In this document: piece after piece, positions 1-64,000 of the stretch | Layout: each line of letters starts with the position of its first letter | How positions within the stretch are numbered: the stretch's first letter is position 1 | NCBI GenBank assembly: GCA_038087875.1 | Contig: CM075990.1 | Location: 682,001-746,000 of the forward strand | Reading direction: 5' to 3' | Source of the DNA: Malacoraja senta | Lineage: Eukaryota | DNA length: 64,000 nucleotides | Notes under the pieces: model-generated | What the model was told of the DNA's origin: nothing | Seen by the model: the letters and a program-made list of their open reading frames with translations, nothing else | Database searches by the model: none | Position numbers and translations under genes: made by a program

Positions 1-360
1 GAAATTCCATTTCAAGCAGGGTGCAAGGCAACCAAATTCAAGTGCAGTTTCCTACCATTTCAAGCAGGGTGTAAGGCCACCAAATTCAAGTGCAGTTTCT
101 TACCACTTCAAGCAGGGTGCAAGGCCACCGAATTCAATTGCAGTTTCATACCACTTCAAGCAGGGTGCAAGGCCACCGAATGCTAGTGCTGTTTCATGCC
201 ATTTCAAGCAGGGTGCAAGGCCACCAAATTCAAGTGCAGTTTCATACCACTTCAAGCAGGGTGCAAGACAACCAAATTGAAGTGCAGTTTCATACCATTT
301 CAAGCAGGGTGCAAGGCCACCACATTCCAATGCAGTTTCATACCATTTCAAGCAGGGTGA
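1..360. repeat. 48-bp minisatellite, ~7.5 copies (ttcaagcagggtgcaaggccaccaaattcaagtgcagtttcataccat), truncated by window start
   Basis: TTCAAGCAGG recurs at 11, 59, 107, 155, 203, 251, 299, 347 (period 48); this explains the 16-aa repeat ORFs. Confidence 0.95.
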
Positions 361-765
361 AACCACCATAAAACCACTATAAAATAACCACACAAAACAC
401 CACATAAACACCACACTCACAGTTCAGTAGACATTCAGTGTGTTCAGTTGATTCACTGCTCAGACAGAGTCGTGACCTCTCTCTCCTCCATCTTGCAGAA
501 ACTGAGCCACACCCACACTTACGGGTTTTATAATCCCTCCCCCTCCAACTGGAAGGGGCGTGGCCGTCATGGCGTGATTGACAGGAGAGAGATTCTCAAC
601 ATGTTTTAAACACTAATAACACTTTTAATTTTCATTAATGGGAAGAATCCTCTGCACCTTATGAGTGGCGAGGAACTGAGTAAGAAGGCCTAAAATCACA
701 GCCGTAAGTGGTAGCGTTTTATCTAAAATCAATATTCAGTGCAAACAGGAAGTTGTCAAGTTTCC
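361..765 (+). mobile_element. Distal part of a non-autonomous Helentron/HINE-like repeat
   Basis: 620-762 (...aaaatcacagccgtaag...aaacaggaagttgtcaag) resembles 30239-30370 (...aaaaatcgtagcgctagg...gacaggaagtggtcaag); block ~413-510 is repeated at ~1376-1470. Confidence 0.5.
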
Positions 766-1345
766 ACCAACAACAGCCATTTTTTTTGGCATTGCAGCCT
801 TTCAAAGTAGTTACCACCACCAACAACAGCCATTTTTTTGCAGTGCAGCCTTTCAAAGCAGTTACCAAAACCAACAGCCTTTTTTTTTGGCAGTGCAACC
901 TTTCAAAGCAGTTACCACCACCAACAACAGCCATTATTTTTGCAGTGCAGCCTTTCAAAGCAGTTACCACCACCAACAACAGCCTTTTTATTGCAGTGCA
1001 GCGATTCAAAGGAGTTACCACCACCAACAACAGCCATTTTTTTTGCAGTGCAGCCTTTTAAAAGCAGTTACCACCAACAACAACAGCCATTTGTTTTGCA
1101 GTGCAGCCTTTGAAAGCAGTTACCACCACCAACAACAGCCTTTTTTTTTGCAGTACAGCCTTTCAAAGCAGTTACAACAACCAACAACAGCCATTTTTCC
1201 CAATGCAGCCATTTTAAAGCAGTGCAGCCTTTCAAAGCAGTTACCACCATCAACAACAGCCATTTTTTTTTGCAGTGCAGCCTTTCAAAGCAGTTACCAC
1301 CATCAACAATAGCTATTTTTTTTGCAGTGCAGCATTTCAAAGCAA
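766..1345. repeat. ~55-60-bp minisatellite, ~10 copies (accaccaacaacagccatttttttgcagtgcagcctttcaaagcagtt)
   Basis: Direct tandem copies visible, with variable T-run length. Confidence 0.93.
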
Positions 1346-1504
1346 CCATTTTTTCATTTTCAAACCACATTTAGGGCACTCACAGTTGAGTAGCCATGTG
1401 TTCAGTATTAGTCAGAGCTCAGAGAGACGTGACCCTCTTGCTTCCTCCATCTTGCAGAGACTGAGTGAGGCTGACTATATCTCTCAATTTCCCTTATCCT
1501 TAAC

Positions 1505-1602
1505 CAGTCTGAAGAAGGGTCTCGATCCGAAACATCACCCATTTCTCTCTCCAGGGATGCTGCCTGTCCCGCTGAGTTACTCCAGCTTTTTGTGTCTACC
1601 TT
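1505..1602 (+). mobile_element. Penelope pseudo-LTR module with hammerhead-like core
   Basis: ctgaaga-agggtctcgatcc-gaaacatc followed by the conserved gatgctgcctgtcccgctgagttactccagc block found downstream of the GIY-YIG ORF copies. Confidence 0.75.
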
Positions 1603-1689
1603 TAGTTTAGTTCAGTTTAATTAAGAGATACAGCACAGAAACAGACCCCTTGGTACTTTCTGCAGCTTCCTTCATTCTTGGGTATTCAA

Positions 1690-2040
1690 GTTACCGAGCC
1701 AGACTCTAATGCTACCAGTAAATATATTGGCTACCGTACACCTATAGGGGTTCGATAAAGTATTCAGTAACATGTAGAATCTCCTCAAACTTCTGAGGAA
1801 GTTGACTTTACTTTGTTGTCAAGTGTATCGAGGTGCAGTGAGAAGCTTTTGTTGTGTGCTAACCAGTCAGCAGAAAGACAATACATGATTACAATCCAGC
1901 CATTTACAGTGTATAGATACATGATAAGGGAATAACGTTTAGTGCCAGGTAAAGCCAGCAAAGCCGTTGGTTAGCTAACGTTGTGATTGCATCAACATGC
2001 TGGGCCCAGGACAGATCATCAGAGACATGCCCAGGAACTT
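1690..2040 (-). mobile_element. Decayed Rex1/Babar LINE fragments including a 3' UTR piece
   Basis: Reverse-complement similarity to Rex1 C-terminal coding and 3' UTR seen at 60840-61420. Confidence 0.6.
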
Positions 2041-2052
2041 CATTACAAGTGA

Positions 2053-2085
<33 letters not shown>

Positions 2086-2428
2086 GAGAATGAAGCAATT
2101 TAGTGTCATTAGCGTATGCTTGTCCTCACTACACAGAAAAAATATAAATGAATGATTTACATTTGTGATATAGCCTTATGTCCTCAAAGCCCAAAATATG
2201 TTTAAAAGCCTATGAAATATGTTTGTGCATTCTCAACAAATTTGTAGGAAGTTGACAACCAATTTGCGCGCCTCACATTTTCACAGACAGTAATGTGATA
2301 ATGACCCTATAATCTGTTTTACTAATGCAGTTTCCATATAAATATTGACCCAAGCAAAAGGCAGAATCAACCAGCTCATTATTATTAGTAATTTACATTT
2401 CCTTTGGCATTCACAACAACTTTAATTT

Positions 2429-2573
2429 CTGAAGAACTAAAAAACTGAAGAAGGGTCTCGACCCGAAACGTCACCCGTTCCTTCTCTCCAGAGATGCTGC
2501 CTGTCCCGCTGAGTTACTCTTGCTTTCTGTGTCTACCTTCAGTTTAAACCAGCATCTGCAGATCCTTCTTACA
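2429..2573 (+). mobile_element. Short Penelope pLTR/hammerhead-like module with 12-bp TSD
   Basis: ctgaagaagggtctcgacccgaaacgtcacc core; caactttaattt at 2417-2428 and 2574-2585. Confidence 0.8.
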
Positions 2574-2681
2574 CAACTTTAATTTAATATTTTATACCAA
2601 AAAAGCCATTCTGACAGTTTCTTCAGGTTTACACTAAAGTGGTAGCCAGGGTGTTGTGCCTATATCTGTGAAGCAGAGTAA

Positions 2682-3198
2682 AGGGCCTGTCCCACGGGCA
2701 TGCGACTCCATGCGGCAAGCGCGACCTAACCGCAAGCAGGGGCCGTGCAGGGGCCGCGCGGAGGTCGCGGGGCCAGTCCCACTTCGATCGCCGGAGCCGT
2801 ATGGAGTGGTCCCGACATCGCGCGGGGCTCCGAAAAACTGACACTGTTCAAAAATTCCGCGCAGCAACGGCCTGCCGCCCCACAGCCGCATCGAGGCCGT
2901 GCGCACCGCCTCGACGCCGGATGCAGCCGCCTCGAGGCCTTGCGCACCGCCTCGACGCCAGACGCAGCCGCATCGAGGCCGTGCGCAGCGCCTCGCCGCC
3001 GTACACACCGTCTTGACGTCACTCGACCTCCGCGCGGCCCCCGCTTCCGGTTTGGTAGCGCTTGCCGCATACAGCCGCATGCTGGTGGGACCGGCCCTGT
3101 ACGGGGATCACTCGACCTCCACACGGCCCCCGTGCAGCCCCCGCTTCTGGTTAGGTCGCGCTTGCCGCATGGAGTCGCATGCACGTGGGACAGGCCCA
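2682..3198. mobile_element. PIF/Harbinger-type MITE (GC-rich)
   Basis: TIR agggcctgtcccac ... gtgggacaggccca, extended internal inverted repeat, TAA on both sides. Confidence 0.85.
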
Positions 3199-3201
3199 TA
3201 A

Positions 3202-3679
3202 AGGGCCTATCCCACTTGTATGCGACTGCATGCGTTTGGCGCGACAAAACGTGGTTGCTTGAGGCTTACGGGCCGGTCCCACTTAGAAGTGCGGAGTTGT
3301 GCGGGGCTGGTCCCGACATCGCGTGGGGCTCCGAAAAACTGACACTGTTCGAAATCTTCGCTCGCCAACGGCCTGTCGACATGCAGGCACATTGCGGTCG
3401 TACGCAGCGTCTTGACGGCATATGCAGCGTCTTGACGCCGTACGCCTAGCGCGTGGCGTTGCGCGATGACATCACTGCCCGGCGTGGCGTTACGTGATGA
3501 CGTCAACGCCCGACGCTGTGCGACGCCCAAATTCAGTCGGCCCGCCTCCTGCCCAGCTGATTAGTAAGTATGACGCAAATGACATCACACTCGAACAGCG
3601 CGAACTTAGCGCGTACTTAGCGCGAACTTCGCGTGAACTCCACTTCCGTTTGCAATTGCATGCGAGTGGGACAGGCCCT
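3202..3679. mobile_element. Second Harbinger-type MITE, directly in tandem with the first
   Basis: TIR agggcctatcccac ... gtgggacaggccct; TAA at 3199-3201 and 3680-3682. Confidence 0.85.
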
Positions 3680-3974
3680 TAAAGGCATTTACAGGAGATA
3701 GACGATTGTGGAATACCTGCCCAATGTTGCAGAATACCTGCTTACCATTTCCTCGGTGGGACCTCCAAAGACATACAGACAAGTATGTCGGTAAATTGGC
3801 TTGGTGAATGTAAAAAGAATTGTCCTTAGTGTGTGGCAGATAGTGTTAATATGCGGGGATCGCTGGTCGAAGCGGAACCAGTGGGGCGAAGGGCCTGATT
3901 CTGCATTGAATCTTTAAACTAAACTAAAACTAAATAAACCATAGAATGGGAGAGCAGAGATATCATTTTACTTA

Positions 3975-4770
3975 TACACAAAATGCTGGAGTAACTCAGT
4001 GGGACAGGCAGCATCTCTGGATAGAAGGAATGGGTGACGTTTCAAGTTGAGACCCTTCATCAGACTGAGAATCAGGAGAGAGAGAGTATCAGAAATATGG
4101 AAAGGTAAGGGGTGAAACAACAGACCAAGAAAGTGAGAAATGGTTAATTGTTAGCTGATGGGAAGTTGACAATGAGGAGAACTAGGGTGCGGGAGGGACG
4201 GAGAGATAGAGAAGGCAAGGGTTACTTGAAGTTGGAGAATTCAATGCTCATACCGCTGGGGTGTAAACTACCCAAGAAAAATATGAGGTGCTGTTTCTCA
4301 AATTTGCGCTGGGCCTCACTCTGACTGGAGGAGGCCAGGGACAGAAAGGTCAGTGTGGGAATGGGAGGGGGAGTTGAAGTGTTTAGCAACCAGGAGATCA
4401 CATAGGTTTTGGTGGACTAAGCGTAGGTGTTCAGCGAAACGATCACCGAACCTGCGCTTAGTCTCGCCGATATATAGGAGTCCACACCTGGAACAGCGGA
4501 TAAAGTAGATGAGGTTGGAGGAGATGCAAGTGAACCTCTGCCACACCTGAAAGGTCATCGGGGTTCTTGGACGGAGTCGAATGAGGTGTAGGGACAGATG
4601 TTGCATCTCCTGCGGTTGTAGGGGAAAGTACCTGGGGAGGAGGTGGATCAGGTGGGATGGGACGAGTTAGCCAGGTAGTTGCAGAAGGAACAGTCTCTGT
4701 GGAAAGGGGTGGAGATGGGAAGATGTGGCTAATGGTGGGATCCCGTTGGAGATGGCGAAAATGTCGAAGG
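3975..4770 (-). mobile_element. Penelope-like element 3' fragment (GIY-YIG endonuclease plus pLTR)
   Basis: GIY-YIG reading frame; pLTR with ctgatga-agggtctcaactt-gaaacgtc on the minus strand at ~4035-4065. Confidence 0.9.
4316..4606 (-). pseudogene. Penelope GIY-YIG endonuclease fragment
   Basis: FTC..NLIYFIRCSRCGLLYIGETKRRFGDRFAEH..VAKHFN: the PLE GIY-YIG/CCHH signature. Confidence 0.9.
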
Positions 4771-5074
4771 ATTTTATTTCATTTAAAAATATTGTTTCAA
4801 GATATTATTTTACTTTCAATTAATAATTTACAGTAATTAGTTACTTGAGCTATTCACAACTTTTGCAGCTTGAAAATAAGTGATGTGATAAATTCAAATC
4901 AAAATAAACTCTACTAATTATGTTGGGTTGTTGTGAAACAATAATCATCTAGCAGCTGTTTAATCTTCAGTGGTTTATCAAGTGTAGGGTTTGTGAGATT
5001 GTTAAAAAATAAATCCATTTAATAGGGGAAAGAGCCCTTGTGTCACAGAGAGCCCATGCCTCTAGTGGTGGTGG

Positions 5075-5397
5075 AGTGGTAGTGCAATGGTAGAGCTACT
5101 GCGTTACAGTACTAGAGGCCCGGGTTTGATCACCACTACGGGTGCTGTCTGTACGGAATTTGTACGTTCTCCTCGTGACCTGCGTGGGTTCCCTCCGAGA
5201 TCTTCGGTTTCTTCCCACACTCCAAAGACGTACCGGTTTGCAGGTTAATTGGCTTGGTATAAATGTAAAGAAATGTATCTAATGGGTGTAGGATGGTGTT
5301 AATGTACAGGGAGCGCAGATCAGTACGGACTAGGTAGGCCAAAGGGCCTGTTTCCACGCTGTATCTCTAAACTAAACTAAACTAAACTAAACTAAAC
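5075..5397 (+). mobile_element. tRNA-derived V-SINE (HE1-like)
   Basis: Box A/B-like head (gtagtgcaatggtag; gggtttgatc), central ttcccacactccaaagacgt domain, (aaact)n tail. Confidence 0.85.
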
Positions 5398-5614
5398 AAA
5401 AACATTGAAAGTGGTGTGGAAGCAGGGAGCACCTTGTTAATTTTAAACTTGTGCAAATCTGTATTTCTGCCCTGACATTGTCTGGTTTCCACAAGGGACC
5501 CGCAAATCCTAATCAGGCCAAAACTTTGTTTTTGAAAATTAAGTAACGTATTAGTTTTCCAAATGACTTCGACTCTCACATAGCATTCTCCAAGTCACAA
5601 AAGCAGAGAAACTG

Positions 5615-6460
5615 ATGAAGGCCAATGTGCCAAAAACCTTCTTGACCATCTTATCTACCTGTGATACCACTTTCAAGGAGCTGGGTACCTGCACTCCTAG
5701 ATCCCCCTGCCATTTACTGTGAAGGTCCTGCCCTGCTTAGACTTCCCAAAATGCAGCACCTTACATTTATCTGCATTAATCTCCATTAAACATTCCTCTG
5801 CGCACTTGCCCAACTGATCAAAATCTTGGTGTAACCTTTGCCATCTACAGTTCCACCCACTTTAGTGTCATCTGCAAACTTGCTAATCATGCCTCAGACA
5901 CTCTCATACAAATGGTTGATATAAACCACAAACATCAATGGGCCTAGCACCGATCCTTGAGGCACACCAGTAATCACAGGCCTCCAGTCTGAAAAACAAC
6001 CCTCCACCATCAACAGCAGGAAGCCAATTTTTTCTCCAGTTGGCTAGCTCTCCCTGGATCCCAATGTGATCTAACCTTCCAGATCTACCTTCAAAGCTAA
6101 GTCCGTCAAGTCCAAAGGTGAACACAATACTCCAAGTGTGGCCTCACCATTGAATCATGTAACATAACATTTCAATTTCTATGTTCAAGAAAGAACTGCA
6201 GATGATGGAAAAATCGAAGGTAGACAAAAATGCTGGAGAAATTCAGCGGGTGAGGCAGGATCTATGGAGCAAAGGAATAGGTGACGTTTCGGGTAGAGAC
6301 CCTTCTTCAGACCCTTCTTTCAATTTCAATATCCTTCCATTTCTATACTCACTGCACTTACTGATGAAAGCCAGCATGCCAAAAGTCTTCTTCGCCACCT
6401 TGTCCACATGAGATGCCACTTTCAATGAACTATGTACTTATACACCTGGGTCCCAGTGTG
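5615..6460 (-). mobile_element. Decayed CR1-like LINE fragments with an inserted Penelope module at ~6183-6320
   Basis: GIQGELANW.KNWL and HVDKVAKKTFGMLAFI motifs on the minus strand. Confidence 0.75.
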
Positions 6461-7024
6461 AAGGTTCGTTTCTTAATAAGCAGATAGCAACGAACATTGA
6501 AGGTAGACCATGGCAATCTTTAATTGATTCATCAGATGGAAATGGCGAGATTACAATGAGCACAAATGTTGTTCAGTGCTTCTCGGGCTCCCACTCACAG
6601 AACAAAGGTGAGTTAGCACAATTATACATTTTTCTTATCAGTAAAACACTCCTACCAAGTCTGAATATGGCATGACTGAAAGATTCTGTAGCCTTTCACA
6701 ATATATGAAAGCTGGGTCCAAATCGAGCTCATTACTTATCTCTGGAGCGTCAGGTATTTTTTTCAATCTTGGCTTCTTTATGACCTTGAAGAAGCACATG
6801 TTATTACTGCAGGCTGCCATCTTAATGTCTTTATTGAAAAGACAACCTGTCCTCCATATTGTGTTTCATATAATTTACAAAGTCATTCAGACTTGGCACC
6901 GAGCCATTCTTTTGCTCTAATAGTCCATGCTTTTGTAGAAGAACGACTCCATTTTCGATTTGACTATTAGGTTTCACCAGGGCCGTACATTGCACTGTGA
7001 AACTGCTATTCTAATTTGACTTCC

Positions 7025-7805
7025 CATAATGTAACACCTCATGTATCTGCCCACTCACCCAGCCTGTCCAAGTCACCCTGCATTCTCATAGCATCCTCCT
7101 CACAGTTCACTGCCACCCAGCTTTGTGTCATCTGCAAATTTCCTCATGTTATTTGTAATCCCTTCATCAAAGTCATTAATATTTATCATAAATAGCTGCG
7201 GTCCCAGCACCGAGCCTTGTGGTACCCCACTAGTTACTGCCTGCCATTCTGAAAGGGACCCTTAATCCCTACTCTGTGTTTCCTGTCTGCCAACCAATTT
7301 TCTATCCATGTCAGCACTCTACCCCCAATACCATGTGCCCTAATTTTGCCCACTAATCTCCTATGTGGGACCTTATCAAATGCTTTCTGAAAGTCCAGGT
7401 ACACTACACCTACTGGCTCTCCCTTGTCCATTTTTCCTAGTTACATCCTCAAAAAATTCCAGAAGATTAGTCAAGCATGATTTCCCCTTCGTAAATCCAT
7501 GCTGACTCTGACCGATGCTATTACTGCTATCCAAATGTGCGGCTATTTCATCTTTTATGATTGACTCCAGCATCTTCTCCACCATCAATGTCAGGCTAAC
7601 TGGTCTATAATTCCGTTTTCTCTCTCCCGCCTTTCTTATAAAGTGGGATAAAATTAGCTACCCTCCAATTCACAGGAACTGATCCTGAATCTATAGAACA
7701 TTGGAAAATGATCACCAATGCGTCCACGATTTTTTAGACCCACTGCCTTAAGTATCCTGGGATGCAGACCATCATGCCCTGGGGATTTATCAGCCTTCAG
7801 TCCCA
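7025..7805 (-). mobile_element. CR1-like LINE RT fragment
   Basis: QHGFTKGKSCLTNLLEFFEDVT; VVYLDFQKAFDKVPH; FADD region. Confidence 0.9.
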
Positions 7806-8172
7806 TCTTCTTCTTCGAGTCCGTTGCAATCTCAGATGTCGTTCTGCCAGTATCTGGCGCAGGTCACAGCTGGTCGAGTCGGTTCAGCCAGGTCCTGGGG
7901 GCTGCACTGGGGGACGTCGTCACACTCCAGTAGGTGGGACATTGTCTGTACTGCTCCACAGCTGCATGTGTCTTCTGCCTGGTAGTTCCATGCTTTCATA
8001 AGTGCTTTACACCTCCCCTGCTCAACTCGTAATCTGTTGAGGGTCTTCCAGGTTGGCCATGGGAGGTCCTGCCCGCTGGCGAGGCATTCAGTCGGAGTGA
8101 TTCCTCTCTCCATCCAGTCGTGGGCTCGTGTGTTGAGCTGGTTCCATTCATCTTTCCAGATGCACCAGACAC
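7806..8172 (-). mobile_element. 3' end of an Ingi/Vingi-like LINE (CCHC C-terminus, (GAA)n tail)
   Basis: WKTLNRLR..GRC..W..CSCG..QTMSHLLEC motif, very short 3' UTR, then gaagaagaaga. Confidence 0.7.
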
Positions 8173-8743
8173 ATGGAGGCAGGGAATATAGGACAATTTG
8201 TCACTTCTTTAGAAAGACACATAATACTCACATTATATATAGTACTGATTTCTCAAAAAAAGATGTGTGGTCACCCTAATCTAGTTAAACCTCAATTATT
8301 TCTCAAATACACACATACTAATCATCACAGGTTATTAAGTTTTAAATAAAGCTATTTGAAATAATTTAACTTTTGCATATATTTCTTAAGAATAGTTTAC
8401 CTCATATACTCTGGCCCAGCTCGCATTGAATCATACACGTCATTGTTCTTACATTAACATCCCTCCCTTTTTTTTTAAATTTTTCTTGCCATTCAAAGCA
8501 TTATAGATCTGCTTCATTCTTCTAAGTCTTTATGCCCTCTAAACCTGTTCATCACATTTCAAACTTTCTGCAGTTCTGATGAACTGGGCGGTGGCGCAGC
8601 GGTAGAGTTGCTGCCTCACAGTGCCAGAGACCCGGGTTCAATCCTGACTATGGGTGCTCTCTGTACGGAGTCTGTAAATTCTTCCCGTGACCTGCGTAGC
8701 TTTTCTCCAGGATCTCCGGTTTCCTCCCACACTCCAAAGACGT

Positions 8744-8951
8744 CTTCTTCTTCTTGCGTTTGAGGCAGCAGAAGTTTACAGCAGGATGATATGCCATCCG
8801 CTTCGACATCCGTAGGTGCCCGCCCTAAAAAGGGCGCATGCCCCGGGTTGACGCCAAGATGCGGTGCTGCTGCCGTCTCTGTTTGTTGTCATTTGCCTGA
8901 CTGAGGTCAGTTGACAGGGCTCACCAAGGGGAGGTCGACAACATGAGCCCC
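8744..8951 (-). mobile_element. Short non-autonomous retroposon with 5' HDV-like ribozyme and (GAA)n tail
   Basis: 13-bp TSD actccaaagacgt (8731-8743 and 8952-8964); 3' tail gaagaagaag; no tRNA head and no recognisable coding motif. Confidence 0.88.
8884..8951 (-). ncRNA. HDV-like self-cleaving ribozyme (predicted)
   Basis: Minus strand GGGGCTC-A-TGTTGTCG-ACC-TCCCCTT-GGT-GAGCCCT-GTCAA-CTGAC-CTCA-GTCAG-GCAAA-TGACAACA: P1 7 bp starting with G.U, P2 8 bp, P3 3 bp, 7-nt L3 starting UCC, P4 hairpin, C in J4/2. Confidence 0.82.
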
Positions 8952-10419
8952 ACTCCAAAGACGTAAAGGTTTGTAGATTATTTGGCTTGGAATAATTGTA
9001 AATTGTCCCGAGTGTGTGTAGGATAGTGTTAGTGTACAGGGGATCGCTGGTCGGCACAGACTCAGTGGGCCGAAGGGCCTGATTCTGCGCTGTATCTCTA
9101 AATTAATCTCAAAGTAAGCTAAGCCAAAAAACGTTATTATTCCGAAACATTGACATGGCTTTCTTGTCCTCAGACATCACCTGAATTTCTGAATATGCAC
9201 GGTATTTCCATCTTTATTTCCAATTTTTAAAGTAATTTTCTTTTTGTGTAAATAAGTTACAATCTTGCCAGGAGCTTCACAGGAGTCTCTGCTCTGGAAT
9301 TTAAATATGAAAGCATTGTTGATAAGTATGATCCGACCTTCTTATTTGATCAGGAAGAATTCACAGGCAGGACCACATCATAGAAACCAGCTGAATCGAT
9401 TAACAGAGTTAAACTAAAAGTTTGCTCATAAGGTCATAAGGTAATAATGGCACAAGTGATAGGAGCAGAATTAGGCAATCCGGCCCATCAAATCTACTCT
9501 GCAATTCAATCGTGGCTGATCTATCTCTCCCTCCTAACCCCATTCTCCTGCCTTCTCCCCATAACCCCTGACACCCGTACTAATCAAGAATCTATCTATC
9601 TAGACCTGAAAAATATCTATTGAACCATTGAATAGTCCTTCAAAGTTAAAATATATTTCCTTCTTGTAGAATAGCTCTGAAGAAAATTAGGAAGCAATCA
9701 TTAAATGAAGTAACACAATAAAACTATCTTAGTTGTCTAAGCATTGGTTAAGAGATCAGGAGAATAGAAAGCCATCAAAAATGATGAGAGAAAGATTTTT
9801 CTGAGATGATGTACTTTTCCAACATTAATAATCAAGCATTATGTCCAATAGATGGCTATTATGGTAATTGAACATTTATTTTTAAATAACTAAAATTAAA
9901 TCTTTGTGGCAGTTGTTGGCATTGGAATCCATTTTGAAAGTTGATATACAAAGAAATATCTTTCTGGTTTGTGTAGGAAGGAACTGCAGATGCTGGTTTA
10001 CACCAAAGATAGAAACAAATTGCTGGAGTAACTCAGCGGGACAGGCAGCATCTCTGGAGATAAGGGAAGGGTGACAGGGTGATGTTTCGGGTCAAGAGAG
10101 TAATAATAACTGTAATAATACTTAATGCAAAAAAAACAAATAGGTATCAATCCGTACAAATCTCTGATGTTGGGGGAAGAAGTCACCTTGTTAGGATGTT
10201 CTGGAAGATTGTAAATATATGTAAGCATTCTCTTCTCATGATATTCTGTGAAGGACGTGGGTTCAGCAGCATCTCTGGTGAAAATGGATAGGTGACGTTT
10301 CGAGTCAGGATGCTTCATCAGATTGATTGTAGTGGCTGGGGGGCGGTGGGCGGGGGGCGGGGAACTGGAAGCAATTGACAAACTCGGACAAATCGGGGCC
10401 TGTAACAAATGATCTCAGT

Positions 10420-10895
10420 CAAAGTGCAGCGTAGGTTCACCAGGTTCATTCCTGGGATGGCGGGACTGACGTATGATGAAAGAATGGGTCAACTGGGCTT
10501 GTATTCGCTGGAATTTAGGATGAGGGGATCTTATAGAAACATATAAAATTCATAGAGGATTGGACAGGGCATATGCAGGAAAAATGTTCCCAATGTTGAA
10601 TCCAGAACCAGGGGTCACAGTTTAAGATTAAAGGACTGAGATGAGGAAAAACGTTTTCACCCAGTGAGTTGTGAATTTGTGGAATTCTCTGCCACAGAAG
10701 GTAGTGGGGGGGCAATTCACTGGATGTTTTCAAGAGAGAGTTAGATTTAACTCTTAGGGCTGGGGGAATCAAGGGATATGGGGAAAAAGCTGGAACAGGG
10801 TATTGATTTTGGTTGATCAACCATGATCATATTTAATGGTGGTGCTGGATCAAAGATCCGATTTGCCTTCTCCTGCACCTATTTTCTATGTTTCT
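10420..10895 (+). mobile_element. CR1-like LINE 3' end
   Basis: RFTRFIPGMAGL region; 3' UTR ending cctgcacctattttctatgtttcta. Confidence 0.85.
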
Positions 10896-11499
10896 AAGGA
10901 GGTTCCCTGGGGCACATGGGGGAAACATTGTTGCGAACTGTGTAACTGGTTAATGGGATTTTAATGGAGGAAGGGGGGAAGATGGGCAAAATAGGGAGGG
11001 AAGGGCGAAGGAGGTATGCGAACCGAGTCCGCACCGACCAGCGATCCCCGCACATTAACACACTCCTACACACACTAGGGACAATTTACACTTATACCAA
11101 GCCAACTAACCTGCAAACCTGTGCAATGAGACTCAACAAGACAACTTTGAAGCTGGTACGACTTGTGTGGGGGAGGGATGGAGAGAGAGGGCTACAAGAG
11201 TTACTTGAAGTTCATGAAATCAATGTTCATACCACTGGGCTGTAAGCTGCCCAAGCAAAATATGAGGCGCCAGTCCTTGTTCACAGGTGACACCACCATC
11301 CCTATATCAAATAATAAGAAGACGGAGTACAGGAAGGAGATTGAGAACTTCATAACCTGGTGCCAAGACAACAACCTCCCTCTCAATGTCAGCAAGACAT
11401 AAGAGATTGTCAGTGACTTCAGGAACGAAGCAGTACACACACCCCAATAAACATTGATGATGCCAAAGTAGAGATGGTTAAAAGCTTCAAGTACTTCAA

Positions 11500-11801
11500 G
11501 GGTAGAGTCGCTGCCTTACAGCGAATGCAGCGCTGAAGACCTGGGTTCGATCCTGACTACAGGTGCTGTCTGCACAGAGTTTGTGTGGGTTGACCTGTGT
11601 GGGTTTTGTCCGAGATCTTCGGTTTCCTCCCACAATCACAAGACTTACAGGTTTGTAGGCTAATTGGCCTGGTAAATGTAAAATGTGTTCTTAGTGTGTG
11701 CAGGATAGCGCTAATGTGTGGGGATCTCTGGTCGGCGCGGACCCGGTGGGCCGAAGGGCCTGTTTCTGCGTTGTATCTCTAAACTAAACTAAACTAAACT
11801 A
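11500..11801 (+). mobile_element. tRNA-derived V-SINE
   Basis: Box B gggttcgatcc; (aaact)n tail. Confidence 0.85.
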
Positions 11802-12431
11802 CTTTGGAATAAGTATCATCATCAATTTGGCCTGGACCAGCCACATCGAATCAATGGCCAAGAAAGCACACCAATGGCTCTACTTCCTAGGAAGTTCAGC
11901 ATGTCCCCAACAACCCTCACCAACTTCTGCTGATGCTCCATAGAAAGCATTTTATCAGGATGCATCGCAGCATAGTTTGGAAACGACTCCGTCTAAGACT
12001 GCAAGAAATTGCAGAGAGATGTGGATGTAGTCCAGACCACCAGACAACCCAACCTCCCTTCCATTGACTCCATCTACACTTCATGCTGTCTCAGCAAGGC
12101 CACCAGCATGATCTAGGACCAATCTCACCCCGGCCACTACCTCTTCTCCCCTCTCTCATCAAGCACGAGTTTGAGAAGTTTGAAATTGCATTCCTCCAGA
12201 TTCATGGACAGTTTCTTCCCAGTTGTTATCAGGCAACTGAACGGTCCTCTCACCAGCTAGGCGTGGTCCTGACCTCCCATCCTCCTCAATGGAGACCTTT
12301 GAACTATCTATAATCGGACTTTATCATGTACTAAATGTTTTTCCCTGTTCCTGTATCTGTATAATGTGGGTGGCTTGATGGTACTCATTTATATTTTTTT
12401 GTTTGATAGCACGCAACATAAACCTTTATTA

Positions 12432-12773
12432 AGGGCCTGTCCCACTGTATGAGGTAATTCAAAAGTTCTCCAGAGTTTTCCCCTGATTCGAACTCGGTGA
12501 ATGTCCGTAGCAGGTCCATAGGAGTTCGTGGATGTCTCGTAGTGGCTCGTACGAGTAAAAAGTAACCATTTTTTTCATTACGAGTATTTTTTTTACTCGT
12601 GGGCATTGTTCAGAGTGTTGAAAAAACGTCATGACTTTACCGGATTTCCCGAGTACCTACCATTACTCGCACGGCATCCACGAATTCCCACGGACCCGCT
12701 AAGGACATTCTCCGAGTTCGAATCAGAGGAAAACTCGGGAGAACTCTTGAATTGCCTCGTACAGTGGGACAGG
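12432..12773. mobile_element. Harbinger-type MITE (distinct, largely palindromic family), right TIR clipped
   Basis: tta|agggcctgtcccactgtatgagg ... cctcgtacagtgggacagg; long inverted arms. Confidence 0.8.
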
Positions 12774-13174
12774 TACAACACTGCATCTCAGTACACATGA
12801 CAATAATAAACAAAACTAATCTAAACTAGAAATCTTGTCCCGCACACTCCTTTAAACTTTAAACTCAAGTTGGACTCCAAGATCCCACTGCACATCAATG
12901 CTGTTAAGAGTCTTACCATTAACAGTATACTCTCCTCTTATATTCAACCTCCTAAACCTCATCCTTGCTCAGATTGCACGCGCGTGGCGGGAGTGTTCCG
13001 GGGAGCCACGCCCGCCTGATCCACCCACCGAACAACTGCACCGCCGACAACCCGAACGACGTCCAGTACGATGAGCGACAACCAGAACGGCCCCGGTAGG
13101 CCCGACCCGCCCCACAGGCCTCCCAGGGGACTGTGGAGAAGCCGGGAGGAGAGGCCTGCCTGGGTCGATGGAGC

Positions 13175-13345
13175 CTCAGCGGCGGCAGAGATGGGAGCCT
13201 CGGCGGTGGCAGCGGGAGCCTCGGCGGTGGCAGCAGGAGCCTCGGCGGCAGCGTGAGCCTCGGCGGTATTGGGAGCCTCGGCAGCAGCGTGAGCCTCGAC
13301 AGTATCGGGAGCCTCGACGGAAGTGTGAGCCTCGGTGGCGGTGGA
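13175..13345. repeat. GC-rich 18-21-bp minisatellite (gggagcctcggcggtggcagc) inside a LINE 3' UTR-like insertion (~12977-13640)
   Basis: Tandem gagcctcggcgg units. Confidence 0.85.
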
Positions 13346-13639
13346 GCGTGGAGGGAGACAATGGGGACCCTGCATGGAGGAACCGTGAGGGACGGTGGGA
13401 GAACAAAGGGGGGGCCGGTGTGGGGGAGGGGGGGCACACTAGTTTAGAATCCTCTGCCCAGGGGATAAGTCTGCGTTGGGTTGTTTGTTCCGGTGAAGGC
13501 GCTGTGCACACAGCAGCCAGCCAACAGTCGCTTGTCCTTTTCTGTTTTTTTCACTTTTCATTTCAAGTTTTGTGTACCTTGTGTGTTGTGACTGTCGGCA
13601 GAGCAATTTCCCTCCGGTGATGAATAACGTTTTATCGTA

Positions 13640-14350
13640 TTAAACTCCATCTGCCATTTCCTCACCCATTTCTGCTGCTGATCTCTATCCTGCTGTAGCT
13701 TTTGATATCCTTCCTCACTGCAACTGGCCCAATTTTGGTATTTTCTGCAAACGTACTCACCAAACCATCTACATTTCCATCCCGGCCACTTTGTATATAT
13801 CACAAACAGCAGAATTCGACAGAGGCGGAGGTCCCTACTGAACTCCACTGGTCACAGACGTCCAGCCAGAATATCTTCCTTCCATCACAACCCCTGATCT
13901 TCTATGACTAAACCTATTCTGAATCAACACAACCAAGGCACCATGAATCCCATGCACCTTAATCTACTGGATCAGTCCACCATAAGGGACTTGATCAAAT
14001 GCCTTACAAAGATCCTTTTATACAACTTTCTCCTCTCTTGTCACCTCCTCAAAAAACATAATCAAGTTAGTAAGACATGAACTTCTGCATACAAAGTCGT
14101 GCTGGCTCTCCCTCATTAGCCCATTCTCTTCCAAGTGTGAGTTGATCCTATAGTGAAGAATTCTCTCCGATAAATTTCCTACCACTTTCATGAGAATCAT
14201 GAAGGTCACCAACCTATTAGTTCCCTAGATTCTTCCCTTCCCTTCCCTTCGTAAACAAAGGAACAACATTCACATAGAAATTAAACCAGTCCGGGGACCA
14301 GTGGCTAGATAAGAAACAAAGATCCTCGTCAAGGCTCCTGCAATCTTCTC
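13640..14350 (-). mobile_element. Decayed CR1-like RT fragment
   Basis: RESQHDFVCRSSCLTNLIMFFEEVT; WQMEFN. Confidence 0.8.
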
Positions 14351-14958
14351 TTTTGTCTCAACAACCTGTGATAGATAGTCAAGCATGGGCAAGTTGGGCC
14401 GAAGGGCCAGCTTTCTTGCTGTATGACTTTTATGACATACTGTTTAAGGACACCTTATTGGATACACCTAACAAATTCTGCCCTACTAATCCTCATGCAC
14501 TGAGTAAGTGTAAAGCTGCATCTGAAGAAGGGTTTCGGCCCGAAACGTTGCCTATTTCCTTCGCTCCATTGATGCTGCTGCACCCGCTGAGTTTCTCCAG
14601 CATTTTTGTGTACCTTCTGTCACAGACTATGTTGTCCATGTTCAAGTATGTTTTTCACCTGTGTGTCATTTTCAGTTTGTGCTATCTATAGAGTTCCCTA
14701 TTTAAGTGCTGATGTCTGGCAGTTTCCAGTAGAGCCTTGTGCTCTTGTTTATTGGGATTCCTGTAAAAGCCTTTTTTGAGTTTAACCTTACTTCTGACTC
14801 CTGTGCCTTCTCCGCACTAGGGCCACCCATCCTTCTCTCCGGAGATGCTGCCTGTCCCCGAGTTACTCCAGCATGTTGTGCATCTGATCTCTCCATCAAA
14901 TGGTCTCCTTTTTGCCCCAAGAAACTGCTTCCCAACCTTGCCTGGTCCACGTCCTCTG

Positions 14959-15148
14959 CTGTAGGAAGGAACTGCAGATGCTGGTTTAGACAAAAGGTAG
15001 ACACAAAAAGCTGGCGTAACTCAATGGTTCAGACAGCATCTCTGGAGAAAAGGAATAGGTGATGCATCGACCCGAAACGTCACGTATTCCTTTTCTCCAG
15101 AGATGCTGTCTGTCAGACCCGCTGAGTTACTCCAGCTTTTTGTGTCCC
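14959..15148. mobile_element. Palindromic (inverted pair) Penelope pLTR module
   Basis: gacacaaaaagctgg..cagcatctctggagaaaaggaata / tattccttttctccagagatgctg..ccagctttttgtgtc. Confidence 0.75.
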
Positions 15149-15532
15149 TTTCTCTGGGCCCATTTGATCATCCAGAGTTAACCAGTGTTCCTACAATATA
15201 CTCCGACATAAATGCCGTGTTTAGTGAAAAGAAGGTCACCCCTCTTTCCCCTCACTGTCGCTATGATTGTGCTATTGATCTCCTGTTGGGCACCAGTCCA
15301 CCTCGGAATGCTTTATTCTCTCTCATGCCCCGAGACACAGGCCACAAATAAATACACCAAAGAAGGCCTTGCATCGGGGTTAATACATCCCGCCACCTCA
15401 CTGGTCCTGTATTGATTATTGTGGTCTCAATTAAGTGACTGTTAAAAATCATTACCCCCTACCATTAATATCCTCTGCCGGTGAGCAGCTACAAGAACCT
15501 AAGATTTTCTCAAAGTTAGATTTGCACAATAC

Positions 15533-15842
15533 GGGCGGCACGGTGGCGTCGCTGTAGAATTACTGCCTTACAGCGCCTGAGACCCGGGTTCGATCCTGAC
15601 TATGGGTGCTGTCTGTATGGAGTTTGTACGTTCTCCCCGTGACCTGTGTGGATTTTCTCTAAGATCGTCGGTTTCCTCCCACACTCCAAAGACGTACAGG
15701 TTTGTGGGTTAATTGGCTTGGTATGAATGTAAATTGTCCCTAGTGTGTATAGAATAGTGTTACTGTGTGAGGATCGCTGGTTGGCGCGGACGCGGTGGGC
15801 CTTAGGGCCCGTTTACGCGCTGTGTCTCTAAACTAAACTAAA
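15533..15842 (+). mobile_element. Full-length tRNA-derived V-SINE
   Basis: gggcggcacggtggcg head, box B ggttcgatcc, (aaact)n tail. Confidence 0.9.
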
Positions 15843-15945
15843 CCTCCAACTTGGTTCGTATTCGGAAGGGTGATGAATGGAAAAATGCATCTAACACTCC
15901 CAGTGGCCACTACAAATATTGAGTAATGTTGTTTAGTCTCACCAC

Positions 15946-18473
15946 ATTCAGTCCTTGGCAAGGGCTGGCATAGGATCAGAAGATGCAGAATCCTTGTGGA
16001 TAGAGCTGCAAGGGTAAAATAGCCCTGATGGGAAATATATACCGGCCTCTGAACAGTAGCCAGGAGGTAGAGTACAAATTATATCATGAGATACAATCAG
16101 TAAGAAAGGCAATGTTACAGTGGTCGTTGGAGTTTTCAATATGAATGTATGCGGGATAGTTTTCTAAACCAACATGTAGAGGAACCAACGAGAGAGCAGG
16201 CGATTCTAGACTGGGTATTGAGTAATGAGGAAGGGTTAGTTAGCAGTCTTGTTGTGCGCGGCCACTTGGGCAAGAGTGACCATAATATGGTTGAGTTCTT
16301 CATTAGGATGGAGAGTGACATTGTTAATTCAGAAACAAGGGTTCTGAACTTAAAGAAAGGTAACTTTGAGGGTATGAGACATGAATTGGCCAAGATAGAC
16401 TGGCAATTGATTCTTAAAGGCTGACGGTGGATATGCAATGGAAGGCATTTAAAGACTGCATGGATGAACTACAACAATTGTTCATTCCAGTTTGGCAAAA
16501 GAATAAATCAGGGAAGGTAGTGCATCCGTGGATAACAAGGGAAATCAGGGGTAGTATCAAAACAAAAGATGAAGCGTACAAATTAGCCAGAAAAAGCAGC
16601 CTACCAGAGGACTGGGAGAAATTCAGAGTCCAGCAGGGGAGGACAAAGGGCTTAATTAGGAAAGGGAAAATAGATTATGGCAGGGAACATAAAAACTGAC
16701 TGCAAACGTTTTTATAGATATGTGAAGAGAAAAAGATTAGTTAAAACAAATGTAGGTCCCGCAGTCATAAACAGGTGAATTGATCATGGGGAACAAGGAC
16801 ATGGCAAACCAATTGAATAACTACTTTGGTTCTGTCTTCACTAAGGAAGACATAAATAATCTGCCGGAAATAGCAGGGGACCGCGGGTCTAATGAGATGG
16901 AGGAACTGTGAAATCCAGGTTAGCCGGGAAGTGGTGTTAGGTAAATTGAATGGATTAAAGGCCGATAAATCCCCAGAGCCAGATAGGCTGCATCCCAGAG
17001 TACTTAAGGCTGTAGTCCTAGAAATAGTGGATGCATTAGTGATAATTTTTCAAAACTCTTTAGATTCTGGAGTAGTTCCTGAGGATTGGAGGGTAGCTAA
17101 TGTAACCCCACTTTTTAAAAAGGGAGGAAGAGAGAAAACGGGCAATTACAGACCAGTTAGTTTAACATCGGAAGTGGGGAAACTGCTGGAGTCAGTTATT
17201 AAAGATGGGATAGCAGCACATTAGGAAAGTGGTGAAATCATTGGACAAAGTCAGCATGGATTTACGAATGGTAAATCATGTCTGACGAATCTTATAGAAT
17301 TTTTCGAGGATGTAACTAGTAGAGTAACTAGTAGACCTTTCGACAAGGTCCCACATAAGAGATTACTATACAAACTTAAAGCACACGGTATTGGGGGTTC
17401 AGTATTGATGTGGATAGAGAACTGGCTGGCAAACAGGAAGCCAAGAGTAGGAGTAAACAGGTCATTTTCAGAATGGGAGGCAGTGACTAGTGGGGTACCG
17501 CCAGGCTCAATGCTGGGACCCCAGCTATTTACAATATATATTAATGATTCGGACGAGGGAACTGAATGCAACATCTCCAAATTTGCGGATGACACGAAGC
17601 AGGGGGGCAGTGTTAGCTGTGAGGAGGATGCTAGGAGGCTGCAAGGTGACTTGGGTAGGCTGGGGGAGTGGGCAAATGCAAGGCAGATGCAGTAGAATGT
17701 GGATAAATGTGAGGTTATCCACTTTGGTGGCAAAAACAGGAAAGTAGACTATTATCTGAATGGTGGCCGATTAGGAAAAGGGGAGAAAAGTAAGCATGCA
17801 GATGCAGCAGGCAGTGAAGAAAGCGAATGGTATGTTAGCATTCATAGCAAAAGGATTTGAGTATAGGAGCAGGGAGGTTCTACTGCAGTTGTACGGGGTC
17901 TTGGTGAGACCACACCTGGAGTATTGCATCCAGTTTTGGTCTCCAAATCTGAGGAAAGACATTCTTGCCATAGAGGGAGTACAGAGAATGTTCACCAGAC
18001 TGATTCCTGGGATGTCAGGACTTTCATATGAAGAAACACTGGATAGACTCGGCTTGTCTCGCTGGAATGTAGAAGATTGAGGGGGGATCTTATAGAAACA
18101 TACAAAATTCTTAAGGGGTTGGACAGGCTAGATGCAGGGAGATTGTTCCCGATGTTGGGGAAGTCCAGAACAAGGGGTCACAGTTTAAGGATAAGGGGGA
18201 AGTCTTTTAGGACCGAGATGAGAAAAACATTTTTCACACAGGGAGTGGTGAATCTCTGGAATTCTCAGCCACGGAAGGTAGTTGAGGCCAGTTCATTGGC
18301 TATATTTAAGAGGGAGTTAGATGTGGCCCTTGTGGCTAAAGGGATCAGGGGGTATGGAGAGAAGGCAGGTACAGGATACTGAGTTGGATGATCAGCCATG
18401 ATCATATTGAATGGCGGTGCAGGCTCGATGGGCCGAATGGTCTACTCCTGCACCTGTTTTCTATGTTTCTATG
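15946..18473 (+). mobile_element. CR1-like LINE ORF2 (partial EN, RT, 3' UTR), frameshifted
   Basis: PTREQAILD, SDHNMV, NYRPVSLTS, KFADDTK, PHLEYC; tail ttctatgtttctatg. Confidence 0.92.
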
Positions 18474-18474
18474 A

Positions 18475-18648
18475 GTCCCCCTTTGTTCTCTCGATGCCCC
18501 CACCCCCCGATGCCAGGTCCCCCTTTGTTCTCTCGATGGCCCCCACCATGCCGGGTCCCCCTTTGTTCTCTCGATGGCCCCCACCATGCCGGGTCCCCCT
18601 TTGTTCTCTCGATGGCCCCCACCATGCCGGGTCCCCCTTTGTTCTCGG
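18475..18648. repeat. 38-bp minisatellite, ~4.5 copies
   Basis: ctttgttctc at 18481, 18523, 18561, 18599, 18637. Confidence 0.9.
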
Positions 18649-19007
18649 TGGCACGTCCTCGACTGAACTACGGCAGCCAAAGCAGGGCTGTCCGACCTCC
18701 GTTCCGACCCTAAACATCATGTTACGCTGTACGCTGAGGTACTCCAGCACTTTTTGTCCTTGTGTGTATTAACCAGAATAGTAAGATTAAACGAGAACTT
18801 ACCAGTTTGAAGTTTGATCTTTATTATATGAGGAGTTACGTTGGTGATTACGTGAAGAAGACCCGTCAGGGCGCATGCGCGTCAATCTTCAAAGCAGCGG
18901 TATGAAATCACAGACAACACCATAATTGAAGTAACATATTAAGATGATCAACATGAGAATTACCATTATGACCTTTTTTCTATGAGTGAGGGTTGGGCGT
19001 GGCGGGC

Positions 19008-19117
19008 ACGTAATCACCAACGTAACTCCTCATAAAATAAAGATCAAATTTCAAACTGGTAAGTTCTCGTTTAATCTTACTATTTTACTTCGGAGTCACG
19101 TGAGTGACTACGTGAAG
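19008..19117 (-). other. DIRS internal complementary region (ICR)
   Basis: 19008-19084 is the reverse complement of 18777-18853; ~19082-19117 is the reverse complement of the other terminus (~23583-23617). Confidence 0.92.
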
Positions 19118-19330
19118 ATTTTAAAGCTCTGTGATTTTTATGCCGCAGATCAAAATCCCGGCTTCTCACTGCATCGATTGACTCTGAGTATCATCAATAA
19201 TGCTGTAAACATGACATTGCATATCATGCAAAAACAAACAGTTTTATTTTTTGGTCATAAAACAACCAATAAACCCTCTTAATGTAGGGGCAACAAACGA
19301 AACAGAATGAAACAGTATTGAAAACAGACT

Positions 19331-20265
19331 TTAAACAATAGCAACAGCACTCAATATTGAGTTGGCAAACAGCCCTCCATCGGCAATCGGCCGATGGTAG
19401 TATTGCTGAAACACAAGTTCATTTTTCCAACCTGCGGCTTTTAATATATGGTCGATGGGAACGTCCATCGCCCTGGCAGCGGATGTTGCTACTGCGCTAG
19501 TGGAATGAGATGTAAACACATAAATGTTAATTCCTGCCTGAACCAACTCTTGCTTTAACCACCTTGAGATAGTCTGAACTGCCACTCTTTTATGTTGGCT
19601 TCTTGTAACTGACAAATAATCCTGTTTCTTCTTGTCTTAAAGCCCTTGTGGCTTCAATGTAATGTAACAAATGTGTCCTTACACATAAACATGGAGCTGT
19701 AGGATATGCTGAGAACACAATCTTAAATCCTGTCACACCTGGCCTGCTTTGTTTGAGCAGGTCAGAAATATAAAACAGAACATTCTCTGTATTCACTTCC
19801 ATTCTCTCGAACTGAAGTTTTTGCAAAGTCTGCACTCTGTGTACTGACACCAATGCCATTAGCCTAGCCAATTCAGCAAAGTTATAGACGTGACAGGGAC
19901 CCAATGACGAAGCATGTTAAGAACAACGCTTACATCGCAGATTACCATATACGTAGGCGTAGGCGTTTTGGAATTAAAGATTCCTTTCATCAACCTAGAT
20001 ATGAGAGGGTGAGATCCTATACTTTGTGTCCGTGTACCTATTACAAGATATGCCGCCAAAGCACTTCTAGCTATATTGATAGCACTATAGCTATGACCCT
20101 CATCATAATAAAGTGTAGATAAAACTCTAACACATTTTCAATAACTACAGTATCATATTGAATATTCTTTTGAACACAATATTGTTCCCATTTTGTTTTT
20201 TTTCTTTCATAAGTCATATACTGTTTTTGAGTACTCTTTCTCCAGGCTGCAGTGAGTATATCCAC
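19331..20265 (-). pseudogene. DIRS tyrosine recombinase (frameshifted)
   Basis: AAWRKSTQKQY, HPLISRLMKGIFN, SVHRVQTL, LCVR, TISRWLK, HSTS(canonical HSTR)..AAGW..F..YY. Confidence 0.9.
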
Positions 20266-20429
20266 CGTTGGCCTAGAAAGTCCTCGACCAAACTTCTTAA
20301 AACCTGCAAATTAACAGATCCATACGATCACATAATGGATGAACTTAATGCGTTACTGGATGCTCCAGCAAATTCCTACTGTTTGGAATCAGTAAAAAGA
20401 GGTTGGATCGCTATCTGTAACATCAAAGG

Positions 20430-20630
20430 GAACCATGGTTGAATCGGGCAATTTGGTATCACCAAAACCCCTGAAGCGGCATCCTGCTTGATTTTCTCAA
20501 ACACCGACCTATGAGGCAGAATGGTGGGAAAATGTACACAAACATATCATCCCAATTTAGTGAAAAAGCATCAATTGCCACTGCCCCTGGATCTGGTGCC
20601 TATGAAACATATTTTGGCCTTCCATATAGA
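20430..20630 (-). pseudogene. DIRS DNA N6-adenine methyltransferase-like domain
   Basis: Manual translation PDPGAVAIDAFSLNWDDMFVYIFPPF...LVIPNCPIQPWFP. Confidence 0.8.
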
Positions 20631-20663
20631 AGTACTATGTTCTTGAACACATCCTGGTTCCAC

Positions 20664-20745
20664 AAAAAAAAAAAAAATGTTCGGCACGGACTTGAAGGGC
20701 CGAGATGGCCTGTTTCCGTGCTGTTATATGGTTATATGGTTATAT
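20664..20745 (+). mobile_element. Very short CR1-like 3' tip inserted in the DIRS element
   Basis: A-run + atgttcggcacggacttgaagggccgagatggcctgtttccgtgctg(ttatatgg)n; matches the minus-strand LINE end at 63652-63725. Confidence 0.8.
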
Positions 20746-20962
20746 CCACTCTGTGTTATGATGGAATTTTCGTGAGCTGCCATCTGGTACTACATTAAGT
20801 TTCCCTGGCAGATAGCTCCAATCCAAATCTCTCTACCCTACTCCAGGTCCAATTGTATTTGCCAACCTGTCACATGATATTGATTTGATTCCACCCATGT
20901 GATTCATATCAGCAACTGCTGTAGTGTTGTCTATTTTGCACTGCACATGCAAACTAGTTTAG

Positions 20963-22026
20963 TTAGTGCCATAAGCCTTGAGTCCATAAAATACTCTTGG
21001 TTAATTCCTCATGTTTGCAGAAACAATGTTCATCTGTCTCCACAGCTGGATCTTGTATTAGTAGCACCCTACCCAAGTGCTCTGACATCTGTCTGCAAAT
21101 CATGGAAGCTTGGTCCAATAACACTTTGGAACTACTAGTGGACACATGATGAATCCACCATTGTACATCAGCAACAGCCTCTATTGATAGAAGCATAGGT
21201 CTATTATAATGACCCCAATGTATCCTCAATGCTTGTTCCTTTGACCTTTGTAATTGTAGATAATAAAGTGGCCATATTGAACTGCTGGAAATGCTGCCAG
21301 CCATTACCACAGCAGACTTGTCACCTGGCTAATTGAAGGCTGTGTGTCAGCAATTAACTTGATACAGCTCTTAATTAGCTCTACCCTTTTTTGCCTGGGC
21401 AAGGTCACAATGATGTTGATTAAGTCTATTGTGAACCCAACTAGTCAATTTGTGTCACAGGTATACATTTAGATTTTTCTGGATAGCTTATGAAGCCCAA
21501 TTAAAAAATGGTTTTTACCAACTGCCACTGATGCTTCAGCTGTTTCCTTTGATTGTCCTACAACCAAGATATTATCTAGCTAAGCCATGAGCACATGCCC
21601 TCGACTTCTCATCATGCCTAGAATAGGTTTTAACAACTATGTAATCCCTCTAGGAGCTGAAGACAAACTATTAGGCAGTGCATTGTATTGCAATAATTGC
21701 CCCATCCAGCTGAATTTTAAATCTTCTATCCTGCAAATGAACAGACACTAAATCCGTTTCTTTAAGATCTCCTTCACAAACATTTCCATCTTAAAATGTC
21801 TATACCCTACAAAAGGGTTAAGACTATTCAGGTCCAGTATAATTCTGCATCCCCCATCCTTGCTTGGTCTGGGAAAGATATTGGACACAAACTGATGGCT
21901 TTGGTAAACTGCCTTAGCAATTACACCTTTATTACATAAGCTTGCAAGTTGCAACTGAACTTCCAATTGTTCAGTGATACTGAAGTCTTTTTGGAACATG
22001 TTGCATGGGTAAATCAGAATTTGCAT
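20963..22026 (-). pseudogene. DIRS reverse transcriptase / RNase H (disrupted)
   Basis: FVSNIFPRPSKDGGCRIILDLNSLNPFV..HFKME; catalytic YLDD decayed to *LDN at ~21571-21582; DVQWW. Confidence 0.88.
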
Positions 22027-22056
22027 TAAGCTTTGTTCGATATTCTTCTATAACCT

Positions 22057-22761
22057 TCAGTATAAACATATCTGAGGTATCATATTAGATCTGTCTACAT
22101 GCGAACCAGACCCACTCACCTCCTTACCACCTGGCATTCTTCCCCGGCCTCGAGCTGGATATCTCACCTTCCCTGGCGGTACTACAGCCAAACGCCAACT
22201 GCGCTGCATCGTAGCTGGACTCGTCCCTTGCCCGGACCAGTCTCCTCGCTTATAGGGATACTTCCGCTTTGGTGGATATGTGGCTGCCGTCTTAGCCTCC
22301 TCCTCCAGCTCCTTCACCTGCTGTGCGAAATCCTCGCCAAACAGCTGTGCCGGTTGCACTGTGCCAGGCTGGCAGAGTGAAGCATATTTAGAATTGATGG
22401 TTGGTCTAATCGCAGTCTTGCGAAGGCAGTTGATCTCAAAGTGGGCACTCCACAATAGCGCCTTTTGTTGTAATTTGTCATGGCCTCTCCATCCACCATC
22501 CTGGCAAAGCTCGTTATACCAGATGCCAGCAACTTTAAAAATATGCTGGAGCTTCACATGCTCCTGGGCTCTCGTTAGTATGCCCATCTTGTCCCAATTC
22601 TTCCTGTTCCCAACAGGAACTTTTAACAGTCCACAGTTCATTGGGGCTTCATGCTTCCTTACTGTCTCATCCATTGTCAGCTCCTGTAGCTGATGTGAGA
22701 CTTGGTAATTTATGCTGGTGGCAAGTTCCTCACCCAGAGGCTCACCAGCGTCCGATGACAT
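22057..22761 (-). pseudogene. DIRS gag-like ORF1 remnant
   Basis: Position upstream of RT; P.NC..L.VP, LRK..I.P.I..KY..LC, LFGED motifs. Confidence 0.7.
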
Positions 22762-22859
22762 GGCAAACCTTGCTGCACACTATGTCAGCTCTGGCAGCTG
22801 CCTGCCCTCCCTTTGGAAGTCATCGTCGGACTTCTGCACTCACCTCTTGCAAAGAGGGT

Positions 22860-23125
22860 GCTTTCAAGCAGGCCTCTACTAGGCACTGCCAGCGGAGCCT
22901 TCCCTAAGGCTTCCCGCCTGCACAACTCCTCCTGGAGTTGTGGCTTTGTGAAGCAGGCATCTCCTAGGCACTGCCAGCGGAGCCGTCCCCACGGCCTCCC
23001 GCCTGCACAACTCCTCCTGGAGTATGGCTTTATGAAGCAGAACCTCTCCTAGGCACTGCCAGCGGAGCCTTCCCTATGGCTTCCCGCCTGCACTACTCCT
23101 GGAGCGTCTCTGTGGAGCAGCCCCT
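22860..23125. repeat. 85-bp tandem repeat (x3) in the DIRS 5'/gag region
   Basis: aggcactgccagcggagcc at 22881, 22966, 23051. Confidence 0.9.
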
Positions 23126-23857
23126 GTATGAGCTGCTCCTTTTGGATAACCGCTGGGGAACGGTATCCTGTCCCCGACGGGACTCTCGTGGCCCGACTCT
23201 GCGGAGTCTATAGCCCTGACAGACTTAGCTTATGCCGACCGCCCGACTGCCGTTGGCTGTGTACCCGGCTGGGCACTTTGCCAAGTCTGTCGCCGCACCG
23301 CTACCGGCTTGCGACTCCCCCGAGGTGACAGGCTGCCTTTCAGAGACTGCGCTCCCGCAGCTCTCTCTCTCCTTGTCGGCAGCAGACCTGCACCTTTTCC
23401 TTGTTCCTGTATGTGGGGAAAAAACACACAGAAACAATTTTTTACTTTTTCCTAACTCCTCCAAAGTCTCCCCGACTTTGGTGGAGCTGTAACTACTCAC
23501 CTGCAGGAGGAGCTCCGTCCTCCTGCTGCCGTTCGCGCCAATGCGTCAGACGTAATGACGCGCATGCACCCTGACGGGTCTTCTTCACGTATCACTCACG
23601 TGACTCCGAACTAAAATCAGCAGTTCATTATTTTTCCATCCATGTTCATATTGTTATTGTACACAACAGGAGACAGATGCTGCCTGACCCGCTGAGTGAC
23701 TTTCCCCTGTGCTCTGCTACTGCAGGACTTGCACTGGAAGTGTTCATTCATCAATTAATCGGTCTGTTTGCTGCATTGATATTTGCAACACGTTACATGT
23801 GGTTTGTTTGGGCCGCCTCGGCTCTGCACCCTGCACCGCACGCCGCACAGACCTGCT

Positions 23858-24600
23858 ACACGATTCTGGATTTGGTGTTGTGCAAAGAAACAGATTTGAT
23901 TAGGGAGCTTAATGTAACTCAAGGAGGTGGTGACCATAATATGATAAATTTCAACCTGCAGTTTCAGAGAGAGAAGATGAAATTAAAGGTATCAGTATTA
24001 CTATTGAGTAAAGGTATGAGGGGCATGAGGTAGTAGCTGGCTAAATTTGATTGAAATGGGACCCTAGCAGGAATGACGTTGGAACAGTAATGGCAGGAGT
24101 TTCTAGGAATAATTTGGAAAATGCAGGATCTTTTCTTCCCAAAGTGGAGCAAAGATTCTCGAGAGAATGATGCGACCATGGCTGACAAGGGAAGTCAAAG
24201 ACAGCATAAAACTAAAAGATAAGGCATGTAATATTGAAAAGATTAATGGGAAACTAAAGGATAGAGAGCTTTCAAAAACCAACAGAAGGCAATTAAAAAG
24301 GCAATTAAAAAGGCAACACAGGGAGAAAAGATGAAATATGAAGGTAAGCCAGCCAATAATGTATAAGAGGATAGCAACATTTTCTTCAGATATATAAAGA
24401 GTAAAAGCGAGGCAAGAGTGGACATTGGATTGCTGGAAAATGACGCTGGAGAAGTGACAATGGGGAATCAAGAAATGGCAGAGGAATTGAATAAGTTTTT
24501 TGCGTCAGTCTTCACAGTGGAAGACACCAGCAATGTGCCTGAAATTCAAAAGAGTCAGGGGACAGAAGATAGTGGAGTGGCTATTACGAAGGAGAAGGTG
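23858..24600 (+). mobile_element. CR1-like ORF2 fragment (EN-RT linker)
   Basis: ILDLVLC, GDHNMI, EMAEELNKFFASVFTVED. Confidence 0.85.
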
Positions 24601-25021
24601 AAAGCCAAGTCACTACTATCTACTGCTATCTTGATACCCAATTATATGTGAAGGCTGAAAAATGGGAATTTCACATTTATGCAGTTACCTTCCTAGGTTA
24701 TTATTTCAAGTGGCAGCCAAATCCTTCCAAGGTTTAGGCAGTAGTTAACTGGTTAACCTCTGTCAATAAAAAAGATCAAAGTTTTCTGGGTTTTGCCACT
24801 TTTTATCGGTGGTTTATCAGAAAAGTTAGTTCTCTTGTGGCCCCTCTAACAGCCACGACTAAACCTGGCTTTGTCTGTTTCTGTTGGTCCCCAGAAGCAA
24901 ACAAGCCTTCTAGGAGCTCAAGAAAGGTTTTATCTCAGCTCCTATCCTCATTCACCCTGACTCCGCACCGCCTTTCATTGTTGTGCTGGATGCCTCTGAT
25001 GTAGGAGTGGGAGCTGTCATG

Positions 25022-25500
25022 GAGTCTTGCAGCTTGGAAACAGGCCCTTCGGCCCAGCTTGCCCACACCAGCCAACATGTCCCATTTTCATAGTCCCACC
25101 TGCCTACATTTGGCCCATATCCCTTAAACCTGTCCTATCCATGTACATGTCTAAATGTTTCTTAACATTGTGATAGTACCTGCCTCTATTACCTCCTCCG
25201 GAAGCTTTTCTATACACCCACCACCCGTTGCGTGAAAAAGTTACCCCTCAGATTCCAATTAAATCTTTCCCGCCTCACCTTAACCTATGTCCTCAGGTTC
25301 TGATTCCCGTACTCTGGGCAAGAGACTCTATGTGTCTACCCGATCTATTCCTCTTATGATTTGTACACTGCTATAAGATCAGTTTTCATCCTCCTGCGCT
25401 CCAAGGAATAGAGTCCTAGCCTGCACAAACTCCCTCTATAGCTCAGGCTCTCGAGTCCTGGAAACCAACTTGTAAATCTTCTCTGCATCCTTCCAGCTTG
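25022..25500 (-). mobile_element. CR1-like LINE 3' end
   Basis: gaaacaggcccttcggccc 3' UTR and C-terminal coding remnants. Confidence 0.75.
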
Positions 25501-25974
25501 TCGTTTCACAACATTCTCCTGCGGAACATAAACTTTATCTTGTTGGTCTTTATCTCTTTTCGCCTGAAGTCAGCTGAGAGGATTTGATAGAGGTGATCGA
25601 GAACACCTGGCAGTTCAATTAGCTTTGGAGGAGTGGAGGCAGTGGTGGCGGGAGCTGAGCACCCCTTTGTCTTCTGGACAGATCACAAGAATATGGAGTA
25701 CATCCAGACGACAAAAATGCCACAATTCTCATCAGGCAATGTGGGCCCTTTTCTTTAATCATTTAAATTTTGTCTTGTCATATTGCCCAAGTTCTAAGAA
25801 TACTAGACCTAATGCTCTCTCTCACCAGTTTAGTCCATCAGAAACTGGATTGAACCCCTGAACCTAATATTCCCAGCTCTTGCACAGTTGCTCCCATTTC
25901 TTGGGCTATTGATTCAAGTGAGAGAGGCTCAACTGCAGAAAGCCGATCTTGAGGATGGTCCTTCTAATCATCTT

Positions 25975-26290
25975 AGTTTACTTTAGTTTAGTTTAGAGAT
26001 ACAGCACAGAAACAGGCCCTTCGGCCCTCCGAGTCTGCACCGACCAATAATCCCTGCACACTAACGTTATCCTACACACACCAGAGACAATTTTACATTT
26101 ATACCAAGCCAATTAACCTACTAACCTGTGCATCTTTGGAGTGTGGGATGAAACCAAAGATCTCGGAGAAAACCCTCGCATGTCACAAGGAGAAAGTACA
26201 GACTCTGAACAGACAAGCACCTGTAGTCAGGATCGAACCCGGGTCTCTGGCACTGTAAGGCAGTTGCACTACCGCTGTGCCACCGTGCCG
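25975..26290 (-). mobile_element. tRNA-derived V-SINE
   Basis: (agttt)n tail; ggatcgaacc (reverse box B); ccaccgtgccg head. Confidence 0.9.
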
Positions 26291-27395
26291 TCCCTCTCTC
26301 TTTATCCCTATCTCTGTTCATTCCCAAGTTGTCCGATGGGCTCACTCCTCTAAGCTGGTGACTGGTCACCCAGGAATATATTGAACTCTTGATTTCCTTA
26401 AGCAAAGGTGTTGGTGACCCACTATTGACTCAGATCACAGTGATAATGTTAAAGCCTGCTCTATCAGTGCTAAGAATATGACATCTCGTCCACCTGGTTT
26501 CTTGCAACCACTGCCTATCCTAATGCCAAGATGCAGTACAAACACCACTGGAGATCCTTTTTCCCTGTGGCTATCAAACTGTACAACTTCTCCCCCTCCT
26601 GTCATGGGGTAGACTGACTCCCCTCCCTTCCCTCCCCAATCTTCGCACATCCCCAACCATTTCCACTCATCACTTTAATTTCATGTTTCATGTATTTTAA
26701 GGTTTATGACTGTTGGCAAATGTAACTCCTTCCTGAGATAAATAACGTTCTATCGTATCGTATCGTAATTGTCCCTGTCCACTGGTCTTAGAGTCATTGA
26801 GTGATACAGTGTGGAAACAGGTCCTTTGAGCCAAATTGACCACACCGGCCAACATGTCCCAGCTATACTAGTCTCACCTGCCTGTGTTTGGCCCATATCC
26901 CTCCAAACCCTGTCCTATCCATGTACCTGTCTAACTGTTTCTGAAATGTTGCAATAGTCCTTGCCTCAACTACCTCCTCTGGCAGTTCATTCTTATTCTT
27001 CACTCCAATAACCTCACTACTATTTTGGACCAGTTTTCTAAGGCCTGTCACTTTATTCCTTGAGCCAAATGAAACAGCTGACCTAGCAATCAAACATGTT
27101 TCCTGCCTCCTGGTATTCATCGGGACATTGTTTCTAACTGGGATTCTCAGTTCGCCTTCTAAACTTTGGAAGGCTTTTTGCTCTCTGCTAGCATGTCTTC
27201 TGGGTTCCACCCACAATCCAACAGCCGGACGGAACAGGTCAACCAGGATCTTGAGACTATGTAATTTCAGTCATTTCAGTTTATTTTATTTTCACGTGTG
27301 CCGAGGTACAGTGAAAAGCTTTTGTTGTGTGCTAACCAGCCAGCCAGCAGAAAGACAATACATGATTACAATCGAGCCACACATAGTGTACAGAT

Positions 27396-27905
27396 ACATA
27401 GAAATAGAAAATAGGTGCAGGAGGAGGCCATTCGGCCCTTCGAGCCAGAACCACCATTCATTGTGATCATGGCTGATCGTCCCCAATCAATAACCCTTGC
27501 CTGCCTTCTCCCCATATCCCTTGATTCCACTAGCCCCTAGAGCTCTATCTAACTCTCGCTTAAATCCATCCAGTGACTTGGCCTCCACTGCCCTCTGTGG
27601 CAGGGAATTCTACAAATTCACAACTCTCTGGGTGAAAAAGTTTTTCCCATTTATTCTAAGACTGTGGCCCCTGGTTCTGGACTCGCCCAACATTGGGAAC
27701 ATTTTTCCTGCATCTAGCCTGTCCAATCCTTTTATAATTTTATATGTTTCTATAAGATCACCCTTCATCCTTATAAACTCCAGTGAATACAAGCCTAGTC
27801 TTTTCAATCTTTGCTCATATGAGAGTCCCGCCATCCCAGGGATCAATCTCGTGAACCTACGCTGCACTGCCTCAATCACAAGGGTGTCCTTCCTCAGATT
27901 AGGAA
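27396..27905 (-). mobile_element. CR1-like LINE 3' end
   Basis: IEAVQRRFTRLIPGMAGLSYE..RTRGHSL..FFTQRVVNL. Confidence 0.9.
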
Positions 27906-28240
27906 TGGTAAGGGAATATTGTTTAGTGCAAGGTAAAGCCAGTAAAGTGCGATCAAAGGTAGTCCGAAGATCCCTGATGAGGTAGATAGTAGGACTGCAC
28001 TCTAGTTGCGGTAGGATTGTTCAGTTGCCTGATAACAGCTGGGAAGAAACTGTCCCTAAATCTGGAGGTGTGTGTTACCTATGCTTTGTGTCCTCGAATC
28101 CAACTATTTGGAGTAAACACCTGGTCTGGGCAGAATAGGCCCAATATACCCTGTAGAGTTTCTCCACTGGACTGTCTCCCTTCTAGTGTCAGCATGAATT
28201 CCAACCTACACTCTTCCCAGAACAGCAATTGGAAGTGGGG

Positions 28241-28461
28241 ATGTGAAGGAAGGTACTGCAGATGCTGGTTTACAACAAAGATAGTCTCAAAATACTGGAG
28301 TAAATCAGAGGGACAGGCAGCATCTCTGGAGAGCAAGAATGGGTGACATTTCGAGTCGAGATGTCTGAAGAAGGGTCTCGACCTGAAACGTCACCCATTT
28401 CCCTTCCCTCCAGAGATGCTTCCTGTCCCGCTGATTTACTCCAACATTTTGTGTCTATCTT
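28241..28461. mobile_element. Palindromic Penelope pLTR/hammerhead-like module with ~15-bp TSD
   Basis: caattggaagtgggg (28226-28240) vs caatcggaagtgggg (from 28462); inverted arms; ctgaaga..gaaacgtc core. Confidence 0.8.
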
Positions 28462-29232
28462 CAATCGGAAGTGGGGGTGCCTTCCACCCAAATTTCATCC
28501 TTCTCTGCTGGCGGATAGAGTCATAGAGTGATACAGTGTGGAAACAGGCCCTCCGGCCCAACTTGTCCACACTGCTAGCTACATCTAGCTGGCTACTTAC
28601 CGGCCCTTGCCTGAATGATTTTTAGGGACTGCTGTAACTAGGCATGGTTTGATTGAATTGTTGAGAAATTGTGCAGTCGTCAACAAACTTCCCCACTTCT
28701 GACCTTCAGAAGGAAGGACCATCCTTGATGAAGCAGCTGATGGTGGTATAGCCTGGGACTTGCAATAATGTCCTGTGCTGGGGATGATTAATCCTCAACA
28801 ATCATCTTTAGTTCTTCAGTTTAGTTTATTGTCACGTGTACTGAGGTACAGTCAAAAGCTTTTGTTGCGTGCTATCCAGTCAGCAGAAACACAATACATG
28901 ATAACAATCGATCCATTTACAGTGTGTAGATACATGATAAGGGAATAACGTTAGTGCAAGGTAAAGCTAGTAAAGTCTGATAAAGGATAGTCTGAGGGTC
29001 AACCTTGAGATAAATAGTAGTTCACTACTTCTCTCTGGTTATGGTAGGATGATTCAGTTACCTGATAACAGCTGGGAAAAAAACTGTCCCTGAATCTGGA
29101 GGTGTGTGTTTTCACACTTCTATACCTTTTGCCTGAGGGGAGAATACGGAGTGGCCAAGGTGCAACTCATCCTTGATTATGCTGCATGCCTTGCCGAAGC
29201 AGCATGAGGTATAAATGGAGTCAATAGAAGGG

Positions 29233-29460
29233 TGTATGTAGGAAGGATCTGTAGATGATGGTTTAAACCAAAGATAGACACAGAATGCTGGAGTAACTCA
29301 GCGGGACAAGCAGCATCTCTGGAGAGAAGGAATGGGTGATGTTTCGGGTCGAGACCCTTCTTCAGACTGAAGTAGGATCTCAACCTGAAACATGACTTAT
29401 TCCTTCTCTCCAGAGATGCTGCCTGTCCCGCCGTGTTACTCCAGCATTTTGTGTCTATCT
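29233..29460. mobile_element. Palindromic Penelope pLTR/hammerhead-like module with 12-bp TSD
   Basis: tcaatagaaggg at 29221-29232 and 29461-29472; symmetry centre ttcagactgaa near 29365. Confidence 0.85.
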
Positions 29461-29734
29461 TCAATAGAAGGGAGGTTGGTTTGTGTGATGGTCTGGGTTG
29501 TGCCCATAATTCACTGCAATGTCTTGCAATCATGGATGCAGCTGTTGCAAAACCAAAGCTCACTTGTGTAAGCAAGTACTTCAGCCATTACAATGTGTCC
29601 TCCTTGATGCCCATTGACTTTAGTTTTACCAGAGCTGTTTGATGCATCGCTTTACCAGATATTGCCTTAAACTCCAGAGCCCACACTTTGAGAATTTAGC
29701 TCACATTTCATGTGCCTGACGAGTTGTAAATAAC

Positions 29735-30395
29735 ACTAGACTAAGTGGGACCCGTTGGGTCCCAGTCACACGGGAGGCCTGGTCGCTCCCAACGCAGCCC
29801 ATTCCCCAACGCAATATTCCACCACTCACTTGTTCCCCCAATGCAACCCGTTCCCCCAAAGCAATGTTCCACTACTCTGGGGAGGGGGGGTGTGGGGGAG
29901 GGAGGGTGTGGGGGAAGGGGGGCTGTGGGGGAGGGGGGTGTGGGCTAGGGGAGGTGTCGGGAGGGGGAGGTGTGGTGGAGGGGGTGTGTGGGGGGATTGT
30001 GGGGGAGGTGGTGTGTGGGGGAGGGGGGGTGTGGGGGGATTGTGGGGGAGGTGGTGTGTGGGGGAGGGGGGGTGTGGGAGGGGGGATGGGGGGGAGGGGT
30101 GTGTGGGAGGGGTGGGTGAGGTGGGTGGGTGGGTGAGGGAGGGGGGTGGGGGAGGGGGTTGTGGGGAGGGGGTGTATGGGAGAGGGGCTGTGGGAGAGGG
30201 GGGAGTGTGGGGGAGGGGGAACCTTCAAAACCTTCATAACTTTTGTACTATTTTACCGATCGGAACAAAACTATTTGACTTGCAGCAGAGTAAGGTGGCG
30301 AAAAATCGTAGCGCTAGGGGGGATAGTTTTTGCTCAAATTTAATTACAACACAGACAGGAAGTGGTCAAGATGAGAGTTTTAGTAATGTATAGAT
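29735..30395 (+). mobile_element. Non-autonomous Helentron/HINE-like element with G-rich simple-repeat core
   Basis: Starts actag, subterminal hairpin gggaccc-gtt-gggtccc, ends ttttagtaatgtatagat; no TSD seen; G/GT-rich core 29878-30220. Confidence 0.6.
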
Positions 30396-31194
30396 TTCCG
30401 TAGTTTATTGTCATATCACTAAGACCAGTTATTTTTAATTCCAGATGATTTAAATAACTGGAGCTCCAATCTCTGGTTTTTAATTCAACTTTCTGGATGA
30501 CAAATAATTGAACTACTGGGCCGTCATTCTGCAGGAATATGGGTGAAACCCAGGCAAATGGGATTAGCTGAGATAACGCATCTTGCACAGCATGAATGAA
30601 TTGATCACAAAGGCCCTGTTTCTGTGCTACTGTCAAAATTGTTTTTAATGCTTCGCTGCAGCTGCAGTCAGATGGAAAAGTGAGTCACATTACTTCACTC
30701 CTGATATGCACCCTGTAAAACGTGGAAATTCTTTGGTAGGTGACAAAGAAAGTCACTGATGATGAAACATTCAAGCTCTGACATGTTCTTTAGTTTAGTT
30801 TAATTTAGAGATACAGCGCAGAAACAGGTTCTTCACCCCATCGAGTCCGCACCAACCAGCGATCCCCAAACACTAACATTATCCTACACACACTAGGGAC
30901 TATTTAAAATTATACCAAGTCAATTAACTATCAAACCTGTACGTTCAGGCAGTGAAGAAAGCTAATGGTATGTTGACCTTCAAAACTAATGGCATGTTGG
31001 CCACACCTGGAGCATTGTGTGCAGTTTTACTCTCCTAATTTGAGGAAGGATATTATTGCTATTGAGGGAGTGCAGCATAGGTTCACCAGGTTAGTTCCCG
31101 GGATGGCGGTACTGACATATGATGAAAGAATGGGTCGACTGGGCTTGTATTCACTGGAATTTAGAAGGATGAGAGGGTATCTTATACAAACATC

Positions 31195-31465
31195 ATGTCC
31201 GTTATTTGGCTTCTAGGCATTGCGTCCGTTCGGTGAGTTGGCTTTTATGTGTCCTGCCCTTTCGGTTATTTGGCTTTTCGGCGTTGCGTCCGTTCGATTT
31301 TTTGGCTTTTCGACGTTGCGTCCGTTCAGTTATTTAACTTTTCGGCATTGCGTCCGTTTCGGTTATTTGGCTTTTCGGCGTCATACGCTTTTGGTTATTT
31401 GGCTTTTCAGCGTAGTTTCTGTTCGGATATTTGGCTTCCGCTTATTCGCTTCGGCTTCTCGTCCT
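31195..31465. repeat. Modular ~33-35-bp repeat array (tttggcttttcggcgttgcgtccgttcggtta), foldback/MULE-like terminal array
   Basis: About 8 degenerate tandem copies; superfamily is inferred only. Confidence 0.6.
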
Positions 31466-33290
31466 TCAATGCCATGCCTGCACATGGCAGTTCCTACCTA
31501 CACACTGCTTCTTTCTGTTGGCCATCGCTTTGTACACTCAGCTTCTCCCCCTTCTTCTCTCTTCATCTTGTCCACTCGGCCTCTCCTCCCCACCTCCCCC
31601 CCCACCTCTCCACTGCTGCCTCCAACTCCTGCCGCTTTGTCGCTCCTTGCTCCTTCCTCCACCCACTCCCATCTCTCTGTCCACTCCCCACCTCTCCCCT
31701 CCCACTCCACTGAAGCCGCTTCCTTCTTTTCCCCCAGAGTTGCTGACATACTCGACCTAGGGAGGGAGCCCCACAGCGTGCCCTGTTGGTAACGGCGGCC
31801 TGAAGAAAGCGCGTCCTGTCAGGGGCTACAACGTGAGCCACAACAACATCCCAGTTAACCGGCGAGGAAAGGTTAGCTGGTGCAGACCAGTTGTATCGGT
31901 GCCAAGTTGAAAGGTGAAATGACACAAAGTGGTGGAGTAACTCAGTAGAATTAAAGGTCTGTCTCACTGTGCGAGTTGACCCCCGAGTGACCCCCAGTGA
32001 AAGACTCGTGGTTGCGTACGAGACTACAAGTCTATGATCCAGAGTTTAACCGAGTTCCCACGGGTATGTCTAAGTTTGCCGTTTACTTCTCATTTCTGCG
32101 ATGTTCCAAGTTCGTCTCCCGAGTGTACCAAGTTCCTCTCCCGTTAATCTTGAGGCAACAATGTATATCGAAGTGTTGAAAAATCATCACATGTTAAAAA
32201 AATGATGTCATGCCAGCCAAAGAACGTAGAGACTATTGTGTTTGCTGCATGAGGTGCAGCTTCAGGATCAGCAACAGCCATGCAGGACGGTGACTTAGTG
32301 GACAGTCAAACAGGGGAGAATAACACTAGGTACGTGGAGGAGTGGTACAAACGACGAGACTTTGGTGCCACTGCAGTGTTTTTGAGGTAACACGGGGACC
32401 AACAGTGCAAAAGAGCAGAGAGACCATCTCTGCTCCTACTATAATTCAGAATTGGGCAGTGTGCCGTGGCAGACAGCTTATTTTGAGCGGCTGCCGACCA
32501 CAGGTACATCACTGCATGAGGAGAGCCCACATGCAGAAAAATCCAGTTCATTTCATGTTTACTTTAAATCCTGCTGACTTTTCATTGTTTAACTTTAAGT
32601 GTGGATTTTATTTTTTATTGTGGTGTAAAAGTAATTTCATTGCATCTGTCTTTCCTTTAAAACGTGTTATCATGCATCTGCTTATCTGATTGTAGATCTC
32701 AAAACTTGTCATTTAGCGCATTGCATTGTATCTTTTATTGCCTGAATTTAGACGAGTGCATTTCTCAGCTGAATTAGTATTGAGTGGAAATACTTTTATT
32801 TGTGCTTCATTTGTTGATTTTCATGTATGAGAAGCCCTTTTTCAGACCACTGTGTTGTTTGCTGTGGTGCTACTTTTCTCAATATGCGCAAAAAAGCTTT
32901 TTTTATATTGAACAAGAATAAAGACTTTGTTTCACATTCAAGACATTTGTTTCACATAAGACTTTGTCTTATTTTCTGATCTACTGAGAGGTGACAATTT
33001 TAAACATTTAAAAAGCACAGCATATGAGGCAGCTGAGTCCTTAAATCTCACAAATGATTGTGAGAATCAAGATGTGAATATATTTTGCCTTCCTCTATTT
33101 TGTGTTTTATGATGAAAGGAATATTGCATTCAAGTCATGAGACTTTGTAGTGATATTAAAATGAAGACTTCCAGACATCAATTTGATCTTGATAGCAAAG
33201 AACTCTCTATTATTGTGCAATGAAGTAAACAAACAGTGAGAATCAAACGGTTCAGCAAAAAGCTTTTCAATACAACACAACACAACACAA

Positions 33291-35112
33291 ATTTATATAT
33301 AAACTTCAAGCAATTTTTTCTTTTCAACCCACTCTGTCACCTTATCAATAACTTGCTTAACAAAGCGGAGAATCTGATCCCAGCGGAAGAGAACGACCAG
33401 CGACCAGCGCCCACTGTGAGTCCCCATCGCAATGTCAGCTCCCACTGGTACCACTCGCTGGCTCCTGCCCCCTTCCCCCGTGATACCCACCTCTCCCCCA
33501 CAACCACATCTTTTCACTGAGCTCTCTACACCCCCCACACGGTAGGCCACGATAGCGCCCGCCTGAAGCCATCCCCCTCCACTGGTTGCAGCACGCTTCT
33601 CCCCCCCACTGGCCCCCGGCAGCCCCCTCCTGAAGCCATCCCCTTTCCTCTGATACAGCCCGCTCTCCCCCCCACCGGCCCCCGACAGCCCCCACCTGAA
33701 GACATCCCCCTCCCCCGGTGTAGGACGCCTCCACCCCCCAGCCCTCATCAGCCCCCTCCTGAAGCCGTCCCCCCTGCCCTGCTGCAGGACACAGCCCCCA
33801 CCGGCAACCGCCTGAAGCCGTCCCATCGCCAACTGCAGGATGCTCCCGATCGGTCCCCACCTAAAGCCAGTGGGGAGCGGCAGCGGTAGGCCGGAGCAGC
33901 GGTAGGCCGGAGCAGCGGTAGGCCGGAGCAGCAGTAAGCCGGAGCAGCGGTAGGCCGGAGCAGCGGTAGGCCGGAGCAGCGGTAGGCCGGAGCAGCGGTA
34001 GGCCGCAGCAGCAGTAAGCCGGAGCAGAGGTAGGCCGGAGCAGCGGTAGGCCGCAGCAGCAGCAGCATTCCCCCTCCCCCTCACGGCTTCAGGCGGGGGC
34101 TGGAGGGGAGGGTGACGGCTTCAGCAGGGAACTGTCGGGGGCTGGGGGAGGAGCATCCTACAGCGGTGACCACGGCAGCACTCCCCCTCTCCCCACTGGC
34201 TCCCGATAGGCCCCGCCTGAAGCCGCCCCCCTCCCCTGGCTACAGGATGCTCCCGCCGATCCCCGCTGCAGGACACTTCCCCCACCCACCACCAGGCCCC
34301 ACCTAATGCCGTCCCCTCCCCAACTGCAGGATGCCCCCCACCCCCCACCCCCCACCAACCCCCGCCTGAAGCCGGCCCCGTCCCCAGCTGCAGGATGCTC
34401 CCCGCCTGAAGCCGGTGGGGAGCGGTAGGCCACGGCGGTGACAGGCCATGGCCACGGCAGCGGTAGGCCATGACAGCGAAAGGCAGCGGTAGGCTTTGAC
34501 CACGATCGGCCATGCTAGCCCCTGCCTGAAGCCGTACCCCTCCCCCGGCTGCAGGAAACACACCCCTCGCCACCGGCCCTCGACAGCCCCCACCTGAAGC
34601 CATCCCCCTCCCCAGGCTGCAGAATGCAACAATAGACGCAACAAGACTGAATAAATCTCATCTTTAATGTTTAAATTGTTGTTATATTTTAAGAGTTATT
34701 CACATTTTAAGCTTTAATAAATCCTTTTCCCACTTGCCGTGCCCGTCGGGTGCGCCTGCGCAGTAATACCTGCATGTTCTACATCACAATGAGAACCCAA
34801 TGGGCGGGAATGGCTGCACCGCCGGAGAGCCGCTAAGAGTGGATGGGGGGGGGGGCGGTTGAGGGGGGATGGAGAGAGTGCGTGGGGGGGAGGGCTAAAG
34901 GCGGAGTGGGGGGTGAAGGGAGGAGGGGGTTCAGGGGCATCACAACGGGAACCCGTTAGCCGCGCCTGGGTTAGTGGTGGAATATTGCAATGAGGGAACG
35001 GGTTGCGTTGGGGGAACGGGTGAGTGGTGGAATATTGCATTGGGGAATGGGTTGCGTTGGGGCACCAGGCCTCCCATGTGACTGGGTCCCAAGGTGTCCC
35101 ACTTGGTCTAGT
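33291..35112 (-). mobile_element. Second Helentron/HINE-like element with GC-rich internal repeats
   Basis: ~35000-35112 is the reverse complement of ~29735-29850; the left boundary (tttatatataaat on minus) is tentative. Confidence 0.5.
33878..34065. repeat. 16-bp minisatellite (agcagcggtaggccgg)n
   Basis: About 11 tandem copies. Confidence 0.92.
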
Positions 35113-35289
35113 ACATAATTACAATCAAGCCATTACAGTGTGTAGATACATGATGAGGGAATAATGTTTAGTGCAAGGTTAAGCCAGCTAAGTCCGATCA
35201 AGAATAGTCCGAGGGTCACCAATGAGGTAGATACTATTTCAGCACTCCAGTCCACTCCCCTCACTGTGGTCTGTTTTAATGGTGGTTTG

Positions 35290-35760
35290 CCATATTTTTG
35301 GTCACCCTGCCATGGGAAAGATTTTTAAGCTTCAAAGACTGCAAAGAAGATTTACGTGGATGTTGCCAGGACTTGAGGGCCTGAGCTATAGGATGAGGTT
35401 GGGCAGGCTAGGACTGTATTTCTTGGAGTGTAGGAGGGTGAGAGGTGATTTTATGGAAGTGTACAAGATAATGAGGGGAATAGATAATGTAGATACACTG
35501 TCTTTTACCCAGAGTGGGGGAATCAAGTACCAAAGGACATAGATTTAAGGTGAGAGGGAAAAGATTTAATAGGAATCTCACAGGCAACACTTTCACACGG
35601 AGGGTGATGGGAATATGGAATGAGCTGCTGGAGGAGGTAGTTGAGGCAGAAACTAAAACAACATTTAAAAGACATTTGGAGAGGAATGGTTTCAAAGGAT
35701 ATGGGCAAACGTGGGCAGGTGGAATTAGTGTAGATGGGACACCTTGGTTGGTAAGGGTAG
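35290..35760 (+). mobile_element. CR1-like LINE 3' end (second subfamily)
   Basis: LQRRFTWMLPGLEGLSY; GHRFKVRG..RVMGIWNEL. Confidence 0.8.
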
Positions 35761-37574
35761 GTATGATGTTGTGGGCATTACAGAGGATCGGAGGCTGCAA
35801 GAGGATCAGAGCTGGCAGATGAATATTCAAGGTTACACATCCTATTGGAAAGAGACAGGTGAGCAGATGGGGTGGGATAGCACTGCTGGTAAGGAATGGA
35901 ATTCAGTCCTTAGCAAGGGATGACATCGGATCAGAAGATGTAGAATCCTTGTGGATAGAGGGAAGAAACTGCAAGGGTAAAAAGGTCCTAGCGGAACCTG
36001 TTTACAGCCCGTTGAAAAGCAGCCAGGATATAGGGTACAAATTACATCAGGAGATACAATCGGCATGTAAGAAAGCTAATGGTCAAAGGGAATTCCAATA
36101 TTCAGGTAAACTGGGAACATTTGATTGGTACTGGATCCCAAGAGAGGGAATTTGTAGAGTGCCTCCGAGATGGATTCTTAGAGCAGCTTGTAGTTGAGCC
36201 TACCAGGGAAAAGGCAATTCTAGATTTGGTGTTGTGTAATAAACCGGATTTGATGAGGGAGCTTAAGGTAAAGGAACGACTCGGAGGTAGCGACCACAAC
36301 ATGCAATTGGAGACGGAAAAGATTAAATCAAATGTGTCAGTATTAAAGCTGAACAAAGGTGATTACAGAGGCATGATGGAGGAGCTGGCATTGACAGAAA
36401 CGGACCCTAACTGGAATAACAGTGGAACAGCAAAGCAGGAATTTCTGGGAATAATCAGAAGATGCAGAATCTTTTCATTCCAAAGAGGAAGCACAATTCT
36501 AGGGGGAGAATGAGGCGACCGTGGCTGACAAGGGAAGTCAAGGACTGTATGAAACTAAAAGAGAAGGCATGTAATATTCCTCAGACTAATGGGAAGCTAG
36601 AGGATTTGGAAGCTTTTAAAAAAAGGTCCTGTAACTAAAAAGTCAATATGAAAAGATGAAATATGAAAGTAAGCTCACCAATATTATAACAGAGGATAGC
36701 AAATGTTTATTCAGATATATAAATAATAAGAAAGAGGCAAGATGGATATTGGATCAGTGGAAATTGATGCAGGAGAAGTGATAATGGGGCATAAAGAAAT
36801 GGCAGAGGAATTGAGTACATTTTTTGCATCAGTCTTCACAGGGGAAGACACCAGCAACGTGCCTGAAATTCAAGAGAGTCAGGGGGTGGAAGTTAATGGA
36901 GTGGTGATTACTAAGGAGACGGTGCTTGAGAAACTGAAAGGTCTGAAGGTGGATAAGTCACCTGGACAGGATGGACTGCACCCCAGGGTTCTGAAAGAGG
37001 TGGCTTTAGAGATTGTGGAGGCATTAGTGGTGATCTTTCAAAGATCAATAGCGTCAGGATTGGTTCCTGATGAGTGGAAATTTGCAAATATTACTCCACT
37101 GTCCACAGGGAGCAAAGTAGAAAAGTGGAAACTATAGGCTGGTTAGCCTGACTTCAGTGTTTGGTAAGAATTTGGAGTCCATCATAAAAGATGATTTTGT
37201 GAGTACTTAGCTTATGATAAAACATGGTTTTGTGAAGGGGAGATCTTGCCTGACGAATCTGTTGGAATTCTTTGAGGAAGTAAATAGCAAGATAGACAAA
37301 GAGGAGTAAGTGGATGTTGTTTAACTGGATTTTCAGAAGGCCTTTGATAAGGTGGCACACGTGAGGCTGCTAAAGACGAGAGCCCATGGTATTGAAGGGA
37401 AGATACGAGCATGGATAGCAGGTTGGCTGGATGGCAGAAGGTAAAGAGTGGCAATAAGGGGGCTTTTTCTGGTTGGCTTTCGGTGAGTTCCGCAATGGTC
37501 GGTGTTGGGGCCGCTACTCTTCATGTTATGTATCAATGATCTGGATGGTGAGATTGACGGCTATGTGACCAAGT

Positions 37575-37880
37575 TTAGTTCGGTTTAGATATACAGCATG
37601 GAAATAGGCCCTTCAGCCCACCGGGTCCACGCCGACCAGCGATCCCTGCACACTAACACTATCCCACACACTAGAGACAATTTACAATTCTAGCAAGCCA
37701 ATTCACCTACAAACCTGTACGTCTTTGGAGTGTGGGAGGCAAGCGGAGATCCCGGAGAAAACCCATCCAGGTCACGATGAGAATGTACAAACTCCGTACA
37801 GACAGTGCCCGAAGTCAGGATCGAATCCTGGTCTCCAGCATTGCAAGGCAGCATCTTTACCGCTGTGCCACAATGACGCC
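37575..37880 (-). mobile_element. tRNA-derived V-SINE
   Basis: Reverse box B ggatcgaatc; tail agtttag. Confidence 0.85.
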
Positions 37881-38232
37881 CTTTTGGAGATGTTACAAAG
37901 TTTGCAGATGATACAAAGAAAGCAGGGACTCGGACAGGTTGGGAGAGTGGGCAAAGAAGTTGCAGATGAAATACCATGTACAAAAGTGTGGATTCAAGTA
38001 GGAATAAAGGCGTCCACTATTTTCTAAATGACGAAATAATTCAGAAATCAAAAGTGCAAAAGGACTTGGGAGTGCAGGTACAGGATTCCCTAAAGATTAA
38101 TTTGTAAGTCGAATTGGTAGGAAAGAAGACAAATGCAATGCTAGCATTTATTTTGAGAGGAGTAGCATATAAAAACAGGGATGTAATGCGGAGGCTATAT
38201 AAGGCACTGGTCAGCCCACGTTTGGAATATTA

Positions 38233-38748
38233 AGGGCCTGTCCCACTGACGCGACTTTTCAGCGACTGTCTTAAGGGCCTGTCCCACCAGCATGCGACTC
38301 CATGCGGCAAGCGCGACCTAACGTGGTCGCTTGAGCCGTACGGCCTCGCGGGGCCGGTCCCACTTCGATCGCCGGAGCCGTATGGAGTTGTGCGGAGCTG
38401 GTCCCGACATCGCGTGGGGCTCCGAAAAACTGACACTGTTCAAAAATTCCACACGGCAACGGCCTGCCGGCCCGCAGCCGCCTCGACGCCGTACGCACCG
38501 CCTCAACGGGCGTGCGCAGCGTTTTGACGCCGTACGTCATGCGCGAACTTCCCGTGGACTTCGCTCGAACTTCACATCACTCACTCGACCTCTGCGCGGC
38601 CCCCGCTTCCGGTTTGGTCGCGCTTGCCGCATGCGGTCGCATGCTCGTGGGACAGGCCCTTTAGACGTTCAAGCTCGAGGGCACTCGCCTGAAAAATCTC
38701 GAGCTGGATCGACCGTCAGCGATGAAACCGCAAGCTGGATCGACCGAC

Positions 38749-38785
<37 letters not shown>

Positions 38786-39378
38786 ATCGCAAAGGCGGGG
38801 GCCAGGGAAAGCAGGGGAGCGCTGTCAGAAATTCACACCCGAGATGAACAAGACGATAAAAGACGGCTGCACAGTGTACGGTAAGTCCTTTAGAGAGCGG
38901 GCAGGGGGGAGAGAAGGGGAGAGAAGGGGGGAGAAGGGGGGGGGGAGAAGGAGTGGAGACACTTTTAAGAAGCCAGATAATTTATAATAAAGTTTAGCGG
39001 ACATTTTACATTACCGGTCAGTTTTCCTTGGTCCTGAAAACTCCAAAGAGCCAATTAAAATGCCTGGTCAGCAAAAGTGATTGCCTATGGCTACCCTCGA
39101 CTGCCTATAACTGCATAGCGACACCACTCCACTGCACTATGAGTTCAAAAGAACCATGCCGACCAATTTTTACTTGCAGAACATTTTTCAACATGCTGAA
39201 AATTTTTCCTCGACCAAACTGAGGCCGCGAATATGCGGTAACTTCCCTTGAGCATGAAGGAGAGTTCCAGTGACCACATAGGACCTCCTAGGACCATGTG
39301 TCGACCATGCTGCTAGTTTGAGTCAATGGCAAACTCTTCTAAACTCGCAGATTAGGTCGCTGCAGTGGGACAGGCCAT
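38233..39378. mobile_element. Outer Harbinger-type non-autonomous element
   Basis: tta|agggcctgtcccactg ... cagtgggacaggcca; contains (CA)n at ~38751-38780. Confidence 0.8.
38274..38660. mobile_element. Nested Harbinger-type MITE (same family as 2682-3198)
   Basis: TTA at 38271-38273 and 38661-38663; perfect TIR agggcctgtcccac/gtgggacaggccct. Confidence 0.9.
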
Positions 39379-40019
39379 TTTTGAGCAGTTTTGGGCCCCA
39401 TATCTGAGGAAGGATGTGCTGGTGTTGGAGAGGATCCAGAGAAGGTTTACGAGGATGATCCCAGCAATGATTGGATCAACATATGATAAGCGTTTGACGG
39501 CACAGAGCCTGTACTCGCTGGGATTTAGAAGGTTGAGGGGGGACCTCATTGAAACTGCCTGGAAGGCCTGTATAGAGTGGATGTGGAGAGGATGTTTCCA
39601 CTAGTGGGAGAGTCTACGACCAGAGGCCATAACCTCAGAATAAAAGGGCGTACCTTTATAAAGGAGATGAGGAGGAATTTCTTTAGTTGAAGGATGGTGA
39701 ATGTGGAATTAATTGCCGTAGAAGGCTGTGGCGGCCAAGTCCATGGATATTTTTAAGGTGAGAGATAGATTCTTGTCAGGGTTTATAGGGAGAAGGCAGG
39801 TGAATGGGGTTGATAGGGAAAAGTAGATCAGCCATGATTGAATGGCGAAGTAGACTTGATGAGCCAAATGGCCTAATTCTGCTCCTATAACTTATGAACT
39901 TTGGGAAATGGTTATTATTTTGTTATTAACACATTTAGAAAATATCTTCAGATTTACCTTAAAGCTGTCCACCAATGATATTTTGTTTCAATATAATTAA
40001 CCTTGTGGGAAAAGAAATG

Positions 40020-40356
40020 CAGTGAAAACCATCACCACGTAAAGATGCCGACCCCAACCCAGAAACAGCTACCACCTGGTCACAGGTGTGACTGGAAGAC
40101 ATGCAAGTCCCTCAATAGGCTTCGTACCGGGATGGGCCGATGCAAGACCAATATGAACAAATGGGGCTATGCAGATGTGGCAGACACAGAATGTGAATGT
40201 GGAACATCTGTACAATCCATGCCACACCTACTAAGATGCCCACTTCTTGGCGAACAATGCTGCCTGGAAGATCTAGTGGTGGCAAATGAAAAGGCTGTCC
40301 ACTGTGCAAGAGCCTGGCCGAACATTTGAAACATAGATGATGGACAGAAAGAAGAA
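40020..40356 (+). mobile_element. 3' end of an Ingi/Vingi-like LINE (second family)
   Basis: KSLNRLRTGMGRCKTNMNKWG..CECG..QSMPHLLRC; short UTR ending gaaagaagaa. Confidence 0.7.
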
Positions 40357-40900
40357 TATATTTGGGAAAATATATAGATAGGGTTACAGGGATATGGGCC
40401 AAATGCAGGCAAATGAGACTAGCCAATATGCCAAATTGGTTGGCATGGATAAGGTAGGCTGAAGGAATAGGTCAGAAGAAGGGTCTTGACTTGAAATGTC
40501 ACCTATTCCTTTTCTCCAGAGATGCTGTCTGACCCACTGAGTTACTCCAGCTTTTTGTGTCTATCTTCAGTTGTAACACATTCCTCATTTCAGTGTTGGC
40601 ATCAGATGAATTTCTGGGCAATTGTTTCCAGAAGGTGAAGGCTCAAGAATTAGTATCCCGAGATGGAAGACTAAATCTAAAATATTTAGAATTGCTCACT
40701 CCATAAGCAGAGCATTGCGGACAATGGCTGTTGAGTCCTTTCTACTTTGAAACCTCCACTCAGTAAAGAGCTGGAAATGAGTATGTCATTGGAAGAAAAT
40801 TGGATCACATTTTACTTTGAACTCTTTCATTCATTTTTTTAAAATAGCAGGAAATCAATGGGCTGAGTGCTTCTTGTTTCCCATCCTCCAGAACCCTTTA

Positions 40901-41141
40901 AGGGCCTGTCCCACTTGGGCGTCATTTGCGCGTCACGCAGGTGGCGTGCGAAGATTTTGTGACTCCAAAAATCCTGGGGCGCCGCGCACGACCGCACGTC
41001 ACTGCCGATGCCACCATGCCTCACCATGCGCGCATAATGCACGCCATGCGCGCAAACGTGCGCGTCACGATGCGCGCATCACGATGCGCGCGTCGTGACG
41101 CGTAAATGACGCGCAAATGACACCCAAGTGGGACAGGCCCT
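40901..41141. mobile_element. Harbinger-type MITE (241 bp, CpG-rich)
   Basis: TTA TSD at 40898-40900 and 41142-41144; TIR agggcctgtcccacttggg. Confidence 0.92.
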
Positions 41142-41214
41142 TTACTCTAACAAAATGCAAAGCAAGCAGAAAACGTGCTGAACACGTTTGCTCAGTCCGC
41201 CGGAACCAACCAAG

Positions 41215-41605
41215 AGACAAGAGTCAAGGGTGTTTTATTGTCATATGTCCCAGATAGGACAATGAAATTCTTACTTGCTGCAGCACAACAGAATAGGTAA
41301 ACATAGTACATAACGGGAGAGAAAAAGTTCTGTGTGTGTTTACACATGCACACATACTCAATAAATAAATAAATATAGTGCAATAATAATAGTCTGTTGT
41401 AGTTCAGAGCTTATTTGTTGTTGTGTTTAATAGCCTGATGGCTGAAGGGAAGAAGCTGTTCCTGAACCTGGACGTTACAGTTTTCAGGCTCCTGTACCTT
41501 CTTCTCGATGGTAATGGTGAAATGAGTGTGTGGCCATGATGATGTGGGTCTTTGATGATGTTGGCTGCCTTTTTGAGGCAGCGACTTCGATAGATCCCTT
41601 CAACG
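41215..41605 (-). mobile_element. Rex1/Babar LINE 3' end
   Basis: GIYRSRCLKKAANIIKDPHH..LPSRRRYRSL..RFRNSFFPSAIRLLN. Confidence 0.88.
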
Positions 41606-42093
41606 GTGATCTCCCGGTTGCTAAACACTTTAATTCTCCTTCCCATTCCCACACTGACCTTTCTGTCCTCGGCCTTCATTGTCAGAGTGAGGCAAAATGC
41701 CAATTGGAGGAACAGCATCTCATATTTTGCTTGGGCAGCTTACAGCCCAGTGGTACGGATATTGATTTCTCTAACTGCAAGTAACCCCGGCATCACTCTC
41801 TCTCCATCCCTTTCCCACCCAACTGGCACCAGCTTCTCGTTTTCACCAAACAATGGCCTGTTTCCAATATCAGCGTAACCTTTTTGCATATCTTCCATTC
41901 ATTGATCTTTATCTCTCCATATCACCGTCTATATCTCTCGTTTCCCTTTTTGACTCTCAGTCTGAAGAAGGGTCTCGACCCAAAATGGTCACCCATTCCT
42001 TCTCTCCAGAGATGCTGCCTGTCCCGCTGAGTTACTCCAGCTGTTTGTGTCTTTCTTCGGTTTAAACCAGCATCTGCAGTTCCTTCCTACACA
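41606..42093 (+). mobile_element. Penelope-like element 3' end with pLTR/hammerhead-like core
   Basis: DLPVAKHFNSPSHS..LEEQHLIFCLGSLQPSG; ctgaagaagggtctcgaccc at ~41962. Confidence 0.88.
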
Positions 42094-42877
42094 AAGTAGA
42101 AAACTGAATTTGATTTAAAAATGTAACTCATTTAACAGACAGACAGAGTTTCAGTGCTGGGGGCTCTCAAATGTTTTCTGATCTTAATTTAGGAAGGAAT
42201 TTGATCTATAAAACCTGAAAATAAATAATATTACTTTTTTTTAATCAACAATGGTATAAGAGATCACATTTCCGTTATGGTTGAAAACGGAAATCTTATT
42301 GCGGTTCTTCAGCACATCTGACAAAATATAAAACCTTTGTATGTGAGCCAGCCTTTCCATCTGCAAGTCATGTATTGTAATTTCTTTATCGAAATGCAAA
42401 AGACATAGACAGAAAGCATTTCCCAAAGCTACTGATTAATTCATGTTCCTGCTTATCTTTACCAATGGAAGCAAATGAGTAGGGAATAGTGCAGATGTAT
42501 CTTATTGTTTTGTTTGCATGAATGGGTTGAACCATAAAAGGTAGATAGTCCCTTAAGTTCATGTAAATGATGTCTCTGAGGCATCATTTTCTGTTTCTAT
42601 GTTTCTAAGTAGGCAAGAGGTAAACTATAGAGCTCATGCAGTGTTGAACATTTCAAACCATGCATGTTCTTTCACTCTCCCTCACAACTTAGGTTGTCCC
42701 CTCACATTCTCTTGATGACACTTTAAGGGCTGATAAGCAGGCATTGGGAAAGTGACGTGTTATTAATCCACATCCATACAACCCAGCAATTGATTCTCAC
42801 AACTTTCCTGCTGCCTCCACAATGCCACTGGTTCAGAAGAATGCACTACTGGTCGTTACATCAACCAGAGGCCCCAT

Positions 42878-43226
42878 TTTAGTTTAGTTTAGTTTAGTTT
42901 AGAGATATAGCACGGAACAGGCCCTTCGGCCAACCGAGTCCGCACCGACCAGCCATCCCCGCACATTAACATTATCCTAGGGACAATTGTACATTTATAA
43001 CAAACCACACACTAGGGACAATTTTACATTCATAACAAACCAATTAACCTACAAACCTGCACGTCTTTGGAGTGTGGGAGGAAACTGAAGATCTCGGAGA
43101 AAACCCACACGGTCACGGGGAGAACGTACAAACTCAGTACAGACAGCATCCGTAGTCAGGATCGAACCCATCTCTCTGGCGCTGTAAGCGCTATAAAGCA
43201 GCAACTCTACCGCTGCGCCACCATGC
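42878..43226 (-). mobile_element. tRNA-derived V-SINE
   Basis: (agttt)n tail; ctaccgctgcgcca (reverse box A). Confidence 0.9.
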
Positions 43227-43575
43227 TGCTCCTGTGAGAAGGCTGCGGGTCTAATGTAGGTTTAGTATAGCTAGGCATCTTGGTCAGCGTGAACAAATTG
43301 GTCTGAAGGCCTGTTTCTGTGCTGTACAACTTTGTGATTCGGTGACTCAATGCTCGGTATCCGTTCATGTCAAGAGACCGCATTTGGAGAACTGCATGCA
43401 GTTCTGGTCACCATGCTATAGGGGGATGTGAATAAGCTAGAGATGTTGGAGAAAAGGTTCACAAGATTGTTGATGGGAGGGGAAGGCTAGACTGGATAGG
43501 CATAACTGAAGCGAAGATGACTAAACCTAACCTAACCTAATAAACCTAATGGAGGTTTATAAGATTATCAGGGCC

Positions 43576-45127
43576 AATGTTACAAAATTTTGAGATTTAA
43601 AAAATCAAGTCTGCAATTTATCCCATCAGATAAAGCATAAAAAGAAGTTTAATTTGACACCTAATTCACTTTCATATCTTCAGTATTATGGCCGTTCATA
43701 CTCGGAAATTAGCATCTTGTTCCCTATTGCTTTTCCATTGACTTAACACAAAAGCTGTAATCGAGGACAGTCAAAAGCCCATAACTTTTTTAAAAATCAA
43801 GAGAACTGAATGAAATTTTCAGTTATTATAGATTGAAGCATTCTGAAACAAATATGAAACATTTTACTTGGATGACCTGAAATTAAAGCAGATAATTAGT
43901 TAATTACCTAATTGTAGTTAATTACAAAATTAACCGTTGTGACGGAAATAATAATAAACACCCAGACTGCCTTGAAAATTCAAAAATGTGATATTCTCAA
44001 GATCAGAACTTTAATATTATTGTATTATATGCTGTAAGTCCATAACAGATAGGTAAATAAATTACAATTTCTAGCAATAGACCTTTATGGAGAAGATCAG
44101 TTGCTAGCTGGTACATTGGCATATCATAATCAGTAGCATCATCATGCTCCTCAGATTGTAACCAATAAGCAACTCTGTACACCTTGTTTTTCCTCAACTT
44201 TTCAATTTTGGCATTGTAAACTACAAGTTTTTGCTCTTCAAACCACACATGACATGCCTTTCTGCCCACTACTTTCCCATTAACAATGTTCTGTAGATTC
44301 CATTTCTTAAGAAAAGGATAATTTTTTAAATAGCCTAATTATCTAAATAACAAACTAATCCCATTCATAGATACATAGAAAATAGGTGCAGGAGTAGGCC
44401 ATTCGGCCCTTCGAACCTGCACCGCCATTCAATATGATCATGGCTGACAATATAACATGATTTTTAAATCTCACTGTCATGAATTTATATCCCAGATGGA
44501 AGGAATTTAATGTTTAATTCCCATAAATTAATCTAGAAACATCCACCCAAAATATAATCAAATTATTGTTTTTTGCACAATACATGTGACTTAAACTGTT
44601 GTGAATATTTAGTTTAAAAATAATGATCATGGAGGAGAGAGAATAACACAAAATATAGACAATTTAGATGGCTTATCTCCAAAAAAAATGGGCATTTTAA
44701 ACATCTTGCTTCTGGAACGCGATCGATTGGAATGTTGCATTTGCGGTGAATTTGAACCCCATATCGGCAGGAAAAACACTGATTGATTAAAGTCATCCCA
44801 AGAGCAAGTTTATATGTAAAATAAACGACTTACACCGTGTTTTGTCCCGTACTAAGATCTGTCACGTTGTAGCGTTGACGGCATTAAAAGTCGCTTTTTA
44901 TTTTAATATAATTATGAAATTGTCACGCGATTAAAAAATTAAAAAATGGGAATGGAAGTCGGAACGATTTTTCTGCAGCAGCTAGCAGCCTGAGGAAATC
45001 GGCCTCGGACAGGTGGTAGAAAACTGGATTTTAATCCCGCCCCCCCCCCCTCAAAGGCACCAAAATCGCGCACACGGCCAGTGGCAGGACTGCAGCGCCG
45101 CTGAATGTAAGTTTTGTAACATCGCTA
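43576..45127. mobile_element. Non-autonomous TIR DNA transposon (superfamily uncertain; a TAG terminus is Academ-like)
   Basis: atgttacaaaa (43577) / ttttgtaacat-cgcta (45112-45127); interrupts a CR1 3' fragment; coding remnant 44003-44320 on minus. Confidence 0.65.
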
Positions 45128-45781
45128 ATAGATCATATGGATTGTCACAATCTTTCTCTCAGTGTAGGCTGCCTAAAACAGTAGACCAAAGGTTTAAAGT
45201 GAGATGGAAAAGATTTAACAGGGTTGATGGATTTGAAATGATTGATGAAAATGCAGCTTGGTCAGCGTGGGCTTGATGGGCCGAAGGGCCCGTTTCCCCT
45301 TCGGCCCATCAAGCCCATGCTGACCATCAATCACCCGTCACACTAGTTCTATGTTATCCATTTTTGCATCGATTCCCTACACATTAGGGGCAATTTACAG
45401 AGGCCAATTAACCTATAAAATCTCTTGTGTTTTTGTTTGGAATCTGGGAGGAAACTGGAGCATCCAGATGAAACCCATATGATCTTAGGGAGAATGGGCA
45501 AACTCCACGCAGACAACACCTGAGGTCAGGATCGAACCCATGCCTTTGGTGCCCTGAAGAACCACTGTGCTGCTCGAACTGACAGGTAAATATTGCAGAC
45601 AGAGAGTGGTGGGATATATGGAACAGGCTGCTAGAAGAATTAGTAGAAGCCAGTACAATTATGGGATGATACAATACAATACAACTTCATTTATCCATGA
45701 TAGTGGAGCAGCCGGTCCGGTAGTGGGAGGGTGTACAAAACGCTAAAACCTCTGGATGCGGAGTCACAGGACGCGGTTCCT

Positions 45782-46462
45782 TCACTGGAAGGAGATGTCG
45801 ACGGTTGCGTCTGTAAATGGCCCCGTCCTTGTTAACCAGGTAAGAGCAGGGTTCTTTGGCAGGGCTGTGGATGTGACCCAGTCGGCCATAGCCCTTGTTA
45901 GTCTGAAGGCGAACAACCAGTCCACTGGAGCGAGGTTTAAGTGGCTTACTGGACTTGTCGAAAAAACGTTTTTGTGCATCCACTTGAATTGTAGTTGTTT
46001 CTGGACAACGGGCGGAGAACGAACCTGTGGCTGCAAAAGCTGCTGGGGTACAGGCAGGGCAGCACGGGTTTGGCGAGACATCAGACGTTGGGCTGGGGAA
46101 CCCAGTATGGGATCCCTGGCAATGTTCCTTAAATTGAGCAGGTCCAGGTAGACGGCAGATTTATCAAGGTAAGAATGCTCCATTAGTTGTTTTGCGCATC
46201 GGACAGCTCGTCCGGCTAGTCTGTTGGACTGCGGGAACTCAGGGCTGCTGGTGATATGTCGAAAGTCCCATCGTTGTGCAAAGTTTTTGAAAAGCTGGCT
46301 AGTGCACTGACTGCCGTTGTCGGATAGAAGGCGTGCAGGGAAGCCGTGCACGGAGAAATGGTGTCGCAATTTCTGGATAACTGCTTCAGATGTGATGGTT
46401 TGGAGTAGATCAATGTCAAACCAGCCCGAATAAGTCGACAAGAACCAGATAGTGTTTCCCAT
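45782..46462 (-). pseudogene. Gypsy integrase core (rve) fragment
   Basis: SDNG, HITSSPEFPQSN motifs; DDE residues partly decayed. Confidence 0.88.
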
Positions 46463-46933
46463 GCCATTCGAATATGTCGGTGGCTACCGTGGACCATGGT
46501 AGAGGAGGAACTGGGTGCGGCAGTAAGGGCTGCTTCTGCTGGTGTGGCATCCGATAATATAGTTCGAGCGGAGGTCACACAACTGTCTAAACTTTGCAAG
46601 TAGGACAGCAGGGTCATCAATCGTTTCTGCAGCCACTTGAATCTGCCTGTTTGGGTCTAAAACAGCAGGCTCAAATGTAAAACTGTCCGCACGTTTCATT
46701 GCCTCAGGACCAGCCAGGTTTAGCAACACAGAAGCACGTACATCTGGAGGATCGTTACGATGAACGATGCGAACGCAGTGAATCTAGTCGTGCTAGAAAA
46801 GGTGCCAGCGTTCAGCCGTCAGAGTCAAAGATCAGAGGACTAGGACGGCGAGACGAGATTGCCATGATAGAGATAACAGGCACATAAATATAAAAAACAA
46901 AACCCGATAAACGTGAACGGAGTAGGTAAGACT

Positions 46934-46948
46934 CACTTCTTGACACCA
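46934..46948 (-). promoter_or_regulatory. Primer-binding site, tRNA-Leu-like
   Basis: TGGTGTCA(A)GAAGTG immediately after the LTR-terminal CA; complementary to the tRNA-Leu 3' end ..CACUUCUGACACCA with a 1-nt insertion. Confidence 0.7.
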
Positions 46949-47618
46949 TGTAATGAGTCGAGTCGTACACACGCCGAGATACAACACATGTTTATTAAAG
47001 TTCACTTACAGCATTGGTCTGCAGGACATTACAGTAACTAGCAGATACTCAGACTGAATTACGTAAGCAAGCTCTTGGTAATATAAATCACATATTAGGT
47101 GGAGCAACTACTAACAAGCGCTACAATTGGTTAGTAGGAAATAACCAATCTACAGTATGTACACCTGGTATAAGTGTAAATGATCCCTAGCATGTGATGG
47201 ATAGCGTTAGTGTGCGGGGATCGCTGGTCAGTGCGGACTCGGTGGGCCAAAGGGCCTGTTTCCGTTCTGTATCTCTAAACTAAACTAAAACAATTTGAAA
47301 GGTGCTGAGTATTTCAGTTTTGTTACTAAATGGGGTGTGCTTGATGTCTCCACATAGCAGTCTATCTGCAGTGTGGAGAGGTTTGCACTCAGCCGGGCTA
47401 CATCTGCTGCAAGCCTCTTTGCTTTATCAGCACCACTTATTTTCCCATTTAGTTCTGTGTTATCACTGAACTTGGAAGATCAGAATTTAGTCCCTTCAGC
47501 CAAACTGTTGATGCAGTACTCCACTCCAGCCTAAGGGGACTCAGTCATTCCTATTTTTTGTCAATTGAATGTAATCAGCTTGAAGTCCATGCTGATAACG
47601 TTTTGCCCTGCCCAACCA

Positions 47619-47818
47619 NNNNNNNNNNNNNNNNNNNNNNNNNNNNNNNNNNNNNNNNNNNNNNNNNNNNNNNNNNNNNNNNNNNNNNNNNNNNNNNNNN
47701 NNNNNNNNNNNNNNNNNNNNNNNNNNNNNNNNNNNNNNNNNNNNNNNNNNNNNNNNNNNNNNNNNNNNNNNNNNNNNNNNNNNNNNNNNNNNNNNNNNNN
47801 NNNNNNNNNNNNNNNNNN
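47619..47818. other. Assembly gap (200 N)
   Basis: Run of n. Confidence 1.
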
Positions 47819-48439
47819 ACTGCTGGACCGTCGAGGAGAACAAAGGGAAGAGATAAGACTTTGCCTTCCATCACAGTGAGGAGGTGTTGGAGATTCACTG
47901 TGATGGATGTTTATGTAAACTGTGTTAAGTGTGGGTCTTGGTTTTTTTTGTAATGTAAAAAACTGTAGTAAATGATATTTCGTTCAAACCTAGGTTTGAA
48001 TGACAATAAATAGCATTCCATTCCATTCCATTTTGTGTCAATCTTCAGTGTAAACCCAGCATCTGTAGTTCCTTTCTACACAAGGTGATGAGGAGGGTAG
48101 TGCAGTGGATGTTGTCCACTTGGATAAAGTCCCCTTTGCTCCGCTGATCCAGTAAGAACCACCCTAACGCGGGAGTTTCGATCACCCCAACGGGGCCTAC
48201 GGTCGTCGGCTGCGGGGGATTTGATCGCCCCGACTGCGGATGGTTTGACTGCCCAGACCGGGGGAGAACAAAGAGGAAGAAGTTTGTACAATATTGCCTT
48301 CCATCACAGTGAGGAATGTGGAATCCACTGTGATGGATGTTTATGTTAACCTTTATGTGGTGGTGTGTAACTCAAATGTCATTGTACCTTAATTGGTACG
48401 TGTGACAATAAACTGACCTTGAAACCTTCAAACCTTGAA

Positions 48440-49405
48440 CCTAGACCCACTATAATTTGCCTACCGTCACAACAGATCAATGAGGGATGTGCTCGCTGGC
48501 TCTCCACTCTACACTGGACCACTTTGACAATAAGAACATATAAACGTCAGGCTGTTGTTCATCGACTACAGCTCAGCATTCAATACTATCATCTCCTCAA
48601 TACCCACTACCAAGCTCAGGAAACTGGGTCTCTGCACATCCCTTTGCATCTGAATCCTCGACTTCCTCATCAACAGACAATAATCGGTGTCAATTGGCAA
48701 AATGCTTCCTCCTCGACAAGCAGCAACACATGGGCCCCTCAAGGCAGTGTGCTCAGTCCCCATCTCGACTCACTCTGTACCCATGATATGGCAGCGGATA
48801 CAGTTCCAACTCATCTTTAAATTCGCAGACAACACCACTGCTGTTGGATGAATTACAGTAATGATGAGTTACCATAATGAGGAGGGAGATTCGGTCATCA
48901 AATGGAATGGTGCCAGAACAACAACCTTGCGTAAGACCAAGGAGCTGAGTGTGGAATGTAGAAGAGGAAGACCAAGTCTCCATGGACTTGTCATCACCGA
49001 TGGTTCTGTGTTGGGAGAGAGACAACTTCAAGTTTCAGGGCATGCATATCTGTGAAGATCTTAGCACATTGATGCAATCATAATGAAAGCCCATCAACGC
49101 CTCTACTTCCTTAGAAGCTTGAGGAGATTCAGCAAGTTGACCAATACACTTTTGAACCTCCACAGGTGTACAGTGGAGAGCATATTGACTGGTTGCATCA
49201 CCACCTGGTTCGGCAACTTGAATACCCAGAAATAAAGGTGATTGCAAAAAAGTGGTGGAATCTGCCCGGCCCATCACAGGTACTGACCTTCAAACCATCG
49301 AAGGAATCTTCAGGAGGACCTTCACCACCCTGGCCACACTCGCATTTCATTCCTGCCATCAGGAAGAAGGTACAGGAGTCTGAAAACAGTGACCTCCAGG
49401 TTCAG
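48440..49405 (+). mobile_element. Decayed Rex1/Babar RT fragment
   Basis: VRLLFIDYSSAFNTI-like, APQGSVLSP, FKFADNTT, AHQRLYFLR. Confidence 0.8.
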
Positions 49406-50494
49406 TTTCCCAACAACCGATCCCTGAGGTATACCACTTGTCACAGGCCTCCAATCTGAAAAACAACCTTCTACCTCTGCATCCTTCCATGAAGCCAATT
49501 TTCTATCCAGTCAGCTCGCTCTCCCTGGATTCCATGCAATCTGATTTTACAGAGATTATGGAATGGTTAATGGAGTTTAACGGTTTAATGTGCGAGGTGT
49601 TGCATTGTGAAACCTACACAGAGAATGGCAGGGTTCTGGGGAATGAAGTAGACCTCCTTAGGGTGGCCCAGTGGCACAATGGTAGAGTTGCTGCCTGACA
49701 GTGCAAGTGACCCGGATTTGATGCTGTTTTTATGGAGTTCTTACTTTCTTCGGGTGATTGGGTTTCCTCCCACACTTCAAAGATGTACCGGTGTGCAGAT
49801 TAATTAGCCAGTGTAAATCTAGTGAGTAGGATTGTGCTACTGTACAGGGTTATCGCAGGTTGATGCGGACTCAGTAGGTGAAAGGGCGATTTTCATGCTG
49901 TATCATTGAAGTCTAAGGCTGCGGATCTAGGAGTGCAGGTACATGGTCCCTTGAAAGCGGCATCACAGGTGGATAGGGTGGTCAACACTGGCCTTCTTCA
50001 GTCAGAATATTGAGTGTAGAATTTGGGATGTTACATTACTGTTGTACAAGATGTGGGTGAGGCTACATTTGGAGTACTCTGTTTCATTTTGGTCATTCTG
50101 TAATAGGAAAGATGGTGTTAAGATGGAAAGAGTACAGTGGAGATTTACATGAATATCGCCAGGACTTAAGGACCTGAGCTACAGGGAGAAGTTGGGCAGG
50201 CTAGGACTCGATTCTTTGGAGTGCAGGGGGGGTGATCTTATAGAGGTGTTTAGGGTCATGAGGGGAATAGATAGGTTAGATCAACAGTTGTTTACCCATT
50301 CTAGGGAAATCAAGATCCAAATTTAAGGTGAGAGAATAAAGATACATAATCCATATCCCTCTATTCCTAGCCCTTCCATGTGCCTATCTAAAAGCCTCTT
50401 AAACGCCACTATCATATCTGCCTCCACCACCCCTAGTCTTTATCCTTATTACATTCCAATGAGTTGCCATATTTTCCCATCAGGTTGCACTTCA

Positions 50495-50675
50495 GAAGAT
50501 AGACACAACATGCTGGAGTAACTCAGCGGGACAGGCAGCAGCTCTGGAGAGAAGGAATGGGTGACAAAACGTCACCCATTCCTTCTCTCCAGAGATGCCG
50601 CCTGTCCCGCTGAGTTACTCCAGCATGTTGTGTCTATCTTTGACTTAAACCAGCATCTACAGTTCTTTCCTACAC
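50495..50675. mobile_element. Palindromic Penelope pLTR module (hammerhead core deleted)
   Basis: gaagatagacacaacatgctggagtaactcagcgggacaggc / exact inverse; tcagaag on both flanks. Confidence 0.8.
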
Positions 50676-52099
50676 GTCAGAAGTTATCACTTTGCTGCAG
50701 AGCGCGTCCTGTGAATGGGAACAGTGATCCATAAATAGGTGAAAGTGAACTGCCCTAGCCTCTCAGTGCCAGTTTCCATCCAAACATCGGGTGCTCTCTG
50801 TGTGGAGTTTGCATGTTTTCCCTCTCACCTTGTCGGTTTCTACAGGGCTCTAGTTTCCACCCACATCCCACAGACTTGCAGGTTGCTAGGTTAATTGTTG
50901 CCCTTAGTTTTCAGGGGAGAGGTAGAACCTGAGGATAGTCAATGCGGATATTTCGAGAATAAATAATGGCACAAATTGTTGCTTGGTGGTCAGCATGGAC
51001 TCAATGCGAGGTGAAGGGCCTGTTTACATGCCTTATCACTCTGTGAATTCATAACAAGTTTTTGCTTTGTTTCAGATATAGTGCTTTCATTTTGTACATG
51101 TAGATTTGCAATTAGTTTTGGCTCAATGGTAGCATATATACAGTACATCTGAGAGAGAAACTTCTGAGTTCAAGCTCTGGTCCACAGACGTGTACAGTAT
51201 TAAGGGTGAATCCTCCAGCAGTGTTGAAGGAGTCCTGCGCTCTCAATCTCTTCTGATGTTTATGGGTGTAAAATATTATATGATGGTAGAAATTAATCCT
51301 TAATGGCATGAACCGAATGTACGCATCCCTGTTAGAACATACTGTGGAACGGTACAGCGCAAGATCAAGTATTTTGGCCCACAATGTCTGTGCCAAACAT
51401 GATGCAAAGAACATCACTTATCTACCTGCACGTAACCCATATCCCTCCATTCCCCTCATGTCTTATGCCTATCCAAAAGTCTTTTAAATGTCAGTAATAT
51501 ATCTGCTTCAAACATCACACTGTCAGCGCGTTCCAGGCACCTACCGCCCTCTGTGTAAGAAACGTTGCCCGCACCATGCCTTTATATTACGTTCCTCTCA
51601 CCATCAAGCTACATCCTCTCGTATTTGATATTTCCATTCAGGGAAAACAACTCTGACAGTTTATCCTACCTATGCCTCTCATCATTTTATACACTTCTAT
51701 CAGGTCTCCCCGCAACCTCTAGCATTCCGGAGAACACAATATACTTCTTTCCACCATTTCCCCTTTAGCTAATATCTCATCAATGCATCACCCTGGTGTC
51801 ACAGATAGAAAAGGTGGTCAAGAAGGCTTTCAGCACATTGGCCTTCACCAGTCAGGGTTTAGAGTATAGATGTTGAGAAGTGACTTATGTTACAACTGTA
51901 CAAAGTGCTGGTGAGGCCACTGCTGGAGTATTGTGTTCAGATTTGATCACCCTGCTTTAGGAAAGATATTGTGAAACTGCAGAGAGTGCAGAGAAAATTC
52001 ACGAGGGTGTTGTCAGGACTTGAGGGATTGAGCTATATAGGAGAGGTTGGTGTATTTGATCTCGAAGGGAATAGATAGGATAAATATACAGAGTCTCTT

Positions 52100-52526
52100 T
52101 CCCAGAGGAGGGGAATCAAGAACCAGAAGGGGGGATCTTATGGAAACATATAAAATTATAAAAAGACTGGACAAGCTAGATGCAGGCAAAATGTTCCCAA
52201 TGTTGGGCGAGTCCAGAACCAGGGCCCACAGTCTTAGAATAAAGGGGAGGCCATTTAAGACTGAGCTGAGAAAAAACGTTTTCACCCAGAGAGTTGTGAA
52301 TTTGTGGAATTCCCTGCCACAGACAGTGGAGGCCAAATCATTGGATGGATTTAAGAGAGAGTTAGATAGAGCTCTAGGGGCTAGTGGAATCAAGGGATTT
52401 GGGGAGAAGGCAGGCACGGGTTATTGATTGGGGATGATCAGCCATGATCACAATGAATGGCGGTGCTGGCTCGAAGGGCCGAATGGCCTCCTCCTGCACC
52501 TATTTTCTATGTTTCTATGTTTCTAA
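52100..52526 (+). mobile_element. CR1-like 3' end nested in an older CR1 (~51790-52800)
   Basis: GDLMETYKI..RTRAHSL..FTQRVVNLWNSLP; ttctatgtttctatg tail. Confidence 0.85.
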
Positions 52527-54264
52527 GTCCTAGGTTCAAGGTGAGAGGGGAAGATTTAATAAGGAATCTGAGGGGCAAATCTTTCACACAAATAGTGGGT
52601 ATATGGAATGAACTGCTGGAGAAGGTAGTTGGGGTAGAAACCATAACATTTAAAATTCATTTGTACAGGTACATGGATAGGAAGGTTTTAGAGGGACATG
52701 GACCAAACTCAGGCTGATGGGACTAATGTCATTGGAGCGTATTGGCCGGCATGTGCAGGTTGGGCCAACGGGTCTGTTTCCGTCCAGTAAGACTGTATGA
52801 CCTTATTTCTTATCACCTTATTTAAAACTTATCCATCCCTTTTATTGAAGGAAAAAAAATTGCCCTACATAACAGTAAAAAGCTTCTCAAAAAAGGTGAT
52901 ACAAGGAGAGAAGTGGATTGTTTTCTCTGGAATCCTGGAGGTTGCGGAGGGACCTGATAGAAGTATATAAAATTATCAGAGGCATAGATAGGGGAAACCG
53001 TCAGAATCTTTTTCACAGGACTTCCAGAGTGAAGGAAAAATGTTTGCATTGATGAAATTAACATTGGCAAGGAGATCAGAGGTCCAGCTTAGATTAGCCA
53101 CATGAGCTCTAGATAGTTTCTGGCTTTCTTGGAGCTGCTTCAACTCTCCCAGTTAAATTGCAAATTTAGGAATAAATCCTTGATTATGTGTATCTAGTTC
53201 AAGTTCAAGTTACATTTATTGTCACATACACCAATTGGTGCAGTGAAATTTGAGTTACCTTGCAGAAAATAAAATAAAAAGAACACAACACTATATCAGC
53301 CATGATCACATTGAATGGCGGTGCTGGCTCGAAGGGTCGAATGGCCTCCTCCTGCACCTATTGTCTGTTGTCTATTGTCTATAGAATTTAACATGAACAT
53401 CCTCCACAGCGGAATCAATGTTTCCCACTGTGAAGGAAGGCAATAAAGTTCAGACATCTTCCTCTTGTTCATCCGTGGTCGGGGCCTCTTTGAGCCCTCC
53501 GCATTTGCCCGCAACGGCGGACCTATGTTTCAAGCCCTCTCGCCGGGATGATCGAAACACCGGCGTCGGAACGGAAGAACACTCTTAGCAGCTTGGAGTT
53601 CCGAATCGGCCACATCTTGCCGGAGACCTGGGCTCCCGAAGTCCACAGGCCGAGCTGGGCGGAGCTGCAACACTGGCGATCCTCGGTGAAAGATCCCAGG
53701 CCTCCGCGATGTTAAAGTCAGCGCCACCCGCGGCTGGAAGCTCCGCAGACCACAACTCCACGGTGTTAAAGTCGGCAGGCCCTCCGGAGCTCCAACACGG
53801 CGATACCCAGTAAGGAATCGCCCGCTCCGCGATGGAATTCAGTGCTGCGCCGCTGCTGAATCTCTGGCCGGTCTCCAGATGGCCATCTAATCCAGATGGT
53901 AGGCCGCGAGGGGGGGGGTGAAGATGCGGCTCAGAGAAAAGACCCATCCTCGACCAGGTAGTGACTGGGAAACGGTTTTCCCCTTCCCCCCCCGCCCGCC
54001 CCCCACATAAAAAAGACTAAAAGACCTCCAAAGACACACTTTTAGACAGACTCAAAACAACAAAAAGGGTGAAAGGACGGACAGCTGCTGGCGAGGCTGC
54101 CACACTCGATGGCGCCCCCACTCAGGGTGATCGATCCTGCTGTGACATTTGATAACTATCTTCAATACCACACACTTTAATATCAAATGCAATGTATTAA
54201 TGATGCCCACCACTGGTTACAGGCTTCCAGTCCGAAAACAACCTTCACCGACTGCTTTTGTTCA

Positions 54265-54549
54265 CTTCGGCCCACCGAGTCTGAGCCGACCAGTGATCCC
54301 CGCATATTAACACTACCCTACACACACTAGGGATCATTTTTACTGTACATTTACCAAGCCAATTTACCTACAAAACCTGGACGTCTTTGGAGTGTGGGGA
54401 GGAAACCGAAGATCTCAGGGAAAACCCACGCGGTCACGAGGAAAATGTACAAACCCCGTACAGATAGCACCCGTAGTCGAGATCAAACCCGTGTCTCCAG
54501 TGCAAGTGCTGTGAGGCAGCAACTCTACCGCTGCGCCACCATGCCACCC
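54265..54549 (-). mobile_element. tRNA-derived V-SINE
   Basis: Reverse head ctaccgctgcgccacc; gtctttggagtgtgggagg core. Confidence 0.85.
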
Positions 54550-55132
54550 GTTACTTTTGTGATTTTTTCAGGCAAATCACGTACAACATGAAGTGGGAAA
54601 AACAGGGAAGCAGACTACAGAATACAATGTTACAGATGCAGAGAAAGTGCCAATTAAATAAAGTGCATGGCTGCGACAGAGTATACTGGAAGATATTGGG
54701 ATACATCCTTGGTTTATGGCAGGTCATTTTAATGAGTCGGATAACAGTGGGAAGAAGGAGCTAAACACAAAATGCTGGAGGAACTCAACAGGTCAGTCCT
54801 CCCAGCACTTTCTGTTTGGCTCAAGATCCCAACACTTGTAGTATCTTGTGTCTCTATCAGCAAGGAAGAAGCTGATTCTGAACCTGGCCTGAATATGGTT
54901 TCAAGCTTTTTTATCTTGGGTTCAACGGGAGAGGGGAGAAGACAGAATTATGGGGGGGTGTGTGTGGTCCTTGATTATGTTGGCTCTTTTCTATTGCAGC
55001 GTGGTGTAGATGAAGTCGTTGGGGAGGCGTATTTGTGTGATGGACTGAGCTACATCCACATCTCCTCCGCAACGTCAGACTCATATTCATAGACTCCAGC
55101 TCTGCATTTAACAACATTATCCCATCCAAGGT

Positions 55133-56357
55133 CAATAGACAATAGACAATAGGTAATACGTGCAGGAGCAGGCCATTCGGCCCTTCGAGCCAGCATTCAA
55201 TGTGATCATGGCTGATCATCCTCAATCAGTACCCCGTTCCTGTCTTCTCCCCATATCCCCTGACTCCGCTATTTTTAAGAGCCCTATCTAGCTCTCTCTT
55301 GAAAGCATCCAGAGAACCAGCCTCCACCGCCCTCTGAGGCAGAGAATTCCACAGACTCACCACTGTGTGAGAAAAAGTGTTTCCTCGTCTCTGTTCTAAA
55401 TGGCTTACTCCTAATTCTTAAACTGTGGCCCCTGGTTCTGGACTCCTCCAACATCGGGAACATGTTTCCTGCCTTTAGCGTGTCCAAATCCTTAACAATC
55501 TTATATGTTTCAATGAGATCCCCTCTCATCCTTCTAAACTCCAGAGGGCACAAGACCAGCTGCTCTATTCTCTCAACATATGACAGTCTCCCCATCACGG
55601 GAATTAACCTTGTAAACCTATGCTGCACCCCCTCAATGGCAAGAATGTCCTTCCTCAAATTAGGGGACTAAAATTGCACACAATACACCAGGTGTGGTCT
55701 CACTAGGGCTCTGTACAACTGCAGAAGGACCTCTTTGCTCCTATATTCAATTCCTCTTGTTATAAAGGCCAACATGCCATTCGCTTTCTTCACTGCCTGC
55801 TGTACCTGCATGCTTACTTTCATAGACTGATGTACAAGGACCCCCAGATCCCATTGTACTTCCCCTTTTCCCAACTTGACGCCATTTAGATAGTAATCTG
55901 CCTCCCTGTTTTTGCTACCAAAGTGGATAACCTCACATTTATCCACATTAAACTTCATCTGCCATGCATCTGCCCACTCCCCCAACCTGTCCAAGTCACC
56001 CTGCATTCTCATAGCATCCTCCTCACAGTTCACACTGCCACCCAGCTTTGTGTCATCTGCAAATTTGCTAATGTTACTTTGAATCCCTTCATCCAAATCA
56101 TTGATGTATATTGTAAATAGCTGCGATCCCAGCATCGAGCCTTGCGGTACCCCACTAGTCACTGCCTGCCATTCTGAAAGGGACCCGTTAATCCCTACTC
56201 TTTGTTTCCTGTCTGCCAACCACTTCTCTATCCATGTCAGCACTCTACCCCCAATACCATGTGCCCTAATTTTGCCCACTAATCTCTTATGTGGGACCTT
56301 ATCAAATGCTTTCTGAAAGTCCAGGTACACTACATCCACTGGCTCTCCCTTGTCCAT
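55133..56357 (-). mobile_element. Relatively young 5'-truncated CR1-like LINE (RT to 3' UTR)
   Basis: Open frame 55668-56357: [30 protein letters not shown]; (ctattgt)n tail. Confidence 0.92.
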
Positions 56358-56403
56358 TTTATTGCCATTACCAAACTCGCGGGACTTGGAGTCAGCACTC
56401 AAC

Positions 56404-56480
56404 TTCATTCATTCATTCATTCATTCATTTATTAATTCATTCATTCATTCATTCATTCATTCATTCATTCATTCATTCAT
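56404..56480. repeat. (TTCA)n microsatellite
   Basis: Direct reading. Confidence 0.95.
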
Positions 56481-57211
56481 CAAGGCATAGTATCTTTATT
56501 TTCTTTGGCACTGGAATGATGGTGAGGGTTTTTTAAGCAGATGGGGAGAAAGGAAGAATATGCCACCCAAAAGGTCCTGAAGGCTCAGTGGATGGTTGAA
56601 CCTGCCTGGAGTTTGTTCGCCGGGAACCACCAGAGGCTCCGTCGAAAGGCTGGATGGGAACGGAGGAGTCGGACGGGAACGGAGGCGGCCGAACGCGCAC
56701 GGCGGTGGAGCCCGGGGGCCTGGATCGATGGAGCAGAGGAGACAGGAGTGGACTGGGCGGCGTTCGCCGAGGAGGTCGGCTTGGTGGTTGTTGAGGGCAC
56801 CGGCGGTCGAGGACGGGCCGCATGGGAGCCAGAGGATGCACTGCCGGGAACAAAAATGACCCAGCGTGGGGAGACCACCATGAGGGTGTGGGAGTACAAA
56901 GGAGGACCCAACGAGGGGGGACCACCAGGAGGGGGGCAGGGTGGGGGGAGAACAAAGGAGAACCCAGCGTGAGATACTTTTGCATACCTTGGGTATGCAA
57001 AACAAAGAATTTCACTGTGAGTTATCAATAAATTATTAATTCATCTCTGCAACTGGATCCTCGACTTCCTGATCAACAGACCCCAATCAGTGAGGAGTTG
57101 GGACAAATCATCCTCCATGATAATATTCAACACCAGTGCTCTGCAAGGATGCGTTCTCAGCCCCCTTCTTTACTCCTTGTACACCCACGACTGCGCAGCC
57201 ACGAATAAATC

Positions 57212-60200
57212 CCTAGAAGATTTATTAGACGCCCTCGACCCAAGATGGCGCCTGCCTGCGCCGACTTTTGCGGAGCACCAGAACAGAAAAGGTTCACCTA
57301 CAACTTCTATCAACTCACCTGCATCAGGGAAACGGCAGTAATCGGTGCCGTTTCAGACAAGCTGCTTGGGCAGCTGAAAGCGCTGGCAATTTCGCGATCT
57401 CCCGCAGCTGCGGGAGCCCTGGACTTTAAACTTTCCCACGCTGGCTGCAGGACTCCCGACCCGACTGAGGATCCCAGGTACTGTACCTGGGAACCCCGGG
57501 ATGACCTCCAGAGCCAACGGGCCGGATCTCCCAGGAACAATGGAGCTGGAGCTGCCGACTTTGAAGGTACCCCCGTTCGTTACGGAGCTGGAGCTGCCGT
57601 CTGTGAAGGAATCCCCGTTCCAGCGCAGGTCCGCAGAAACAGCAGGTACAGGAAACTCAGCACCTGGAAACAAAGGGGAAGCCTCCATTGTGTCCGGAAA
57701 CGTGGCCGACGGGCAGGACTTCAGGTCAGACTGAAGCGCTGGGGACTTCGAACCCCTCTCCCTACTATCCTACTGGCCAACGTACAGTCCCTTGAAAATA
57801 AAGTGGAGGACTTAAGGGCAAGACTGCTTTATCAAAGGGAGCTGAGGGAATGCTCTGTGTTCTGTTTCACAGAGACATGGCTCACCCCCAGCTCCCCAGA
57901 TTCAGCGGTCCAGCCTGAAGGGTTCTCCATCCATCGTATGGACCGTACACTGGCATCTGGGAAAGGGAGAGGTGGGGGCGTCTGCCTCATGGTCAACTCT
58001 GCGTGGTGCTCAGACGTGGCAGTCCTGTCCAACTCCTGCTCTCCACACCTCGAACATCTGGCGGTGAGGTGTCGTCCCTTCTACCTTCCGAGGGAATTCA
58101 CCTCCATCATCCTGACCGCGGTCTACATCCCACCCCAGGCAGACATCCGTCTGGCACTGGAGGAGCTGCACGCCGTGGTCAACAAACACCAGACGTCTTA
58201 CCCCGAGGCGTTTACCACCATAGCCGGGGACTTCAATAAGGCAAACCTAAAGAAATCACTCCCTAACTTCCACCAACATGTCTCCTGCTGCACCAGAGGA
58301 TCAAACACCCTCGACCACTGCTACACCACCATCAAGAATGCCTATCGCTCTATCCCTCGCCCTCACTTCGGTAAATCCGACCATACTGCGGTCCTGCTTC
58401 TTCCTGCCTACAGGCAGCAATTAAAGAGCGCACCCCCAGAGGTGAGGACAGTACAGAGCTGGTCGGGGGGGGGGGGGGGGGCAGAGGAACAACTCCAGGA
58501 CTGTTTGGAGTCTGTAGACTGGGCAATGTTCAAGGACTCTGCAACGGACCTGAACGAATACGCCACAGTCGTTACAGACTTCATTAAGAAGTGTGTGGAT
58601 GACTGCATCCCCACCAAAACCTTCCGAGCGTTTCCCAAACAGAAACCTTGGATGAACTTTGAGATCCGCACTCTTCTGAAGTCCAGACACCGGGCATTCA
58701 TGTCTGATGATACAGTGGCCTACAAGGAGTCCAGATACGACCTTGGTAAGGCCATCAAAAAGGCCAAAAGGAACTTCTGCTCCAAACTGGAAGAAGAGAC
58801 TGATGTTCGGCGGCTGTGGCAGGGCCTGAATGCAATCACCTCTTACAAGGCGAAATCAGGAGGCAGCTCGAATGTTGGCGAAACATCACTCCCTGATGAG
58901 CTCAATGCGTTTTACGCACGCTTTGATAGGGAGAACACCGATGTGCCTTGCCGAGCCCCCATTCGCTGTGATGGTATTTCAGTCTCAGTCACAGAGGCCG
59001 ACGTCAGGAAATCCTTCAGAGGGGTGAACCCTCGAAAAGCGCCTGGACCTGATGGTATACCTGGTCGCGTTCTAAAAACCTGTGCGGACCAACTGGCTGG
59101 AGTTTTTACAGACCTCTCACTTCTGAGGTCTGAGATCCCCACCTGCTTCAAAAGGGCATCAATTATACCAGTGCCCAAGAAGAGTAAGGTAACGTGCCTC
59201 AATGACTATCGACCTGTGGCACTAACGCCTGTGATGAAGTGCTTTGAGAGGTTGATCATGACGCAGATCAACTCCTACCTCGACAAAAACCTGGACCCAC
59301 TGCAGTTCGCTTACCGCCACAACAGATCAACGGTGGATGCGATCTCGCTGGCCCTCCACTCCGCTCTGGACCACTTGGACAACAAAAACTCATATGTCAG
59401 GCTGTTATTCATCGATTACAGCTCGGCATTTAACACAATCATCCCCTCCAACCTGGTTACCAAACTCGCAGAACTGGGTCTCTGTGCATCCCTCTGCAAT
59501 TGGATCCTCGACTTCCTCACTCTAAGACCACAGTCTGTTCGTATTGGTGGAAATGTGTCAGACTCGATAACAATTAGCACGGGAGCACCTCAAGGCTGCG
59601 TGCTCAGTCCCCTGCTGTACTCACTCTATACTCATGACTGCGTAGCCAGACATAGTGCGAACTCCATCATCAAGTTCGCTGATGACACCACTGTTGTGGG
59701 ACGTATCACTGATGGGGATGAGTCAGAGTATAGAAGAGAGATCGAGCAACTGTCCATATGGTGCCAGCACAACAACCTGGCCCTTAACACCAGCAAAACC
59801 AAGGAACTGATTATGGACTTTGGAAGGAGTAGGATGGGGACCCACAGTCCCGTTTATATCAACGGGTCGATGGTTGAAAGGGTCAAGAGCTTCAAATTCC
59901 TGGGCGTGCACATCTCTGAAGATCTTTCCTGGTCCGAGAACAATGATGCCATTATTAAGAAAGCACATCAGCGCCTCTACTTCCTGAGAAGATTACGGAG
60001 AGTCGGTTTGTCAAGGAGGACTCTCTCTAACTTCTACAGGTGCACAGTAGAGAGCATGCTGACCGGTTGCATCGTGGCTTGGTTCGGCAACTTGAGTGCC
60101 CTGGAGAGGAAAAGACTACAAAAAGGAGTAAACACTGCCCAGTCCATCATCGGCTCTGACCTCCCTTCCATCGAGGGGATCTACCACAGTCGCTGCCTCA

Positions 60201-60539
60201 AAAAGGCTGGCAGCATCATCAAGGACCCACACCATCCTGGCCACACACTCATCTCCCTACTACCTTCAGGTAGAAGGTACAGGAGCCTGAAGACTGCAAC
60301 GACCAGGTTCAGGAACAGCTACTTCCCCACAGCCATCAGGCTATTAAACCTGGCTCGGACATAACACTGAACTTTACTAGCCAATACTGTTATTTGCACT
60401 TTATCAATATATTGACCATTGTGTATAGATTTATAGAATGCCTTGTAGTAAATGCCTACTATGTTCTGTTGTGCTCAAGCAAAGCAAGAATTTAATTGTC
60501 CTACCAGGGACACATGACAATAAACTCACTTGACTTGAC
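57212..60539 (+). mobile_element. Apparently full-length young Rex1/Babar LINE
   Basis: Single long ORF; caagatggcg at the 5' end; 3' aataaa + (cttga)n tail; putative aaatc TSD at 57207-57211 and 60540-60544. Confidence 0.9.
57245..60364 (+). CDS. Rex1/Babar LINE protein: apurinic-like endonuclease + reverse transcriptase (1039 aa)
   Basis: ANVQSL, FTETWL, GGGVC, AGDFN, TLDHCY, SDH (APE); PGPDG, YRPVAL, QFAYR, FIDYSSAFNT, GAPQG, KFADD (RT). Confidence 0.93.
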   Translation: MAPACADFCGAPEQKRFTYNFYQLTCIRETAVIGAVSDKLLGQLKALAISRSPAAAGALDFKLSHAGCRTPDPTEDPRYCTWEPRDDLQSQRAGSPRNNGAGAADFEGTPVRYGAGAAVCEGIPVPAQVRRNSRYRKLSTWKQRGSLHCVRKRGRRAGLQVRLKRWGLRTPLPTILLANVQSLENKVEDLRARLLYQRELRECSVFCFTETWLTPSSPDSAVQPEGFSIHRMDRTLASGKGRGGGVCLMVNSAWCSDVAVLSNSCSPHLEHLAVRCRPFYLPREFTSIILTAVYIPPQADIRLALEELHAVVNKHQTSYPEAFTTIAGDFNKANLKKSLPNFHQHVSCCTRGSNTLDHCYTTIKNAYRSIPRPHFGKSDHTAVLLLPAYRQQLKSAPPEVRTVQSWSGGGGGAEEQLQDCLESVDWAMFKDSATDLNEYATVVTDFIKKCVDDCIPTKTFRAFPKQKPWMNFEIRTLLKSRHRAFMSDDTVAYKESRYDLGKAIKKAKRNFCSKLEEETDVRRLWQGLNAITSYKAKSGGSSNVGETSLPDELNAFYARFDRENTDVPCRAPIRCDGISVSVTEADVRKSFRGVNPRKAPGPDGIPGRVLKTCADQLAGVFTDLSLLRSEIPTCFKRASIIPVPKKSKVTCLNDYRPVALTPVMKCFERLIMTQINSYLDKNLDPLQFAYRHNRSTVDAISLALHSALDHLDNKNSYVRLLFIDYSSAFNTIIPSNLVTKLAELGLCASLCNWILDFLTLRPQSVRIGGNVSDSITISTGAPQGCVLSPLLYSLYTHDCVARHSANSIIKFADDTTVVGRITDGDESEYRREIEQLSIWCQHNNLALNTSKTKELIMDFGRSRMGTHSPVYINGSMVERVKSFKFLGVHISEDLSWSENNDAIIKKAHQRLYFLRRLRRVGLSRRTLSNFYRCTVESMLTGCIVAWFGNLSALERKRLQKGVNTAQSIIGSDLPSIEGIYHSRCLKKAGSIIKDPHHPGHTLISLLPSGRRYRSLKTATTRFRNSYFPTAIRLLNLART

Positions 60540-61467
60540 AAATCTAATTCCAGTTTCAAATTTGCAGACGACACCACCATTGTCGGCCGGATATCAAATA
60601 ATGATGATACGGAGTACAGGAAGGAGATTGAGAACTTTGTGTCCTGGTTTCGGGACAAACAACCTTTGTCTCAATGTCTGCAAGACAAAGGAGATAGTGA
60701 TCGACTTCGGGAAGTGAAGTGGTACACATGCTCCAGCTTGCATTGACGCCGCCGAAGTAGAGATGGTTGAATACTTCAAATTCGAGGAGTCAATATCACC
60801 AACAACTTCTCCTGGACCATCCATATTGAAGTAACGACCAAGAAAGCACATCAATGCCTCTACTTCCTTAGAAGGCTTAGGAAGCCAAGCATGTCCCTTA
60901 CAACTCTCACCAACTTCTACAGATGCGCTATAGAAAACATTTTATCAGGATGCATCACAGATTGGGTTGGGAACGGCTCCATCCAAGACAGCAAGAAATT
61001 GCAGAAAATTGTCGACGCACCCCAGACCATCATACAAATATTGACACCATTAATACCTCACGCTGCCACGGCAAGACCAGCAGCATAATCAAGGACTAGC
61101 CGCATCCAGGCCACTCCCTCTTCCCCCCTCTCCGATTGGGCACAAAATATAGAAGTGTAAAAACGCACACCACCAGATTCAGGGACAGTTTCTTCCCAGC
61201 TGTTATCAGGCAACTAAATAATCCAACCACAACCAGAGAGCAGTGCTTTACCGGACTTGATCTTGCACTAAACGTTATTCATGTTATTTCCTTTATCATG
61301 TATTTGTACACTGCGGATGGCTCGATTCTAATCATGTATCAGCTTTCTGCTGATTGGTTACCATGCCACAAAAGCATTTCACTGTACCTCAGTCCACTTG
61401 ATAATAAACTAATCTCAAACTCAAACTGAAACTACAACTAATTGTGTGCAATAATGCATTGAGCACT

Positions 61468-63590
61468 GCGGCACAGTGGTAGAGTTGCTGCCTTACAGCG
61501 CTTTCAGCGCCAGGCACTCGGATTTGATGTGGGTCCCTTGAAGGCAGACACGGGTGAGATTATTATGGGGAACAAGGAAATGGCAGAAGAGTTGAACAGG
61601 TACTTCGGATCTCTCTTCACTAAGGAAGACACAAACAATCTCCCAGAAGTACTGGAGGACAGAGGATTTAAGAGGGTCGAGGAACTGAAAAAAAATTTCA
61701 TTGGGCGAGAAATAGTTTGGGTAGGCTAATGGGACTGAAGGATGATAAATCCCCGGGGCCTGATGGACTGCATCCCAGGGTCCTCAGGGAGGTGGCTCTA
61801 GAAATAGTGGATGCATTGGTGATAATTTTCCAATGTTCAATAGATTCAGGATCAGTTCCTGTGGATTGGAGGATAGCTAATGTTATCCCACTTTTCAAGA
61901 AAGGAGCAAGAGAGAAAATGGGGAATTACAGACCAGTTAGCCTGACTTCAGTGGTGGGAAAGATGCTGGAGTCAATTATTAAAGAAGTAATAATGGGGCA
62001 TTTGGATAGCAGTAAAAGGATTAGTCCAAGTCAACATGGATTTATGAAAGGGAAATCATGCTTGACTAATCTTCTGGAATTTTTTGAGGATGTGACAAGT
62101 AAAATGGATGAAGGGGAGCCAGTGGATGTAGTGTATCTAGACTTTCAGAAAGCCTTTGATGAGGTCCCGCACGGGAGACTGGTGACTAAAATTAGAGGTC
62201 ATGGTATTGGGGCTAGAGTGTTGACGTGGATAGAAAATTGGTTGGCAGACAGGAAGCAAAGAATAGGAGTGAACGGGTCCTTTTCAGAATGGCAGGCAGT
62301 GGCGAGTGGAGTGCCGCAAGACTCGGTGTTGGGGCCGCAACTGTTTACCATATATATACATGATTTGAAAGAGGGAATTAGGAGCAACACTAGCAAGTTT
62401 GCAGATGACACAAAGCTGGGTGGCAGTGTGAACTGTGAAGAGGATGTTAGGATGTTGCAGGGTGACCTGGACAGGTTGAGTGAGTGGGCTGATGCGTGGC
62501 AGTATAATATAGATAAATGTGAGGTTATCCACTTTGGTGACAAAAACAAGGGGGCAGATTATTATCTCAATGGGGTTAGGTAAGTGGGAGGTACAGCGAG
62601 ACCTGGGTGTCCTTGTACACCGGTCACCGAAAGTTAGCGTGCAGGTACAGCAGGCAGTGAAGAAAGCTAATGGAATGTTGGTCTTCATAACAAGAGGATT
62701 TCAGTATAGGAGTAGAGAGGTTCTTCTGCAGTTGTATAGGGCTCTGGTGAGACCACATCTGGAGTATTGCGTAGAGTTTTGGTTTGAGGAAGGACATCCT
62801 TGTGATTGAGGCAGTGCAGTGTAGGTTCATGAGATTGATCCCTGAGATGGCGGGACGGTCATATGAGGAAAGATTGAAAAGACTAGGCTTGTATTCACTG
62901 GAGTTTAGTAGGATGAGGGGGTATCTTATAGAAACATATAAAATTATATAAGGACTGGACAAGCTAGATGCAGGAAAAATGTTCCCAATGTTGGGCGAGT
63001 CCAGAACCTGGGGCCACAGTCTAAGAATAAAGGGGAGGCCATTGAGGTGAGAAAAAGAACTGAGGTGAGAAAAAACGTTTTCACCCAGAGAGTTGTGAAT
63101 TTGTGGAATTCCCTGCCACAGAGGGCAGTGGAGGCCAAATCACAGGATGGATTTAAGAGAGAGTTAGGTAGAGCTCTAAGGGACTAGTAAAATCAAGGGA
63201 TATGGGGAGAAGGCAGGCGCGGGTTATTGATTGGGGACGATCAGCCATGATCACAATGAACGGCGGTGCTGGCTCGAAGGGCCGAATGGCCTCCTCCTGC
63301 ACCTATTTTCTATGTTTCTTTGTTTCTATGTGTCTATGATCCTGACTATGAGTGCTGTCTGTACGGAGTTTGTACGTTCTCCCCGTGACCATGTGGGTTT
63401 TCGCTGAGATCTTCAGTTTCCTCCCACACTCCAAAGATGTACAGGTCTGTAGGTTAATTGGCTTTCTATAAATGTAAATTGTCCCTAGTGTGTGTAGGAT
63501 ACAAGGGTAGTGTTAATATGTGCGGATCGCTGGTCGGTGCAGACTCGGTGGGCCAAAGAGCCTGTTTCTATGCTGTATCTCTGAACTAAA
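61468..63590 (+). mobile_element. V-SINE split at its B box (61468-61529 and ~63341-63590) by a CR1 insertion
   Basis: ggatttgat | CR1 | (tgat)cctgactatg; tgat duplicated. Confidence 0.8.
61530..63336 (+). mobile_element. 5'-truncated CR1-like LINE (RT to 3' UTR)
   Basis: 288-aa open RT frame 61717-62583 with KFADDTKL; ttctatg tail. Confidence 0.92.
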
Positions 63591-63651
63591 AAAAAAGCAG
63601 TTGCCATACCAAGCTGTGATATACCCCAATATGTTTTCTATGGTACATCTG

Positions 63652-64000
63652 TATAACCATATAACCATATAACCATAACAGCACGGAAACAGGCCATCTC
63701 GGCCCTTCAAGTCCGTGCCGAACATTTAAATTTTTTTTTTATTTATTTTTTTTAATTAAAAATAAATACTTCCCCCTAGTCCCATCTACCTGCACTCAGA
63801 CCATAACCCTCCATTCCTTTCCCGTCCATATACCCATCCAATCTATTTTTAAAGGATAACATCGAACCTGCCTCCACCACTTCCACTGGAAGCTCATTCC
63901 ACACAGCTACCACTCTCTGAGTAAAGAAGTTCCCCCTAATGTTCCCCCTAAACTTCTGTCCCTTAATTCTCAAGTCATGTCCCCTTGTTTGAATCTTCCC
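63652..64000 (-). mobile_element. CR1-like 3' end with (ttatatgg)n tail
   Basis: FFTQRVVAVWNELP; internal A-rich tract in the 3' UTR. Confidence 0.85.

What the first reader, a model, noticed from the sequence alone, without database searches (positions are those of the whole stretch)
8744..8951. Ribozyme-headed mini-retroposon: HDV-like ribozyme, ~130-nt body, (GAA)n tail, 13-bp TSD
Seen: a ~208-bp insertion splits a V-SINE and is flanked by actccaaagacgt on both sides. On the minus strand its first 68 nt fold as a nested double pseudoknot: P1 GGGGCUC/GAGCCCU with a first G.U pair, P2 UGUUGUCG/UGACAACA, P3 ACC/GGU, L3 UCCCCUU, P4 CUGAC/GUCAG, J4/2 GCAAA. The element's 5' end coincides with G1, the expected cleavage site (G1 could alternatively be counted as a 14th TSD base). 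There is no tRNA head and no recognisable coding motif. Known: HDV-like ribozymes process the 5' ends of R2, RTE and Ingi/L1Tc retrotransposons and trypanosomatid SIDER elements. Inference: this is a promoter-independent SINE-like family that cuts itself out of read-through transcripts and borrows a LINE RT, possibly undescribed in cartilaginous fish. Caveat: J1/4 reads GU rather than GG, so P1.1 would have only one pair.
Basis: partly seen in the sequence, partly recalled or inferred. Interest (0 to 1): 0.9.

Follow-up and report, generated by a model that had tools for sequence, protein, structure and literature searches.

The report
Ribozyme-headed shrunken Vingi-type retrotransposon
This 208-base insertion is a copy of a shrunken jumping gene that kept only the two ends of a larger retrotransposon found in the same genome, including a predicted self-cutting RNA at its start, which makes it a new example of a known kind of parasite-on-a-parasite.

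Summary
In detail: a 208-nt minus-strand insertion with a 13-bp TSD splits a SINE, and its first 68 nt fit an HDV-like fold. It belongs to a family with at least 578 heads in this genome. Copies start at G1 and carry TSDs and (AAG)n tails. It is not a SINE with a novel body. I found the partner, a decayed 3.28-kb single-ORF LINE (APE, RT, C-terminal zinc knuckle, no RNase H; Vingi-like) with the same head and tail. The element is that LINE's first 85 nt, about 30 codons of its ORF start without the ATG, and its last 32 nt, so 'no coding motif' is wrong. Across four related head types, 10 of 18 pairs covary. This copy has lost G25 and is probably impaired. Cleavage and promoter independence are untested. 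The kind is known (NARTc/RIME, R2 SIDE, Vingi-N). Side finding: by eye, a published crocodilian Vingi 5' end matches the mammalian CPEB3 ribozyme consensus at 38 of 40 nt.

The parts
8952..8964 (.). Target-site duplication, copy next to the element's 5' end (13 bp)
   Evidence: single in 7 of 7 other SINE copies printed
8884..8951 (-). HDV-like (CPEB3-type) ribozyme head, 68 nt. G1=8951; P1 8951-8945/8922-8916; P2 8943-8936/8891-8884; P3 8935-8933/8925-8923; L3 8932-8926 (U20=8932; position 25=8927 is U here, G in the family); J1/4 GU 8915-8914; P4 8910-8906/8901-8897; J4/2 8896-8892 with the predicted catalytic C57=8895
   Evidence: same head on the LINE L102 (81 of 85 nt identical over element nt 1-85)
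8867..8883 (-). Remnant of the LINE 5' UTR. Holds the 5' arm of a possible 5'-3' duplex. The first deletion (48 nt against L102, removing the ATG) follows it
8776..8866 (-). About 30 codons of the LINE ORF start, up to the first strand of the APE endonuclease (reads GVNPGHAPFLGRAPTDVEADGI over 8855-8790, then a 2-nt insertion in this copy). Includes a small GC hairpin over the PFLGR codons
   Evidence: 78 of 91 columns identical to L102; tblastn to 1008-1015 aa relatives P0002-P0004, 59-65% over 21-23 aa
8756..8775 (-). LINE 3' UTR (last base of the stop codon plus 19 nt), joined after a 3,022-nt deletion
   Evidence: 28 of 29 nt identical to the L102 3' end; junction
8744..8755 (-). (AAG)4 tail
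8731..8743 (.). Target-site duplication, copy next to the tail
8586..9110 (+). Host tRNA-headed SINE split by the insertion (about 8586-8743 and 8952-about 9110). The V-SINE/HE1 label is recalled and was not tested
   Evidence: both halves match many other window copies with a 13-nt overlap

Best explanation
The element is a bipartite non-autonomous LINE (a short internally deleted element) derived from a Vingi-like non-LTR retrotransposon. SHOWN: a 3.28-kb single-ORF LINE in the same genome shares its 5' head and 3' end; two internal deletions made the short form; longer intermediate subfamilies exist; copies are dispersed with TSDs and (AAG)n tails and mostly start at G1; the head's helices covary across related LINEs. 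INFERRED: a master copy was transcribed within a longer RNA and the ribozyme cut it 5' of G1. The LINE's APE/RT protein, supplied in trans, bound the shared 3' end and copied it by target-primed reverse transcription. Being short, most copies came out full length. The family looks inactive now, and this copy's ribozyme is probably crippled by G25U.
For: Partner LINE L102 = G000:C4:22346250-22349640(-), found by crossing and read. P0002 aligns to it in 7 segments over aa 11-1012 at 58-75%. Pfam gives Exo_endo_phos, RVT_1 and a weak zf-RVT, with no RNase H in 6 L102 pieces or 3 full-length relatives. Family size: 912 candidates, 40 scored; 578 matches of the first 22 nt at up to 2 mismatches, control 0. 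63 of 71 distinct insertions start at nt 1-3; in the set picked by the tail alone, 22 of 30 loci do. TSD abutting G1 in 41 of 62 copies, against mean 0.62 (max 3) in 200 mispaired controls. Intermediates L096, L097, L099, L100, L101 keep the ATG, and 4 of these 5 (not L101) read on through the LQLNAEG codons; L055 keeps the ORF's last codons. Covariation: 10 of 18 pairs change on both sides, 95.4% of cells paired against 41.5-49.7% when slid. Descriptor heads lie upstream of the ORF in 12 of 64 metagenome relatives against 0 of 121 control stretches. Two more head types in this genome pair 7 of 7 in P1.
Against: No cleavage assay and no raw RNA reads: all four runs laid were contigs, and their RNA status is a guess. 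Only 33 of 59 full copies pass my strict descriptor, and the L102 head does not. All Rfam hits are below gathering score. Within the family there is decay but no covariation. The covariation count rests on 10 rows I chose, which stand for only four lineages, with the family B row misaligned in P2. No TSD was found in 21 of 62 copies. The 5'-end counts are biased towards full-length copies. The clade name rests on architecture, not on a tree with named references.
Confidence: 0.85

Rival explanations
1. Same origin, but the 5' end is set mainly by an internal promoter starting at G1. The pseudoknot serves as a dual promoter/ribozyme or only protects the 5' end, so the element is not promoter-independent.
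For: Pr77 of L1Tc/NARTc is both an internal promoter and a ribozyme (PMC3383444 and PMC1874656, starts of abstracts). Some well-folded trypanosome SIDER heads did not cleave (PMC4035085 passages). No RNA evidence here.
Against: C57, U20, C22, U26 and G37 are invariant across the 10 heads aligned, as expected for catalysis rather than for a DNA promoter. Helices covary.
Confidence: 0.2
2. The partner is an RTE-clade (or other single-ORF) LINE, making this a Bov-A/RTESINE-like bipartite element.
For: RTE elements also have one ORF, no RNase H and short-repeat tails (recalled), and they are a main source of bipartite elements (PMC5786205). No named reference proteins were available.
Against: The C-terminal C-x-CG...QT..HI..C knuckle and the LQLNxEG and GVPQGSVL motifs are I/Ingi-group features (recalled). 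The head is of the same type as the Vingi-2_Gav 5' end printed in the PMC5786205 supplement, and unlike the RTE ends printed there. One relative is annotated as X-element-like.
Confidence: 0.06
3. A true SINE-like family with its own non-coding body that independently acquired a ribozyme.
For: Short, non-coding, multi-copy, no intact ORF in the short form.
Against: Every part of the element aligns colinearly to one LINE, and the body encodes the LINE's N-terminus.
Confidence: 0.02
4. This particular copy is a working, possibly exapted, ribozyme.
For: All helices and C57 are intact in this copy.
Against: G25 is U. G25A abolished visible cleavage in a related ribozyme (PMC13635239 passages). With 12 substitutions this copy ties for the most diverged of 59, and it sits inside a SINE.
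Confidence: 0.07

Closest known systems
NARTc / RIME / SIDER (L1Tc-ingi clade, trypanosomatids)
   Same: Short non-autonomous derivative that keeps the LINE's HDV-like 5' head and 3' end; NARTco and several SIDER heads cleave in vitro (PMC4035085 passages).
   Different: Animal host; the partner lacks RNase H; (AAG)n tail; keeps ORF-start codons.
Non-autonomous derivatives of Vingi-1_EE, and Vingi-derived SINE parts
   Same: Internal deletion derivatives of a Vingi LINE (stated in PMC5786205 main text, and PMC4494074 passages).
   Different: [quoted passage not shown] The original Vingi paper was not held.
R2 SIDE and R2/R1 SIDE (Drosophila)
   Same: 5' ribozyme joined to a LINE 3' end, mobilised in trans (PMC3414825 abstract).
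   Different: Those are rDNA site-specific and R2/R1 driven; this one is dispersed and APE-type.
Mammalian CPEB3 ribozyme (Rfam RF00622)
   Same: Same fold class, same numbering of U20/G25/C57, GU in J1/4. Relative head L144 scores 32.6 bits (cut-off 35).
   Different: This element's own head has different helix sequences and scores better against RF02682. CPEB3 is a single-copy intronic element (PMC13635239 passages say intronic and conserved in mammals; single-copy is recalled).

Membership tests
HDV-like ribozyme | Nested double pseudoknot: 7-bp P1 with first G.U, P2, 3-bp P3, P4 | tested here: met
HDV-like ribozyme | Catalytic C in J4/2 followed by R-A-A | tested here: met
   C57 invariant in 10 aligned heads; changed in 2 of 59 family copies
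HDV-like ribozyme | U20.G25 wobble in L3 | tested here: inconclusive
   Met by the family (G25 in 57 of 59); not met by the window copy or by L102 (U25)
HDV-like ribozyme | P1.1 (one or two pairs) | tested here: met
   C22-G37 plus C21.U38; GG with CC in head type C, U-A in type E; one-pair P1.1 is known
HDV-like ribozyme | Self-cleavage 5' of G1 | not testable with these tools
   no raw RNA reads; 5' ends at G1 are indirect
Rfam RF02682 / RF00622 | Score at or above the gathering cut-off | tested here: not met
   30.2 against 44 bits; relatives 25-34 bits
Bipartite non-autonomous LINE (SIDE) | 5' and 3' ends shared with an autonomous LINE of the same genome | tested here: met
   L102: 81 of 85 and 28 of 29 nt
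Bipartite non-autonomous LINE (SIDE) | Internal deletion removing the ORF, same junction in dispersed copies | tested here: met
Bipartite non-autonomous LINE (SIDE) | Own TSDs and repeat tail (independent retroposition) | tested here: met
   41 of 62 against control mean 0.62
Vingi clade (partner LINE) | Single ORF with APE endonuclease and RT | tested here: met
   definition from PMC13708176 passages
Vingi clade (partner LINE) | No RNase H domain (unlike Ingi) | tested here: met
   none at E<=0.1 in P0002, P0003, P0011 or 6 L102 pieces; two stop-containing L102 pieces were left out of that scan
Vingi clade (partner LINE) | RT phylogeny sister to Ingi | not testable with these tools
   no named Vingi, Ingi or RTE reference was returned
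SINE in the strict sense | Pol III head from tRNA, 5S or 7SL | tested here: not met
   the head is the LINE's ribozyme; no such Rfam hit
RTE-derived bipartite elements | Partner in the RTE clade | tested here: inconclusive
   motifs argue against (recalled); no tree

The most novel reading that the evidence does not exclude
A CPEB3-type HDV ribozyme is the standard, so far unreported 5' end of Vingi-clade LINEs. This genome's deletion series defines their minimal cis-signals: ribozyme, a short 5'-3' UTR duplex, and ACGC(AAG)n. The mammalian CPEB3 ribozyme, said to have no non-mammalian outgroup, is an exapted Vingi head.
Probability: 0.4. Interest if true: 0.72.

Novelty: new member of a known kind. 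Interest (0 to 1): 0.45.

Why it matters
The kind is known, but here the whole series sits in one animal genome: the parent LINE, intermediate deletions and at least two successful 135-206-nt derivatives with different ribozyme sequences. That is a natural deletion map of what a Vingi protein needs in trans, which bears on Vingi-based gene-insertion platforms (PMC13708176 passages). It also extends HDV-like ribozymes to Vingi-like elements with cross-family covariation. It points to a testable origin for the CPEB3 ribozyme, which PMC8233481 (passage) says has not been found outside mammals.

Tried and rejected
(1) The loose end at element nt 167 in two contigs looked like the LINE 3' end. It proved to be a 39-nt 5'-truncated copy inside another repeat (L091); the other 4 candidates fetched had no element. 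(2) Head and tail DNA searches alone (60 loci) showed no LINE. (3) MFE folding is uninformative for a pseudoknot (z -1.26). (4) One search had P2 off by one column, my slip; one search is the intended count. (5) No named Vingi/Ingi protein came, so no tree was built. (6) No full-length stop-free ORF among the 45 loci scored with P0002; that search was a stricter first look and is a floor. (8) The 5'-3' duplex is not general. Longest perfect complement and shuffles reaching it of 5000: family B 11 bp (0), L100 10 bp (6), L102 9 bp (14), window copy 8 bp (50), L005 7 bp (237), family E 4 and 6 bp (3838, 344) (windows chosen after seeing the data). The 3' ends of the metagenome relatives were not obtainable. 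(9) Four of the eight stretches (L199, L200, L202 and the 3' end for family F) gave no element end. (10) The scan's earlier findings held nothing. (11) Literature searches listed no paper on this family, none describing a ribozyme in Vingi, and none linking CPEB3 to Vingi. In one search one review held both terms; 12 of its 22 passages were shown, and the ribozyme passages among them concern R2. Ruminski 2011 and Kojima 2011 were not held, and Repbase and Dfam cannot be searched here, so prior annotation is not excluded.

Full report
OBSERVATION. Both halves of the host SINE match other window copies with a 13-nt overlap, and the 7 copies printed have the site once. My strict HDV descriptor hits the window only at 8951, 0 times in 100 window shuffles and in 0 of 20,000 head shuffles. 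The descriptor was written knowing the fold, so this shows non-randomness, not function. Rfam has no hit at gathering score and a sub-threshold HDV hit on exactly this head.

FAMILY. The window lies in a 1.94-Gb genome, G000. The element gives 912 candidates, its head 737 and its tail 654; only 40 were scored each time. The first 22 nt match 578 places at up to 2 mismatches, control 0. The 90 loci fetched are 71 distinct insertions: 58 align from nt 1, 5 from nt 2-3 and 8 later. Among the 30 loci chosen by the tail alone, 22 start at nt 1-3. None shares sequence upstream of G1, and loose ends there in two other organisms' DNA contigs agree only 0.38-0.46. The 59 full copies differ by 3.3% from the majority base, a low-biased sample. 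The window copy has 12 substitutions, including G25U, G58A and C61U in the head. Coded organisms A-F hold the family.

PARTNER. Loose ends continued the element's frame at nt 174 into LNAEGL and added an in-frame ATG after nt 85. Pattern searches for these led to longer subfamilies of about 250-340 nt (L096-L101). L055 is a different deletion that keeps the ORF's last codons. Crossing with a search for that 3' piece gave two hits 3 kb apart on C4. That locus, L102, is a 3,279-nt LINE starting with the same head and ending with the same 3' UTR and tail. The short element is LINE nt 1-85, then nt 134-223, then the last 32 nt; 48 nt with the ATG and 3,022 nt of ORF are gone. The window copy is identical to L102 at 81 of 85, 78 of 91 and 28 of 29 positions over these parts. 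L102 is decayed. An intact 1,013-aa relative, P0002, covers it in 7 segments. Pfam shows APE-type endonuclease, RT and a weak C-terminal zinc motif, and no RNase H. Single ORF, APE and no RNase H match the description of Vingi in PMC13708176 (passages). The C-terminal knuckle and RT motifs argue against RTE (recalled). No tree with named references was possible. None of the 45 loci scored with P0002 shows a full stop-free ORF, so the family looks inactive in this assembly, within the limits of that search.

IS THE FOLD SELECTED? Within the family there is only decay, so I looked across families. (a) A second short family, B (135 nt, 2,698 candidates), was found nested in L049. The 12 copies fetched show a different 56-nt HDV-like head and an ACGC(AAG)n tail. 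(b) Of 80 metagenome loci encoding related endonucleases, 64 had enough upstream DNA. Twelve of these pass a looser descriptor about 130-155 nt before the first aligned residue, against 0 of 121 control stretches. BLAST with the heads finds homologues in 55 of the 80; many of these are replicate assemblies of one locus. (c) A sequence-only alignment of 10 chosen heads of four types keeps U20, C22, U26, G37 and C57 invariant. P1, P2 and P3 give 95.4% paired cells and 10 of 18 pairs with changes on both sides, against 41.5-49.7% when slid. P4 was left out because its register shifts between types, and the B row is misaligned in P2. (d) Two further Vingi-like LINE families in G000 start with other heads that pair 7 of 7 in P1 and fully in P2; one has a U-A in place of C-G in P1.1. 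Sequence varies while the fold and active-site bases are kept, at the exact 5' end.

MECHANISM. Shown: derivation by internal deletion, independent dispersal with TSDs, 5' ends at G1, covarying fold. Inferred from R2, L1Tc and SIDE biology (PMC6765202 and PMC4035085 passages, PMC3414825 abstract): cleavage frees the RNA from a longer transcript, and the LINE protein acts in trans on the shared 3' end. Not shown: cleavage, expression, absence of a promoter. A one-pair P1.1 is compatible with activity. Loss of G25 is harmful in a related ribozyme, so the window copy is probably impaired while typical copies such as L005 are the ones to assay. A possible extra signal is a duplex between the bases just after P2 and those just before ACGC(AAG)n. 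It is 9-11 bp in L102, L100 and family B, with different sequences in A and B. It is weaker in the short form and absent in family E. I leave it as a lead.

COMPARISON AND NOVELTY. [quoted passage not shown] This is therefore a new member of a known kind. My searches listed no description of this family or of a ribozyme in Vingi, but two key papers were not held and Repbase and Dfam are not searchable. The host clade was not tested; HE1 V-SINEs are listed for sharks and rays (PMC3747384 passage). bioRxiv supplements were closed and were not consulted.

SIDE FINDING. Comparing two tool outputs by eye, Vingi-2_Gav nt 2-41 as printed in the PMC5786205 supplement (passages) equal the Rfam CPEB3 consensus at 38 of 40 positions in the same numbering. 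The 14 nt from the end of P4 through J4/2 and P2 are identical, and SINE2-1_AMi also keeps the CPEB3 P4 stem. [quoted passage not shown] A Vingi origin of the CPEB3 ribozyme is therefore likely. It was not computed here and may be known outside the library.

VERDICT. Real, well explained, known in kind. Interest 0.45, raised above routine by the complete deletion series, cross-family covariation and the CPEB3 lead.

Noticed in passing
L049:1283-1419 (-); L103-L114; L070: Family B: a 135-nt element with a compact 56-nt HDV-like head (L3 UUCACGU, almost no P4), an 11-bp 5'-3' inverted pair and an ACGC(AAG)n tail; 2,698 candidates. One copy sits inside a family A copy with its own TSD. Its partner LINE was not sought.
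   Followed up: partly
PMC5786205 supplement against Rfam RF00622 consensus: The crocodilian Vingi-2_Gav 5' end matches the mammalian CPEB3 ribozyme consensus at 38 of 40 nt by eye, which suggests CPEB3's ribozyme is a Vingi relic.
   Followed up: partly
window 7805-8175 (-) and about 39993-40352 (+): 5'-truncated 3' ends of two other Vingi-like LINEs with GAA tails. The first has an 11-nt stretch around its stop codon identical to part of family B's head; unexplained.
   Followed up: partly
L195-L198 (G000 C4 and C12), L201 (C5004): Two more Vingi-like LINE families with distinct HDV-like heads. Family E has TSDs on both copies and a U-A P1.1; its 3' UTR repeats the 7-nt P2 5' strand.
   Followed up: partly
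L115-L126, L159-L162: Related LINEs in metagenome contigs carry a head 79% identical to family A with compensatory P2 changes. The closest intact proteins are about 70% identical over the endonuclease, and one relative's cluster has sea urchin members. Horizontal transfer is possible but untested.
   Followed up: partly
L091 (G000:C1:183199.6k): A 39-nt 5'-truncated copy inside another repeat has a similar upstream junction in contigs of organisms A and F. This may be a shared orthologous insertion older than their split.
   Followed up: partly
many small contigs of G000, also C12:7057217-7066649: Near-identical decayed copies of the partner LINE recur on dozens of small contigs, and one motif recurs six times at about 1.88-kb spacing on C12. 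This suggests amplification within a larger or tandem repeat.
   Followed up: no
window 8927 and L102: The window copy and the LINE copy L102 share the G25U change seen in no other of 59 copies; their other differences are not shared, so this is probably coincidence.
   Followed up: partly
window about 8824-8839; metagenome loci: A small GC hairpin over the PF(L/S)GR codons near the ORF start has a look-alike in 21 of 80 metagenome loci by a loose pattern with no control. It is partly deleted in L097 and L101.
   Followed up: partly
L097, L099, L101: Longer subfamilies carry 2-4 tandem copies of a roughly 33-nt unit holding the ATG codon.
   Followed up: no
window 1-370 and 759-1344; 47619-47818: Tandem repeats near the window start, and a 200-nt break in the self-alignment at 47619-47818, probably an N gap or masked stretch.
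   Followed up: no
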